From Dehalococcoidia bacterium (lineage in GTDB: Bacteria > Chloroflexota > Dehalococcoidia > Lucifugimonadales > JADFKI01): a stretch of 64,000 nt of DNA. A program made the position numbers and the translations under genes. The notes beneath the pieces are model-generated. The model did no database searches and was not told where the DNA came from. It was given only the letters and a program-made list of their open reading frames with translations. Position 1 is the stretch's first letter, and every line of letters begins with the position of its first letter. This document shows positions 1 through 64,000 of this stretch, one piece after another. The stretch lies in contig OZ241333.1 of NCBI GenBank assembly GCA_965200085.1, positions 43,391-107,390 of the forward strand. The letters run 5' to 3'.

Positions 1-289
1 ATACGATGAAATGAAGGTTCGGGTTCCGGAGAGCACACACTCTCCGTATGCCATCCAAGTTCTTGATACTATGTTTAACAAAACTATATTTACAAGCAGC
101 ATATTTGCAGAAATGGCTAACATCCCAAAACCAACCACAGATAGAATACTCAGCAGACTAGCCGCTGACGACATAATCCAAATCATCAGTCCCAGTAGAG
201 GACAACTACCCGCGCTGTATATATTTGAGCATCTATTCAATATCGTTGAAGGGCAAAGCGTAGAAACCTATCCAATCGATATGCTATAA
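1..289 (+). CDS. Fic family protein, C-terminal part (runs off left edge)
   Basis: Frame open from position 2 (YDEMKVRVPESTHSPYAIQVLDTMF...PTTDRILSRL...RGQLPALYIFEHL), resembling the HTH-like C-terminus of Fic proteins. Confidence 0.6.
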   Translation, partial: YDEMKVRVPESTHSPYAIQVLDTMFNKTIFTSSIFAEMANIPKPTTDRILSRLAADDIIQIISPSRGQLPALYIFEHLFNIVEGQSVETYPIDML

Positions 290-495
290 ACCTTATCTCA
301 TTTCGCAATAATATTGATAGTGAATAAATCAGATTACAAATCATATTTGGCACTTATTGATTTGCAACTGGATTTATCAATCACATACGATTTACAAATG
401 GAGTTGCAAATCATAATTTGCCAAAAATGATTGAATAACTATGGTGTGAATCATCATCAACCTGCAGACTCCAACCCAGGAGCAACAACATAACA

Positions 496-1611
496 ATGCC
501 ACAACCTATACACGCTCACCTCGTCCTAGAAGACGGCTCTACTTATCGCGGATACGCCTTTGGCGCGAATACTGCCGCGCACGGTGAAGTCGTCTTCGCC
601 ACATCAATGACCGGCTATCAAGAGATGCTCACCGATCCGTCTTTCGCCGGGCAGATTGTCGTGCCTACATACCCGCTCATCGGGAATTACGGCATCAACA
701 CCCGCGACATCGAATCACGGCGCATTCAGGTGTCCGGCTTCGTCGTGCGCGAACACAGCCTGCGACCAAGCCATTCTCTCAGCAGCATGACGCTCGACGC
801 CTATCTGAAATCGGAGGGAATCGCCGGTATCAGCGGAGTGGACACGCGCGCCATCACACGCAGACTGCGCACACAAGGGGTCATGATGGGCGCTATCAGC
901 GTGGATGAACCGCCGGAGAGCGTACTGGAGCGTCTTGAGCACATACCCGCTTACGGTGAGTTAGACTTCGTGCGGCAAGTTACGACCGAAAGCGCCTACG
1001 ACTGGAACAGCCCGCTATGGCAGAAGCCTGCGCCCGAAACCACGCGGCGCATTCTCGTCAGCGACTTCGGCTTGAAGTACAATATCCTGCGCATGCTCCG
1101 CTCCCGCGGCTGCGAAGTGGTCGCCATGCCTGCCACCGCATCGGCGCAAGACATTCTCGACCGCAACCCTGACGGCGTTATGCTCTCACCTGGACCCGGC
1201 GACCCTGAGCTGCTGGATTACGCAGTGGAAACGACTAGGGGGCTGATAGGCAAGCTGCCAATCTTCGGTATATGCCTTGGCAATCAGGTCGTAGGGCGCG
1301 CAATCGGCGGCAGCACCTTCAAGCTCAAGTTTGGGCACCGTGGCGCAAACCACCCGGTCAAAGACTTGCAGACCGGATTAGTGCATATCACCTCGCAGAA
1401 CCACGGCTATGCAGTGGATGCCAACAGCCTGCCGCAGGAAATCGAAGTAAGCCATATCAACCTCAACGACAATACAATCGAGGGGCTGCGCCATAAATCT
1501 CTGCCGGTGATAACCATCCAGTATCATTCGGAGGCATCGCCCGGCCCATTAGATAATGAGTATATGTTCGACCGATTTATGGAAATGATCGACGATTCGG
1601 AGGGGAAATAG
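496..1611 (+). CDS. carA: Carbamoyl-phosphate synthase small subunit
   Basis: LEDG...GEVVF-TSMTGYQE-LTDPS, SPGPGDP, FGICLG, GHRGANHPV, QYHSEASPGP motifs. Confidence 0.98.
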   Translation: MPQPIHAHLVLEDGSTYRGYAFGANTAAHGEVVFATSMTGYQEMLTDPSFAGQIVVPTYPLIGNYGINTRDIESRRIQVSGFVVREHSLRPSHSLSSMTLDAYLKSEGIAGISGVDTRAITRRLRTQGVMMGAISVDEPPESVLERLEHIPAYGELDFVRQVTTESAYDWNSPLWQKPAPETTRRILVSDFGLKYNILRMLRSRGCEVVAMPATASAQDILDRNPDGVMLSPGPGDPELLDYAVETTRGLIGKLPIFGICLGNQVVGRAIGGSTFKLKFGHRGANHPVKDLQTGLVHITSQNHGYAVDANSLPQEIEVSHINLNDNTIEGLRHKSLPVITIQYHSEASPGPLDNEYMFDRFMEMIDDSEGK

Positions 1612-1615
1612 ACAA

Positions 1616-2368
1616 GTGCCGAAGTTTATAAACATAGCCCATCGCGGCGCTTCAGCGCAGGCGCCGGAAAATACTTTCGCTGCTTACGACAAAGCGCTGG
1701 CAATGGGCATCAACCACATCGAGCTTGATGTACACTTAACCCGTGATGATCAGATCGTGGTCATTCACGATGACACTGTGGATAGGACAACTAACGCTCG
1801 CGGACGCGTGGCGGACTTCACATTAGACCAGCTTCGGTCTATGGATGCCGGCAGCTGGTTCAGCTCTGAATACAAAGGCGAGTCGATACGCTCTCTAGGC
1901 GAAACCCTGGAACATTACAAAGGCAGGCTGCATTTTCATATCGAGATAAAAGCGCGGAAGATTGCCGGCGGACTGGCGCGGCGTACTATAGACATGGTGC
2001 GCGGTTACGGTTTGACGGACAGCGCAACCATAACTTCGTTTAACAAGGAATGGCTGGAGGAGGCGGTGAGCTACGACTCCACCCTGCCTAAAGGATGGCT
2101 GGTGCCGTCCGGAAGCGCCTATTGGGATGACTCAATCGTCGAACAGGCAAAAGAACTTGGGCTTGCACAGGTTTGCCCGCGCGCTGACCTAACAACCCCG
2201 GAATTAGTGAACAACCTTCACGCTGAGGGGTTTGTCGTGCGCTGCCACGGCTTGTTTAATGAAGACCTGATGCGACACGTCGTCGATGTGGGCGCTGATG
2301 GGGGGACCGTGAACTTCCCGGACAAGATGGCTGATTACCTGAATACAAAAGGAATTGAGCAAAGTTAA
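1616..2368 (+). CDS. Glycerophosphodiester phosphodiesterase family protein
   Basis: IAHRGAS..APENT, IELDVHLTRD..VVIHD..VDRTT, HIEIK motifs. Confidence 0.92.
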   Translation: MPKFINIAHRGASAQAPENTFAAYDKALAMGINHIELDVHLTRDDQIVVIHDDTVDRTTNARGRVADFTLDQLRSMDAGSWFSSEYKGESIRSLGETLEHYKGRLHFHIEIKARKIAGGLARRTIDMVRGYGLTDSATITSFNKEWLEEAVSYDSTLPKGWLVPSGSAYWDDSIVEQAKELGLAQVCPRADLTTPELVNNLHAEGFVVRCHGLFNEDLMRHVVDVGADGGTVNFPDKMADYLNTKGIEQS

Positions 2369-2651
2369 GGCATATCAAAACCTGTGGTCGGCATACGACG
2401 GCTTCACCCGTATTTCTTAGCAGGTTGCCTAATCTATGCAGATGCGGCGTCTCGCTTCTACTCAGTCCGATCCCAAAGTATCGCCGTAAGGGCTTGTTTC
2501 TTTCAGCCGGCGCAAGATGACAGAAGAATACGAAGTAGCGAAAAATCACTTGCTGATATAATAGTCCTACGACGCTCAGGTCATAGACCGCCCGCGCCGT
2601 TCAATGTTCAACCCGAAGTTCCAATTCCACAAAGTAATGTAGAGAGCGGTC

Positions 2652-5600
2652 TTGCAGCAATTCAATCACACTTCCGAGCACCCCAAACCACAAAAAGTCC
2701 TAGTCATCGGTTCGGGACCTATCATCATCGGACAGGCAGCGGAGTTCGATTACGCTGGCACTCAGGCGTGCAAATCGCTGCGCGAAGAGGGTATCGTTAC
2801 CGTACTGGTGAACTCGAACCCTGCCACTATTATGACCGACGAAGACATAGCCGATGTCGTATATATTGAACCTCTGACGGTCGAGGTGCTCACGCGCATC
2901 ATCGCAGCCGAGCGTCCCGACGGCGTCCTGCCCACGCTGGGCGGGCAGACAGGCTTGAATCTAGCCGTGGAACTCGCTGAGGCTGGGGTTCTTGAAGAAT
3001 ACGACGTTCGCCTCCTCGGCACGTCTCTGCAAACTATACGCAATGCTGAAGACCGCGAACTCTTCCGGCAGCTGCTTTCGGACATCGGTGAACCTGTGCT
3101 GCCCAGCGCAATCGTTGAATCCTTGGAAGAAGGGTACAAGGCGCTGGATACACTTGGACTGCCGCTCGTAGTGCGCCCCGCATATACGCTCGGCGGCACC
3201 GGCGGCGGTATCGCCACAACGCTAGACGAATTCAACACAATCGTATCAAGCGGCATCGCCGCAAGCCCGATTAACCAAGTGCTGCTGGAACGCTCGCTAA
3301 TCGGCTGGAAGGAAATCGAATACGAAGTGATGCGAGATGCAGCCGACAACTGTATCACCATCTGCAATATGGAGAACATCGACCCAATGGGTGTCCACAC
3401 AGGCGACAGCATCGTGGTAGCGCCCAGCCAGACGCTCTCCGACAAGGAATATCAGCTCCTGCGCTCCGTTAGTCTGAAGATTATACGTGCGCTGGGCATC
3501 GAGGGGGGCTGCAACATACAGATGGCGCTCGCCCCCGGCGATGTCGTTGGCGAAACGCTGCCGGATGGAGGCGGCAAAGACAACGAATACTACATCATCG
3601 AAGTCAACCCGCGCGTCAGTCGCAGCTCCGCGCTCGCAAGCAAGGCGACCGGCTACCCTATCGCGCGTGTCGCCGCCAAGATTGCCGTAGGCAAACGATT
3701 GGACGAAATCCCCAACGCGGTTACTCAGCAGACTTTAGCCGCGTTCGAACCTGCGCTCGACTACTGCGTGGTCAAGATTCCGCGCTGGCCCTTCGACAAG
3801 TTCCCTGCCGGCGACCGATCCATCAACACGCAGATGAAAGCCACCGGCGAAGTAATGGCGATAGACCGCTCTTTTGAGGCGGCGTTCCAGAAGGCAGTCC
3901 GCTCACTCGAAATCACCAACCGAGACATTCTCTGGGAGGATACGGACTGGAGTTTCGATAGTGCGCGCGACACGGACAGCGCAGGTGATCCCACCACATC
4001 GCCGGCTGCCACATCGCCGGCTGCCACATCGCCGGCCAGTATATCACCGGAAGGTCTAAACAAAGCTCAACTGCCCTTGCATCCCAATGACGAACGACTC
4101 TGGGCTCTGCTCTACACTCTGCGGCGCGGCGTCTCCCCTGAGACGCTGTCCCGTGCAACCGGCATCGACCCCTGGTTCACGCGCGCATTCCAGAACATCG
4201 CGCTTATGGAGGAGGAGCTGCTGTCTTCGCATCTCGATTCCGATATTCTATGGCGCGCCAAGCGGCTTGGCTTCTCAGATGCGAAGATAGGCGAGCTGGC
4301 CGACCGCACCCAGCAGCAGATACGCGCCCTGCGCCGTCAGTGGAATATGCGCCCCGTCTATAAGATGGTGGACACCTGCGCTGCCGAATTCGAAGCGCAG
4401 ACGCCATATTTTTACAGCACCTACGAGCAAGAGAACGAGGCGCCGCCGCTGAACTCCGGCAAAGCGCTCGTTGTGGGCAGCGGGCCTATTCGCATCGGGC
4501 AAGGGATAGAGTTCGACTACTGCTCCGTGCATGCGGCGTGGGCGCTCGACGAAGAGGGAGTGTCCAGCATCATGGCGAACTCCAACCCGGAAACTGTGTC
4601 CACAGACTTCGACACCAGCGACCGCCTCTACTTTGAACCGCTTGACGAAGAGAGTGTTCTGGACATTCTGGAAAACGAAGCCCTCCCCGATGAAGGCACT
4701 GATCCGTACTTTCCGCCTTCTATCGTGCAGTTCGGCGGGCAGACCGCCATTAACCTCTCGCAAACGCTGGACAGCGTAAAGATGCCCATACTCGGCTCTA
4801 CTGCGCGTTCAATCGACATCGCGTCAGACCGCCATCTGTTCGAGGAGTTCCTCGCCCGGACGGGTATTCCCAATCCGCCCGGCGAAGCAGTAAACAACCT
4901 TGAACAGGCGCTCAACGTCGCGCAGAGTGTAGGCTATCCTGTGCTGGTGCGCCCCAGCTACGTACTTGGCGGCAGGGCAATGGAGATTGTGCAGAACGCC
5001 ACCGAACTTGTGCGTTATATGACGCACGCATTTGAGGCGGGTATGGGCAGGCGCGTGCTCATAGACAAGTATTTCGAGGGACGCGAGGTTGAGGTGGACG
5101 CCGTCTGTGACGGCGAGAATGTGCTGATACCCGGCATCATGGAGCATGTGGAGCGCGCTGGCGTTCACAGCGGAGACTCCCTGGCGATTTACCCGGGGCT
5201 GACCCTGACCGAAGCGGAGATTGACACCATAGTCGATTACACAACGCGCATAGGGCGCGCCCTCCAAGTTAAGGGTTTGATGAATATCCAGTATGTTGTT
5301 GTCGGCGGCGCCCCCTATCGCAGCCCGGCGACAAACCGCGCTAACGGCAATCAGAACACACAGGTGTTCGTCATTGAGGTCAATCCGCGAGCCAGCCGCA
5401 CCATCCCGTTCATATCCAAAGTGACGGGCGTGCCGATGATTCGCATTGCGATAAAAGCGATGCTCGGCAAGAGCATACTCGAAGCAGGATATGGAGACGG
5501 GCTGTGGAAGCGTCAGAATCTGGTCGCAGTGAAAGCGCCCGTATTCTCGATGTCCAAATTGTCAGGCGTGGACAACTACCTTGGACCAGAGATGAAATCG

Positions 5601-6086
5601 ACCGGCGAGGTTATGGGCATCGACACCGATTTCTCATCAGCGGTCGCGAAAGCGCTTATAGCATCCGGCATGATGCTGCCTGAGAAAGGCTCTATACTGC
5701 TGACCATCGCCGACCGCGACAAGGCAGACTCCGTACCGATGATACGACAGCTCGCCGAATCGGGCTACCGCTTGTTCGCCACAGAGGGCACGGCGCGCAT
5801 GATTCACGGGCTTGGCATCGACGCATTCGCAATCCCCAAGGCACACACAGGAGAACGACCCAGTACCGTGGACATCATCGCAGACGGCACTGTGCAGGCT
5901 GTTGTGAATACCATAGAGGGCGACCGCGAATCGCTGGAAGACGGCTTTGAAATTCGCCGCGCCGCCGTGGACAGACGTATCCCCTGCTTCACATCGTTAG
6001 ACACCGCGCGCGCCGCCGTGGAAAGTCTAATAGGCGGCGCAGCTCATTACAACATCAGACCTTTGCCGGAATATCGCGCAAATTAA
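2652..6086 (+). CDS. carB: Carbamoyl-phosphate synthase large subunit
   Basis: GSGPIIIGQAAEFDYAG, NSNPATIMTD, EVNPRVSRSSALASKATG, second half GSGPIRIGQGIEFDYC, C-terminal MGS domain. Confidence 0.98.
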   Translation: MQQFNHTSEHPKPQKVLVIGSGPIIIGQAAEFDYAGTQACKSLREEGIVTVLVNSNPATIMTDEDIADVVYIEPLTVEVLTRIIAAERPDGVLPTLGGQTGLNLAVELAEAGVLEEYDVRLLGTSLQTIRNAEDRELFRQLLSDIGEPVLPSAIVESLEEGYKALDTLGLPLVVRPAYTLGGTGGGIATTLDEFNTIVSSGIAASPINQVLLERSLIGWKEIEYEVMRDAADNCITICNMENIDPMGVHTGDSIVVAPSQTLSDKEYQLLRSVSLKIIRALGIEGGCNIQMALAPGDVVGETLPDGGGKDNEYYIIEVNPRVSRSSALASKATGYPIARVAAKIAVGKRLDEIPNAVTQQTLAAFEPALDYCVVKIPRWPFDKFPAGDRSINTQMKATGEVMAIDRSFEAAFQKAVRSLEITNRDILWEDTDWSFDSARDTDSAGDPTTSPAATSPAATSPASISPEGLNKAQLPLHPNDERLWALLYTLRRGVSPETLSRATGIDPWFTRAFQNIALMEEELLSSHLDSDILWRAKRLGFSDAKIGELADRTQQQIRALRRQWNMRPVYKMVDTCAAEFEAQTPYFYSTYEQENEAPPLNSGKALVVGSGPIRIGQGIEFDYCSVHAAWALDEEGVSSIMANSNPETVSTDFDTSDRLYFEPLDEESVLDILENEALPDEGTDPYFPPSIVQFGGQTAINLSQTLDSVKMPILGSTARSIDIASDRHLFEEFLARTGIPNPPGEAVNNLEQALNVAQSVGYPVLVRPSYVLGGRAMEIVQNATELVRYMTHAFEAGMGRRVLIDKYFEGREVEVDAVCDGENVLIPGIMEHVERAGVHSGDSLAIYPGLTLTEAEIDTIVDYTTRIGRALQVKGLMNIQYVVVGGAPYRSPATNRANGNQNTQVFVIEVNPRASRTIPFISKVTGVPMIRIAIKAMLGKSILEAGYGDGLWKRQNLVAVKAPVFSMSKLSGVDNYLGPEMKSTGEVMGIDTDFSSAVAKALIASGMMLPEKGSILLTIADRDKADSVPMIRQLAESGYRLFATEGTARMIHGLGIDAFAIPKAHTGERPSTVDIIADGTVQAVVNTIEGDRESLEDGFEIRRAAVDRRIPCFTSLDTARAAVESLIGGAAHYNIRPLPEYRAN
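3994..4036 (+). repeat. 15-bp tandem repeat (CCACATCGCCGGCTG x2.9) inside carB
   Basis: Directly visible; encodes TSPAA TSPAA TSPA. Confidence 0.95.
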
Positions 6087-6117
6087 CACAAATTAACCAG
6101 GGTAAGCGTGCCATCCT

Positions 6118-8709
6118 GTGATCCCTCTCAGACTAGGCTTAAAGAACTTCATGTGCTACCGAGATGAAGTGGCGCCTTTGCATTTCGACAGCATCCATGT
6201 TGCCTGTCTCTGCGGGGACAACGGGCATGGAAAGACAGCGCTGCTGGACGCGATTACTTGGGCGCTCTGGGGCACTGCGCGCGCAACCGTAGCACGCAAC
6301 GGAAGCATCAGCGCACCGCGTATGGGCGAGCTTGTTCATCTCGGCCGGACGGATATGAGCGTAGAGCTTGACTTCCTCGCAAAGGGGCAGCGCTACCGCG
6401 TCATGCGCCGCCACAGCATCGGCGCGCGCGGCAGCAGCAGCCGAACCACTCTCGAACTCCAAATTGCCGCATCAGAAGATTCAGAGCATTTTCGCCCGAT
6501 AAGCGCAAGCACAGTCCGCGAAACGAATGAGCGTATCATAGAAATCCTAAACATGGACTTCAAGACTTTCATCAACACGGCTTATCTGTCTCAGGGGCAA
6601 GCCGATGTTTTCACTACGAGTACGCCCACAGAGCGCAAGAAGTGCCTCGCTGAGGTGCTTGACCTATCCTACTACCAGCGCCTGTCGGACAGCGCGCGCG
6701 AGCACGGCAGAGACACACATAACCAAATGCTGAAAACCCGCACGAGAATAGATGACCGCAGCAGCGAGGCGGCGCGCAAGCCGGAATATCAGCAACGCCT
6801 AGCAGAATTAAGCACACGAATCTCGGAAGATACGCACCGCGCCAAATCTCTGCACAAGCAAATCGAAGGTCTCCGCATCGAAGTGCAGCGCATCAGGGCG
6901 CTTGAATCTGAATTCGCTGCCGTCCGACAGCGCTCGCAGTCCGCACAGTCGGATGTCGTTCGGCTGAAACGACGGATAAGCGCTGACGAGAAGCGCATTA
7001 GCGCATACCAAACAACTATTGATAACACACCACAGATACTCGAAGGCTTTGACGCGCTCCAATCCGCACAGGCCGGACTTGACAGGTTAGACGCCGCGCT
7101 GTCAGAGAAAAGCCGCCTTGACACGCAATACGCCGCACTCGCGCAGTCAATCGCTCGACAGGAAGAGCGTCTCAAGTCTGAACGAGATGCATTGCAACGC
7201 CGCATATCCAACGAACTGGAACCTCGCGCCGCGCTGCTGCCCCACATTAGAGAACGGCAAGCATCCATACCGCTGCGGCGCGCTGCACTTGCCAATCAAT
7301 TGGACGCCATCGAGAAACAGCGCACTCACGCCGACTCCGCAGCGACACAGATACATGCTCTGGCACAAGAAAACGAACGCTTGATGCAGGAAATGCAGGA
7401 GACCCGCCGAAAGTTCGACATGCTGGAGCAAGGCGAAACGACCTGCCCACTGTGCGGACAGCAGCTCGGCGAGGCCGGCAAGAACCATCTCCGCGCCGAA
7501 TATCAGCGCATCGGTGTGGCGAGCAAAAAATCATACAGCAGAAACCTTGCCCGAATAGACGCATATAAGGGCGAACGCAAAACTATAACCAAGTCGCTCG
7601 CGTCAATGGAAGCGAAGCAAAGGTCCGAAGACAGCGCGCTCGCTGCGGATGAGGCAAATCTGGCGCGCGATGAGCGCGATTCGACGCAAGCGCAGCAAGC
7701 CTTGTCGCCAACCTACAAGGAACTATCATGCAAGCAACAAGCCTTGCGCGATAAGACATTCGCACAGGACGAACGCAAGAAACTCTCTGACCTGCTCTCC
7801 GATATAGATGTGCTGGAGTATGACGCTGAAGCGCACCGACAAGCGCGCATTCAGGTAAACGCACTCCGCCGCTTCGACGCTGAACGCCATGCGCTGAACG
7901 AAGCCCAAGCCCGTCTTCCCGAAGTCAACGAATCCCTGCATATCAGCCGCCAGATGCTCACCGAGCGGCTGGATGACATAAACACGGCTGATAAACGCAT
8001 GTCAGCGCTGACACAGGACATAGATTCGCTGCCCGCGCTCACCGATAAGTTAACCGAAGCCGAAGCAAGCAGTAAGCGGCTGGATGGCGAACTGCGGCAA
8101 GCGGAGATTGAGCGCGGTGTATTAGAAAACAACATCAATCGATGCGATGAACTGGAAGCGCAGATACGCTCGCTGGAGACCGACTATAAGCGTCTCGCCC
8201 GAGACAAGGGCATCTATGACGAACTCACGACGGCATTCGGCAAAAACGGTATCCAGGCGCTCGTTATCGAGAGCGCGATTCCGCAGCTGCAAGACGATGC
8301 GAACGAACTTCTCGCGCGCATCACCGAGAACCGTATGCATCTGAAGCTGGAACTAGACGAGAGCACATCGGAGCGGCTGGAGATACGCATTGCGGACGAA
8401 CTTGGCACACGCGACTACCTGACATTCAGCGGAGGCGAGGCGTTTCGCATCAACTTTGCGCTGCGTATCGCCCTGTCGCGCCTGCTCGCTCGCCGCTCCG
8501 GCGCGCCTCTGCCCGTGCTGTTCATAGACGAAGGCTTCGGTTCTCAGGACAGGGGCGGTCAGGAACGCCTGACCGAAGCTATCCAGTCGATTCAGGATGA
8601 GTTTGAGAAGATAATCGTCATTACGCACATCGACCAGATGAAAGAAGCCTTTCCGGTCCGTATAGAAGTCAGCAAAGGAGAGCGCGGCTCGACATTCAGC
8701 ATAGTGTGA
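6118..8709 (+). CDS. sbcC: SMC-family ATPase, SbcC/Rad50-like
   Basis: Walker A GDNGHGKT, Q-loop YLSQG, central CPLCG zinc hook in coiled coil, FSGGE signature, Walker B FIDEGFG, ITH. Confidence 0.88.
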   Translation: MIPLRLGLKNFMCYRDEVAPLHFDSIHVACLCGDNGHGKTALLDAITWALWGTARATVARNGSISAPRMGELVHLGRTDMSVELDFLAKGQRYRVMRRHSIGARGSSSRTTLELQIAASEDSEHFRPISASTVRETNERIIEILNMDFKTFINTAYLSQGQADVFTTSTPTERKKCLAEVLDLSYYQRLSDSAREHGRDTHNQMLKTRTRIDDRSSEAARKPEYQQRLAELSTRISEDTHRAKSLHKQIEGLRIEVQRIRALESEFAAVRQRSQSAQSDVVRLKRRISADEKRISAYQTTIDNTPQILEGFDALQSAQAGLDRLDAALSEKSRLDTQYAALAQSIARQEERLKSERDALQRRISNELEPRAALLPHIRERQASIPLRRAALANQLDAIEKQRTHADSAATQIHALAQENERLMQEMQETRRKFDMLEQGETTCPLCGQQLGEAGKNHLRAEYQRIGVASKKSYSRNLARIDAYKGERKTITKSLASMEAKQRSEDSALAADEANLARDERDSTQAQQALSPTYKELSCKQQALRDKTFAQDERKKLSDLLSDIDVLEYDAEAHRQARIQVNALRRFDAERHALNEAQARLPEVNESLHISRQMLTERLDDINTADKRMSALTQDIDSLPALTDKLTEAEASSKRLDGELRQAEIERGVLENNINRCDELEAQIRSLETDYKRLARDKGIYDELTTAFGKNGIQALVIESAIPQLQDDANELLARITENRMHLKLELDESTSERLEIRIADELGTRDYLTFSGGEAFRINFALRIALSRLLARRSGAPLPVLFIDEGFGSQDRGGQERLTEAIQSIQDEFEKIIVITHIDQMKEAFPVRIEVSKGERGSTFSIV

Positions 8710-8822
8710 GGTTACACACAATACATAGTATGCGAACAGGCAGGGCGTATGCGGCTGTTACGCAGCGGCTTGCCAGCGATTCATTGCGCGGCAGGGCGGC
8801 GTGCCTGCGGCGGCGCTGTATA

Positions 8823-9176
8823 CTAATGCATGATTATGAATACCAATGAGACCAAGAAAAATACCAATAATATCGCCAGCAGAACTGCGCCTAAAATCGC
8901 CTTGCTCTGAGTTGGATTGGCTCTCATAGATTTTCTCAAAGCGTATGTGCCTATTCCCCACACCACACCTAGAAAGATGATTCTTACGGGATTTAGTGTG
9001 TCTGTTATCATTCCGGTAACAACATCCATCATTAAGTTGACTATCACCATATAGAATAAAATGTCGCATATCAAGATTCCCCAATGTCGCTGCTGCAATG
9101 ACAAGTCAAATACCTCCTGTCGAGCGCTCCGGCAATCGGAGTGTAACCCTAACAGTGAGCAGTTAACAACCGACAT
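8823..9176 (-). CDS. Small hypothetical membrane protein (start uncertain)
   Basis: ORF with about three hydrophobic segments in AT-richer DNA. Confidence 0.4.
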   Translation of the reverse strand: MSVVNCSLLGLHSDCRSARQEVFDLSLQQRHWGILICDILFYMVIVNLMMDVVTGMITDTLNPVRIIFLGVVWGIGTYALRKSMRANPTQSKAILGAVLLAILLVFFLVSLVFIIMH

Positions 9177-9291
9177 GCTGACGGCATGCTGATTGAACTA
9201 CATGACGACCCTTTTAATTGAGTGCTAATTAAGCAAGATAGGTAATTTACTCACACTGATATATCTCGTTATTTCATGGTAGGTTGTTAAC

Positions 9292-10344
9292 ATGAAGTTT
9301 GGACTTTTCACACACGTCCCCTGGCCCGAAGGAGAAGCCCCGTCTCGGCTGTTTGCAGAGTGCGTGGAGCAGGCTGTGTTCGCAGAGCAGATCGGCTTTC
9401 ACAGCATCTGGATTGCTGAGCACCACTTCTCGCGGTATAGTCTAGGGTCGTCCTCGCTGGTGCTGGCGGCTGCAATAGCCTCGCGCACGGAGCGCATACG
9501 GCTGGGCACGGGCGTGCTTATACCCACGCTGCACAACCCGATACGGCTTGCGGAGGACACGGCGACACTCGACTGCGTGAGCGGCGGACGGCTGGACGTG
9601 GGCTTTGGACGCGGCACTTTCGGATATGAGTATGGAGGCTTCGGCGTGGACGAGGCGGAAGCGCATGCGCGCTTTCGGGAGAGTGTTCGCATTGTGCAGG
9701 GACTGTGGACTACGCCTGAGTTCTCGCACGATGGCGAATTCTACTCGCTAAACAAGCTAAACCTAGTGCCGCCGCCCGTGCAGACGCCGCATCCGCCCAT
9801 CTACATCGCCGCGTCGTACACTCCGCAAACGCTTGAATTCCTAGTGAACGGCGGCTATAAGCTTTGCATCGCAGTTGTGCAGGACACGCAGCGTTCGCTC
9901 GAACTGTGCCAGCGCTATCTGTCGCTGGCAGCCGACACCGGCAGGGCTAATACGTTGGCGGATGTGCCGTTCTTCCGATACTTCTATGTCGCCGAGACGG
10001 AGGCGCAGGCGCGCGAGGACACGGCAGCACACATCAACTGGATACTGGACATTATGCAGTGGCGGCGCAATTTCAGCGAGAGCAGCGAAGTTCCATATCG
10101 CATGGCAGACTGGCGCAGAGAACGCACCGAGCTTCCGCTGAGTTTCGACTACATCCGCGACAACCGAGCCTTCATCGGCACGCCCAACCAGTGCACGGCG
10201 CAGATTGCGGAACTGCGCGAGCAGGGTGTGGAATACTTCGGCTGCAACTTCGCCATGGGCGGAATATCGCACGATAAGGTGATGCGTTCCATGCAGCTTT
10301 TCGCCGATGAGATAATGCCGCGCTTCACCGATAGCCCAAGTTAG
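9292..10344 (+). CDS. LLM-class flavin-dependent oxidoreductase (luciferase-like monooxygenase)
   Basis: MKFGLF, GFHSIWIAEHHF, IRLGTGV, PIRLAEDTATLD..SGGRLDVGFGRG, P-Q-PHPPIY. Confidence 0.95.
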   Translation: MKFGLFTHVPWPEGEAPSRLFAECVEQAVFAEQIGFHSIWIAEHHFSRYSLGSSSLVLAAAIASRTERIRLGTGVLIPTLHNPIRLAEDTATLDCVSGGRLDVGFGRGTFGYEYGGFGVDEAEAHARFRESVRIVQGLWTTPEFSHDGEFYSLNKLNLVPPPVQTPHPPIYIAASYTPQTLEFLVNGGYKLCIAVVQDTQRSLELCQRYLSLAADTGRANTLADVPFFRYFYVAETEAQAREDTAAHINWILDIMQWRRNFSESSEVPYRMADWRRERTELPLSFDYIRDNRAFIGTPNQCTAQIAELREQGVEYFGCNFAMGGISHDKVMRSMQLFADEIMPRFTDSPS

Positions 10345-10494
10345 CTCGCGCTATCGGTTGATTATGCCTCGTATGTGCGGCAATTCTGAATGGGAACGCT
10401 GTCCAATGCTCCAATCTAAAACCTTGATTGAAACAGCAAAAGTTCAGGTCATCTACGGATGACCGCACAATAGATACAGGATGAAGAGACAAAT

Positions 10495-11591
10495 ATGGAC
10501 AAAGTAGGACTAGCCGTAATCGGTTCCACGGGTATCATCGGCAGAGTGCATATCAAGGCTATCCAAGAGCTGCAAAGCTGCCGTCTGGTAGGTATCAATG
10601 CGCGGCGTCAGGAGCCGCTGCGAGAGCAAGCCGCTGAGCTAAACACGAGACTCTACCCCACTCTGGACGATGCGCTGGGCGATGAAGAGGTGGACGCTGT
10701 CGTCATCGCAACGCCCCACCCGTCGCACATGGAGATAACGACCCGCGCAGCCGCAGCCGGCAAGCATGTGCTTGCTGAGAAGCCGCTGGGGGTTACGCCT
10801 TCTGAGGCGGAGGCACAAATAGCAGCTTGCCGCGAAGCGGGAGTGAAGCTGGGCGTGCTGTTCAACAACCGCTTCCGACCGGAAGCGCAGAAGATGCGGC
10901 AGATTGTGGACGATGGGATAATCGGTGAGATATACCGCTCCGAAATGTCATCGGCGATGCTCCGCAGTCAGGACTATTATGACCGGCGGACTGGCGCGGC
11001 AGATGGGACACCGAAGGCGGCGGCGCGCTGCTGAACCAGGGTATTCACGGCATCGACCTTTACCAATGGCTCGCGAGCCTGCCTGATACCGTATTCGGCA
11101 TGACGGCAGCCTTGAAACACAGCATCGAGGTTGAGGACTATGCCACTGCGCTGCTGATGTATGCGAACGGCGGGCACGGGGTGCTACATTGCAGCACCGC
11201 GCAGGCGCCCAACCAGCAGCGTCTGACGCTGTGGGGCGAACGCGGCGCGCTCATAATGGAGGATTGGCGCATCACGCTGAAAACGCTGGAAACACCCGTG
11301 CAGCAGTTCATAGATACCGACAAGACTGTTGCATTTGTCAGCCCTTCGGACACGACGGCAACCTTCGAGTTCGAGGCGGTGGGCAGCACACACGTACCCG
11401 CGATCGATGACTTCGCGCGCGCGATACAGGAGGGACGCGAACCCGCTGTTACAGGCGAGGACGCGCTGCGTTCTCAGGAATTAGTTGCGGCAATAACACT
11501 GAGCGCCTTTCGCGGCGAGCAGGTGCGGCTGCCGGTTGACCGCGCAGAGTACGACGCGCTGTTAGCGGGGCTGCAGCGAAGGGGCAGGTAG
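10495..11591 (+). pseudogene. Gfo/Idh/MocA oxidoreductase with a frameshift (1-nt deletion) near 10987; pseudogene or sequencing error
   Basis: N half has GST GIIG, IATPHPSH, KHVLAEKP; after GACCGGCG the shifted frame reads DWRGRWDTEGGGALLNQGIHGID and joins ORF 11100..11591. Confidence 0.88.
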
Positions 11592-12257
11592 GCTGCTATT
11601 GCGCCCGCTGCGTGTTTCTTCTGAGACGAGTTCCAATATTTCTTGCTTGTTCAGCTCGAAGGGGGTGTAGGAGCCAGCAGGCAGCACGCCCCACAGATTC
11701 TTGTAGCTATCAACGGCAACGGCTTTGAACTGAAGTCTGCCGGTGCCCTGCTCTATTTGCGCTACACCGGGGCGTCCGACATAAGCCCAGACAACATCTC
11801 CATATCTGCTTTCGAAGCCATATATATCGGTGATTTTTCTGAGGAATATCACATAGTCCTCACCTTTGGAGAGTTTCACTCTTTCTATTTTAGATTTGCC
11901 CCAACCCCAATTATATGATTCAGCCGTTTCAATCACCACGAAAGTCATATCACCGATTCGCGCGTGTCCTTTCAGCGCCTCGATATTCTGAAACTTCAGG
12001 ACAGACAGCGTGAGTTCTCCAAGCACGGCGCCATCATAAGCATTCGTCAGGTCAACCACATGAGAATCCTCATCAAGATATTTTGCGAACACGATGCTAT
12101 CGGATTCATTCACCAAACTCTTTGAGTGGGTATAGTTCCGTGCCTCACCGTGGGAAGTAACTGTGCATGCGGCTTCTAAAAAAATTAAAAACAGGCCGAC
12201 CAAAACACCCGCAAGCAGTATTGCACAGAGGGTAACACGCAATTCCCTCAATACCAT
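11562..12257 (-). CDS. Hypothetical exported/membrane-anchored protein
   Basis: 231-aa ORF with an N-terminal hydrophobic helix. Confidence 0.6.
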   Translation of the reverse strand: MVLRELRVTLCAILLAGVLVGLFLIFLEAACTVTSHGEARNYTHSKSLVNESDSIVFAKYLDEDSHVVDLTNAYDGAVLGELTLSVLKFQNIEALKGHARIGDMTFVVIETAESYNWGWGKSKIERVKLSKGEDYVIFLRKITDIYGFESRYGDVVWAYVGRPGVAQIEQGTGRLQFKAVAVDSYKNLWGVLPAGSYTPFELNKQEILELVSEETRSGRNSSLPAPSLQPR

Positions 12258-12356
12258 CTCAAAATTCCTTTACTATTTGAACGATTATAAGTATATGCAA
12301 ATAATGGAATTCAGAGGAAACAGCAGAGTAATGAGCAGAAAGATGATGCAATCGAT

Positions 12357-13205
12357 ATGAAACTGAAAGACATACCTGCTCGTCAGCTTCCGCCCGAACC
12401 ATGGTCGGAGGGGGACAACATCCCCTGGCACGAACCCTGCTTCAGCCGCCGTATGCTGCGTGAGCATATCAGCCAGTCGCATGATATGGCTAGCCGCCGT
12501 TATAAGAAGATAGACGAGCATGTGGACTGGATTAATCACAATGTGTTGTCTGCCAAACCGTGCAAGATTCTCGATCTCGCTTGCGGACCGGGTTTGTACA
12601 CGAACAGGCTCGCTAAACTTGGGCATCACTGCGTAGGTATCGATTTCTCTCCGGCATCGATAGATTATGCGAGAAAGCATGCCATCAGCGAGAATCTGTC
12701 GTGTGCATACACCCACGCAGACATACGCTCTGCTGAATACGGATCCGGCTTTGGGTTGGTCATGCTCATCTTCGGGGAGTTGAACGTCTTCAAGCCTTCG
12801 GACGCAAACCGAATTCTGAGAAAGGCGTACTATGCACTGGACAAAGGCGGTGCGCTGCTGCTGGAAGCGCACACCGGCGAGTCTGTGCGAAGGTTCGGTT
12901 CGCGCCCTGATTCGTGGTATTCGTCGGAAAGCGGCATATTCTCAGACTCGCCGCATCTGTGCCTTCAGGAGAACTTCTGGGATGAAGATGCCGGAGCCGT
13001 TACCCGCCGATACTTCATCGTTGACGCCGCGTCCGGAGAGGTGTCGCGCTATGCACAAAGCCTGAAGGCATATACGGCGGAGGAATACGTCGGGCTGTTG
13101 GAGAATACTGATTTTGACAGCAGGCATATCCGCTTCCACCCTTCCCTAACCGGAATAGAGGATGCGTCGCAGTCTGATCTTCTGGTGATCACAGCGCGGA
13201 AATGA
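12357..13205 (+). CDS. Class I SAM-dependent methyltransferase
   Basis: ILDLACGPG, VGIDFS motifs. Confidence 0.9.
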   Translation: MKLKDIPARQLPPEPWSEGDNIPWHEPCFSRRMLREHISQSHDMASRRYKKIDEHVDWINHNVLSAKPCKILDLACGPGLYTNRLAKLGHHCVGIDFSPASIDYARKHAISENLSCAYTHADIRSAEYGSGFGLVMLIFGELNVFKPSDANRILRKAYYALDKGGALLLEAHTGESVRRFGSRPDSWYSSESGIFSDSPHLCLQENFWDEDAGAVTRRYFIVDAASGEVSRYAQSLKAYTAEEYVGLLENTDFDSRHIRFHPSLTGIEDASQSDLLVITARK

Positions 13206-13371
13206 GCCTTTGGAACATTGTGGAACATGGCTGTGAATATCAATTTACCCGCCCCTGAGAAAAAAACCGATTAACTCAAGAACGGGTAATATGTATGGAG
13301 ACTTCAAGTACATGTCCTACATGTCCCCAAGTCGCTCATAAACTCTGCGACGCTTGCGGCTGTTCCCTAGG

Positions 13372-13692
13372 CTACTCCTGCATCTTGCCGGGAGTTAGCA
13401 GCTCCAAGAACTCGATGTAGCTGTCCTCGATGTAGGGGCGGTATGCAGCGCCCGCTTCATACGCGGCTGGCGGGATATTGTTGCCTTCGCGCGACGGGGA
13501 CTGGAAAGCGTGAGTCGTCCACTCCAATATGACGATGTTCTGCTCGCCGGGACACGTCCTGTCATTGTACGCGACCCTGAACTCCTCACGATGACCGGCG
13601 TCGTGGTATATCTGCACCTGCTTATGCACGAGAGTTGCCACACGGCGCGCCTCTCCGGGCTTGGTTTTATAGACCCGCCTGACTAGGTACAT
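13372..13692 (-). CDS. Small dimeric alpha/beta-barrel (NIPSNAP-like) protein, tandem copy 2
   Basis: Near-identical to 13787..14107; GGGAG SD upstream; fold call is by pattern only. Confidence 0.7.
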   Translation of the reverse strand: MYLVRRVYKTKPGEARRVATLVHKQVQIYHDAGHREEFRVAYNDRTCPGEQNIVILEWTTHAFQSPSREGNNIPPAAYEAGAAYRPYIEDSYIEFLELLTPGKMQE

Positions 13693-13786
13693 TCGGTTTC
13701 TCCCTTCGATCAGTTGTCAGTTTCTAGTTATCAGTTCACTCAGAGTAAGGCGAAGTCGAAACTCGCGGGAAACGGTTCCGTAATCC

Positions 13787-14107
13787 CTACTCCTGCATCT
13801 TGCTGGGAGTTAGAAGCTCCCAGAACTCGATGTAGGTGCCCTCAATGTATGGCTGGAATGCAGCGCCTGCTCGCATCGCGGAGGGCGGCATGACGTTGTC
13901 TTCACGGTACGGGGACTGGAAAGCGTGAGTCGTCCACTCCAATATGACGATGTTCTGTTCGCCGGGGCAGGTGCGGTCATTGTACGCGATCCTGAACTCC
14001 TCACGATGACCTTCGTCGTGAAATATCTGCACCTGCTTATGCACGAGAGTTGCCACGCGGCGCGCCTCTCCGGGCTTGGTCTTAAAAACACGCCTGACTA
14101 GGTACAT
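13787..14107 (-). CDS. Small dimeric alpha/beta-barrel (NIPSNAP-like) protein, tandem copy 1
   Basis: MYLVRRVFKTKPGEARRVA...NIVILEW; paralog of the adjacent gene. Confidence 0.7.
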   Translation of the reverse strand: MYLVRRVFKTKPGEARRVATLVHKQVQIFHDEGHREEFRIAYNDRTCPGEQNIVILEWTTHAFQSPYREDNVMPPSAMRAGAAFQPYIEGTYIEFWELLTPSKMQE

Positions 14108-14132
14108 TCGGTTTTCTCCCTTCGATCGGTTG

Positions 14133-14624
14133 TCAGTTTTTAGTTGTCAGTGCGAGGAACTGCGCTTGTACTTGCTCTGCGCTGACGGTCGTTTGCAATT
14201 CACCGTTGGCGTCGATGCCGAAGTTGTCCGGCGTGTGCAGCGCTTCGATCAGTGCGTCAACAATGGTCGTCATTTCGATGTCGGACTTATCGCCTGCCAG
14301 CGCCGCTGCGGTTGCGTCGGATCCGCTTGCCAGCAGTTGTGGTATCACTTCAAGCAGCAGTTCGCGCTCCACGACTGCGCGCTGTATGTCCGCGAGCGCA
14401 TTCATGTGCCGCCCTAGGTAGCAGCCGCCGTATGTGAGAACCTCGAACTTCTCGCCTGCAAGCTCGGTGGTGTACTGCCGGCGCGGCTCCAGATGACGCT
14501 CTTCTAGGTAGCGACGTATGTCAGCATCTTCGGGATGTGGTTCTTCCTCCTTGAAGAACATTATCACCGTGTGCATGTTCCAGTCTTTTGGCTCGATTCT
14601 TATAATCATGGCAGTATCATACAC
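14133..14624 (-). CDS. Hypothetical protein
   Basis: 163-aa ORF, tightly spaced and co-oriented with neighbours. Confidence 0.7.
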   Translation of the reverse strand: MYDTAMIIRIEPKDWNMHTVIMFFKEEEPHPEDADIRRYLEERHLEPRRQYTTELAGEKFEVLTYGGCYLGRHMNALADIQRAVVERELLLEVIPQLLASGSDATAAALAGDKSDIEMTTIVDALIEALHTPDNFGIDANGELQTTVSAEQVQAQFLALTTKN

Positions 14625-14649
14625 TTTTCGGCTTCAGTCTGCCAAATTA

Positions 14650-14943
14650 TCATAAATTATCATCAAGCCACTTGTTCGCTTCTGCTTCTGCGCGCGGCTC
14701 GAAACCCTTAGCTAGGAAAGGGAAGGGCAGATCTAGGTAGAAGTGGCTGTCGGTTACGGCAAGCGTGCCTTGGAAGCTCACCAGCCCTGACGCTCTAAAT
14801 GCGAATACCAGTGTATCGTCGAGCCAAGAGTGAGACACATTGGATACAGAGCCTCCGAACTGATGGAGCATCTCGGTGATTTTATCGTCCACCCATGCCT
14901 TAGCTTGCTGCTTCGTGAAGTTGTGCTTTCTGACGATTTGCAT
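14650..14943 (-). CDS. Polyhydroxyalkanoic acid system family (PHA_gran_rgn-like) protein
   Basis: I.RKH..T...AK, W.DDTL.F, G.L.V......LDLPF pattern; 97 aa. Confidence 0.65.
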   Translation of the reverse strand: MQIVRKHNFTKQQAKAWVDDKITEMLHQFGGSVSNVSHSWLDDTLVFAFRASGLVSFQGTLAVTDSHFYLDLPFPFLAKGFEPRAEAEANKWLDDNL

Positions 14944-15121
14944 ATTTCCGTTCTGTCCGCCGGTTAGGATATATCAGTCTGTTCTTGATATGGCAGCGCG
15001 TAGGGCTGCGAAACTCTGCATATTATACCTTATGCCCCGCTGTACCCGCATTCAGTAGGATAGAATGATATTACAATACTGCCTGAACAAGCGAGCAGAT
15101 GAAATAGATAGCGTGGAGACA

Positions 15122-17092
15122 ATGATGGACAACAAAATCACAGCGCCTTATGGTTCGTGGAAATCGCCTATAACTTCGGAACTAATAGTCGCGGACAGCA
15201 TCAGCATTGGCGATGTCATGCTGCACGGCAATGATATTTACTGGACTGAGATGCGCCCGTCCGACAATGCGCGCAGTGTGATTGTGCGACGCACACCCGA
15301 CGGGACTATACAGGACATTACGCCGGCGGGGTACAGCGCACGCACACGCGTGCATGAGTATGGCGGCGGCGCGTTTTGTGCAGCCGGGCAAATCGACGGG
15401 GACAGCACGGTTTATTTCAGCAATTTCGGCGATCAGCGTTTGTATAAACAGACGATTTCGGCAGCAGGAGCGGTGAGCGCGCCGCAGCCTGTTACGCCTG
15501 ATATTGACATGCGCTACGCCGACGGCGAAATCTGCGCGCGGCGCGGAATGATGATTTGTGTGCGGGAAGATCATTCGTCCTCATGGCGTGAAGCAGTGAA
15601 CAGTATTGTCGCCATTGACCTTGAGCGCGGCGGCAGCAGAGTGCTCGTATCAGGCGCGTCCTTCTATTCCAGTCCACGCATCAGTCCGGACGGCTCGACT
15701 CTGGCTTGGCTGTCTTGGAATCATCCGAACATGCCTTGGGACGGCTGCGAGTTATGGATCGCCGAACTCCATGAGAACGGCAGGCTGGGCGAACCGCGTC
15801 TTGTGGCAGGCAGCGCGGACGAATCCATATTCCAGCCGTCTTGGTCGCCTTCAGGCATACTTCACTTCGTATCAGACCGCACGGGCTGGTGGAACATATA
15901 TCGCTGCGCCGCGGACTTTGGCAGTGCGGTTCAGGTGTGCGCTGCGGAGGCGGAGTTTGGCAGACCCGCGTGGGTGTTTGGGCTGAGCACTTACGGCTTC
16001 GCATCGGACGAGCGCATCATCTGCGCATATACGCAGGGAGGCGAATGGCATATTGGGGACATCGATACTACAAGCGGGACGCTGAACACTGTGCCCACGC
16101 CCTTCACAAACATAGGCACGCTGCACGTTACGCCGCGCCAAGTGGCGTTCACCGCCGGCTCTGCCGATATGCCTATGTCTCTGATGCGACACGACCTGAC
16201 TGACAGCAGCACAACGCGGCTTCGCAGCAGCAGCGAAGCCGCGCTTGACGCGGGCTATATCTCGCGCCCACAGGCGATCGAGTTTCCGACCGGGAATGAC
16301 CTGACCGCGCACGCATTCTACTACCCGCCTGCTAACAGCGATTACGCTGCCCCCACAAACGAGAAACCGCCGCTGATTGTCATCAGCCACGGGGGACCTA
16401 CCAGCGCGACTGATACCTCGCTCGACCTTCGCAAGCAGTTCTGGACAAGTCGGGGCTTTGCCGTGCTGGATGTGAACTACGGCGGCAGCAGCGGCTACGG
16501 CACAGCTTACCGGCGGAGGCTCAATGATAACTGGGGCGTGGTGGATGTGGAAGACTGCGTAAACGGGGCAAAGTATCTGGTGGCACAGGAGCTTGCGGAC
16601 GCAAACAGGCTTATTATTCGGGGCAGCAGCGCGGGCGGATTTACCACACTGCTTGCGCTCACCACCTGCGACACGTTCAGCGCGGGCGCGAGTTACTATG
16701 GCATCAGCGAGCTTGAGGCGCTTCTGCACGATACCCACAAGTTCGAATCACGCTATCTCGACACTCTGGTGGGAAGGTTCCCTGAGCATGAGGAGCGCTA
16801 CTATGAGCGTTCACCTATAAATCATATAGAAGGTTTGTCCGCGCCCATGATAGCGCTGCAAGGTCTCGATGACGAAATTGTTCCGCCTAATCAGGCGGAA
16901 CTCATGGTCAACGCACTGCGAGAGAAAGGGCTGCCTGTGGCATATCTGACATTCGAAGGCGAGCAGCACGGCTTTCGTCAAGCGGCGAACATAAGGCGCG
17001 CGCTGGAAGCGGAGCTGTACTTCTATTCGCGTGTGTTCGAATTTGCGCTGGCAGATGATATCGAACCTGTGCAAATCGACAATCTGTGCTAG
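15122..17092 (+). CDS. S9 family peptidase (prolyl oligopeptidase-like)
   Basis: APYGSWKSPIT, SHGGPT, GSSAGG nucleophile, QGLDDEIVPP, EGEQHGFR; GGAG SD before ATG 15122. Confidence 0.95.
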   Translation: MMDNKITAPYGSWKSPITSELIVADSISIGDVMLHGNDIYWTEMRPSDNARSVIVRRTPDGTIQDITPAGYSARTRVHEYGGGAFCAAGQIDGDSTVYFSNFGDQRLYKQTISAAGAVSAPQPVTPDIDMRYADGEICARRGMMICVREDHSSSWREAVNSIVAIDLERGGSRVLVSGASFYSSPRISPDGSTLAWLSWNHPNMPWDGCELWIAELHENGRLGEPRLVAGSADESIFQPSWSPSGILHFVSDRTGWWNIYRCAADFGSAVQVCAAEAEFGRPAWVFGLSTYGFASDERIICAYTQGGEWHIGDIDTTSGTLNTVPTPFTNIGTLHVTPRQVAFTAGSADMPMSLMRHDLTDSSTTRLRSSSEAALDAGYISRPQAIEFPTGNDLTAHAFYYPPANSDYAAPTNEKPPLIVISHGGPTSATDTSLDLRKQFWTSRGFAVLDVNYGGSSGYGTAYRRRLNDNWGVVDVEDCVNGAKYLVAQELADANRLIIRGSSAGGFTTLLALTTCDTFSAGASYYGISELEALLHDTHKFESRYLDTLVGRFPEHEERYYERSPINHIEGLSAPMIALQGLDDEIVPPNQAELMVNALREKGLPVAYLTFEGEQHGFRQAANIRRALEAELYFYSRVFEFALADDIEPVQIDNLC

Positions 17093-17103
17093 GGAGGCGG
17101 CTT

Positions 17104-17712
17104 ATGAGGGACAGGCTAGTTGGGTTACTGCTGCTGTTGGCGTTCGTAGCCTTTATATGGGTTGTGGACATAGTTAACGGGATGCTATTAGATCGCAGTC
17201 TAAACTCCTACGGGCTGCGTCCGCTCGCACTGCCCTATAGGGGACTAGCTAATTTGGATGTGAGTGTATCTTATTTTGCAGTCAGCCTCCGAGGCGTTCT
17301 GCTCAGCCCGATACTGCATGGAAGTGGGTCCCATCTGCTGTCCAACACACTGCCTCTGCTGCTGCTGGGGGGATTAGTGGCGCTGCGCGGCACTAAGACT
17401 ATCGTGGGCGTATCGCTGTTTGTGATTCTGCTTGGGGGCGCATTCGTTTGGCTCGTGGGACGCCCGGCAATCCACATAGGCGCGAGCGGCTTGGTGTTCG
17501 GGTACTTTGGCTATCTGGTGGCGCTGGGCTGGTATGAGAGGCGCGTCTTGTCTATATTAGTCGCGGTAGCTGTGCTGCTGCTGTACGGCGGAATAATTTT
17601 CGGTGTGCTGCCGCAGGGTGGTTTTGTTTCGTGGGAAGGGCACCTGTTTGGTTTGATAGCGGGAGTGATGGCTGCGCGTGGAGCAAAAGGTGAAGATGAA
17701 CAAGACGAGTAG
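17104..17712 (+). CDS. Rhomboid family intramembrane serine protease
   Basis: LHGS..HL.SN, HIGASG catalytic Ser, SWEGHLFG catalytic His. Confidence 0.93.
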   Translation: MRDRLVGLLLLLAFVAFIWVVDIVNGMLLDRSLNSYGLRPLALPYRGLANLDVSVSYFAVSLRGVLLSPILHGSGSHLLSNTLPLLLLGGLVALRGTKTIVGVSLFVILLGGAFVWLVGRPAIHIGASGLVFGYFGYLVALGWYERRVLSILVAVAVLLLYGGIIFGVLPQGGFVSWEGHLFGLIAGVMAARGAKGEDEQDE

Positions 17713-17963
17713 AGTGAGCAGACAGATCATACAGGATGCGGGTTCATCTAAATATCATCCATCGCACGTAATATATATGTAATATCCATTGTCACGACGA
17801 ATATATCGCGGCAAATAATCCGTCTTCGCTGACGGGCGCACTCTCAGTGAAGCTTCGCTTCGCAATGAACATCAGCCGATTTTTGTATCTGAGTCCGAAT
17901 GGCAGCCTTGCTGTTCAAAGCCTTACATTTGGCTTCCAGCAGGCGGCTTCCAGCAGTCAGCTT

Positions 17964-18167
17964 TCAGTAGGAATATACATAGAAAATATGCCCGCTTGGG
18001 CAGGTGATTCGCTCTTCCGCATCATTCTGCTCAAACCCGTCCGGATCAACTTCCAGATAGGGTATCTCGGTTACAACGAAGGCAGCGTCATCGTAGGGAA
18101 GGATGATTGCCGTAGGTTCGCCGCCTATCGGACAGGATATTATCTGAAAGCCCATTTCAAGCATCAT
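17964..18167 (-). CDS. Small hypothetical protein with CP..G / CPSGH motifs
   Basis: 67-aa ORF just downstream of lysS with AAAGG SD. Confidence 0.45.
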   Translation of the reverse strand: MMLEMGFQIISCPIGGEPTAIILPYDDAAFVVTEIPYLEVDPDGFEQNDAEERITCPSGHIFYVYSY

Positions 18168-18232
18168 TGCGGTTTGCCTTTCATTTGAGAGCTCGCGCGG
18201 CTTCTCGTATATATGATGTTGTCGCTTGCTTA

Positions 18233-19711
18233 TCAGCGCATCTGCGGGAACAGCACCACTTCGCGAATAGTCTTGTGGCCCGAGAACAGCATGGCTAATC
18301 GGTCGATGCCGATACCCAGCCCGCCCGTGGGGGGCATCCCGTGTTCGATCGCTACTAGAAAGTCTTCATCCAGCCTGTCGGTCTCCTCATCTGCGAACTG
18401 CGAGCGCAGCGCCTCCTGATCCTCGAAGCGCCGACGCTGGTCAACAGGATCATTCAATTCGGTGAAGGCGTTGCATATCTCCATGCCAGCCACGAAGCCC
18501 TCGAAGCGCTCCACTAGGCGCGGGTTGTCAGCCTTCTTCTTCGCAAGCGGAGACATCTCTACCGGATAGTCCACCAAGAAACAGGGCTGTCGCAGTGTAT
18601 CTTCCACGCGGGAGGATATGAGTTTGTCCATCAAGCCGGGCCAGCTCATCTGTTGGCGCACGTCTATGCCAATGTGCGCCATTGCGGACTTCATCGACTC
18701 TATATCAGGGTGTTCCAGAAAGTCTATGCCGCTGTGCTGCTGAATCTGATCAAGCAGGCTCAGCCTGGGCCAAGGCGGTGTGAAGTCTATGCGCTCGCCG
18801 TCGAACTCAACGACTGCCGTACCCAAGACCTCCATGGCTGCGCTGTACACCATCTGTTCGACCATCCGCATCACATCATTGTAGTCGGCAAAGGCTTCGT
18901 AGCTCTCCAACGATGTGAACTCTGGGTTATGCGTCAGATCCAGCCCCTCATTGCGGAAAATCTTGCCGATTTCATATACGCGTTCCAAGCCGCCGACAAT
19001 GAGACGCTTCAGATGTAATTCGGTCGCTATGCGAAGGTATAAATCCCTGCCGAGCATGTTATGGTGCGTTATGAATGGATGCGCCATACCCCCGGCTGCA
19101 ATGGGCACGAGGGTCGGCGTCTCAACTTCAAGGAAATCGCGCGCTTCCATGAAACGGCGAATGGAGCTAACGATACGGCTGCGCATCACGGCGACTCGGC
19201 GCGCATCCGGATTAGCGATGAGATCGAGGTAACGCTGTCGGAAACGAATCTCCACATCCTGCAAGCCGTGCCATTTTTCCGGCAGGGGGCGCAGTGATTT
19301 GCACAGCAGCGTGAACTCCTGCGCTTCTACCGTTACCTGCCCGGTGCGCGTGCGAAAGAGCGGTCCCTTCACGCCGAGCCAGTCTCCGATGTCCAAATCC
19401 CCAAGCATGTCGTATGTATCCGGGAGGGTGTTGCGGCGGAACATCACTTGGATTCGCCCGTCGCCGTCCAGCAGATCAGCAAACGATGCGCGTCCCATAC
19501 CGCGAAAGGCGACTATCCTGCCCGCGACCGATATTTCATCGGTTCGAGCGTTCTCCGGCTGCGCGGCTTCGGCTTGCGCGAACAGGTCTTCAGCCTGCGC
19601 GCTGGTATGCGTGCGCTTGTAGTTGTGCGGGTACGGCTCTACACCGCGCTGGCGTATGCGCTCCAGTTTTTCGAGCCGCATCTGAAATAGTTCGTTTTCC
19701 GGCTGGGTCAT
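18233..19711 (-). CDS. lysS: Lysine--tRNA ligase (class II)
   Basis: PLPEKWHGL, RQRYLDLI, FLEVETP, LYLRIATELHLKRL, FRNEG, HGMPPTGGLGIGIDRL. Confidence 0.99.
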   Translation of the reverse strand: MTQPENELFQMRLEKLERIRQRGVEPYPHNYKRTHTSAQAEDLFAQAEAAQPENARTDEISVAGRIVAFRGMGRASFADLLDGDGRIQVMFRRNTLPDTYDMLGDLDIGDWLGVKGPLFRTRTGQVTVEAQEFTLLCKSLRPLPEKWHGLQDVEIRFRQRYLDLIANPDARRVAVMRSRIVSSIRRFMEARDFLEVETPTLVPIAAGGMAHPFITHHNMLGRDLYLRIATELHLKRLIVGGLERVYEIGKIFRNEGLDLTHNPEFTSLESYEAFADYNDVMRMVEQMVYSAAMEVLGTAVVEFDGERIDFTPPWPRLSLLDQIQQHSGIDFLEHPDIESMKSAMAHIGIDVRQQMSWPGLMDKLISSRVEDTLRQPCFLVDYPVEMSPLAKKKADNPRLVERFEGFVAGMEICNAFTELNDPVDQRRRFEDQEALRSQFADEETDRLDEDFLVAIEHGMPPTGGLGIGIDRLAMLFSGHKTIREVVLFPQMR

Positions 19712-20096
19712 GACTTCTTCTCGCCCGTTTTGCCTATTCTGCCTATTCTGACTGATAAAAATGCCTGTCCCATTCTAACAGGAGCAGACTAATATGGACA
19801 TAGAAATGCGGCGCATCAGGGCTATTTTAGACGGGCTAATGCACCACATTTTCTTGTTCCTATGCGAGATTAAGGTAAATAGATATAAATCGCTTTCGGC
19901 TGTCCGCAATCTTTCATCAGAAACCCTAATACGAAACGCTGCTTGGCGGTCAGAACACAGTTCCAATCTTATTGCTAACAAATATACCAATACTTTCTCA
20001 AAAAGTGGTTAGAAAACACCTTTATCACAGAAAAATCCACATGCTAGGGTTGACGAAAGATTTGAAACAGAGGTATGCGCGAAGCGAGGTAAGCGG

Positions 20097-20660
20097 TTGA
20101 ACCTGCGTATAACGGGCGGCGAACACCGCGGACGCAGGTTCAGTGTGCCAAGAGGTTCGGATCTTAGACCAACATCGGACAGGGTCCGAAGCGCTGTTTT
20201 CTCAATTCTGGGAGCGGATGCGATACGAGGAGTTCGGGCGCTCGATCTGTATGCCGGCAGCGGAGCGCTAGGGTTTGAGGCACTCAGCAGAGGCGCTGCG
20301 AGCGTTGACTTTGTGGAATCGAACGGGCGACGGTGCAGATTTATTCGTCAGTCGCTAGAAGAGATGGGACTAAGCGAGCGAGGCAGCGTACACAATGGAA
20401 AGGTTGAGCGCATAATGGAATCGCTTGAAGGCAGCTACGGGCTGGTGTTCGCCGATCCGCCCTATGCGCTGGACAACTGGAACGAGCTGATGCGGACGAT
20501 GAACCGCGCGAGATTCTTAATCGAAGGCGGAATAGTAGTTGCGGAACATCGGCACAACACGGAGCTGTCGGAGGAATTTGGCAGGCTGGCTCTGTTGACG
20601 CGGCGGCGATACGGCGATACGGCTATATCTATGTATGAAGCCGGAGGAATGGATGGTTAG
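20097..20660 (+). CDS. rsmD: 16S rRNA (guanine966-N2)-methyltransferase
   Basis: RITGG..RGR, LRPTSDRVR, LDLYAGSGALG.EALSRGA, DPPY; upstream of coaD. Confidence 0.95.
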   Translation: MNLRITGGEHRGRRFSVPRGSDLRPTSDRVRSAVFSILGADAIRGVRALDLYAGSGALGFEALSRGAASVDFVESNGRRCRFIRQSLEEMGLSERGSVHNGKVERIMESLEGSYGLVFADPPYALDNWNELMRTMNRARFLIEGGIVVAEHRHNTELSEEFGRLALLTRRRYGDTAISMYEAGGMDG

Positions 20661-21156
20661 GGCACTTTATCCCGGTAGTTTTGACCCCGTCCATAACGGA
20701 CATGTGGACATAGCGACTAGGGCGTCGCACCTGTTTGATGAGCTTATTATCGGCGTGTATGACACTCCGCCAACGAAGTCTCTGCTGTTCACTACCGATG
20801 AGCGGGTGGACCTGTTCAGACGCTCAATACCACACTTGACAAATGTACAGGTAGTGCCTTTCACAGGGCTTGCGCCGGCAGTAGCGCGCCGTGTGGACGC
20901 AGAGTTTATTATCAGAGGGCTGCGCGCCGGCTTCGACTTTGAGATGGAATTCGAGATGGCGCTGATGTGGCGCAATATAGATCCGGGGATTGATGTAGTC
21001 TGCCTAATGACCGCTCTCGAAAATCAGTTTGTACATTCAAGCCGCATCAAAGAAGTGGCGCAGCTCGGTGGCAGAATCGAGAACCTCATTCCAGCGCCCG
21101 TGCTGCAGGCGCTGAACGAGAAGATGAATCTAAACTCGACAGTACGGGACGGCTAG
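20653..21156 (+). CDS. coaD: Phosphopantetheine adenylyltransferase
   Basis: YPGSFDPVHNGH, IRGLR..FDFE.E, SSRIKEVA. Confidence 0.97.
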   Translation: MVRALYPGSFDPVHNGHVDIATRASHLFDELIIGVYDTPPTKSLLFTTDERVDLFRRSIPHLTNVQVVPFTGLAPAVARRVDAEFIIRGLRAGFDFEMEFEMALMWRNIDPGIDVVCLMTALENQFVHSSRIKEVAQLGGRIENLIPAPVLQALNEKMNLNSTVRDG

Positions 21157-21251
21157 ACTGCTTCGGCGCATACGCCACCCGTAATATTCAACAAATCAAT
21201 TAGTTTTTGAACCGTCTGGCAAATCACACAATTTTAATAGAGGGAGGACAA

Positions 21252-21911
21252 ATGCAGACCCCACAGATTGCAGACCAACTCAGGGCGCTGGCAGCCACGG
21301 GTACCCGTGTACCGGGATTCCGAGGCAAGGTGATGGTCGATGTTGAAAGCCTGAATCGGTTGAGCGATTCGCTTGCCCATGTCGATATGAATGACGACGT
21401 TCGAGAGGCCACTGAGGTCATTCGGATGAAGGAAAGCATTCTTAATCAGGCGTATCTTGAGGCAAAGCGCATTCGCGCAGCCGCCGATGATGAAGTTTCC
21501 AAGCTTACCGATCAGGCATCAGAGGAGTACCACGCCAAAGTGAGCGAGTCTTCGGTGCTGAAGCGCGCCGAGGAGCTGTCGCAGGAGATGCAGGAGAAGG
21601 CAGGCTACGAGTCGCAGCAGATCCTGCAAGACGCGCAGCGCAAGGCTTACAGAATCGTCAGCGAAGCGGAGAGCGTGGCTTTCGCACGCAGAGACGGCGC
21701 AGATAGCTACGCAAGGGAAGTGCTGTTTAATCTCGAAGAGCAGCTTGCCGACGTACTTGGACAGGTGCGGCGGGGCATCGATGCCTTGAACATTGAGGTC
21801 GAGGCGAGCAAGCGAAAGCAGCAGGAGAACAGCGTTCCTCACATCAACGGAGCCGCCAACGGCTTCACCACCAACGGAAACGGTGTACACAACGGCGTAT
21901 CACACGCGTAA
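21252..21911 (+). CDS. Coiled-coil DivIVA-like/ATPase-subunit-like conserved protein downstream of coaD
   Basis: RVPG..GKVMVD, long helical repeats, GAD.YA..VL..LE; GGAGG SD; the rsmD-coaD-this gene order is common. Confidence 0.75.
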   Translation: MQTPQIADQLRALAATGTRVPGFRGKVMVDVESLNRLSDSLAHVDMNDDVREATEVIRMKESILNQAYLEAKRIRAAADDEVSKLTDQASEEYHAKVSESSVLKRAEELSQEMQEKAGYESQQILQDAQRKAYRIVSEAESVAFARRDGADSYAREVLFNLEEQLADVLGQVRRGIDALNIEVEASKRKQQENSVPHINGAANGFTTNGNGVHNGVSHA

Positions 21912-21927
21912 TGAGTTCTAAACGGAG

Positions 21928-21972
21928 CGAGCGGGATATTGGAGTTAAACATAATTCCTAATATCCCGCTCG
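21928..21972 (+). terminator. Stem-loop after the rsmD-coaD operon
   Basis: CGAGCGGGATATT ... AATATCCCGCTCG 13-bp inverted repeat, 17 nt after the stop. Confidence 0.6.
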
Positions 21973-22260
21973 GTCGTGCCCGTGTCGCGTAGATTATTAT
22001 TGTAGATTATTATTAATGTATGGCTTGAAGAACTAGAGCGCCTGGAAGGGCTATGGCAAAGAATATAAATATAAGCCAATAGATGAGGATATTGACCGCC
22101 GGTTTCCAGTTAGATATTGAGTATATTCTTCCTATTGCGCCATTCATTTCGTAGGCTCATTAAAAAGACTACAAGTGGCCGATGAAGATAACGAATATTG
22201 CGCAAATCTCAATAATTTCCCTGAGAGATATACCGGTAACCATAAACATTCTCATTCGTG

Positions 22261-23001
22261 CTACTCAGACAGATCCAGTTCTCGAAGTCTCTGCCTGAGC
22301 TTGCGGACTTCTGCTTCTGCAGCCTGACGAGATGATGCTTCTTCTAGCCGTGCCTGCCTCTCCAACTCACGCTCGTTCTCTGCTTCAAGATGCGTTCTCA
22401 AATATATATCCGTTATCGGGTCAAACCAGCGCAGTTTGCCATCTTCCCAACAGATGTACAGCCCCAGAACCTCACTGTACCCTCTGATCCGCTCGTCTCC
22501 TGTATCGTCAATCACGATTGGCTGGTACTCTCCATCAACCAGTCTATCTCCTGCAAGCGCTGCGGCATGGTACTCTCCGCCGGACGGGTCGAACCGCCAG
22601 TATTCGGATACTCCTAACTCGGCATACCGCTCTCGCTTGTGCGTATCATCCCGGCGTCCTGTACTGACGGATGCTATCTCCAGCACGAACTCAGGCGCCT
22701 TTCCCTGGCTCTCGATGGAGTAGCCTCTGTCAGCCAGATACTGCTCCTCATCAGCGTCGAAGGCTACCAGCAGGTCGGGTATCAGGTATCCGGCGTCTTG
22801 TCGCGCTCTCCTGCCGAGCGGCGCTTCGCTGGTAACCAATGTAGTGTCTTTGCCTAATTTGCGGTTGAAGTGATAGATAAGTGCAGGGACGTATCCGGGG
22901 GTGTTGAGATAGATAGTGTTCTGCATATCGTCTCTGGGCGGCACATCGGAAAAGCGGTCAAGGCCGACTTGACCTTGTATGACGGTGGTGTCAATAGTCA
23001 T
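22261..23001 (-). CDS. Uma2 family endonuclease-like protein
   Basis: IPDLLVAF, PEFVLEIAS.ST..RD..KR..YA..GV.EYWRFDP; C-terminal coiled coil. Confidence 0.92.
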   Translation of the reverse strand: MTIDTTVIQGQVGLDRFSDVPPRDDMQNTIYLNTPGYVPALIYHFNRKLGKDTTLVTSEAPLGRRARQDAGYLIPDLLVAFDADEEQYLADRGYSIESQGKAPEFVLEIASVSTGRRDDTHKRERYAELGVSEYWRFDPSGGEYHAAALAGDRLVDGEYQPIVIDDTGDERIRGYSEVLGLYICWEDGKLRWFDPITDIYLRTHLEAENERELERQARLEEASSRQAAEAEVRKLRQRLRELDLSE

Positions 23002-23626
23002 TAGAACTGCTCCGAGTTGCTGGACTGGCGGGGGTGCCCGCGAGTTACGTCGGGATTATCAATAGCGTCGGGACCGCCAATCCCTCTTGTACCGCGGCGC
23101 CCGCCAATAAATCCTTGTCCGCCAATATGACCGTACCCGTCAAAAGCACGCTGTACGGCGGTTCTTCTTCGAGCGGGACGATCACAGAACTTGTGGTCTT
23201 GGGCGATGCAGGAAACAATTCTGCTAATAATATCTTCCGGCAGATCTTCAGCAGAATTTAGCCCTGAAGCACCGTTATCAAACAGCTACTGCATGTCCTT
23301 CCGCAAACTCTCGAGAGGTACCACAGCGTCAATATCGGTTAAATTTACCGGATGACCAATCGACACCATTGGATGTAACAGCACAACGGCCATCGTTAGA
23401 TACTGATAAATATAATCTACGTGGTCATCCGTAACTGTCGCTGTGGTATCATCTCCGAACAGGATGGCACTTAGGTTTTCACTGCGGCTCATATACTCAA
23501 AGAGTACGAGGGCAGAGCTTGTCAGCTGTTGACTAGGCGAGCGGCAACAGCCATCAGTAAGCGGTTCATTCGAACTGACAAGATTGCCGTAATTGTCGTA
23601 CTTGTCCCTCGCCCAAAAACTGCCGT

Positions 23627-23746
23627 CAATATAGCTGTATTTACATCAGCGTCTCCAATAAATCCACAGACAGCGCATTCGTATCATTTCTTGTTCCTAG
23701 CCTGCTTACCCACGCTGCCGCAGACATTGTATCGTTGGCTAGTGTG
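23627..23746 (-). mobile_element. IS200/IS605 TnpB C-terminal relic
   Basis: Minus strand reads HTSQRYNVCGSVGKQARNKK*YECAVCGFIGDADVNTAI: zinc finger plus RuvC-III motif with an internal stop. Confidence 0.75.
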
Positions 23747-23780
23747 CTCTCAGGTATATAATTCCCTAATATTATTACAA

Positions 23781-24560
23781 TTACGGCTTATAGGCTTTAA
23801 TGTTCGCGCTGTGCACGCGCGACGCCCAATCCTCTTTGCCTTTCCACGGCTTAGAGTCCATAATTTGTATGTCTTCAAGTCCCGCGTCCGCCATTCTGCC
23901 CATATACACATCCTGCGGCTCTGCGCCGGATAGGCAGGAAACCCAGTTCTCTGCGTTCTCGGTTGCATGCGCCGGAAGTGGCGCCGTAAGTATCATGTCC
24001 GATATGAACATCCTACCGCCCGGCTTCAGAATGCGGTATGCCTCGCGGAACACTGCGTCCTTGTCCGGTGCGAGGTTTATGACACAGTTGGAGATAATCA
24101 CATCTACGGAGCCGGCTTGGATAGGGGTATTCTCCATTTCGGCTAGATGAAACTCCACATTGCCCATATTAAGATTATCGGCGTTCTTACGCGCAAGATT
24201 TATCATGTCAGGCGTCATATCGATGCCGATAACCTTGCCTTCAGTTCCAACGGCTTTTGCGGCAATGAAGCAGTCGATGCCTCCCCCGCTGCCGAAGTCC
24301 ACGACCGTCTCGCCGGGGTTAAGATCGCCGATCGCGGTGGGATTTCCACAGCCGGCGGACGCAAGCAGCGCTTCGCTCGGCAGCCCTACCATCTGCTCCA
24401 CCTCATAAAGCTGATTGCGTGTGGTTGGGGCTGGAGCACAGCAGCCATCCTCATTGTCAGATTGGGCACTGTCGGTGTCGGATTGGGCGGATTGGGCTAG
24501 GTTAGCGTAACGGTCGCGTACCAGCTCTTTCACGTCGGTGTCTGTGTAGTTTGTTACCAT
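23781..24560 (-). CDS. arsM: Arsenite methyltransferase
   Basis: V..RY, GCC, GCGNP, VDFGSGGGIDC, IGIDMT.DM, VDVIISNCVINLAPDK, WVSCLSGA. Confidence 0.9.
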   Translation of the reverse strand: MVTNYTDTDVKELVRDRYANLAQSAQSDTDSAQSDNEDGCCAPAPTTRNQLYEVEQMVGLPSEALLASAGCGNPTAIGDLNPGETVVDFGSGGGIDCFIAAKAVGTEGKVIGIDMTPDMINLARKNADNLNMGNVEFHLAEMENTPIQAGSVDVIISNCVINLAPDKDAVFREAYRILKPGGRMFISDMILTAPLPAHATENAENWVSCLSGAEPQDVYMGRMADAGLEDIQIMDSKPWKGKEDWASRVHSANIKAYKP

Positions 24561-24732
24561 TATTCCTTCCCTCTATTCCTTCTTGTTGTGTTCCAGTTGG
24601 TAGTATATCAGCTTGAATCATACAACTTGTTTGTTCTTGTGCGTTAATGATGCAGCATAGACTTCAAACCGTTGCAATGCGCCGCAGTCTGCCGGATGGG
24701 CGTCTAAATCTAATATGTTTAGGGCTAACAGG

Positions 24733-25713
24733 TCATCTCTGACGCAACTCAGCGGTAAACTGAGTAGTAACCGTTGTGCTTGGGGTTGCGACCGCAACCG
24801 ATCCGTATAGCGGTCAACGGCGTTTCCAAATATCCACGAGGGTATCGCCGTCCGCATCGCTGACACCCCATATATGCAGGTGGATTCTTATCTTGTCGTA
24901 CACGGTGCGCTCTCCCTGCGCAGCGTCGAGGTCGCGGTAGGCTTCGACGCTTACATCCATCCAGTCGAGAGGGATATTTTCCTCGCTGGCGATGCGTTCG
25001 ATCATGTTGACGGCGCAAGCGGATATGCCGGACAGGAAGAGTTCACCGGCGCCGATCTCCTCGCCGCCGGAGTCGTCAGCAACCCAATGGTGATTGCGCG
25101 CATTGCATATTGAGCGTCCGAGCGTGCCGGTGCTGTAACTCCGCACTTTGTAAGCTAATACTATATCTGTCATTTCAGACTCCTTGAGGGTGTCATAATA
25201 GCTCCCATCGTCTGCATCCGACCGCGCCTGAGCTATCAGCTGTCTGGGTGTCACCACCCATAGCAGCCGTTCATCGCCCTGTGCGCTCAGGTCCAGATTA
25301 CAAAGCGCACCCTTTTTTAGCTTGATGAACCCTGTTGTTTGCTCAGTAAGTATGTACGAAACGATACTGCTTAGCTGCGGTTCGTGTCCGATTGCCATGA
25401 GGTTAGTCTCAGAGGGATAGACTGCCGTTAAGTTTTGCATCAGAGACGGATGCGCGCCCGGGACAAGCGCATCTGAGATAGTTAGGCGCGGCGGAGCGTT
25501 CAAGCCCTGTCGGACTATCTCTGCCGTCTGCACCGCTCGCACAAGCGGACTGGTGATTATCACATCCGGCGCTATGCCGATTGCGTTCATTCCTTCGACT
25601 TCACGGCGTATTCTGTCGGCTCCCTTGTCGGTGAGGGGGCGTTGACGGTCATCAGGATATTTGCCATCGTCGCGGTCTTCTGCAATGCCATGCCTGAGTA
25701 TATAGAGGTTCAT
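24733..25713 (-). CDS. SixA-like phosphohistidine phosphatase fused to an OsmC-like selenoprotein domain (UGA at 24816-24814 read as Sec); internal start at 25173
   Basis: RHG...IGHEP SixA motifs; OsmC-like GAGELFLSGISACA...WKRR-UGA-PLYGSVAVATP; frame stays open 26 codons past the UGA; SECIS-like hairpin follows. Confidence 0.8.
24784..24799 (-). promoter_or_regulatory. Putative bacterial SECIS apical hairpin
   Basis: GGTTGC-GGTC-GCAACC starting after a 14-nt spacer downstream of the UGA; loop begins with G. Confidence 0.65.
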
Positions 25714-25945
25714 TGCGAAAATCCTTTATCAGCAGCCCAACGCTCCCGATATTAGACAGGCTGCTGTCTGCATCTCGGGCGGGCATTTCTACTTCTCTTA
25801 TCGCGTTGTCGCGGCGCTATCCAAGACCCTATGAGCCAATGCCTATAAGGGATTACACCACTTGCAATCGAACACCTGCCGTAACCTCAATGCACCTATA
25901 TGACACATTGAGGTTGACACTGTGCTGCTAACTCAGGTTAATGCC

Positions 25946-28900
25946 CTATTTGACTCTCCGCACGCTGATTGTGGCTTGAATGTCGTTCACCTTTAAGGTA
26001 TGAGTGTAGACGTCATCGGTAGGCGGCATGTTCAGCAGCTCGCGCGACAGGGTTTCCTGTCGGATGTAATCGCTGTGCTCTGCGATTACGGCATCGAGCG
26101 CGGGGCTGCTTTCATAGTATGTAACTATGTGATCGGCTATATCAAAGTCTGCAGAGCGGCGTATGTTCTGTATGCCGTGTACAAGTTCGCGGGCGTTGCC
26201 TTCAAGGCGCAACGCCTCGCTGACATCCGTGCTGACGGCAACTGTGTAGCCTCCGTCGTTCGACACCGAGTACCCATCTTTGTCCAGCGTTTCCACCAGC
26301 ACTTCTTCCGGCTCCAGCACAACACCGTTAAGCGCTATCGGATTACCTGAACGCACCTGATGATGCACTTCCGAGGGGTTCGACGCGTTCAGAGCGGCCA
26401 CTATACTGCGCAATTCTGCGCCGTACTTAGGCCCAAGCAGCCGCAGATTAGGCTGCACCTTGTATTCCAAAACATCGCCTTCATCAGTTACCGGCGTAAT
26501 CTGTTTTACATTCAGCTCGTCCTTCACCTGAGGGGCAATCTGCTCCAGCATCGCTGCTTCGTTCGCCGAGCGCAGACGAACCAGTGCCTCCTCCAGCGGC
26601 TGTCTGACCTTTAAGCCTGCTTTGCTGCGGGCTGCGCGTCCCATACTGGACAAGCGCATCGCCAGGCGTGTTGCGTCCGAAAGGCGCTCGTCAATCAGCG
26701 ATTCGTCTGCCACCGGATAATCTTCAAGATGGATGCTTTCTTTCGCGTTGGCAAGCGCGCCGGTAAGGTTGCGGTACATCTGCTCGGTTACGAAGGGCAT
26801 GACCGGCGCTATGAGTTTTACAAGCGTGAGCAGGCAGTCGTACAGCGTAGCATAAGCGCCGTGCTTATCGGCGTCCGCGTTCTCAGCTAATATGCCTGCT
26901 TTCCAGAAGCGGCGGCGGCTGCGGCGCACATACCAGTTGGACAGATACTCGATGAACCCTTCCACATGGCGCGCCGCTCTATCAGGCTCGAAGTTCTCGA
27001 AGGCATCCGTTACCTCTGCCACGAGCTGGTTGAGTTCTGAGAGAATCCAGCGGTCAAGCTCTGCGCGCTCGGACACAGGCGGCGGGGCTGCCGCAGCGTC
27101 ATACCGGTCTATGTTTGCGTAGGTAACGAAGAACGAATAGACATTCCAAAGCGGAATGATGAATCGGCGGCGCACTTCGTCCGCAGAGCGGAACCCGAAG
27201 TTGATATTGAGCGCCGGGTTCTGGCGCAGGAACACCCAGCGCATCGCATCCACGCCCATGCGTTCCGCCGCATCCTCGAACCAGATTGCATTGCCCTTGC
27301 TCTTGTGCATCTCCTCGCCGTTGGCGTCACGCATGAGTGCGTAGCTGAAGACGGAATGGAAGGGCGCAGTGTTTTCCAAGACGGTGCTCATCGTCAGCAG
27401 TGAATAGAACCAGTTGCGGAACTGCCCGGGGAAACTTTCCGAAATCCAGTCGGCGGGGAACCACTTGCGCCAGTAATTTTTGTCATGGCGATAAGCGATA
27501 GTGGAAAATGAGACGATACCGGCGTCCAGCCATGCGTTGCCCACATCCTCGATGCGACTCACGGGCACTCCGCACTCATCGCAGCGGATTTTCACGGCGT
27601 CAACCCACGGGCGATGCGGCGAATTGCCCTCGAATTCACTCCACCCCTCGACTGCGCGCTCTTGAAGCTCGGTTTCGCTGCCGACGACATCAAACCAGCC
27701 GCAGCCGCACTTGTATATGGGCAGGGCTAAGCCGTAGTAGCGCTTCTTGGAAATCATCCAGTCGTCCATATTGCGCAGCCAGTCGAGTTCGCGCGCATAG
27801 CCGAATTCGGGAATCCAACGGATGTCGTCCACCACATCCATAATCTGGTAACGCAGGCTGTCTGCTTTCTCGCCTGCCGTCAGTTCCTCGCGCGGCTTGT
27901 CGTGTTTCTCGCCCATGCTGATGAACCATTCGTCCACCAGCCTGAAAACCAGCTCGGAGTCGCAGCGCCAGCAGACCGGATAGCGATGTGAGTAGCGTTC
28001 GAGATTATAGAAGACATTCTTTGCCTTGAGGCTGTCGTATATGGCATCGTTCACATCATAGACATTCCTGCCGGTGAGCCAGTCGAAGCCTTCCACAAAG
28101 TCCCCATACTCGTCGAGAGGAGCGATGGCGGGTATGTCGTTCTCGCTGCCTAGCGCAAAGTCCTCTTTACCTGCGCCGGGTGCGATATGCACAACGCCTG
28201 TGCCTTCACTCTCGCTGACCTCGTCCCATCCGACAACGCGATGCTCCACACCGTCCTGCGCTGTCAGTTCTGCGAAAGGAGCACGGTAACGCAGCCCTAT
28301 TAGTTCGCTCGCCGGCACCTCGCCCAGCACTTCGTAGCTGCCCTTGAGCACCGGCTCGCACTCCTTGATGAGATACAGAAATTCGCCGTCCTGCTGAACT
28401 TTGATGTATGTCTTTTCAGGGTGTACGGCGGCGGCGGCGTTTGCGGTTAAGGTCCAAGGGGTGGTCGTCCAGACCAACAGGGACTCTTGCGTTTCCGAGT
28501 CCAGCAGGGGGAACTTTATGAACAGACCCGGGTGAACTATCTCTTTATATCCTTCGGTTACGATTTCGTGTTCCGACAGCCCCGTGCCGCAGCGCGGGCA
28601 CCACGGCATTACATCGCGCCCCTCATAGAGCCAGCCTTTCTGGTGGCAAGTCTTCAGAAAGTGCCAAATGGTGTAGTTATTCTCGTCCGACTTAGTATGA
28701 TACGAATCGTCCCAATCCATCCAGTATCCGAGCCGTATGCTCTGCTGGGAGATGATGTCCGCAAAGCGATCTACGCGCTGCTTGCACAGGTCAACGAACT
28801 TATCTACACCGAACGCTTCTATGTCGCGCTTCGACTTGAAGCCAAGTTCCTTCTCCACCTCCACCTCGATCCACAGTCCTTGCCCGTCGAAGCCGTTCTG

Positions 28901-29146
28901 GTAGCGTTGGTCATAGCCTTGCATCGCCCGAAATCTCAGGAAAATATCCTTATAAGAGCGCCCCCATGCGTGATGCACGCCCATCGGGTTGTTTGCAGTA
29001 ATAGGCCCGTCAATGAACGAATAAGTATTCTCTGCCCCTTGGTTGCGCTGCATGTACTTGGTGGGGATGCCGTTGCGCTCCCACCAGTCTAATATGTCGC
29101 GCTCCATAGCGGTGAAGTCGGTCTTCGTATCAACGGGAGTGAACAT
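25946..29146 (-). CDS. ileS: Isoleucine--tRNA ligase (type 2-like)
   Basis: DGPITAN.PMGVHHA (HIGH-like), WTTTPWTL, GTGVVHIAPG, DWMISK.RYYG, EMHKSKGN (KMSKS-like); AGGAG SD before 29146. Confidence 0.96.
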   Translation of the reverse strand: MFTPVDTKTDFTAMERDILDWWERNGIPTKYMQRNQGAENTYSFIDGPITANNPMGVHHAWGRSYKDIFLRFRAMQGYDQRYQNGFDGQGLWIEVEVEKELGFKSKRDIEAFGVDKFVDLCKQRVDRFADIISQQSIRLGYWMDWDDSYHTKSDENNYTIWHFLKTCHQKGWLYEGRDVMPWCPRCGTGLSEHEIVTEGYKEIVHPGLFIKFPLLDSETQESLLVWTTTPWTLTANAAAAVHPEKTYIKVQQDGEFLYLIKECEPVLKGSYEVLGEVPASELIGLRYRAPFAELTAQDGVEHRVVGWDEVSESEGTGVVHIAPGAGKEDFALGSENDIPAIAPLDEYGDFVEGFDWLTGRNVYDVNDAIYDSLKAKNVFYNLERYSHRYPVCWRCDSELVFRLVDEWFISMGEKHDKPREELTAGEKADSLRYQIMDVVDDIRWIPEFGYARELDWLRNMDDWMISKKRYYGLALPIYKCGCGWFDVVGSETELQERAVEGWSEFEGNSPHRPWVDAVKIRCDECGVPVSRIEDVGNAWLDAGIVSFSTIAYRHDKNYWRKWFPADWISESFPGQFRNWFYSLLTMSTVLENTAPFHSVFSYALMRDANGEEMHKSKGNAIWFEDAAERMGVDAMRWVFLRQNPALNINFGFRSADEVRRRFIIPLWNVYSFFVTYANIDRYDAAAAPPPVSERAELDRWILSELNQLVAEVTDAFENFEPDRAARHVEGFIEYLSNWYVRRSRRRFWKAGILAENADADKHGAYATLYDCLLTLVKLIAPVMPFVTEQMYRNLTGALANAKESIHLEDYPVADESLIDERLSDATRLAMRLSSMGRAARSKAGLKVRQPLEEALVRLRSANEAAMLEQIAPQVKDELNVKQITPVTDEGDVLEYKVQPNLRLLGPKYGAELRSIVAALNASNPSEVHHQVRSGNPIALNGVVLEPEEVLVETLDKDGYSVSNDGGYTVAVSTDVSEALRLEGNARELVHGIQNIRRSADFDIADHIVTYYESSPALDAVIAEHSDYIRQETLSRELLNMPPTDDVYTHTLKVNDIQATISVRRVK

Positions 29147-29287
29147 TGTGGGGTCTCCTAGGGGTGAATTATCTGTTTGCCTGAACTGCGAATCCGGCGC
29201 GGGACGAAAGCTATCCATGTACTATCTATGTATTGTAACTTATTCTGTTTGAGTATCAATATAATTTCTATAATTTCTGGATTTCGA

Positions 29288-29351
29288 TAGTGGGTCAGTT
29301 TGAATTATGCAGACATCAATGATGCGGTAGAAATCTCAAACTGATGCACTA
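29288..29351. repeat. Short element bounded by 16-bp imperfect inverted repeats (MITE/IS-end-like)
   Basis: TAGTGGGTCAGTTTGA (29288-29303) versus TCAAACTGATGCACTA (29336-29351), 14/16 complementary. Confidence 0.6.
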
Positions 29352-29359
29352 CCCGGATT

Positions 29360-29467
29360 TCAGGGCGGCGTTATAATCTCGCATGTCGGACCTGCAGCGC
29401 GGCTGAGCCTATAATCGAGTGTCGTCAGGGAGCAATCCAAAGCTTCGGCAAGCGCCGCATTAGTCAT
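29360..29467 (-). pseudogene. VapC/PIN toxin with a large internal deletion
   Basis: ATGA overlap with the antitoxin stop; reads MTN-AALAEALDCSLTTLDYRLSRAAGPTCEIITPP, the C-terminal PIN segment only. Confidence 0.7.
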
Positions 29468-29700
29468 TTGCGGTCTGCGTCTCGCGCGTCAATGATGTGG
29501 GACGGCGGCACGTGAGTCTGCGTTATCGCTTTGCGGTCTCTGACGCCTTGCAGCCACAATCCGATGGTTGGTCGCGCGGCAATGCGTTCCAGTTCACAGC
29601 GGAGAAACTCTTGCACTGACTGGCGGTTCATAGCAGTTCGCACCGCCAGTTCGTCTCGCACCTCTTCGGGTACGCCTCTTATAGTAATCTGCACAGGCAT
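29464..29700 (-). CDS. FitA/VapB-like ribbon-helix-helix antitoxin
   Basis: MPVQITIRGVPEEVRDELA.R.A..RQS.QEFLR..LE pattern; followed by the PIN relic. Confidence 0.85.
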   Translation of the reverse strand: MPVQITIRGVPEEVRDELAVRTAMNRQSVQEFLRCELERIAARPTIGLWLQGVRDRKAITQTHVPPSHIIDARDADRK

Positions 29701-30157
29701 GAAAGCATTATGACAGCGGAAGAGGCGTTTTGCAATGTGTTGAGTGCCGCCAGAGACGCAGGTGTAGATACAGGAACAGATGGATACGAGTGGTGCGTTG
29801 GGCGCTGCGCAATCGGCACGACAAAGAAGTGAGGTGAGCAAGGACAAGCCTGTACTCTGTTAGGCTGGTTAGATGTACGAAGAAATGCACAAAAAAGAAC
29901 AGATGCCAGCGAATACACTAGCATCTGCCGGTGATAGTGGCTGCAATCAAATACGACTGCCTGCTGAAAGTGCCTGCTCTTAACGGCATACTTCTTGCCG
30001 GCGCTTAGGGCATTAAATCGAGCCTTGAAGCAACAAACCGATTCGTCGATTGTATGTACGCCCGCCTGCCGTACATATCTGTTTTAGCCACTACCACAAT
30101 CCGCTTGTTATATACACACCCTGCCAACCGGAATCATCAGTAGAATCTTGGCGTATA

Positions 30158-30829
30158 TCATCGTACGAAACGCATACGCTGGGCTTCTATTTCGCCATGA
30201 TCCTTCCATTCCGTCGACAGTCTGCCATTCTCACCTCTGCATACTAATTGGCTCTTGACAGAGTATATAGCCGTGCGAGTAAGGTGGCTTATCAGTATTT
30301 CGCCGTCGAAATCGTCGAATGATTCCAGCGGAACCCTAGCGGTCGTCGTGCCATAAGTCGGATGAGTCGCCGATGCAACAGCTCTCCTAGCCCCAACGCA
30401 GCCGTCAAGAATGGTGTCGGCGTCCTGAATACGGATAAATCCCATTCCTTTGGGCGCGGCAGTCATAGTCCCATGGTCCTTCCAAGACGATGATATACCG
30501 CCGCTTGCCCCCCTGCAGGCAATACGGCTCCTAACCGTATATTCCTCATTAGGAGTAAGCCCACTGACCGTAATTACAGCCGTGAACTCTTCTACCGACT
30601 GTCGAAAGACCCTAGTGGGTTCCTTCTCAGTGCCTTCCTTATTATGCGTTACCCTGACCACATGACGCCTGTTGGAGAGACAACCGGCCAAATCAGTCTG
30701 CAAATCAGTGATCGTAATATCGCCGGCCGCAGCTTCTGCCTGACCTGAATTGACCCCGAATGCCAAGAAAAATACAAAAACAAATACCGCAGCTACCACC
30801 AAACCGTAAATATATCTCGACTTAATCAT
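30158..30829 (-). CDS. Secreted protein with two internal beta-rich, Cys-paired repeats
   Basis: Signal peptide ending AEA; repeats L.GC...RR....TH...I..LT....Y.V.S...CRG..G..S..WKDHG. Confidence 0.75.
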   Translation of the reverse strand: MIKSRYIYGLVVAAVFVFVFFLAFGVNSGQAEAAAGDITITDLQTDLAGCLSNRRHVVRVTHNKEGTEKEPTRVFRQSVEEFTAVITVSGLTPNEEYTVRSRIACRGASGGISSSWKDHGTMTAAPKGMGFIRIQDADTILDGCVGARRAVASATHPTYGTTTARVPLESFDDFDGEILISHLTRTAIYSVKSQLVCRGENGRLSTEWKDHGEIEAQRMRFVR

Positions 30830-31432
30830 TTCGTAATCTCATATACCTACATATTCCCTACCCAAGATACTGCATATACCCTTGCCATTTGACAGAGTGG
30901 GCAACTACGAAAACCTTAACACGAAAATGCAAACAAGTAAATCTGTATATAGATAGGGATAGCGTTTCCACCTAGGTGGTTGAAGGATAAGATGCCCCGC
31001 ATCTGAAGCAGCACCAACAGATTGTGCTCACTCCAGCCAGCCCCCATTCGCGCCTATTCTACGAGGTACAGGATATCCATTGTTTATAACTTCTAAACTG
31101 CATTTATCATGCCTGATAGACTTTTGTCACCTGATTGAAGAACGCTATCTAAATACAGGTGTTATTAGCTTGAAGTGATATAGTATTTTAACCACCGCTT
31201 CCAAAACACCAGCGCCAATGAATACTCCAGACTCCAGCATCTCTACTCTCTTTGAGTATCCCTTAGTCTGTCTCAATATCCTTCTTACACTTTTAGTCAA
31301 TCTCTGACTCTGAGTCTTGACGGTGATTTTTACATCTCTACACTTTCAGAGATGCTATGATGCTACATGTGCAAAACATGTTATGCTGCGATAAGTGTGC
31401 TATGAATTACCAGACTATCTAAAGGAGAAAAT

Positions 31433-32671
31433 ATGAAACGCAATTCAGAGCCTTGGCCTATCAGTTCTATCTATTTTTACAAGGGGAGTATAGATACAAA
31501 TCCCAATTACCAAAGAGGGCCTGTATGGGCAGTTGCGCAGAAACAGTTGCTTGTAGACTCTGTTTTTCGTGGTTTTGATGTTCCACCTTTGTACTTCACC
31601 AAAGCTAAAAATTCGAACTATGAATGGGAAGTTGTCGACGGACAACAGCGTCTGAGGGCTATTTGGGGATTCATAGATGGTGAGTACAGCTTGTCAGAAG
31701 ACTCCGAAAAACTTGGCAACCATGACATAGCGGGAAAAGCCTTCACTGATCTCCATCCGAAAGTGAAGAACAAGTTGCAATCCAGTTGGTTTACTATTAT
31801 GAATCTTGAGGAAGAGAGCGATGGAGAGATCGAGGATATGTTTCTTCGTCTTCAAAGCGGTTCACCTTTGAATTCTGCAGAGAAACGAAATGCAATTTCG
31901 GGAGATATAAGAGATTTTGTACATGAAATTTCTACAACTCATAAGTTCTTTACCGGTAGTGTAGCTGTCGCTAATAAACGATATGCACATGATGAATTGC
32001 TTGCGCAGATGCTTCTAATAGAGAAAATGGGAGGCCCCATTTCTATTACGCATACTCAGCTAGTACCTATGTACAAAGACGGTAGACGTTACAATGCTAA
32101 TGGCGCCGAAGCAAAAAGATTTCGACGAGTTCTGAACTTTCTTGCCAATGCATTCCCTGAAAAGTCACCAGTGTTGACTAAAGTGAATTTGATCTCACTA
32201 TATACAGTAGCATCTGAGTTATTGGCAAATTTTGCCATTTCTGACAGATTTGAAGAATTTAGTAGATGGTTCATTGAGTTCGAAAAACGACGACGTGAAG
32301 ATAGTCCACAAGAAGATAGCGAAATGTACGACTATACTTTAGCGGTATTACAGCGTACTGGAAGTGTAGCCGCACAAAAAACTCGTCGAGAGATTTTGCT
32401 CAAAAGTTTAATGGAAACAATTCCTGATTTGGATCTGCTAGATAAGCAGCGTCAATTTACTCATGAACAGAGGCTTGTCATTTTTAATCGTGCAAAAGGT
32501 TTTTGCACGAACCCAGACGATAACACCGAATGTACTGAAACTTGCGCCTGGGACAATTGGCACGCAGATCATATTATTCCACACTCAAAAGGTGGAAAAA
32601 CAACCGTAGAAAATGGTCAGTTGCTCTGTCCGAGCTGCAACCTGAAAAAGTCAGATAGGATACCAACCTGA
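31433..32671 (+). CDS. DUF262 (GmrS/ParB-like) domain plus C-terminal HNH nuclease
   Basis: PNYQRG.VW, VVDGQQRL, F.RLQSG.PL; HADHIIPHSKGG.T..ENGQLLC..CN..K; AT-rich. Confidence 0.92.
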   Translation: MKRNSEPWPISSIYFYKGSIDTNPNYQRGPVWAVAQKQLLVDSVFRGFDVPPLYFTKAKNSNYEWEVVDGQQRLRAIWGFIDGEYSLSEDSEKLGNHDIAGKAFTDLHPKVKNKLQSSWFTIMNLEEESDGEIEDMFLRLQSGSPLNSAEKRNAISGDIRDFVHEISTTHKFFTGSVAVANKRYAHDELLAQMLLIEKMGGPISITHTQLVPMYKDGRRYNANGAEAKRFRRVLNFLANAFPEKSPVLTKVNLISLYTVASELLANFAISDRFEEFSRWFIEFEKRRREDSPQEDSEMYDYTLAVLQRTGSVAAQKTRREILLKSLMETIPDLDLLDKQRQFTHEQRLVIFNRAKGFCTNPDDNTECTETCAWDNWHADHIIPHSKGGKTTVENGQLLCPSCNLKKSDRIPT

Positions 32672-32702
32672 CCAATTGTTCACTTATATTTCTTTCAAGC
32701 CA

Positions 32703-32794
32703 TACTCCACAAACAACAGCTCGTCCCGCGTGATTATCCGCGTCTCGGCAGCGACAGCTTGGCGCAGAAGATTCGGCACGGCAAACATGCCCTG
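32703..32794 (-). repeat. Displaced copy of the speE 3' end (direct repeat of 33270-33361)
   Basis: 92-bp alignment with about 10 mismatches by eye; reads QGMFAVPNLLRQAVAAETRIITRDELLFVE. Confidence 0.92.
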
Positions 32795-32831
32795 AAGAGC
32801 AGCAGAAGATTTTGGACTTTGCCGCTTTGGG

Positions 32832-33056
32832 TTAGAGTCTGCTAAATTCGTCGGGGCTTATGCCTGCCTGACGAAGTATGCTTCTTAGTGTGCCGACTGC
32901 AACCTCTCTATGTCTTGGTACGATTGCTGTGCGCATGCCGGCGGCAGTCGTTTTTGCGAACTTTATATGGCTTCCTCGTTGTCCGACTTCCACGAATCCC
33001 GCCGCTCTGAGTTTGCGCTCGACTTCGCGATATGGCAAAGGGTTAAGCTGCGCCAA
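32832..33056 (-). CDS. hicA: HicA family toxin
   Basis: L.AAGF....QRGSH.K, VPRH.EV..GTLRSILRQAG. Confidence 0.93.
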   Translation of the reverse strand: MAQLNPLPYREVERKLRAAGFVEVGQRGSHIKFAKTTAAGMRTAIVPRHREVAVGTLRSILRQAGISPDEFSRL

Positions 33057-33249
33057 TGTCTATCTGGACTGTGTGAATTTGTGAGGCCAAAGTGGCTGTG
33101 GGAGATTGGAAATGGAGGGAAAGTGCCTCACGCAGATTGGCAAGCGCCTCAGATTCTGTCTCGCCTTGGCTGGCGATGTCTATTTCTAACGCCTGTGCAA
33201 TGTACCATTCGCCTTCACGCCAAACGGCTGCTGTGAACTCTTGTTTCAT
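33043..33249 (-). CDS. hicB: HicB family antitoxin (short form)
   Basis: FTA.VW.EG.WY.A...E..IASQGET..EALANL.EAL.L. Confidence 0.92.
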   Translation of the reverse strand: MKQEFTAAVWREGEWYIAQALEIDIASQGETESEALANLREALSLHFQSPTATLASQIHTVQIDIGAA

Positions 33250-33268
33250 GACGCAAGCGCCCCTTTCG

Positions 33269-34189
33269 CTACTCCACAAACAACGGCTCGTCCCGCGTGA
33301 TGATGCGCGTCTCGACGGCGACGGCTTGGCGCAGGAATTTCGGCACGGCGAACATGCCCTGGTGCGCTATGCCGTCGTAGCTGCGAAGTTCGCCGCTGAT
33401 GCGTCGGGCGATGCGCTCATCTATTTCCGCCGGGGAAAGCGTTAGAAGGCTGTCGTCGGGCGCGCCTATCACGAAACCCCAAGTCGTGCCGAACGATGGT
33501 ATAAACGCCTCGCAAAGACTGGCGGACGGGAATATGGATGCGATGGTGTTTGCTACTGCGGAGAAGCACTGCTCGTAGAAGGTTGCGCCGGTTGGACCCG
33601 ACTGAGCAACTACGATGCCGCCGGGGTTGAGCCGGGAGCGCAAGGATCGGTAGAACTCCCGAGTGAACAGCAGATAGGCGGGTCCCGCCTCCAACGGATC
33701 GGGGACATCTATGATGGCGACGTCGAAGCGTTCGTCTGTATTCTCGATGTACCGCAGCGCATCTTGATGGAGCAGGGTAAGACGCGGGTCGTCGAATGCT
33801 CCCTGATGGTGGTTCGGCAAATACTTCTTGCACATGTTCACGACGAGTTCGTCTAAATCCACCATGACCACGCGCTCGACGGATTTATGGCGCAGCGCCT
33901 CGCGGGCAGTCGCGCCTTCGCCGCCGCCGGCAATGAACACCGAACGCGGTTCGGGATGCGCCATCATCACCGGCTGCACGAGGGCTTCGTGATACACGAA
34001 TTCGTCCAGCTCGGTGGACTGCGTCTTGTCGTCGAGTACGAGGCTTCTGCCGAAGCATTCCGCATCGTGTATGAGTACATGCTGGTACGGCGAGTCGCCC
34101 TCGAAGAGCACTTCGCGGATACGCTCCAGCTGCATCAGACCATCGGTGATTAGTTCGTAGTGCCAGTCGCCTTTGGGGGGATTTTTCAC
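33269..34189 (-). CDS. speE: Polyamine aminopropyltransferase (spermidine synthase)
   Basis: SPYQ, LVLDDK.QS...DEFVYHE.LV, IAGGGEGAT.RE, FDVAIIDVPDP. Confidence 0.95.
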   Translation of the reverse strand: MKNPPKGDWHYELITDGLMQLERIREVLFEGDSPYQHVLIHDAECFGRSLVLDDKTQSTELDEFVYHEALVQPVMMAHPEPRSVFIAGGGEGATAREALRHKSVERVVMVDLDELVVNMCKKYLPNHHQGAFDDPRLTLLHQDALRYIENTDERFDVAIIDVPDPLEAGPAYLLFTREFYRSLRSRLNPGGIVVAQSGPTGATFYEQCFSAVANTIASIFPSASLCEAFIPSFGTTWGFVIGAPDDSLLTLSPAEIDERIARRISGELRSYDGIAHQGMFAVPKFLRQAVAVETRIITRDEPLFVE

Positions 34190-34219
34190 GAGTCAGCCAG
34201 TTATCAGTTCACAGGTTGG

Positions 34220-34597
34220 TTATTGATACGCCGGAGTGTACACTGTGCCGCGCTTCACTTCGGTGATCCTGGGATGTTTGGATCGCAGGCGTTCGACGAT
34301 GTAGGATGCCGCTTTGTGGGGATTGAAGTCCTCGCCGCAAGTGAAGATGTCCACTGCGGCGTAGGCGTGTTCGGGCCAGGTATGGATGCTGATGTGCGAT
34401 TCAGCAATGCAGACGATACCAGTTACGCCAATGGGCGAAAACTTGTGGAATATCTCGCCTACTATCGTTGCGCCTGCTTCATCTGCGGCGACTAGCAGCG
34501 CCTGTTTCACAAGTTCCATGTCGTCAATCAGTGTTGGGTCGCATTCATTCAAGTCTATAAGAAGATGCGTACCTAATGTCCTTGACAGCGCATTCAA
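34220..34597 (-). CDS. speD: S-adenosylmethionine decarboxylase proenzyme (class 1B)
   Basis: LG.HL..DL..C, F.P.GVTG...IAESHISIHTWPE..YAAVDIFTCG. Confidence 0.95.
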   Translation of the reverse strand: MNALSRTLGTHLLIDLNECDPTLIDDMELVKQALLVAADEAGATIVGEIFHKFSPIGVTGIVCIAESHISIHTWPEHAYAAVDIFTCGEDFNPHKAASYIVERLRSKHPRITEVKRGTVYTPAYQ

Positions 34598-34938
34598 TCA
34601 CCCGTCCTCCATACGATAAAACTTCACACTTTCTTCACATCTGAAAAGATATTATACAACTTTTTTGCACACATAGTTATGTAAGATAAACGGCAGAAAG
34701 CGTTTCGATTTAGAATGGCAATGCGTTGAGCAAGACTTACCCGCTGTGTGGGTTTCTGCGGGAATCGCGCAGATTATAACTTGTCGCAATGGAACTCATG
34801 AACCGGGATGCGTGGGTATGAAAGTGAGACGACAGCATCTGAAAGAAAACGACCTGCAACGGAATAGGACGAGTAGTGGTAAAATCTTATCTAACCTGTA
34901 TTCAAAGTAGAAAGTAGGCAGATGCGGAGGTTTAGCTA

Positions 34939-35592
34939 ATGAGTGCAGAGCGAATACCTGACGATGCGCCGGGCAGCGCGCTGTTCCCAGAGTTCAAGGC
35001 GCTGTACGACCTGATAGTCCCTGAGGTCGAAGGGTTGACTGATGAGCAGCTCGACTGGACATCTGACAAATGGGATTGGGCACACTGGAGCATACGGCGG
35101 CAGACTAGCCACATGGCGTCGCTGCTGTTTCGCTGGCTCGTTGTGCGCTGGGCGGATACTCTGTATCCGAACGGAGATCACGGCGTAGATGATGTGGAGG
35201 GCATAGCGATGTCCGCAAATGACAGAGCGCTGGATGTAAGTTATCACGATATGGATGTGATACTTGGCAAGCTCCGGGAAGGCATAGAGCTGGCGCAGTC
35301 GGTTCTAGCCGAGCGCACAGCAGGATTTCTGCGTGCAAACACAATTGTTACACAGTACGACGCGAGGCGTATATTCATCAATGGCGCGCATCCGCACGGG
35401 ATAACCATGGACGCCGAAGCAGGCACGGAGACGACTACGCTGGAGGCGACCTTCCGCCACATGTACTTCGAGGAGACTACGCACCTATACAACATTCAGA
35501 GGCTTAAGCGGGCGCAGGGCTTGCCAACCGTTGTGGATGTACCGCGCGTAGGCTACTGGATGCTGGACGGCTGGGACAGGAGCGAGGCATAA
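34939..35592 (+). CDS. DinB family protein
   Basis: GLTDEQLDW, WSIRRQ.SHM, H...E...H...I.R pattern. Confidence 0.7.
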   Translation: MSAERIPDDAPGSALFPEFKALYDLIVPEVEGLTDEQLDWTSDKWDWAHWSIRRQTSHMASLLFRWLVVRWADTLYPNGDHGVDDVEGIAMSANDRALDVSYHDMDVILGKLREGIELAQSVLAERTAGFLRANTIVTQYDARRIFINGAHPHGITMDAEAGTETTTLEATFRHMYFEETTHLYNIQRLKRAQGLPTVVDVPRVGYWMLDGWDRSEA

Positions 35593-35671
35593 GCAAGCCT
35601 TATCCTTACTTAGGTATTCTCCATCGTGTTGATTGTCGAGAGCTTATTAGTATTCAAAGAGGGGCGACATC

Positions 35672-36421
35672 ATGATGACGAGCAAAAATGCTGCTGCAGT
35701 TGAGATTCCTTGGTATGACCTTATACCTGACGTGCCTGAACCACCGGAGGATGCCTTGCTGCAGAATGACACTACTTTGCGGCTCAATACGATTATAATG
35801 TCCAGATATGCTAATGATCCCAGTGTGCTTGTGGCGGGACCGGCAACGAATGTCATATATGACTCAGAGACGCCCGGCTCCGTCATAGTTCCGGACTGCT
35901 ATGTAGTATTCGGCGTGCCGAACGATAGGATAAAGACGGAGCGGAACAGTTATAGAGTGGATGAATGGAACGCAGTTCCGGCATTCGTAGCAGAGATAGC
36001 ATCCCCCAGCACTGCGCGCAGAGACCTGAACGAGAAGCGTGATATATACGCGCAGATGGGCGTTCAAGAATACTGGCGCTTTGACGCCACCGGCGGTGAG
36101 AATTACGGCGAGCCGTTAGTAGGAGAATATCTTGTTGACGGGGAGTATCGGCGCTTTGAGCTGCACAGGGAGTCTGATGGGACGCTGTGGGCGCGCAGCG
36201 AGGTATTGCGGGTGGATTTTTATTGGGATGGGGAAGAAGGACGGACGGCATTCTTAATGCGAGACGCTGACACCGGCGAATGGCTGAACTTCCTCGATGA
36301 GGAAAGGGAAGCGAGATTAGCCGCAGAGGACGCGCGTCAGGCGGCAGAGGACGCACGATTAGCGGCAGAAGCGCGAGCCGCAGAACTTGAAGCCGAAATT
36401 AGGCGCCTGCGTGGTGAGTAG
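35672..36421 (+). CDS. Uma2 family endonuclease-like protein
   Basis: VPDCYVVFG, PAFVAEIASPSTA.RD..EKR.IYA.MGV.EYWRFD; C-terminal EEREARLAAE repeats. Confidence 0.92.
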   Translation: MMTSKNAAAVEIPWYDLIPDVPEPPEDALLQNDTTLRLNTIIMSRYANDPSVLVAGPATNVIYDSETPGSVIVPDCYVVFGVPNDRIKTERNSYRVDEWNAVPAFVAEIASPSTARRDLNEKRDIYAQMGVQEYWRFDATGGENYGEPLVGEYLVDGEYRRFELHRESDGTLWARSEVLRVDFYWDGEEGRTAFLMRDADTGEWLNFLDEEREARLAAEDARQAAEDARLAAEARAAELEAEIRRLRGE

Positions 36422-36599
36422 TTCTTGTTAAGGTGAAGTAGCAGCAGAGACCTATGTCATACATTTTGTGGGCAAAAGGTTTAGTTAAGATCGTCAAAAG
36501 TAAGTTGGACTCCTTGCAAGATAAGTACAACGCATCAAAACAGTCAGAAGTCAGACACCGCTGGGGACACTAGCTTGTACCGGCAGGCATCCCCAGGGC

Positions 36600-36629
36600 G
36601 TGTCAACCCCGCGTGTGCGGGGGAGCGCG
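36600..36629. repeat. Single orphan type I-E CRISPR-repeat-like sequence
   Basis: GTGTCAACCCCGCGTGTGCGGGGGAGCGC contains the CCCCGC-GTGT-GCGGGG hairpin typical of I-E repeats; no second copy seen. Confidence 0.45.
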
Positions 36630-36666
36630 CCTCTACCAAGCATCCTTCATAATCGCTTCAAGACCT

Positions 36667-37416
36667 TTACTCTTGATACCCTCTGAGACGCGCTATCTCT
36701 GCTTCCAAAGCAAGTTTAGCCGCACGCTCGCGCTGCAGCCGTTCTTCTGCTGCAAGCCGAGCTTGCTGTTCCGCTTCACGCTCGCTCTCTGTTTCAAGAT
36801 GTGTCCTCAGGTAGTTCCCTGTTATCGGATCGAACCAGCGCAGTTTCCCGTCCTCCCAGCAGATATACAGCCCCAGAACCTCGCTGTATCCTCTAATCAC
36901 ATCATCTTCCGTATCGTTAATCTCAATTGGTCGGTACTCTCCGTCAGCCAGCCTATCCCCTGTAAGCGGCGCAGCGTGATACTCTCCGCTGGACGGGTCG
37001 AACCGCCAGTATTCTGCTGCACCGAACTCAGCGTACCGCTCCCGCTTGTGCGTGTCATCTCTGCGACCTGTGCTGACGGACGCTATCTCCAGCACGAACT
37101 CAGGCGGCTTGCCCTGACTCTCGATGGAGTAGCCCCTGTCGGCTAGATACTGCTGCTCGTCGGCGTCGAAGGCTATAAGCAGGTCGGGTATGAGGTACCC
37201 GGCATCCATTCGCGCGCGCAATCCAAGCGGCGCTTCGCTGGTAACTAATGTGGTGTCTTTGCCTAGTTTTCGGCTGAAGTGGTAGATGAGAGCCGGGACG
37301 TATCCGGGCGTGTTGAGGTAGATGGTGTTCTGCATATCGTCTCTGGGCGGCACATCGGGGAAGGTATTCTCTGCCGATATTCCGGGCTGCTTTGACTTAA
37401 TCTGCTGCGTGATCAT
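36667..37416 (-). CDS. Uma2 family endonuclease-like protein
   Basis: Same motifs; close paralog of 22261..23001. Confidence 0.92.
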   Translation of the reverse strand: MITQQIKSKQPGISAENTFPDVPPRDDMQNTIYLNTPGYVPALIYHFSRKLGKDTTLVTSEAPLGLRARMDAGYLIPDLLIAFDADEQQYLADRGYSIESQGKPPEFVLEIASVSTGRRDDTHKRERYAEFGAAEYWRFDPSSGEYHAAPLTGDRLADGEYRPIEINDTEDDVIRGYSEVLGLYICWEDGKLRWFDPITGNYLRTHLETESEREAEQQARLAAEERLQRERAAKLALEAEIARLRGYQE

Positions 37417-37417
37417 C

Positions 37418-38147
37418 CTACATCCTAGTTCCCTGCTTTAGCGCTGCTTCTAACTCAGCGACTCTGCGCTCTGCAGCAATTCGCGCCTCGCGTTCTGCCG
37501 ACAGGAAGTTCAGCCACTCGTTAGTCTCGCTGTCTTTCACCCAGAACCTGCCGTCTGTCCGATAGTAGAAGTTCAGCCCCAGCGCATCACTGTGAGACCA
37601 TTGATCGCCCGATTCATCAGTGAATAGCTCATAGCGCCGATATTCTCCGTCCACCAGCCTCTCTCCCACGAGCGGCTCGCCGTAATACTCACCGCCAGCG
37701 GCGTCGAAGCGCCAGTATTCCTGAACTCCAAGACGCGCGTATATATCACGCTTCTGATTCAAATCCCACTCTGCTGTGCTCTCAGATGCCACCTCTGCTG
37801 CGAAGGCCGGCGCAGCGCCCCACTCCCATATCCGGTAACTTCTGCCTGCTTCTATTGTCTGTGCATCTACACCCATCACCACATAGCAGTCCGGCGCAAC
37901 AGCAATGTGTTCGCCGTCAATCTCATGAAACACATTAGTCGGGCCGGATACGAACACAAGGAACCGAGTCATAGCGCAGCCACAAGATAGAGGTCAGGTC
38001 TGTGATAGTACGGTTTTGCTGCATCGAATCTTCGGGAGGCTCGGGATCTGCTATGAGTTCGTACCAAGGCGCTTCGACTGCATCGGACTGAGCAGCGGCA
38101 GATGCGGTACGCTGCTCGATATTAGTGTTAACTCGTATTGTTGCCAT
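37418..38147 (-). pseudogene. Uma2 family protein with a frameshift near 37958
   Basis: N part (PWYELIADPEPPEDSMQQ) in ORF 37935..38147; remainder (VFVSGPTNV..PDCYVV..AEVAS) in ORF 37418..37972. Confidence 0.85.
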
Positions 38148-38148
38148 A

Positions 38149-38928
38149 TTACCTAGCCTGCAAGTGACTCTGGTCTAGTTCGTACCAGAAGACATACTCC
38201 TGTTCCAGCGGCGCAGAACCAACCGGAGTTACGCCCTTCTTGATGAGCCTGTGTCTAATTCGATTTTCTGCGCGCGGGCCTGCAACAGCGGCATAGGCAT
38301 CCACATTCATGAACCGACTTAGATAGCGTGCATGTCGTACTGCCTTTTCGATGTCATCGCCGCGCAGGTTGGATGAAATCTCAATCGCTATGAGAACCGT
38401 GTCCCCTGCTCGGTTAGTCGCTTCCGCTGCCAAGTCGGACTTTAGGAAACTCTCGACCTCATTTTCAGGTATGTCATCGGTAACATTTCCTTCGACCAGG
38501 TCGAATAGGTCATTCAGATCAAGGTTCCTAGTCCATCGCAGCTCCATTCTTCTGGCGAGACCCTGAACTTGCTCACGAACGCTTAATTCTACATTGCGTC
38601 CTTTGAGCAGCGCGACGTCATCTTTCAGAACCGCGACGTCATCTTTCAGAACCGCGACATCATCTTTCAGAACCGCGACATTTGCTTCTAGCGAAGACAG
38701 CCTTTTATTGGTGTCTTCGGAAAACTTGTTGACAGTTTCCGCAAGATTAGCTAAAGCTTGCGGAAGTTCAAGCACTTCCCGTGGGAGCAGCCGCTCACGC
38801 AGATACTGGGTTACTTCCGGGTTAGCGTCAAGCAGCTCGACTAAATCTTCTTTGGTGAACAGCCTCAGCAGAGCCATCCGAGCCTCTCGGTTGTCTCGCA
38901 GTTCGGTGTAAAGTTCTTCGTAGATCAT
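38149..38928 (-). CDS. Coiled-coil heptad-repeat protein with a C-terminal PD-(D/E)XK-like domain
   Basis: VAVLKDD repeats (21-bp units 38611-38680); SDL....AIEISS.....DIEKA...A. Confidence 0.7.
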   Translation of the reverse strand: MIYEELYTELRDNREARMALLRLFTKEDLVELLDANPEVTQYLRERLLPREVLELPQALANLAETVNKFSEDTNKRLSSLEANVAVLKDDVAVLKDDVAVLKDDVALLKGRNVELSVREQVQGLARRMELRWTRNLDLNDLFDLVEGNVTDDIPENEVESFLKSDLAAEATNRAGDTVLIAIEISSNLRGDDIEKAVRHARYLSRFMNVDAYAAVAGPRAENRIRHRLIKKGVTPVGSAPLEQEYVFWYELDQSHLQAR

Positions 38929-39251
38929 TGTTGTTTCCTTTGGGTTGAGTGGATGCCATTTTCTTCTAGGATCTTGTTCACTTCGGGCTTGATTTGGCTT
39001 ATGATTAGCTCTGTCTGGGTCATGCCTGTCAGGACGCAGGCGAGCTTCAATGCTCTATCAAACTCTTCTGACACTTGAAAAGTTATCGACTTGTACTCAC
39101 CCGATTTAGAGATGTCGATAATGCGCTGTCTCCCGCGCTGACTGCTTCCGCGAGAATTAGTTTCCCCGGCGTTAGCCGATGGAGCTTCGCGAGAATTTTT
39201 TCTCAGCATTGAACGATGCGCGCCTCTTTGCGGGTTCATTGGCTGGGTCAT
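38925..39251 (-). CDS. Small ribbon-helix-helix-like DNA-binding protein
   Basis: KSITFQVSEEFDRALKLAC..TGMTQTELI pattern; ATGA overlap with the downstream gene. Confidence 0.65.
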   Translation of the reverse strand: MTQPMNPQRGAHRSMLRKNSREAPSANAGETNSRGSSQRGRQRIIDISKSGEYKSITFQVSEEFDRALKLACVLTGMTQTELIISQIKPEVNKILEENGIHSTQRKQQ

Positions 39252-39437
39252 CTTGTTCTAACTCCCGTTGAATACCGCATTGTAGATTGCCTCAAGTTCC
39301 GCTTCTGACTTGCGGTCTGGCGGTGCTCCATTCGGAGATTGGCTTCCCTTCACTGCAACTATCATGCGTATTCCCTTTGACCTGCTGATGGTTTGTTATT
39401 ACAATTATATGGTCGATTACAGAAACACAGCAATACA

Positions 39438-39475
39438 TATTTACATAAATCATTATTTCATTATTTATGTAAATA
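39438..39475. promoter_or_regulatory. Perfect 13-bp inverted repeat (candidate operator)
   Basis: TATTTACATAAAT-N12-ATTTATGTAAATA just before the SD of 39488. Confidence 0.55.
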
Positions 39476-39487
39476 AAAGGAATATGA

Positions 39488-40333
39488 ATGAGCACTACTC
39501 CGGTATCCACGATGCAGGACATCTTGGACGTTATCAGGGCAAACCCAGAGATTAAGGACGAACTGCGCCGCCTCCTGCTCGACGAGGAACTGCTTGACCT
39601 CCCGCGCCGCTTCTCTGAGTTCGTACAGATAACTCAGGAAAACTTCGCACTTGTCAACGAGCGTTTATCTCGGCTTGAAGAGGGTCAGGCGCGATTAGAA
39701 GTTCGAATGGACAGGCTGGAAGAAGGCCAGGCGCGGCTGGAAGTTCGAATGGACAAGCTGGAAGTTCGAATGGACAAGCTGGAAGTTCGAATGGACAAGC
39801 TGGAAGAAGGCCAGGCGCGGCTGGAAGTTGAAGTGCGCAGACTAGGAGAAGGCCAGGCGCGACTGGAGGTTCAAGTGGGTAGAATCGGCGGGAGTGTCAG
39901 AAGGCTGGTAGGGCTAGATTATGAGGCTCATGCCGTTCGCGTCACTCCAAGAAGAGTACGGCGGGGAATGAATGTGCAGGAAGGCGTAGTTATCGACCAT
40001 TCAAGGTATCCTGAACCGTTTCTTATCAATCTGACCAATGAGCCCCACGTTGACAGTCTCATCGAAGAGGCGGAAGCGGAAGACCTGATTCTGGCTGATG
40101 TGGTTCTCAGCGGGAAAATCGATGGCGAAGAATGCCTGATTCTCGGCGAGATTTCAATCACTGTACAAGAGACAGATGTCGTCAGGGCTCGGAGCAGAGC
40201 CGCTATTCTGCAGAGGGCATCCGGGGTCAGAACGATGGCTGTCGTAATTGGCGATTCCATCGAAGATGATGCCCTTGCGGCGTGCGGGGCTGATGTAACA
40301 TTCCTGCAGGTGAACGATCCGGAGAAGCTTTAG
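39488..40333 (+). CDS. Coiled-coil heptad-repeat protein with a C-terminal PD-(D/E)XK-like domain
   Basis: RLEEGQA/RLEVRMD 21-bp repeats; ADVVL....LGEISITV...DV.RA..RA..L. Confidence 0.75.
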   Translation: MSTTPVSTMQDILDVIRANPEIKDELRRLLLDEELLDLPRRFSEFVQITQENFALVNERLSRLEEGQARLEVRMDRLEEGQARLEVRMDKLEVRMDKLEVRMDKLEEGQARLEVEVRRLGEGQARLEVQVGRIGGSVRRLVGLDYEAHAVRVTPRRVRRGMNVQEGVVIDHSRYPEPFLINLTNEPHVDSLIEEAEAEDLILADVVLSGKIDGEECLILGEISITVQETDVVRARSRAAILQRASGVRTMAVVIGDSIEDDALAACGADVTFLQVNDPEKL

Positions 40334-40412
40334 GATTAAATAGGATTGAAACAGAGCCGACAATCCTAAAACTGCCCGCCCCTCCTTATAGCGTGAATTA
40401 GCCCCATCAGCC

Positions 40413-43400
40413 TCATGCTCCCTCGATGGCAGTTATTTCTTCTTCCGTCAAGCCGTACAGGTCATACACCAGTCGATCTATCTCCTGCTCCAAGGCGCCG
40501 GTGTCTGCCTTCGGGTCGGCGTCCTTGGCGGCGAGAATCTCGTCCACCAGCCGCACGAATGGACGCTGCTTGACTGCGCTGATTTTGGGGACGGGGATAT
40601 TTTCAACATAGATTTTCTTCCAGCGAAAGGTTCCCATACCTGAAGTTGGAGATATTTGTTGCAAAACCCATCGAGTCAAAGAGGAATTAAGCACAGCGCA
40701 TAGGTATTTCAGAGACGAACCTGTCATCATGAAGGTTGTTGCCTCGCCGTACATACTGCCATTGTCGTAAGCAAATCGTCCATTTTCGACCAGTTCTATC
40801 CAAACCAACTTTTCTTTGGCGAAATTCTTGTTCGCGTTATCGCTGGGACTTCCTTGTAACTCGTACCATTTGTTTCTTCCGGTCTTCTGCGACAGCCTAT
40901 TATAATGCTTCAACAAATGTTGATAGACTGCTGGGTATCTCTCAATTTCAATTCCTTTACGACTATATATCAACCACAGTCCTGCCCACTGCGCTCGGAA
41001 ACGCTGAATGTCCCGCCCCCGCAGCACTGGCTTAATGATTTCTGCTGACTTGGGATCAGCCGCTGCCAAGGCTTCCTTCGTGGCGTTGTCAATTATGAAC
41101 GCCTGATTTAGCCCAGTGGTAACGCCTCGATAGATATTTACCCCCCCCATTTTCTCAGCGAGGTTCCCTTTATCCGCATCTTCTCCAGGGCGCTGTGCTC
41201 CATAGCGGACAGGATACTCCACGGGGCATCGCCATCGGGCTGCACCTTTCCCCACAGATGAGCAGGAGGCGGGAAGTCCTCGGTATTCACCCGGTCGGTG
41301 TCAACTGCCGGGAAAGCCTTGCCGCCGCCGCCTGTCCGGAGCATCAGAACGCTGGAATCAACGATAGCCGACTCAAAGACGTCCTTGCCCAGCTCCAGCA
41401 GGGCAAGGGGGGTGTGGTTTTCTGTGAAATATCGGCGGGATTTCTTACCATAATTCGCTTTCAGCCAACTGTTAGAGGTGATGTAGGTGAGGATACTCTG
41501 TTGCGGGCGCAGCAATTGGCAGCCTCGTTCGTAGAAGAGCTGGTAAATGTCGCCTCTGCGGGCAAAGGTTGCATATCTTGATTTTTGATACAGATTCCCC
41601 AGTCTGCCGCCGTCCTTTTGGAGCTGTATGTACGGCGGATTGCCGATCACGACATCGAAACCGTCGGTTACGCCGAACATATACTCCGGGTCGAACCAGT
41701 TGGCAGAGGCGTTTTGGTCGTAGGGGTCCCAGGCGGCGATTTTGCCGGCGGCTTCGGCAGGGAAGTCGGCGGCGGCTCGCAGCGCGTCGGCAAGTTCTTT
41801 TCTCAGGCGGGTGTCTTCGTCGCGGAGGCGAAGCTTTTCTCGGCGGACGCTGGCGTGCAAATGGCGCTCTCGGTTTTCGTTCAGCTTGCGCTGCAGTTCG
41901 GTTACTGCTTCGGTCTGACTTAATGACAGTTGGGGCGGACGTTCCAATCCCAGCAGCGTGTCTGCCGCCACGAAGCGGGTTTCCAGATTGGGCAGGGGCT
42001 TGACGCCGTAGTTGTCTTTGCTGTCGTCATTGGACGTCTGTTCGATGGCTAGGGAGATGAAAAAGCGGAGCTTGGCAATCTGTGCCGCCACGGGCTGGAT
42101 GTCCACGCCGTAGATGCTGTTCTGGATGAGGTAGAGCTTGCGGCCAAAGTCAGAGTCACGGTAGCGCTCAAAGGTTTGGCTGATTTCAGCAAGCTCATAA
42201 TCGCGCTGAGACTGGTCAGCGGTATCAAAAGCGTTTCTGGCGCGCTCCCCTGCCAACTGCTTTTGCACCTTCTCCCACACGGCGTTATCCGAGTCCAGGC
42301 GGCGCAGGGCAAGGGTCAGCTTGTGCAGCACGCCCATGGGGAAGGCGCCGGAGCCGCCGGCCGGGTCCAGCACCTTCAGACCGGCGATGGCGCGCACGAT
42401 GGCTTCACGTTCTGCCGGTTCGAAACGGGTTTCGGCTTCGTCAATGGCGTCGTTATAGTCCAGCAGGCGGCGGAGCTTACCTTCCCAATCTGCTGCGGAG
42501 TTGTCTTGGGGCGACGGTACCTTTTGCGAGAGAGCAGCCACTAGGGACTCTTCCACCATGTAGTCCACGACGGGCCTGGGTGTGTAGTAGGAGCCGGTCT
42601 GCTTGCGTGCGGACTCGCGGGTTTCCGGGTTGTAGGCTGCCAGCAGGTTCTCGAAGACCTTGCCCAGCAGCTCAGGGTCTAGGGCTACTTCCTGCTCGGT
42701 GGGGGTGTTCTCCTCCACAGTGAACTTGTAGCGGTTGAACAGGTCGATCAAGCCGGGGCGGTCCCGGTCCTCACTGAAAAAGAGCCGGTTGGGGATGGAG
42801 TAATCGCGGAGGTGTGCCGAGTTGTCGGTAAAGCAGTCGATGCGGTATCCGCCTTCGCCGGTGGCGGATACGCTGTCCAGGCAGTCGAACAAGCCGCCGT
42901 TGATGAAAGGCGTTTTGTTGAACAGGTCTGTCAGGGCGTCTGAGTCCGCAATCTCGCCGGCGTAGCGGAAGCGAGAAAAGTCGCGGTGGCCATCCCTGTT
43001 CTTATCGCTGAACCCTCGCCTTTCTATCTCCGTGTTCAGCGTGGCGAAGAAGAGGTTTTGCAGCACGGCGCGGTAGTAGGAATCGCCGCCTTTCGCATCG
43101 TAATCTTTGAGCAGTTTGCTAACCTGATGTTCCACAAACAGGTTTTCTGCCACCAGTCCCTTCTCTTTTATAAACCAGACGAAGAGCAGGCGGGTGATGA
43201 GCCGTATGACATGCTCCTCCGGCGTCAGAGTTTTTGACCATTTCGTGGGGAACTTGGCGGTGTCAACTGCCCGCTCGAACCACGCAAACAGGTCGCGGTA
43301 GAAGCGGCGGTTCAGTTCCTCAGTATCCAGTGTGTCCAGCCAGGCTGCCAGCAAGCCGTCGAAGTTGTGGGAGCGTCCGTTTCGGGTCATCCATTTCAGA

Positions 43401-43996
43401 CGGTTATCCAAGGACAGTTCGGAGAGTATGTCCAAGTGGGCGCGATGGGGTTCAGCCGAGTTGATTTCGCGGATGAGGGAAACGCTGCCCAGCACGTCGC
43501 GGCTTTCGTCCCTGCGATTGACGCGGCGGGGCATAAACGCCAGAGTCAGCAGATTCGAGGCGGTCTTGAATAGTACGACTGTCGGTATCTGCCACCGCTT
43601 GTTGATCTCGCGGGCGAAGGCGGCATAACTGCTGCGGGGGTAGCTTCCGCCCTGCAGCTCGACGGCGGTAAAAAGAAAGCTCTTGGCGTTGCCACTGTCG
43701 AACCCGGCGGCATCAAATAGGGAGCCTTGAGTCGACGCAATCTCGTTGTCGGTGAGCTGGAACAACAGGCGAACCGACCGGGCTTTCTCCCGAAATTCAT
43801 CCTCCGATTTTGTGCCGGGGTTAGATGCATCGAATCTGTTAATGAAATCGTCCACTTGACCGGTCTGCCCGGGCAGCGTAAGGTCGCTCTGATAGCCCAG
43901 CGTTCCAAGCAGGCCGACTGCGGCGTCCTCGAAGTTTTGATGCGGCATAGCGCTGAGAGCAGTCTCGATGGAGCTGCGAATATCGGTGAATGTCAT
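40413..43996 (-). CDS. Eco57I/TaqI-like N6-adenine DNA methyltransferase with C-terminal target-recognition domain, split by a frameshift at a G8 tract (41141-41148)
   Basis: FINGGLF, LDPELLGKVFENLL, GSYYTPR, VLDPAGGSGAF, YGVDIQP, IGNPPY; second ORF has TaqI_C-like YL.AVLNS...PVP...EQEIDRLVYDLYGLT.EEI. Confidence 0.9.
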
Positions 43997-44071
43997 ATAG
44001 AATCCTCTCGCGAATCCTCTCGATTCCTCAGAATATCCCGAAGGCGCGCCGGCGTCCCGTTCGACTTGCGG

Positions 44072-47000
44072 CTATTCCGCCTTAACCAGCGCCAGCCATG
44101 TAACCAGCTCGAAGTCGGTGAGACTGCTGGGCGCCTCCGATGCCAAAGTCAGCTGGAAAGCTCGGTCGCCTCCGAGCCGAAGCTGCTGACTCTGGGCGGA
44201 TGTATGAGTTTGGCTGATGTGGGCAATGCTGTCTTTCAGCAGTTTGTTGTAATGTTCCATATTTTGACCCATGTTGGTAGATCGGTCAAATATGTCGCAT
44301 AATGCAGTGATTGGCTCGGTTTTGCCCACGGCTGCCTCCTCAAACAAGGCAAGGATTTGCCGGGCTTGGGCGCAGCCGTAGCGGATTGTGCCGTTGTCCT
44401 GAATATATACGAAGTAGTATGGGTGCACCGGGCTGGCGACCTGACGGCGGAATGAAGTGTTGCCGGCGTTGCGCTGGCGCAGGAAGAGTATCACACCGCC
44501 CCCGGAGGTTCCCCCCTGAGCTTCCGCAACCGCATAGACGCCCGGGGGCAGCGCCTCCAGCTCGTCCCGATTCTCATCGAGGTAACGCAGAAGCTGGGCG
44601 ATGAAGTGGTCGAAGGTGAAATCACTCATTACAGGTCCATCGTCCAAGTCATCCATATCCAAGATTTCCTCTCGGAGTTTCAGCAACTGCTCATCTCGGA
44701 AGCTCAGCTCCTGTTTGGCATTCGCATTGGTTTCGGCTTCGTCGAAGGGGTCTTCATCGCCGCTGGCGGCAATGTTCGCCAGCGCCATTCTTGCCTGCAC
44801 CCGGTTTTCCAGCCGCAGGTAAACGTCCATATCCTCGGTGGGCCAGTAGTTTTGCATATAGACGGCGGGGTTGCGGCTGCCGATGCGATCGATGCGCCCG
44901 AAGCGCTGGATGAGCCTTACCGGGTTCCAATGGATGTCGTAATTAAGCACTGTATCGCAGTCCTGCAGGTTCTGGCCCTCGGAGATGCAGTCGGTGGCAA
45001 TCAGCAGATCGATTTCAGGATCGGACGCATTCCCGCGATTTCGGGCAGCAGGGGCAAAGTTGGTGAGGACGGCGTTGAAGGTGCTGCCGCCCTTGCTGGC
45101 GCGGACTTCGTCGCCGGATACCATAGCCATCTTTAAGCCCAGTTCGTCAGCCAAAGAGCTGAGGTTGTCATACAGGTATAGCGCAGTATCCTTGAAGGTA
45201 GTGAACACCAGCATCTTGCGGTTGGGTTTGCCGTCATTATCGGTATGCGGGTTCGCCGCCTTGTCTCGGATAGCCTGCCGAATTTGCCGCAGCTTGCCAT
45301 CGCGTTCCGGAGTAACTGCGGAGACTCGCGTCAGAGCTGCGTCTAGGGTAATCTTGTCATCCTCCAGGTCGGTCAGCCAGGCGGTCAAGTCCAATTCGCT
45401 GAGCCGGTAGGGGTGGCGGCCGCGGTTAACAAAGAGGTCCTCGTCGTCTTCATCTTCATCGGGCAGCGCATCGCCTTCAAGCAACGAAATGCCGACTTGC
45501 GCCCGTTCTTGGTAACTCTCGATCTTCTCAATCAGGCTGTCAATCTTGCCGATGGTGCGCTCCAGAGTCAGTTTAAGGGAGTGGGGCGAGCTTTCCAGCC
45601 GTTTGAGGAAGTTGGTGCGCATCATAGCGACGAGGAAGCGCTCGCTGTCCCGCTGGTTAAAGTTCTGCCTTGCGCGAATCGCTTCCAATTCCTCGACCCT
45701 CTTCGCATCGGTTACATAAGATGTGGGCTGATAGACGGCAAGCTTGAACTTTCCGATGTCCTCCGCCAGTTCTTTATAGGACAGAGCGCCGGCAAGGTCG
45801 GTGGGCGGGTATGAATTGACAGGCTTGGCGTGTGCCGGGAACTTGCCGATGCGCTCCATTTCGGAGGCGTAGGACTGCTCGATGTGCCGTCGGGAGCGGG
45901 CAATGGAAACGCCGCCCAGTAGCCGAAAGAAATCTGCGCCCAGATTTTCCAGCAAAGTCCTCTTGTCGCGCCGACTTGCTCTGCTCTTGCCGGATTCCCA
46001 ATCCTTGAACTGGCGCTGAGCTGTCGCCATCAGGCTGCCGATGCTGCCGACATCCAGACTCTCGCGGAAAGCGTCCTCCCGCCCCTCGGTCATCAGATAA
46101 ATCTGGTTCCGCAGGTCTGTCAGCGAGGTATTGACCGGCGTAGCGGACAGCATCATCACCTTGGTTCTGGCTCCGGCCCTTATAATTTCATCTAGGAGTT
46201 TTTTGTATCGCTGGCCGTCGCTGTTCCTGAAATTGTGGGATTCATCGATGACCACCAAGTCAAAATTGCGCCAGTTGAAATTTGCCAGATCAACGCTGCC
46301 CGATATACCAGAGTCGCGGGATAGGTCGGTATGGGACAGCAAGGTATAACCGAAGCGGTCCTGAGGAAAGGGGTTCTGGATGTGTCCATTGTTTACTTGG
46401 TAGAGAGACCAGTTTTCGCGCAGCTTGCGAGGGCAAAGCACCAGCACCCGTTCGTTGCGCTGCTCAAAGAACTTAATCACTGCCAGGGCGGTGTAGGTCT
46501 TTCCCAGACCGACACTGTCTGCAAGTATGCACCCGTTGTGTTGCCGAAGTTTAGCTATGGCGCTTTTAGCCCCGTCTTTCTGGAAGTCGTAGAGCGCATT
46601 CCATATCTGGCTGTCATAAAACCCGGTATCTTCCAAGCCGTCATCGCCAGCCTGTCTGGCTTCTATGTCTTTGCGGAACATTTCGTAAAGGGTCTTATAG
46701 TAGATGAGTTCAGGCGCGTGGTCTTTGCCGATGCGAGCCAGCGCATCCAGCACCTGCTGCTTGACATCTTCGGTTCGCCGCCGGTCATTCCACAGGCGGT
46801 CGAACCATTCCTGCAGCTCGGCAAGAGTGGAAGCATCGCTGGTTGCCAGATTGATTTCCAGGTTCGATCTATCGCTGCCTCCCAGTCCTTGTCTGGTAAA
46901 ATTGGAGCTGCCTACCACGGCGCTGGTGATTGCATCGTCTGACCCGGCGAGATACATCTTGCCGTGGAGGAAATTCGACTGGCTGATCGAGCGGATTGCA

Positions 47001-47323
47001 ACGGAGTCTCCGGCTACCCATTGGGCGCACCGCTTGGCTAGGGATTTCTGACGCAATGTGTAGTTCAGAGCCAGACCTTTTTCGGTAACTTCAAAAGATT
47101 TGGGGGCTTTGGCGCCGGGATCTATGTCTTCTACCGAAGCGGGATCCCCATACAGAAAGCGCACGTCACGTATGGAAGCCAACTCGTCCGCCAGCAGTTC
47201 GTAGCCGTAGATACTGAAGTACGCAGATACGAAGCGGAAAGCGTCGGCGCCACTAATACTCCGCCGCAAATACTCGACAACGGTAGCTTGGCGATTGTCT
47301 ATGACATGGAGAGGTAATGACAT
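44072..47323 (-). CDS. PLD (HKD) nuclease domain fused to an SNF2-family helicase
   Basis: FLHGKMY..VVGSSNFT (PLD); LADSVGLGKT, DESHN, SAT, ISEGQNLQ, QRFGRIDRIG (SF2). Confidence 0.93.
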   Translation of the reverse strand: MSLPLHVIDNRQATVVEYLRRSISGADAFRFVSAYFSIYGYELLADELASIRDVRFLYGDPASVEDIDPGAKAPKSFEVTEKGLALNYTLRQKSLAKRCAQWVAGDSVAIRSISQSNFLHGKMYLAGSDDAITSAVVGSSNFTRQGLGGSDRSNLEINLATSDASTLAELQEWFDRLWNDRRRTEDVKQQVLDALARIGKDHAPELIYYKTLYEMFRKDIEARQAGDDGLEDTGFYDSQIWNALYDFQKDGAKSAIAKLRQHNGCILADSVGLGKTYTALAVIKFFEQRNERVLVLCPRKLRENWSLYQVNNGHIQNPFPQDRFGYTLLSHTDLSRDSGISGSVDLANFNWRNFDLVVIDESHNFRNSDGQRYKKLLDEIIRAGARTKVMMLSATPVNTSLTDLRNQIYLMTEGREDAFRESLDVGSIGSLMATAQRQFKDWESGKSRASRRDKRTLLENLGADFFRLLGGVSIARSRRHIEQSYASEMERIGKFPAHAKPVNSYPPTDLAGALSYKELAEDIGKFKLAVYQPTSYVTDAKRVEELEAIRARQNFNQRDSERFLVAMMRTNFLKRLESSPHSLKLTLERTIGKIDSLIEKIESYQERAQVGISLLEGDALPDEDEDDEDLFVNRGRHPYRLSELDLTAWLTDLEDDKITLDAALTRVSAVTPERDGKLRQIRQAIRDKAANPHTDNDGKPNRKMLVFTTFKDTALYLYDNLSSLADELGLKMAMVSGDEVRASKGGSTFNAVLTNFAPAARNRGNASDPEIDLLIATDCISEGQNLQDCDTVLNYDIHWNPVRLIQRFGRIDRIGSRNPAVYMQNYWPTEDMDVYLRLENRVQARMALANIAASGDEDPFDEAETNANAKQELSFRDEQLLKLREEILDMDDLDDGPVMSDFTFDHFIAQLLRYLDENRDELEALPPGVYAVAEAQGGTSGGGVILFLRQRNAGNTSFRRQVASPVHPYYFVYIQDNGTIRYGCAQARQILALFEEAAVGKTEPITALCDIFDRSTNMGQNMEHYNKLLKDSIAHISQTHTSAQSQQLRLGGDRAFQLTLASEAPSSLTDFELVTWLALVKAE

Positions 47324-47338
47324 ATTGTACTTGAGGGA

Positions 47339-47536
47339 ATTATATCGCAGTGTACACTGCGTATCTTTCTGCCATATCTAGCACGGCGGCACGGTATCCC
47401 CGCGCACCATAGCTTGGAGGATATTGATAGCAGCATTGTGGTCTGCATCTCCAATAAACTCACATAGTCTTGGGATACTCTCACCAGTGGACAGCGTAAG
47501 CCTATCTGATACACCCATATCTATGCCCACAGCCTT
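47339..47536 (-). mobile_element. Internally deleted IS200/IS605 TnpB element with its right end
   Basis: KAVGIDMGVSDRLTLSTGE (RuvC-I) joined directly to CEFIGDADHNAAINIL (RuvC-III); 16-bp palindrome CGCAGTGTACACTGCG at 47346-47361. Confidence 0.75.
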
Positions 47537-47760
47537 ACCAAATACTACATAGCAGTCAGGGGACATGTAAGAACGGGTCTTTCGGAATCGTAAATGACAT
47601 AGGTCTGCCCCGACACCAGAATTCTAGGACCATAAGCGTAGCGCGCCATCAATAGACTGCACAGATACATTATTGTGTCATCTTGCTACAAAGCGTCCTC
47701 CGGCGGTTCAGGTACTTCCGTTATCAGGTCATACCATGCGACAGTCGATGTCGTTGCCAT
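47537..47760 (-). pseudogene. Truncated Uma2 pseudogene, third unit of the tandem array
   Basis: MATTSTVAWYDLITEVPEPPEDAL* (TAG at 47688-47686)...PDCYVVFG, then interrupted by the TnpB relic. Confidence 0.85.
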
Positions 47761-47839
47761 CTTCTATCCTCCACAAATCTATACGCCTCGTTTATGGCAA
47801 TGTGCAGCGCCGCAGAGGGTTTTGATCAGTGAGCCTGCA

Positions 47840-48700
47840 TTACTCACCGCGCAGACGGTTAAGTTCGGCTTCAAGTTCCGCAGCCCGCGCTTCCGCAGCC
47901 TGACGCGCTTCTCGTTCTACAAGCCTAGCCTGTTCGGATGCCTGACGCGCTTCTCGTTCTGTAAGTCTAGCTTGTTCTGCGGCAAGTCTCGCTTCTCGTT
48001 CTACAAGCCTGGCTTGTTCTGCTGCAAACCTAGCCTGCTCTGCTGCGAGCCTAGCCTGCTCTGCATCAATCAGCGTGTTCAGCCATTCGCCGCTGACAGC
48101 GTCCTTCAGACGAAACTCAGTGTAGCCGTCAAAATCCGGAATCCACCAGAAGTCCACCCCTAGCACCTCACTGCGCGACCATACACTCCCATCCGGCTCA
48201 TCGTGCTGCTCAATGCGCCGATACTCTCCGTCAACGAGACGCTCACCTACCAGCGGCTCTCCGTAATATTCACCGCCGAATGCGTCGAAGCGCCAGTATT
48301 CCTGCACACCCATCTGTGCGTATATCTCACGCTTCTGGTTCAAGTCTCTGCTCGCAGTACTCCTTGAAGCCACCTCCGCCACGAATGCAGGAACAGCATC
48401 CCACTCGTCAACTCGGTAGCTGCGGCGATCTCTCTTTATCATCCTATCGTCAGGCACACCGAACACTACATAGCAGTCCGGCACTATGACGGAGCCGGGC
48501 ACTTCTGAGTCATAGATGACATTCGTTGCAGGTCCTGCAATTAGCACACTGGGGTCGTTTGAGTAGCGTGCCAAGAGTATTGAGTTCAGGTGTAAGGTAG
48601 TGTCGTTTTGCTGCATGCCGTCCTCAGGTAGTTCGGGAACGTCCGGTATCAGGTCGTACCACGGGACTGTGGCAGTTTTTGTGGTTGTTGTGGTTGCCAT
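47840..48700 (-). CDS. Uma2 family endonuclease-like protein
   Basis: PDCYVVFG, AEVAS.STA.RD..QKR.IYA, EYWRFD; long heptad tail. Confidence 0.93.
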   Translation of the reverse strand: MATTTTTKTATVPWYDLIPDVPELPEDGMQQNDTTLHLNSILLARYSNDPSVLIAGPATNVIYDSEVPGSVIVPDCYVVFGVPDDRMIKRDRRSYRVDEWDAVPAFVAEVASRSTASRDLNQKREIYAQMGVQEYWRFDAFGGEYYGEPLVGERLVDGEYRRIEQHDEPDGSVWSRSEVLGVDFWWIPDFDGYTEFRLKDAVSGEWLNTLIDAEQARLAAEQARFAAEQARLVEREARLAAEQARLTEREARQASEQARLVEREARQAAEARAAELEAELNRLRGE

Positions 48701-48776
48701 CGTCTATCCTCCAAGTCTATGTGCCTCGTTTATGGCAATGTGCAGCGCTGCAGAGGGTTTGATCAGTGAGCCTGCA

Positions 48777-49622
48777 TTACTCACCGCGCAGGCGCTTGAG
48801 TTCAGCTTCAAGCTCCGCAGCACGCGCTTCCGCAGCCTGACGCGCTTCTCGTTCTACAAGCCTAGCCTGTTCTGCGGCAATCTGAGCCTGTTCTGCGGTT
48901 AGTCTCGCTTCTCGTTCCGTTGCAATTCTGCGTTCTGCGTTTCTGCGTTCCGATAACCGAGCCTGCTGCTCTGACGTGAGTCTCGCTTCCGCTTCAACCA
49001 GCGTGTTCAGCCATTCGCCGCTGACAGCGTCCTTCAGACGGAACTCAGTGTAGCCATCCGAATGAGGAATCCACCAGAAGTCCACTCCCAGCACCTCACT
49101 GCGCGACCACACACTTCCATCCGGCTCATCGTGCTGCTCAATGCGTCGATACTCCCCGTCAACGAGACGCTCACCTACCAGTGGCTCTCCGTAATACTCA
49201 CCGCCGAATGCGTCGAAGCGCCAGTATTCCTGCACACCCATCTGTGCGTATATCTCGCGCTTCTGGTTCAAGTCTCTGCTTGCCGTACTCCTCGAAGCCA
49301 CCTCCGCCACGAATGCAGGAACAGCATCCCACTCATCAATGCGGTAACTGCGACGATCTCTCTTTATCATCCTCTCGTCAGGCACGCCGAACACTACATA
49401 GCAGTCCGGCACTATGACTGATCCGGGCACTTCTGAGTTGTAGATGACATTCGTTGCGGGTCCAGCAACAAGCACGCTGGGGTCGTTTGCGTAGCGTGCC
49501 ATTAGGATAGATTTAATCACTGTAATAGTATCGTCTTGCTGCATGCCGTCCTCCGGCGGTTCGGGCACATCGGGTATGAGGTCGTACCACTTTACCTCGG
49601 CGGTAGTATGGGTTGTCGCCAT
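48777..49622 (-). CDS. Uma2 family endonuclease-like protein
   Basis: Near-identical core to 47840..48700; AAGGAG SD. Confidence 0.93.
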   Translation of the reverse strand: MATTHTTAEVKWYDLIPDVPEPPEDGMQQDDTITVIKSILMARYANDPSVLVAGPATNVIYNSEVPGSVIVPDCYVVFGVPDERMIKRDRRSYRIDEWDAVPAFVAEVASRSTASRDLNQKREIYAQMGVQEYWRFDAFGGEYYGEPLVGERLVDGEYRRIEQHDEPDGSVWSRSEVLGVDFWWIPHSDGYTEFRLKDAVSGEWLNTLVEAEARLTSEQQARLSERRNAERRIATEREARLTAEQAQIAAEQARLVEREARQAAEARAAELEAELKRLRGE

Positions 49623-50149
49623 AACTATTGCTCCTTTTAGAATACCGGTTTATAAGCCTGATTGGAACACTTGTACCATGTTACAAAACTTCCGGGAAAT
49701 AGTAAAGTTCTGTGGAGAGGTTGGCGCTGTTCCAATTTTTGTTGGAATAGTGCAACGTGTTGGAAAAAGACGAGGACCACATAGAATTGGAAGTACGCAA
49801 GCCAATCCAAACTGAGTTAAGGCGATTGGCGGTGCATCTACTGGACAGATGAAAACAGATAACACTGTACAAAGAGGATAGTGGAAGTGCCTGACACCAC
49901 GAACTGGCAGGAGGGAAGGTTCGGAAGGATAAAGCCAAGATACGAGAGTACGCGAGGACTGAAGACGGATGCAGGAACGCTGTATTTCATGTCAGGGGGC
50001 CACGATGTGCTCGCGTAAATACCACTTCCTCTCCGAGTACCTGCTTATCCCCATCAATTTACACCAACACTACCCGAAACAGTGCCCGCTTCACGATGGT
50101 TTGACGGACTAATCCCAGACATTGATATGAGCAGGATAGTTAGAGGCTA

Positions 50150-50650
50150 TTATTGGGAAGAATAGACCTGTCTATCCTGTTTGTTTGTGTAATCCGAAGG
50201 GGTATATTCGTCGTCAGCTTCGATGTACTTGGATGGGCATTTGACTAAGACATTTTGGCTGTCGAACACACCGTCTGCGCCATAGGAGCCTTCGAGAATA
50301 ATTTCGGAGTGTGGGTTGAAGAACAGGTCGGGCAGGACGCCGTCGTAGTGTGCGGCGACGATCTTTGTCGGGTCATCTTCATCGGTTAAAGTGAAGTGCG
50401 CCAGTGTGGAGCCGTCCGGGCGCAGAAAAGAGTTTTCGACTAGGCTTCCATTGACGCGGATGAGTTTGCCTTCGGGTGTAGGCCCCAGCGCAGTGAGTTC
50501 GCCGACAGTGTACGAGTACACCGTCGCGCTTTGGAATGCGGTGAAACCTAGGTATCCGAGCGCGCTAATCAGCACGATGGCGGCGGCGATAATCTTGCCT
50601 TTGCCGGCGAACAGGCTGCTCTGTTCTTCTGTGTCTTGCAGTTGTTTCAT
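50150..50650 (-). CDS. ccmE: Cytochrome c maturation heme chaperone CcmE (CxxxY variant)
   Basis: N-terminal TM, IRVNG.L...S, Y.GVLPDLF, EG.Y, VLVKCPSKY. Confidence 0.9.
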   Translation of the reverse strand: MKQLQDTEEQSSLFAGKGKIIAAAIVLISALGYLGFTAFQSATVYSYTVGELTALGPTPEGKLIRVNGSLVENSFLRPDGSTLAHFTLTDEDDPTKIVAAHYDGVLPDLFFNPHSEIILEGSYGADGVFDSQNVLVKCPSKYIEADDEYTPSDYTNKQDRQVYSSQ

Positions 50651-50671
50651 ATCTTCTCGTCCATCAGTAGG

Positions 50672-51016
50672 CTAGTTGTCCTGTGTATCCATTTTAGCAT
50701 CAAGGGCACGCTTGAGGGCTTCGATTTCGCGCTGCATTTCGCGTTGTCTTCGGGACATGATGAAGACATACCCGAAGAACGCTGCCCATGTAACGGTATA
50801 GACCGCGAATAGCCACGGCAGTTCTGCTTCGCCGCGCCGCTGCTGTGCCGGGTCTTCGGAGGCGGTGAAGTGCGCTGGAGGCTCTTCATAAGCGTGTACT
50901 CTGCCTGCTAATAAAGGCACGGCTGCGAGAACGATAAGAGCTAATGCAGGAATGATAAGGCGTCTCAAAGGTTTGTCTCCGTGTTTCCATGTGATTGATG
51001 CCGCGCCATTAGACAA
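50672..51016 (-). CDS. ccmD: CcmD family protein with an N-terminal extension
   Basis: LPWLFAVY.VTW..FFGYV..M.RRQ..M.REI; lies between ccmC and ccmE. Confidence 0.7.
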   Translation of the reverse strand: MSNGAASITWKHGDKPLRRLIIPALALIVLAAVPLLAGRVHAYEEPPAHFTASEDPAQQRRGEAELPWLFAVYTVTWAAFFGYVFIMSRRQREMQREIEALKRALDAKMDTQDN

Positions 51017-51055
51017 TATGAGCGCGGAGCGCTTGTTTACGAGCAGCAGTATATG

Positions 51056-51745
51056 TCATATGCGTAAGGCGAAGTCTTGATGCAGCCTGTCGAGCATGGA
51101 TTCAGACCGCCGCAGGTTGAAGCGCTCAACCAGCAAGTAAGCATATAAAACAGTGAAAGTTAGAACGGCGACGAGCAGGGTCGTGTAGATTTTGGTAGAA
51201 CCGATGGCGTCTCGTTCGTTCGCTGCCGGGCCTATATTAAGTTCGGGGTGCGCAGAACTCCACCACACGGTTGCCATGTATATGATGGGCGCGTCAATTG
51301 CGCCGAATAGGGCGATGACGGATGCGAATCGAGCGCCCTGCGATCCCTTAGGTGCGTATGCGCGCACCATCAAATAGCCGACATATATGAACCACAGAAC
51401 GAGTGTGGTCGTGAGCTTTGCGTCCCATGTCCACCACCAGCCGAGGTCGCCTCGCGCCCAGATTACGCCGGTTACCAGAATAAGACTTGCGAAGACAATA
51501 CCTACTTCCGCTGTGGAGTATGCAAGGTCATCCCACCATTGCCTGCCTGTGATGAGGTGGGTGATGCTGGCTATGGCTACGATGATGATGGAGAGCATGC
51601 CGAGCCAGCCGAGCGGAACATGAAAATAGAAGATGCGCTGAGATACGCCGAGATTTAGTTCGGTAGGCACCCAGAGAAAAACCATGTAGAGCGTTACGAG
51701 CAGAAGCGCGGCGCTCGCTACGAGTAATCCGTTGCGGACTAGCAT
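51056..51745 (-). CDS. ccmC: Heme exporter/cytochrome c biogenesis protein CcmC
   Basis: QRIFYFHVP, LVTG.IWA...GWWWTWD.KLT (WWD domain), WW..AHP. Confidence 0.95.
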   Translation of the reverse strand: MLVRNGLLVASAALLLVTLYMVFLWVPTELNLGVSQRIFYFHVPLGWLGMLSIIIVAIASITHLITGRQWWDDLAYSTAEVGIVFASLILVTGVIWARGDLGWWWTWDAKLTTTLVLWFIYVGYLMVRAYAPKGSQGARFASVIALFGAIDAPIIYMATVWWSSAHPELNIGPAANERDAIGSTKIYTTLLVAVLTFTVLYAYLLVERFNLRRSESMLDRLHQDFALRI

Positions 51746-51930
51746 ACTACGAATTCACCAGTGAATTTGATATGTGTAATATATCACAAATGGTGGAAAA
51801 TTGTTCAGATTCCTCGCCTTATAAATCGAAGTTTACTTTGTGAGAGTGCATTTCATACGCTCCAATTTAATTGGTGGGAAAAAGGAATATATGGAATATA
51901 TGCTTGCATAAGGGATTTGCTGATCTCGAA

Positions 51931-51960
51931 TTGACATAGGGATATAGGATTGCATAAGAT
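51931..51960 (+). promoter_or_regulatory. Putative sigma70 promoter for greA
   Basis: TTGACA-N18-TAAGAT, followed by an AAGGAGG SD. Confidence 0.45.
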
Positions 51961-51995
51961 AAACTAATATAAATCATGTGTAAAGGAGGCGACTC

Positions 51996-52835
51996 TTGAC
52001 TTCGGAAGCGGCAGGATCTACGACTATACAAGAAGCCTTGGACATGTATGTGAGAAGCCTCATGACAGGGGGCAAGTCTAGGAGCAAATCCGGCAGCGTA
52101 GAAATTAATGACAAACCTCTTCAACACTTTAAGCGTCATTTTTCTTCGGATACTCCCATTCAGAAGCTGACCCCATCCGACATAGGCGCTTATGCAGACA
52201 GCGTTAACGGTAGAGGCACGACTCCCGGGGCGACCGAGCAGCTCCAAGCAGTGAAGAAGTTCCTTGAATATGCGAAGAAAGACAAGGGGCTTACGAAGGA
52301 GAACCTTGCGCGCTATGTCCGCATACGCAAGGTGCGCAGCAAAGCCGGCGCTGCTGTCGTTTCCGGTGAATCGCAGGTCATCGAGCTGACATCTGAAGGG
52401 CATGCTCAGCTGGTAGCGGAGCGCGAGAGGCTTATATTAGAGAGCGAAGAGCTGGTTCATGAGATACGCCGCGCGCGCGCAGACGGCGATGTTACGGAAA
52501 ACTCACCTCTGGACGCCGTGCGTGAGGAGCAGGGACGGGTTGAGGCTCGTATTCAGGAGATAAAGACGACTTTGGAGAAGTCTGTTATCATCGAAGCGCG
52601 AGACAAGAGAGTCGTGAAGACGGGCTCTCGCGTAGAAGTGAAGGATCTCAGCAACGGCGTATTGCGAATCTACACGCTTGTGAATAAGACGGAAGCTAAT
52701 CCGCTGGAGTATCGAATATCGGACAATTCGCCGATGGGTAGCGCTCTGCTGGGCAAAGTGGTTGGAGAGAAAGTGGTAGTAGCGACGCCTCGACCGAATA
52801 AGTCGAAGAATTACGAGGTCGTTAGCATCGCATAG
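51996..52835 (+). CDS. greA: GreA/GreB family elongation factor with an about 120-aa N-terminal extra domain
   Basis: LT.EG..QL..E, ARADGDVTENS, V..GS.V.V, Y.LV...EANP...IS.NSP.G.ALLGK.VGE.V.V.TP. Confidence 0.88.
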   Translation: MTSEAAGSTTIQEALDMYVRSLMTGGKSRSKSGSVEINDKPLQHFKRHFSSDTPIQKLTPSDIGAYADSVNGRGTTPGATEQLQAVKKFLEYAKKDKGLTKENLARYVRIRKVRSKAGAAVVSGESQVIELTSEGHAQLVAERERLILESEELVHEIRRARADGDVTENSPLDAVREEQGRVEARIQEIKTTLEKSVIIEARDKRVVKTGSRVEVKDLSNGVLRIYTLVNKTEANPLEYRISDNSPMGSALLGKVVGEKVVVATPRPNKSKNYEVVSIA

Positions 52836-52961
52836 CAAATCCCCCTGTTTGTCTAATTAAGCGCGGGCATCGTTCGCATGTATTCTCTTCTTGCTATCTC
52901 TTCCATAATTCGGCTGAGCACATTTGCGCCTTCGTAATTCCAAATATCGCATAGCATTGGT

Positions 52962-54290
52962 TTGCCTTCTGCGCCCTGTGAATTGGAGAGCTCCCCTTTG
53001 AATTCGAACGGATCTAACGGCAAACTTTGGTTTTCGGTAGTATTACTTGTAGGTGTAGGCGTTCCGGGGGTGGTGGTCAGATTTGCGGGCATTCATATTG
53101 ATCCTGCGCTTGAGGCGCTGATATTCGGCATAGGGATAGTCGGCGGCGCATTTTTGCTTTCTTGGGCTGCGGAAGTGGCGCAGTTGGACGTGTCCGCGTC
53201 CTTTGCCATTGCGGTGCTGGCGCTGATTGCTGTGATGCCGGAATACATGGTGGAGGCGGTGCTGGCATGGGATGCAGGGGAGTCGTACAGGCAGGTGATG
53301 CCCACTGAGGATGTTACTAAGGAGATGTCGCTTGCGGCGGCAAATGTTACGGGGTCGAACCGTCTGCTGATAGGCATCGGCTGGGCGGCGGTGATTATTA
53401 TATTCTGGCTAAAGCGGCGAACCTCATTCGATATGCGCGGGCTGCTGACGCTGGAACTGCCGATGCTGGTGATCGCGACGCTGCTGACTATAATTGTTGC
53501 CTTTACCAAGATGATTCCGGTGTGGCTTGCGGTGGTGTTCATAGGCGCGTATATCTTTTATTTATGGCGGAGTTCGACGCAGGAAGCGGAAGAGCCCGAC
53601 TTGCTGGGCGCAGCAGCGATGATAGCCAGTTTTCGGCCGCTGTATAGACGGTTGTGGGTGCTGACGCTGTTCATATACAGCGCCGCCATCATACTGATAG
53701 CGGCAGAGCCATTTGTGCATGGGCTGAGAGGGACGGGCCAAGCGCTGGGTATCAGCGAATTTCTGCTGATACAATGGCTCGCGCCACTGGCGTCTGAATC
53801 GCCGGAGATAATCGTGGCGGTGCTGTTCAGTCTGCGCGGCGCCGCGAGTGATGGCTTGACTGCGCTCATATCGTCGCAGGTGAACCAGCTTACGCTGCTG
53901 GTGGGAAGCATTGTGTTGGTGTTCAGTATCTCCGCCGGGCAGGTGCTGAGCTTCCCGCTTGACAACATTGTACCCAGCGAATTGGGATCTAGGGTGTTCG
54001 GCAGTTTCGGTCTTCAGGCGAGCGAATTCCTTCTGACGGCTGCCGTGTCCACATTGGGAATAGTTCTAATCTCAACGCGTGTTATCAAGCTGTGGCATGG
54101 GCTTGCTTTGTTTGGGGTGTTCGCGGGGTATATGATTACGCTCCTGCTCTTCTTCAGCGGCGACGAAGAAAATGTGCAGCTGCGTATGTATTCATCATAC
54201 ATAATCTTCGGACTCTCTGCACTGCTAGTCGCGCTGGACTGGCGTCGAGTGGTATATGTCTTTAAGGGCGTGCCGGCTGACGAGAATTAG
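52962..54290 (+). CDS. CaCA-family (sodium:calcium/proton) antiporter
   Basis: Two alpha repeats AV.PEY...ANVTGSNR and LASESPE...LISS.VNQ; many TM helices. Confidence 0.85.
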   Translation: MPSAPCELESSPLNSNGSNGKLWFSVVLLVGVGVPGVVVRFAGIHIDPALEALIFGIGIVGGAFLLSWAAEVAQLDVSASFAIAVLALIAVMPEYMVEAVLAWDAGESYRQVMPTEDVTKEMSLAAANVTGSNRLLIGIGWAAVIIIFWLKRRTSFDMRGLLTLELPMLVIATLLTIIVAFTKMIPVWLAVVFIGAYIFYLWRSSTQEAEEPDLLGAAAMIASFRPLYRRLWVLTLFIYSAAIILIAAEPFVHGLRGTGQALGISEFLLIQWLAPLASESPEIIVAVLFSLRGAASDGLTALISSQVNQLTLLVGSIVLVFSISAGQVLSFPLDNIVPSELGSRVFGSFGLQASEFLLTAAVSTLGIVLISTRVIKLWHGLALFGVFAGYMITLLLFFSGDEENVQLRMYSSYIIFGLSALLVALDWRRVVYVFKGVPADEN

Positions 54291-54447
54291 AATCAGATGG
54301 GATTCTCCGGTATTCGGTTCGTCTTTTAATCTAATCGGCGCGCTTAATAATTATTATGGATGAATATGCGCTGCAATTATATGTGCCTGACCAATGGCGC
54401 ACATAGCATATAATTAACAGACCTGATTACCGAATAGGGGTGGAATT

Positions 54448-55323
54448 ATGACTGATAAGCCAACGAAGATTCATATTCTTGGCGCAGGCACGCCAACACC
54501 AACGCCGACGCGCTTCGGTTCGGCGTTCGCGCTGGAAATCGGCGATGAGCAAATCATGGTTGACTGCGGACCTGCAGCCACGCACAAGCTAGTCAAAGCC
54601 GGACTCTGGCCCACAAACATCGACTACTTGTTTTTCACGCACCACCACTTTGACCATGACATAGATTACCCGTGCTTCCTTCTTTGCCGCTGGGACCAGA
54701 GCACGGGAGCAGAGAACACCCTGCAAGTATTTGGGCCCACGCTGACTGAGCGCATCACGCGCGGCATACTGGATGAGAATGAAGGTGTGTTCGCACATGA
54801 CTGGAAGGCGCGCGTGGGGCATCCCCTAAGCCAGCGCATACACCAAAACCGCGGCGGGTCGTTGCCGCGCAAACCGCCGCATGTGATCGCAACCGATGTG
54901 GGACCGGGCTCTGTTTTTTCCGGCAGCGATTGGGAAGTTACCGCTGCGCCGGCTGAACATGTGCAGCCCTTTTTGGATTCACTAGCATATCGCTTTGATA
55001 CGCCTGCCGGAAGCGTGGTGTTCACCGGAGACACCCAACCCTGCGACTCCGTAACCGAGCTTGCAAAGGGGGCTGATCTGATGCTGTGCATGTGCTGGGA
55101 CGACCAAGAGATAATGGATGCGGACGGGGAGGCTCCGGGGCAGTGCGGCACGCTGGGAGCGGCGCGCATGGCGCAGGCGGCAGGTGTGAAGCGTCTTGCT
55201 CTTGTGCATATAGGTCCCCACCTGTCGCAGCATGGCGCGATGGAAAAAGGCATCGGCGATGTGCGCCAAATCTACGACGGCGGGATTTTGTTCACCGATG
55301 AGCTTCAGTCCATCGACCTGTAA
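54448..55323 (+). CDS. MBL-fold metallohydrolase (RNase Z-like)
   Basis: LGAGTP.P, VDCG, THHHFDH, AEH, FTGDT, LVH. Confidence 0.9.
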   Translation: MTDKPTKIHILGAGTPTPTPTRFGSAFALEIGDEQIMVDCGPAATHKLVKAGLWPTNIDYLFFTHHHFDHDIDYPCFLLCRWDQSTGAENTLQVFGPTLTERITRGILDENEGVFAHDWKARVGHPLSQRIHQNRGGSLPRKPPHVIATDVGPGSVFSGSDWEVTAAPAEHVQPFLDSLAYRFDTPAGSVVFTGDTQPCDSVTELAKGADLMLCMCWDDQEIMDADGEAPGQCGTLGAARMAQAAGVKRLALVHIGPHLSQHGAMEKGIGDVRQIYDGGILFTDELQSIDL

Positions 55324-55707
55324 CCGCAAACTCCCAATCAAACCTTCTAATCCAGAAAGTAAATGAAAGTCCGAGGCAGGATTAATATCACTGCCTCGGA
55401 CTTTTCTATTTCGACCTGTGTAAAGTTGCATCTAATGCTTGGGGTTGAAGTGTCGATTTTTCGGCAGATGTATTCTTCAGGGTCGGCATCATTCTCGGCT
55501 GGTCTGATATTGCGCTTTGGCGGAGATTTCGGCTGCGAAGTTAAAACACCAATGCCGCACATTTCTCCCAAAAATATACTGATATATTGCCAAAATTGCC
55601 CTGTGCAGCGTTCTATACTTTTGCTAAAATTTTATTCACCTGATTGATATAGCGTCAGGCTCAAGCAGTAGCTGAACACTTAGATGGGAGGTGTCAAGTA
55701 AACACAA

Positions 55708-57285
55708 GTGAATAATAACGGGTCTGGCGCGTTTCGCAAACCTGAAAGCTACTCTATTTCCACAGACCTTGACTCTAACCGGCAGACGGATAACCCTAAT
55801 CCTGAACAGCCGGTGAAGAGCCTTTTGTCTATTCATACGGCTGAACCGGATGTGAGTCTCGAGACAAGTTCGGATCAGCAGAATGTCGCGACTGCACATC
55901 CGGTAGGCGATATTGTTGTCGCACCGGCGGATGCCGACGGGTTGCCAACTGCGCCGCGTCGGCGTTTACGGCGGCCGCATATCCACAAGCCGCACATACC
56001 GAGAATGGGTGCCAAACGGCTGCATCCACGCGTGCCGGCTATCCGTTCACTTCGCCCTTCCCGCCCGCTTCGGGTGCACACCTTCGATTCCTTCACGCAC
56101 CGAAACTACCGCTTCCTCTGGGCTTCGACACTCTTTTTCAGTGGGGCATTCTGGCTGCAGCAGGTCATTATAGGGTGGCTGACTTATGAACTGACGCAGT
56201 CCGCACTGTTGACCAGCCTCGCTATGGGGTTGGATGCCCTGCCGATTCTCATAGCCGGACCACTCGGCGGCTTGCTTGTGGACAGATGGGACAAACGAAA
56301 GCTGCTCGCAGGCGTATTTCTGTATCAAGCGATGCTTTCGCTCGGATTTGGTGCGGTGGTTATCTCCGGCGCTCTGGAAACTTGGCACGTGTTCGCGTTC
56401 ATATTCCTTATGGGCGTTGCCTGGGTTATTGCGGATCCCGCGCGCATGGCGCTGATACCTTCGATAGTACCGCGCCACAGCCTAGTGAACGCGTTCGCCC
56501 TGAACTCTCTAGCGTTCAGCATAACGCGCCTCATCATTCCTGCCATTGGCGGCGCTTTGCTTGCGTTTGCGGGCGCCGGCGTGTCTCTGCTGCTGGAAGG
56601 CGCACTCGTTGCCTGCGCCGGAGCGCTTGCATTTGGACTGACCCCCCCTGCTTCCTCTGCGATACAGTCCAAACTGAATCCTAAAGTTGCTCTATCAGAG
56701 ATACTGGAAGGCGCACGCTACATCCGCGAGCGCTCGCTCGTGATGGGGCTTCTGCTGCTTGGATTCCTGCCAGCGGTTCTTGTCTCGCCGTTCCTGCACG
56801 GCTTGATTCCAGTGTACGCCGCAGAAGTGTACGAAGTGGGACCCGCAACACTAGGCTTGCTGATGTCATCTGTCGGCGCGGGCTTCCTCGCGGGTACGCT
56901 GATAATAGCATCTATGGGGGATATGCAGCGCAAAGGTTTGATGATTATCGCCTGTATCGCGATAATCTGTGTATCTATGCTTGCCCTAGCCCTAAATCCG
57001 ACCATCACCCTGGCATATCCGCTAGTTGCGCTCGGAAGCATGGGCACAATGGGCTTTTTCTCCATTACGAGCGCAACAATGCAGAGCATACTGCCGGACG
57101 GAATTCGTGGCAGAGTATCAGGCATATACATAATGACATTCGGAGCAATGCCGGCAGGCAACCTTGCCGCAGGCATCATCTCTGAGAACATCAGCGCACC
57201 TGCCGCAACCATGAGCGCATGTGCCGTCGTCATCATCGCCGCTGCCCTGCTGATGCTTAAGTTCCCCGCAATCCGCAAGCTATAA
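55708..57285 (+). CDS. MFS transporter with a long N-terminal extension (start uncertain)
   Basis: HRNYRFLW, GGLLVDRWDKRK motif A, RGRVSG; about 12 TM helices. Confidence 0.9.
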   Translation: MNNNGSGAFRKPESYSISTDLDSNRQTDNPNPEQPVKSLLSIHTAEPDVSLETSSDQQNVATAHPVGDIVVAPADADGLPTAPRRRLRRPHIHKPHIPRMGAKRLHPRVPAIRSLRPSRPLRVHTFDSFTHRNYRFLWASTLFFSGAFWLQQVIIGWLTYELTQSALLTSLAMGLDALPILIAGPLGGLLVDRWDKRKLLAGVFLYQAMLSLGFGAVVISGALETWHVFAFIFLMGVAWVIADPARMALIPSIVPRHSLVNAFALNSLAFSITRLIIPAIGGALLAFAGAGVSLLLEGALVACAGALAFGLTPPASSAIQSKLNPKVALSEILEGARYIRERSLVMGLLLLGFLPAVLVSPFLHGLIPVYAAEVYEVGPATLGLLMSSVGAGFLAGTLIIASMGDMQRKGLMIIACIAIICVSMLALALNPTITLAYPLVALGSMGTMGFFSITSATMQSILPDGIRGRVSGIYIMTFGAMPAGNLAAGIISENISAPAATMSACAVVIIAAALLMLKFPAIRKL

Positions 57286-57289
57286 CTTC

Positions 57290-57353
57290 CCGATGTATCG
57301 GGGTTCGGAACGGCCGCAACCGCACGCGGCGCTGACCGGACCCGATACATCGG
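57290..57353. terminator. Long hairpin between convergent MFS and mazG genes
   Basis: CCGATGTATCGGG ... CCCGATACATCGG perfect 13-bp inverted repeat with further inner pairing. Confidence 0.65.
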
Positions 57354-59021
57354 CTAATAGGCAGCCTTCACCTGCTGCCACAGCTCCTCCTTCTCGTCCA
57401 TAGTCAGCGCCTTAAAATCCTGACGCTCCTGACGGCACACCTGCTCCATCGCCCTAAACCTCGTATAAAAACGCGCGCTGGCGTCATGAAGAGCCGTCTC
57501 CGCATCCACGCCTAATCTGCATCCTACCTGCACCACAACATACAGCAAACAACTCAACTCAAATTGGATAACTTCGCGCGGAATGCTATCCGGCTTTTCA
57601 TGCGTCTGCATCCACGCCTCCAGCCTTCCCGGCTGCACCCGGTGCCCAACCGCCTTCCCTAGTGTACGCAGCCATACCATCAGATCCATCGTCTCGTTTT
57701 CGTCATTGCGATCCATACCACGCATATATTCCGAATAACACTTTCCGGGCGCGGGATAATCGTCGGACTTCCTAAAGTGTGTTCCCTCATACATATAATA
57801 GCGAACCCTGCCAAGACCGCCCCATATTCCTTGCGACGAGCCGTCATCATTAGAATGGATCTCCTCTTGGAACGCCTGCGAAAGCTTTAGGGCGCTCAAA
57901 GTTTCCATTCCGCTATGTGCGTCTGCATATTCACAATTGTCTTTATGATAAAAAGCGTTCACAAAAGACGATTTGTATTCGGGTATATAATCAGAGCGTC
58001 TATCCGCGCGCATAGATCCCGAGATGCGCTGCCGTTGCCATTTGTCCAAAGCGGACTCGGCGTCCACATCCAGCCAGCGCGCAGCGTTCACAATGGAAAA
58101 CAGCAGATCACCGTACTCCGCCGCGCGCTCGCCGTCCGATCTCGCCTCCGCAAGCTCATCAATTTCTTCTGCGACCTTCTTCACTACCCCGTCGTAATCG
58201 TCCCAATCGAACCCAAGACGCGCCGCGCGTGTCTGTATCGCCTGAGCGTAAGCCAGTGCAGGCAGGCTCTTAGGCACGCCGTCCAGTATAGATACACGCT
58301 CAGGCTTCTCAGCACGCTTAATCTCCGTCCAGTTGGACACAACTTCTCCCACGCTCTCTGCCTGCGTATCACCGAACACATGAGGATGTCGGCGCACTAA
58401 TTTGGAGATTAGAGTGCCGAACACACTCTCCGCAGGGTATGTGTATTTCTTACTATCATCCAAACCCTGCATAACGCATATCGCCGCTAAAAACGCTTTG
58501 CCTATCGCATCGTGAAGCCTGGGATCGCTCGTATGCTCAGGCTCATGCACTGGGTCTATACAGCGTATCAGCCGGTAGAGCCTGCGCCGTATCATCTTCG
58601 AATAAGGCTGCTCTCCAAAGGATGAATCTGCCCTGCGCAATATCGTCTCGCCACGATGTCCGAACAGCTTACTGATGGTTTCTTCGCGTTCCCAATCTAC
58701 CGCGTAAAAAGCTTTGGCGTCCCTCGGCTTAGAATTCGCGACAATTACACGGAACACATGCGCTTCGCTGAACTGCCCGGCAGCCACACCAAGCCGTAAC
58801 TGAAAGAGCAGATGCAGCAGCACATCCCCAAGTTCCTCTACGATTTGATCTTCGTCGCCATCCTCAATCGCTTCCATAAGCTCATGGCACTCTTCGCGCA
58901 GCATGCCCTGGAGCGACAGCTGCGTCTGTTCTCTGTCCCAAGGGCATCCATCCGGACCGAGCAGCCTATCCAAAACCTGTTCAACGCCTCTGTATGTGGC
59001 GGGGTATTGTGCATCCGTCAT
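57354..59021 (-). CDS. mazG: MazG nucleoside triphosphate pyrophosphohydrolase, unusually long (555 aa)
   Basis: GCPWDREQT, EE..E..EAI, EELGD, KLVRRHPHVFG, LGFDW, EEIDE...EYGDLLF, F..RF..ME. Confidence 0.9.
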   Translation of the reverse strand: MTDAQYPATYRGVEQVLDRLLGPDGCPWDREQTQLSLQGMLREECHELMEAIEDGDEDQIVEELGDVLLHLLFQLRLGVAAGQFSEAHVFRVIVANSKPRDAKAFYAVDWEREETISKLFGHRGETILRRADSSFGEQPYSKMIRRRLYRLIRCIDPVHEPEHTSDPRLHDAIGKAFLAAICVMQGLDDSKKYTYPAESVFGTLISKLVRRHPHVFGDTQAESVGEVVSNWTEIKRAEKPERVSILDGVPKSLPALAYAQAIQTRAARLGFDWDDYDGVVKKVAEEIDELAEARSDGERAAEYGDLLFSIVNAARWLDVDAESALDKWQRQRISGSMRADRRSDYIPEYKSSFVNAFYHKDNCEYADAHSGMETLSALKLSQAFQEEIHSNDDGSSQGIWGGLGRVRYYMYEGTHFRKSDDYPAPGKCYSEYMRGMDRNDENETMDLMVWLRTLGKAVGHRVQPGRLEAWMQTHEKPDSIPREVIQFELSCLLYVVVQVGCRLGVDAETALHDASARFYTRFRAMEQVCRQERQDFKALTMDEKEELWQQVKAAY

Positions 59022-59116
59022 TTCGTACCTATCCTATATATCCGAAATCATCATCCTTACTCACCCCTATGGAAACGCTATCAGATTAGCCCGCCAGATG
59101 ATAGCATTGAAGTAGT

Positions 59117-59827
59117 ATGATACGCATCGCAAGGATAATCGCAGCAGCGCTGTTCGTCGCGCTGATACCGTTGCTGTTAATCACTAGCAGCGTCAGGTTC
59201 GTCATCAACCTGCCCGCGTTATACAGCTACGGCTTCGACAAGTACGGCATAGCCGAGTACACTCGTATTGAGCGCGATGACCTGATTTCGGCAGGCGCGC
59301 AGATACGAGACTACTTCAACAACGACGAAGAAAACCTTATCATCCGCACTTTTGTGGGTGGCGTTTTGGTGGAATCGCTATATAACGAGCGCGAGATACA
59401 CCACATGCGCGATGTGAAGGTGCTAGTTCGAGGTGTGTATCTGGTGCAAATGCTCGTCGGACTGTACATCGCGGGCTACATCGCGGTGGGCTTTGGGCTG
59501 CGGCGAAGCAGCTTCTGGCAAACGCTTGGGCGCAACGCAAGCCTGGGCGGCAAACTAACCTTGGCGCTGGTTGTCATCGTTGCTCTGCTGGCGCTGATCG
59601 GCTTCGACCGACTCTTCCTGCTATTCCATCTAATCAGCTTCAGCAACGACTTCTGGATTCTCGACCCGCGCCGCGACTACCTAATAGCCATGTTCCCACA
59701 AGGCTTCTTCTTCGACGCCACAATGCTAATAGCATCCTGCACCATTGCGTCTGCCGCCGTGCTCGCAGCTGCCCCACGCATTGCGCGCATATCCGCCCGT
59801 ATGTTTCAGAACGACGTAGGAGTTTGA
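59117..59827 (+). CDS. TIGR01906/DUF1461 family membrane protein
   Basis: N.REI.HM.DVK.L, GFD.LF..FH.I.F.ND.W.LDP..D.LI..FP..FF. Confidence 0.85.
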   Translation: MIRIARIIAAALFVALIPLLLITSSVRFVINLPALYSYGFDKYGIAEYTRIERDDLISAGAQIRDYFNNDEENLIIRTFVGGVLVESLYNEREIHHMRDVKVLVRGVYLVQMLVGLYIAGYIAVGFGLRRSSFWQTLGRNASLGGKLTLALVVIVALLALIGFDRLFLLFHLISFSNDFWILDPRRDYLIAMFPQGFFFDATMLIASCTIASAAVLAAAPRIARISARMFQNDVGV

Positions 59828-59877
59828 TGGAATTTGATATTTAATCCAACACAAGTGTGCAGACCGATAGCCCGCGC

Positions 59878-60201
59878 CTACACATTAAACCCGTAGTCGC
59901 GTTCGACTCGTGCCACTCGCACTTTGTAGCTCTTGTAGTAGGTTTGCCTGCCGCGCTCCTGTATAACCAGATGTTCAGCGAGTTCCTTAAATGCTCGAAT
60001 GGATTCGTCGCTGTCCCAGTATGAGACGGCAATGCTCAGGTCGTCATCGCCGGCAGCTTCGATGCCCAGGAAGCCTGGATGCTGCTTCGCCAGATCCAAG
60101 ATGGTCTGTGTATCATCAGCATAGCCTTCGTGGTTGCCGGTATGCGTAGAGGAAAATATGGCGACATAGTACGGTGGAGAAGGGGTATTTGCTTGCGTCA
60201 T
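59878..60201 (-). CDS. Antibiotic biosynthesis monooxygenase (ABM) family protein
   Basis: PPYY.AIFSS, A...PGFLG.E, VSYW.S..SI, H...Q..GR...Y..Y.VRVA.VER.Y. Confidence 0.88.
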   Translation of the reverse strand: MTQANTPSPPYYVAIFSSTHTGNHEGYADDTQTILDLAKQHPGFLGIEAAGDDDLSIAVSYWDSDESIRAFKELAEHLVIQERGRQTYYKSYKVRVARVERDYGFNV

Positions 60202-60209
60202 ATCTGCTC

Positions 60210-60755
60210 CTATCTGCCAGTTAAGATAGTAACTACAGTATCGAAAATTTCATCCGCATGCGCCCTGAGCTGCTCCTCGCTCAGCCCCGCAATCGGATGT
60301 GGCGTAAATATAACGGGATAACCCGACGCTCCCCACATAGCCGCCATCGAGTTCGATGTTTCGATGAAGCGGTCTGTGCAAATTGTAACCGAAGGGATGC
60401 CGGCTTTCTCCACATGTACTCCGTCGTGCACACTGCACGCGCTGCATGACCCTCAATCCCCAACGCCAACAATCACATAATCACACTCATCCACCATCTC
60501 GGCGACCACATCAGGGTCGGCAGGTTTGGATGCCGAAGGTTTGGCATGATATTTGATGCTGGCAACCCCAAACCGCTCATCAAGCAGATCGGTCAGCTGT
60601 TCAAGGTACTCTTTGGCGTTCACCTTGCTGTCATCAATGACCCCTACTCGCTTGTTGTTCAGGTCCGACAAACGCGGCGCACCGTTGAACTCAGGCACGA
60701 CCGGCAGAGTAGTAGGATCAATAAGCACATAACTCTGCTTCGTTTCTACAACCAT
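60210..60755 (-). CDS. UGSC-family selenoprotein (UGA at 60455-60453 read as Sec)
   Basis: ORFs 60453..60776 and 60210..60431 are in frame and join as VIVGVGD-U-GSCSACSVHDGVHVEKAGIP; GGAGG SD before 60755; hairpin CGTGCA-GTG-TGCACG after a 13-nt spacer. Confidence 0.88.
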
Positions 60756-60815
60756 GACTCCCTCCTGCAAAACCATTTATAAGGCTAGCCCTGTAAAACC
60801 CGTTATCTTCATAAA

Positions 60816-61664
60816 TTATCGTGCCGCGCGCTGAAACAGTGCTTCACGCAGCCCTTCCAGCAAACCGCCAAGACGCGCCTGTTGACGCTCCATAGAGGTC
60901 ATGCGCTCATTCGTAGTTCGCAGCTGCTCGTTCACCTCTTCAAATCTCGTACCTGTCCGGCTTTCAACAGATTGGAGTTCTGCCTTTGTACTTGCATCAG
61001 ACGCTTCAAATCTCGTACCTGTCCGGCTTTCAACAGATTGGAGTTCTGCCCTTATGCGCGCCTCCGAAGCCCGCAGCTGCTCGTTCGTCTCTTCAAATCT
61101 CGCATTTGTTCGGCTCTCAACGGCTTCGATTTCTGCTCTTATGCGCGCCTCCGAAGCCCGCAGCTGCTCGTGCATCTCTTCAAATCTCGCACTTGTTCGG
61201 CTCTCTAATGCTTCGAGTTCTGCTCTTATGCGCGCCTCCGAAGCCCGCAGCTGCTCGAACATCTCTTCAAATCTCGCATTTGTCCGGCTCTCTAACGCTT
61301 CGAGTTCTGCCCTTGTACTTGCATCAGACGCTTCAAATCTCGCACTTGTTCGGCTCTCAACGGCTCCGAGTTCAGCCCTTATGCGAGCCTCAGACTCCAC
61401 TATCTCCTTCTCTATAGCAGTTATGCGCTCATTCGTAGTTCGCAGATGCTCGTGCATCTCTTCAAATCTCGCATTTGTTCGACTCTCAACGGCTTCGAGT
61501 TCAGCCCTTGTGCGCGACTCAGACGCTGCTATCTCTCTTTTAGTACTGGCTTCAAGCGCATCAATACGCTTGCCCATCCGATTCTGAGAAGCCAGAATTA
61601 AACCGGCAAGGGCAACTCCGACGCCAAGCAGCGCAATAACCATCACAATAGTTTCAGCGCTCAT
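60816..61664 (-). CDS. Membrane-anchored coiled-coil repeat protein
   Basis: N-terminal TM helix, then mixed 18- and 22-aa repeats (AELEA.ESRT.ARFE), ending RLGGLLEGLRE. Confidence 0.8.
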   Translation of the reverse strand: MSAETIVMVIALLGVGVALAGLILASQNRMGKRIDALEASTKREIAASESRTRAELEAVESRTNARFEEMHEHLRTTNERITAIEKEIVESEARIRAELGAVESRTSARFEASDASTRAELEALESRTNARFEEMFEQLRASEARIRAELEALESRTSARFEEMHEQLRASEARIRAEIEAVESRTNARFEETNEQLRASEARIRAELQSVESRTGTRFEASDASTKAELQSVESRTGTRFEEVNEQLRTTNERMTSMERQQARLGGLLEGLREALFQRAAR

Positions 61665-61704
61665 TCAAACACCTTTTCATTCCGCCGCATTGTGCGAAAC
61701 TAGA

Positions 61705-61944
61705 TTACACACCCATCGCGCAGGCGCAGGCGCCTCCCGTGCCTCCACCGCAGCACCCTCCGGCGCCTGCAATGGCGCTTGCCTCGCCGCTGCCGTTAGA
61801 TGAGAATGCGGCGAAAACTGAGAAAACACGCCGCGACTCGCTGCCGCAGTCCGGGCAGTTTGCGGGATCATCCATTTGACTCATAGACCGACGCTTGTCA
61901 AAGCGATTTGAGCAGGTAAGACAGGTATATTCATAAATGGGCAT
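61705..61944 (-). CDS. FmdB-family zinc ribbon protein
   Basis: MPIYEY.C..C..RF...CPDCGS...RR.FS; Cys/Gly-rich tail. Confidence 0.9.
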   Translation of the reverse strand: MPIYEYTCLTCSNRFDKRRSMSQMDDPANCPDCGSESRRVFSVFAAFSSNGSGEASAIAGAGGCCGGGTGGACACAMGV

Positions 61945-62183
61945 GGTGAACCTCGTATGCTTGTATTATGTTTGTAACGCTATATCATCAACCAGTTCAG
62001 CGATTTGGGGACTGCGGCTCTGTAACGAATCTCAATATAAGGTGTACCAACGAACCGAAATGCTGAACGATTGATAGACTTTCATTGGCTCATTTTAGGG
62101 TTATCGTTGCGTCAGGTCAACCGAGCGGCGATAATGAATTGGCAGATTTGACTCGACTGAAGCATTACATTAAAGGAATTCAC

Positions 62184-63395
62184 ATGAACACAGCCAATAT
62201 GCAAACGGCGCTGCCGGACGAACGAGGAAGGTTCGGAGAGTTCGGCGGTAGATTTGTCCCGGAGACGTTGATGAGCGCAATCGAGGAGCTTGAGCAGGAG
62301 TACGCTGCAGCGCAGACTGACGAGGCGTTTCAGGCGGAGATGCGCTCACTGTCCGAGCATTATGTCGGGCGTCCAACGCCGCTGTATCATGCAGAGAATC
62401 TCAGCGCCGAGCTTGGCGGGGCGCAAATATATATTAAGCGCGAAGACTTGGCGCATACCGGTGCGCACAAAATAAACAACGCGCTCGGACAAGCGCTGCT
62501 CGCGAAGCGCATGGGCAAAAATCGCATCATCGCCGAAACCGGCGCTGGCCAGCATGGCGTCGCCACTGCGACCGTCTGTGCCATGCTTAATCAGCAGTGC
62601 ATCGTCTATATGGGCGAAGAAGACATCCGCAGGCAGGCGCTCAATGTATTCCGCATGCGGCTGCTCGGCGCAGAAGTGCGCTCCGTATCATCGGGCAGCC
62701 GCACGCTCAAAGACGCCATCAACGAGTGCATCCGCGACTGGGTTACCAATGTAGAAACCACGCACTACCTCATCGGCAGCGTAGTAGGACCGCATCCATA
62801 CCCCATGATGGTGCGTGATTTTCAGAAGATCATAGGCGCAGAAGCGCGCGCGCAGCTGCTATCTACGGTGGGCAGGCTGCCGGACTACGCGGTTGCATGC
62901 GTGGGCGGGGGCAGCAACGCAATGGGGCTGTTCTACGAGTTCATCCGCGACGAAAGTGTAAAACTAATCGGCGTCGAAGCCGGCGGCGACGGCCTGCACA
63001 CGAGCAGGCACTCATCCACCCTGACATCCGGCAGTGTGGGCGTGCTGCACGGGAGCATGTCCTACCTGCTGCAAGACGACAACGGACAAGTCTTGGAAGC
63101 GCACAGCATCTCCGCCGGACTTGACTACCCCGGCGTCGGCCCTGAGCATAGCTGGCTGAGCGACAGCGGACGCGCTGAGTACGTGAGCGTTACGGATACA
63201 GAGGCGCTCGAAGGCTTTCAGCTTCTCTGTCGCACGGAGGGGATTATCCCTGCGCTGGAGCCGGCGCACGCCGCCTACTATATCTCGCAGCTTGCGCCTA
63301 CACTCTCGCCCGACCAGATTATCCTGATGGGCTTGAGCGGACGCGGCGACAAAGACATGGACACCGTAGCATCCGCGCTGGATGTAAGCATATAG
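62184..63395 (+). CDS. trpB: Tryptophan synthase beta chain
   Basis: [61 protein letters not shown]. Confidence 0.98.
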
Positions 63396-63547
63396 ACAGG
63401 TTATTGTATGTTGTTGTGTGCCGTCAGCATTATACTTATAGCACACAAAGATTATCTGACAACACTCACGCGGGCGGTTGGCTTGACAAGAAGCTTTGGC
63501 AAGTTACAATTTGCCTGAAATACTGGGATTACGAAGGAGAAACTGCA

Positions 63548-64000
63548 ATGCCATTTTTTACGAAAGGCGACGTGCGTATTCACTATGAGGAGGTTGGAAC
63601 GGGTTTTCCTCTGCTGGTTACTCCCGGTGGAGGGCTGAACTCGGTTATAGGCGGTTGGCCCAACCAGGTGTTCAACGCGATGGAGGTGTTCAAGGACGAC
63701 TTCCGGTGCATAACGATGGACCAGCGCAACGCGAACGGCGGAGAGTCGAGCGGACCCGTGCAGGTAGATGATCCGTGGAGGGCGTTCGCGGACGACCAGC
63801 TGGCTCTGATGGACGAACTCGGCATACAAGAGTTTTTCTTCATGGGTTACTGCATCGGCGGACCATTCGCTCTGAAGCTCATAGAGCGGGCGCCGGAGCG
63901 TGTGGTCGCCGCCGTGTTTTGCCAGCCGGTTGGACACGCGAGCAAGACGCCGGACGCTATGTATGATTCCGGCCATGACTTGTGGGGTCCTGAGCTGTGC
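63548..64000 (+). CDS. Alpha/beta hydrolase (runs off right edge)
   Basis: AAGGAG SD; MPFFTKGDVRIHYEEVGTGFPLLVTPGGGLNS...MDQRN..GES...MGYCIGG. Confidence 0.85.
   Translation, partial: MPFFTKGDVRIHYEEVGTGFPLLVTPGGGLNSVIGGWPNQVFNAMEVFKDDFRCITMDQRNANGGESSGPVQVDDPWRAFADDQLALMDELGIQEFFFMGYCIGGPFALKLIERAPERVVAAVFCQPVGHASKTPDAMYDSGHDLWGPELC

Follow-up and report, generated by a model that had tools for sequence, protein, structure and literature searches.

The question raised by this locus is whether a TGA codon that ends a called open reading frame is a stop or is read as selenocysteine (Sec). In the window (the whole 64,000-nucleotide stretch of Dehalococcoidia DNA that was analyzed), the frame as called lies on the minus strand at 24814..25713, encodes 299 amino acids and ends in ...DIWKRR at a first TGA (24814..24816). 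The first-pass annotation had proposed a hidden selenoprotein gene in which this UGA stands at the second OsmC/Ohr cysteine, in the C-P motif, with the protein fused to a SixA phosphatase and paired with arsM. With the TGA read as Sec (U), which would be residue 300 of the fusion and residue 120 of the OsmC domain, the frame goes on as U-PLYGSVAVATPSTTVTTQFTAELRQR to a second TGA, for a total of 326 amino acids, and the recoded translation across the codon is R-U-PLYGSVAVATPSTTVTTQFTAELR. The second TGA (24733..24735, minus strand) is taken as the true stop codon of the selenoprotein gene; relatives have TAG, TAA or TGA at the same place or at most five codons away. Reading through the TGA at 24816..24814 gains 26 conserved residues and thereby completes the OsmC/Ohr fold. 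From the comparisons described below, the TGA almost certainly encodes Sec at the second active-site Cys of an OsmC/Ohr-like protein. The product was assigned, with a probability of about 0.85, as a two-Cys redox enzyme of the OsmC/Ohr type with Sec in place of its second conserved Cys; its activity is most likely that of a hydroperoxide reductase.

Homologous sequences were examined at the position of the TGA. The homologue motif there is WKRR-C-PLYG, with the TGA falling exactly on the Cys, and standalone homologues (P0005, P0006 and P0008 included) carry Cys at this position (WKRRCPLYGSVATAT). The same codon was found in all 19 loci of the genus, followed by 26-27 conserved residues, and in 79 of 80 species-level loci on genome contigs; when the two sets were merged, 81 of 82 distinct loci in Dehalococcoidia had the TGA, a recurrence beyond chance. 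The sequence U-P-[LI]-Y-G-[ST]-V-A-V-A occurs in all 98 TGA-bearing locus rows (19 genus rows and 79 of the 80 genome-contig rows), which represent 81 distinct places, and the codons downstream of the TGA vary synonymously at third positions across loci. A single locus among the 80 on genome contigs, L100, has a Cys codon instead of TGA. In a sample of the order, an osmC match was found in 39 of 201 genomes, and each of the 38 near-full-length matches contained exactly one TGA. Among the 148 family representatives aligned by BLASTP from the best 150, 51 have Cys at the Sec site, 8 have another residue, 36 end at most four residues before the site, and 53 are fragments that stop short of it. 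The Cys/Sec pairing expected among homologues of a selenoprotein was therefore seen both in the 51 representatives and in the Cys codon of L100.

A hairpin, GGUUGC-GGUC-GCAACC (24784..24799, minus strand), begins 14 nt after the UGA and, with the U of the UGA as position 1, has a GU at positions 25-26. In an alignment of 69 distinct sequences, all seven stem pairs (columns 18-24 with 27-33) were paired in 100% of 483 cells, and the apical-loop GU (columns 25-26) was invariant. Compensatory changes were observed at three of the seven pairs: 18-33 (GC 63, GU 5, CG 1), 21-30 (CG 41, UA 27, UG 1) and 24-27 (CG 44, GC 20, AU 5). No compensatory changes were seen in slid controls, the variable stem positions are all synonymous third codon positions, and the hairpin is lost in L100, the sole locus with a Cys codon. 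The other four pairs are invariant and lie at first and second codon positions of the conserved V-A-V-A-T, so part of the stem pairing could reflect protein constraint. Shuffle statistics for the hairpin are inflated by the relatedness of the sequences; the fold energy of the single sequence was unremarkable (z = -1.11, with 26 of 200 shuffles folding as well), and an Rfam scan of 24600-24900 at E <= 10 returned no match. The interval used by bSECISearch for bacterial SECIS elements is 16-37 nt. The SECIS of E. coli fdhF is presumably comparable, being a short G+C-rich hairpin that starts just over 10 nt past the UGA, with a 5' arm likewise starting GGUUGC and a G-U in a four-base apical loop, at positions 23-24 from the U of the UGA versus 25-26 here. 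The covariation and the invariant GU loop support the proposal that this hairpin behaves as a bacterial SECIS.

The genome that carries the locus has a complete Sec system. Genes for selA (556 bits), selB (353 bits) and selD (391 bits) were found above their curated cut-offs, and selD carries its own in-frame TGA and is thus Sec-containing. A tRNA-Sec was found at 66 bits, also above the curated cut-off, and was called by ARAGORN as tRNA-SeC with anticodon tca; all four components sought in the genome were therefore present. The locus combines the features of bacterial selenoprotein genes, namely Cys in homologues, conserved protein downstream of the UGA, a stem-loop with GU, and Sec machinery. 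The conserved TGA, the covarying hairpin and the Sec machinery together bear out, at the level of sequence, the claim of a hidden selenoprotein gene with UGA at the second OsmC/Ohr Cys. SelB with Sec-tRNA would recognize the hairpin and insert Sec at the UGA.

The OsmC/Ohr-like domain comprises 146 amino acids from the ancestral ATG at 25173..25171 (24736..25173, minus strand) and was delimited by Pfam, AlphaFold2, Foldseek and an alignment to the Ohr structure 6mjn. Pfam OsmC (PF02566) matched residues 219-310 of the fusion at 42.1 bits against a cut-off of 27.5, which places the domain in this superfamily. The AlphaFold2 model had a mean pLDDT of 91, with values of 91-98 over residues 111-146, so that the frame past the UGA completes the predicted fold as had been claimed. 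All of the Foldseek matches listed were OsmC/Ohr-type or uncharacterized structural-genomics entries, the top ones including 1lql, 4mh4, 6mjn, 1ukk, 1n2f and 1qwi. The conserved residues, in domain numbering, are Arg20, Glu44, Cys53 and Sec120; among representatives Arg20 was found in 113 of 117, Glu or Asp at position 44 in 122 of 123, and Cys53 in 124 of 126. In the 6mjn alignment Cys53 falls on the Cys of ACF and U120 on the Cys of VCPYS. The catalytic set of Arg, Glu, central-helix Cys and second Cys is thus present, with Sec as the second Cys. In Ohr the second Cys belongs to the C-P-x-Y motif and acts as the resolving residue. Sec usually takes the place of the attacking residue, and its presence at a resolving position is unusual.

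Ohr/OsmC thiol peroxidases (XfOhr 1ZB8/4XX2, Ohr 6MJN and E. coli OsmC 1QWI) have in common with the protein described here the fold, the Arg, the Glu, the helix Cys and the site of the C-P-x-Y Cys; they resolve with Cys, whereas this protein would resolve with Sec. Sequence similarity to characterized Ohr and OsmC proteins is weak (E = 0.004 at best, range 0.004 to 1). None of the NCBIfam Ohr/OsmC equivalog models matched, and NF041052 was the sole OsmC-type model listed at E <= 0.01. Because the similarity is marginal and no equivalog model matched, peroxidase activity is proposed from the conserved residues only. In XfOhr the corresponding residues are Arg19, Glu51, the peroxidatic Cys61 (Cp) and the resolving Cys125 (Cr), and the Cp sulfenic acid is resolved by the second residue before reduction by a dithiol, as described in PMC5962072. 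By analogy with the Ohr catalytic triad, Arg20 and Glu44 would activate Cys53, which would attack the peroxide; the selenolate of Sec120 would then resolve the Cys53 sulfenic acid to give a selenenylsulfide, and this would be reduced by a dithiol donor such as a lipoyl protein or thioredoxin. Alternatively, Cys53 and Sec120 could have exchanged roles. With the attacking Cys kept and Sec at the resolving position, the family would constitute a natural experiment on selenium in peroxidase resolution and recycling.

An OsmC-like selenoprotein is already known from marine metagenomes (Zhang, Fomenko and Gladyshev 2005, PMC1088965). The catalogued family NF041052, "OsmC-related (seleno)protein", resembles the present protein in its Pfam domain (PF02566), two-Cys OsmC fold, bacterial origin and SECIS just past the UGA. 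Its members differ in carrying Sec at the first conserved Cys (UxxT, in G-F-U-L-L-T), which aligns with Cys53 here, whereas their second Cys aligns with U120, at an identity of 19-23%. The protein scored 23.2 bits on the NF041052 model against a cut-off of 95, outside the family, and a search of this genome (G000) with the model gave no match. Members are also present in this phylum, where 14 of 301 genomes contained matches over the cut-off; of the 15 such matches, 14 had one TGA. The predicted OsmC(Sec) protein is, by alignment, a different variant from the catalogued NF041052 selenoprotein because its Sec stands at the second instead of the first Cys. Sec at the second OsmC/Ohr Cys was absent from the published selenoprotein lists searched, while the supplements of PMC13188914 and of its reference 64 could hold further OsmC-type selenoproteins.

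The genes on either side were then considered. The N-terminal part of the fusion (residues 1-165; 25219..25713, minus strand) is a SixA-type phosphohistidine phosphatase domain, assigned from TIGR00249 (93.5 bits against a cut-off of 74.5, covering positions 1-154 of 154), from Pfam His_Phos_1 at residues 3-76, and from full-length structure matches to PDB 3f2i (7.7e-16) and E. coli SixA 1ujb (1.4e-07). It contains the LRHG and GHEP motifs, and its phosphohistidine specificity is putative. An arsenite methyltransferase gene, arsM (23781..24560, minus strand), lies 175 nt downstream of osmC and has no in-frame TGA; its product scored 289.3 bits on NF008823 (ArsM) against a cut-off of 263 and contains the motifs CC, GCGNP, SNCVINL and SCLSGA, which we take to hold As(III)-binding cysteines. 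When 23600-26100 was scanned for promoters and terminators, none was predicted on the minus strand between arsM and ileS.

This arrangement invites the alternative that SixA-OsmC(Sec) is a dedicated bifunctional protein, working either as a phosphohistidine phosphatase gated by redox state or as a selenol reductant for recycling the ArsM disulfide, and that sixA-osmC-arsM is an arsenic-handling module. Within the genus, sixA and osmC are adjacent in 18 of 19 loci, osmC and arsM in 10 of 19, and all three are tightly spaced on one strand in 9 of 19; the in-frame fusion of sixA and osmC in this genome is, as described below, real DNA. An arsM match was also found in 37 of the 39 order genomes with an osmC match versus 69 of the 162 without one, a hand comparison confounded by kinship and genome size and, given the non-independence of related genomes, not counted as a test. 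There is precedent for a Sec redox module joined to ArsM, since an ArsM/AhpD-domain selenoprotein is catalogued by NCBIfam and in a 2026 review; there too a small Sec-containing redox module of peroxidase type is physically linked to an ArsM-type methyltransferase. That protein has an AhpD fold fused to an ArsM that itself contains Sec (UxxG), whereas here the fold is OsmC, the gene is separate from arsM, and ArsM lacks a TGA (182.4 on NF041537 against a cut-off of 510). Against a dedicated module, neither sixA nor arsM was found within 4 kb of osmC in any of the 63 loci outside the genus. The genes flanking osmC at those loci differ (an HpcH aldolase, an MFS transporter and a RidA-like gene are among them), with no shared partner gene seen by Pfam among 10 flanking ORFs in 5 of these 63 loci. 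Three genomes of the genus without osmC keep sixA with arsM downstream, directly in G006 and G018 and with an LRR gene between in G010; G195 and G211 have an osmC match and no arsM match; and about 58 kb to 2.3 Mb separate osmC from arsM in relatives such as G028 and G099. The fusion itself occurs in one of 18 loci with both genes. The module reading was judged unlikely. The pairing with arsM thus held for 10 of the 19 genus loci and failed outside the genus: the presence of sixA and arsM beside osmC was inherited within a single genus of sponge-associated Dehalococcoidia and is no family-wide partnership. A broader proposal is equally doubtful, namely that Sec at the resolving Cys marks an uncatalogued, widespread Ohr/OsmC class acting through a Cys-S-Se-Sec intermediate, which one genus recruited into sixA-osmC-arsM and one species fused to SixA, coupling selenol redox state to phosphohistidine signalling or ArsM recycling; on this proposal, Sec forms appear to make up about four in ten of the family clusters that are informative.

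The fusion is found in this genome alone. In the 17 other loci with both genes, sixA has its own stop and is separated by a spacer of about 65-170 nt from an osmC with its own SD and ATG; the SixA fusion claimed by the first-pass annotation consequently stands for this genome and does not extend to its relatives. The two domains are joined by a 15-codon linker (25174..25218, minus strand), which, judged from the spacer of relatives and from contigs, is a stop-free remnant of the sixA-osmC spacer. The fusion would have arisen here by loss of the sixA stop codon and most of the spacer. With sixA and osmC in one frame, a 326-amino-acid SixA-OsmC(Sec) protein can be made; the genome also keeps the osmC SD (AAGGAG, 25185..25180, within the linker) and ATG (25173..25171), which probably still allow a free 146-amino-acid selenoprotein too. 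An assembly or sequencing artefact, with sixA really ending in a stop in the organism, was weighed, given that the fusion is unique among the 18 loci, that the genome is a single-contig MAG, and that some kinds of long-read assembly contain indel errors. Contigs from four runs in three studies (Logan) nevertheless match 23700-25950 with 0 differences and 0 gaps, although this DNA may itself derive from some of those runs, and one Logan record (24977-25269) spans the sixA-osmC junction. The SixA alignment also runs in frame to its normal end, ...PRQLIAQA, and an artefact appears most improbable. Two RNA libraries (X3 and X4) contain the stretch only as contigs of 6.7-6.8 kb and therefore do not show transcription. 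On present evidence, both the fusion to SixA and the proximity of arsM are lineage-specific.

It is just as improbable that the TGA is a genuine stop, leaving either a truncated OsmC-like protein without the second Cys or a pseudogene whose downstream similarity is residual. Public gene callers do stop the protein at the TGA (P0003 has 299 amino acids, and 32 representatives end exactly at residue 119), and the real stop of the gene is TGA too, so this codon does end translation in the host. A genuine stop is opposed by the conservation in 81 of 82 distinct loci of the TGA and the next 26-27 codons, whose third positions vary synonymously, by homologues with Cys at the site, by the covarying hairpin, by the complete Sec machinery, and by the C-terminal tail being a confident part of the predicted fold. 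An alternative genetic code with TGA as Trp or Gly was dismissed because the gene itself terminates with TGA and the residue at this site in homologues is Cys.

With the TGA read as Sec, the public gene calls would end the OsmC(Sec) family at its UGA, the 32 representatives of the 148 aligned (best 150) that stop exactly one residue before it being of this kind. Databases consequently lack the second active-site residue together with the final helix and strand of the fold. Selenoproteins would accordingly be undercounted in Dehalococcoidia, SAR202-type and sponge-associated MAGs among them.

The sixA-osmC reading frame runs on the minus strand from 25713 to a first TGA at 24816..24814 (299 aa, ending ...DIWKRR). 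Reading this TGA as selenocysteine (Sec, U) extends the frame as U-PLYGSVAVATPSTTVTTQFTAELRQR and gives 326 aa in total, ending at another TGA (24735..24733). Pfam places a histidine-phosphatase domain at residues 3-76 and an OsmC domain at residues 219-310 (42.1 bits; gathering score 27.5), and the N-terminal half matches SixA (TIGR00249, NCBIfam; 93.5 bits, cut-off 74.5). The arsM gene (23781..24560, minus strand; NF008823, 289.3 against 263) lies 175 nt downstream of osmC and contains zero in-frame TGA codons. On sequence evidence, osmC, which gene callers truncate, belongs to the OsmC/Ohr superfamily and genuinely encodes a selenoprotein, its Sec occupying the position of the resolving Cys. 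The first-pass annotation had proposed such a hidden selenoprotein, with UGA at the second OsmC/Ohr cysteine, and the proposal was upheld by TGA conservation, a covarying hairpin and the Sec machinery of the genome.

HMMER, run in full against 1.84 billion representatives, returned 322 clusters at E <= 0.001, and BLASTP alignments were obtained for 148 of the best 150 representatives among them. The TGA position was occupied by Cys in 51 of these 148 and by another residue in 8; 36 proteins ended at most 4 residues before it (32 exactly at domain residue 119), and 53 were fragments that did not reach it. Standalone metagenome homologues P0005, P0006 and P0008 read WKRR-C-PLYGSVATAT at the site, so the Cys/Sec pairing expected of homologues was recovered. 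Within the genus, TGA occupied the same codon in 19/19 loci, followed by 26-27 conserved residues. A one-genome-per-species scan gave 80 loci, every one from a record titled as a Dehalococcoidia, Chloroflexota/Chloroflexi or SAR202 MAG, with TGA in 79 and TGT in the other (L100); 17 of these loci coincide with genus loci, which leaves TGA at 81/82 distinct places. An even sample of the order (201 genomes) held an osmC match in 39, and all 38 near-full-length matches carried exactly one TGA. The Sec form is widespread among Dehalococcoidia, and the pattern of truncated proteins points to its presence outside that class too. Its gene context changes faster than its sequence. The closest OsmC(Sec) relative by identity (L043, 82%) adjoins an HpcH/HpaI aldolase gene, with neither sixA nor arsM nearby. 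Two to four tandem OsmC-like repeats were seen in P0128 (714 aa), P0159, P0167, P0176, P0179, P0192, P0196, P0200, P0208, P0216 and P0251; both Cys are kept in each aligned repeat, and Arg and Glu/Asp in nearly all.

The search of the window's own genome (G000) for Sec machinery recovered every component sought: selA (556 bits), selB (353 bits), selD (391 bits) and a tRNA-Sec with anticodon tca (66 bits), on which ARAGORN concurred. The selD gene (L010, about 1501-2424; G000:C1:1890531-1891454) has its own in-frame TGA (…SCAG-U-ASKF…) and, 27 nt downstream, a hairpin GGCGCAG-GUG-CUGCGUC with GU in the loop; the Sec pathway of this genome therefore itself depends on Sec.

In osmC, the palindrome GGTTGC-GGTC-GCAACC occupies 24799..24784 on the minus strand; as first described, its distance from the TGA is exactly 14 nt. 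An alignment of the 51 nt from the TGA covered 80 sequences (69 distinct). Pairing between helix columns 18-24 and 27-33 was complete (100% of 483 cells), with compensatory changes at pairs 18-33 (GC 63, GU 5, CG 1), 21-30 (CG 41, UA 27, UG 1) and 24-27 (CG 44, GC 20, AU 5); the four invariant stem pairs are uninformative either way. Slid controls gave zero compensatory changes, and no shuffle reached the observed covariation score, a statistic inflated by related sequences. Loop bases G25 and U26 were invariant. The variable stem positions are all synonymous third codon positions of S/T-V-A-V-A-T, residues that vary among Cys forms, and the hairpin is lost in L100, the sole Cys-codon locus. 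Its single-sequence folding energy was unremarkable (z = -1.11), and Rfam gave no match for the region.

Alignment to Ohr 6mjn placed Cys53 (OsmC domain numbering) at the A-C-F cysteine and U120, residue 300 of the fusion, at the V-C-P-Y-S cysteine. In Xylella Ohr, the available text of PMC5962072 assigns the peroxidatic role to helix Cys61, which Arg19 and Glu51 activate, and the resolving role, with disulfide formation, to Cys125. Among representatives, 113/117 have Arg20, 122/123 have an acidic residue (Glu or Asp) at 44 and 124/126 have Cys53; together with the alignment and the Xylella roles, this assigns Sec to the resolving position. An AlphaFold2 model of the OsmC domain (22 sequences) had a mean pLDDT of 91, with 91-98 over residues 111-146, and the Foldseek PDB matches listed were OsmC or Ohr structures and uncharacterised structural-genomics entries. 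As had been anticipated, the read-through tail completes the predicted fold, contributing a confident helix (121-129) and strand (134-140), both past Sec.

The accessible portions of PMC1088965, PMC9312934 and PMC13188914 tabulate a single OsmC-like selenoprotein (COG1765/PF02566; motif UxxT), to which the NCBIfam model NF041052 corresponds. The window protein scored 23.2 bits against this model (cut-off 95). Among 301 genomes of the phylum, 14 exceeded the cut-off, with one TGA in 14 of 15 such matches; G000 gave no match in this search. Three translated members read G-F-U-L-L-T-Q, and in a joint alignment their U fell at Cys53 of the window protein and their second Cys at U120. The window protein thus belongs to a separate clade, in which the other active-site position carries Sec. 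OsmC-like selenoproteins are already known, and the form with Sec at the resolving Cys would be a further variant. No published description of Sec at the C-P-x-Y cysteine was found in the accessible literature text, although paper supplements could hold one.

The fusion to SixA was confirmed as genuine DNA but is confined to G000. In 17 of the 18 genus loci holding both genes, sixA has a separate stop that immediately follows ...QLRALA or a short tail, and then come a spacer of about 65-170 nt, AAGGAGG and the osmC ATG; the stop is absent only in G000. There the spacer is shortened to 45 nt, in frame (RSDADDGSYYDTLKESE), and AAGGAG (25185..25180) is retained six nt before the ancestral osmC ATG (25173..25171). 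An assembly error at the junction was rejected as far as contigs show: 23700-25950 was matched with 0 differences and 0 gaps by contigs of four runs from three studies, some of these runs perhaps being the source of the DNA, and one contig bridges the junction (24977-25269). The SixA half is intact (RHG, GHEP), with full-length alignments to 3f2i and 1ujb. We infer a recent stop-and-spacer loss in G000 that would have yielded the predicted 326-aa fusion; the predicted free 146-aa protein is probably still produced there by internal initiation. A TTGACAT...ACAGGATA box is frequent in the spacers of the 17 loci and might serve as a promoter or operator; it is conserved upstream of the osmC SD in L024-L029, L034 and L036-L039, and deleted in G000. 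All sampled words of 23700-25950 occurred in seven of the sequencing runs listed (X1-X10) and 0.93 in an eighth, across three studies. Run labels (sponge metagenome, metagenome or two coded host organisms) suggest a sponge-associated population; two RNA-labelled libraries contain the stretch as long contigs only.

The proposed pairing with arsM held as adjacency within the genus and no further. There, sixA lies upstream of osmC in 18/19 loci and arsM downstream in 10/19; in the 80-locus set, the 16 with sixA and 9 with arsM were all genus places, and sixA and arsM were both absent within 4 kb in all 63 loci outside the genus. This gene order is therefore synteny passed down within a single genus. 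At five of the non-genus loci, ten flanking ORFs proved mutually unrelated. Three genus genomes without osmC still have sixA with arsM downstream, directly adjacent in G006 (L130) and G018 (L042); in G010 a 439-aa LRR ORF (L129, 1052-2371) sits between them, at the osmC(Sec) site of sister genomes. At genome level, arsM is common in the order: it was present in 106/201 genomes, namely 37/39 with an osmC match against 69/162 without (a hand comparison of related, not independent, genomes). It is missing from G195 and G211, which have osmC, and the two genes are usually far apart. A functional partnership of osmC(Sec) with ArsM is possible, its support going no further than the precedent of an ArsM/AhpD-domain selenoprotein, listed by NCBIfam and in the accessible part of a 2026 review. 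ArsM-like paralogues with one in-frame TGA were also seen in order genomes G164, G067, G076, G205, G072, G121, G034, G146, G198 and G127; all fall short of the NF008823 cut-off, and they probably represent the Sec-containing ArsM families that NCBIfam already covers.
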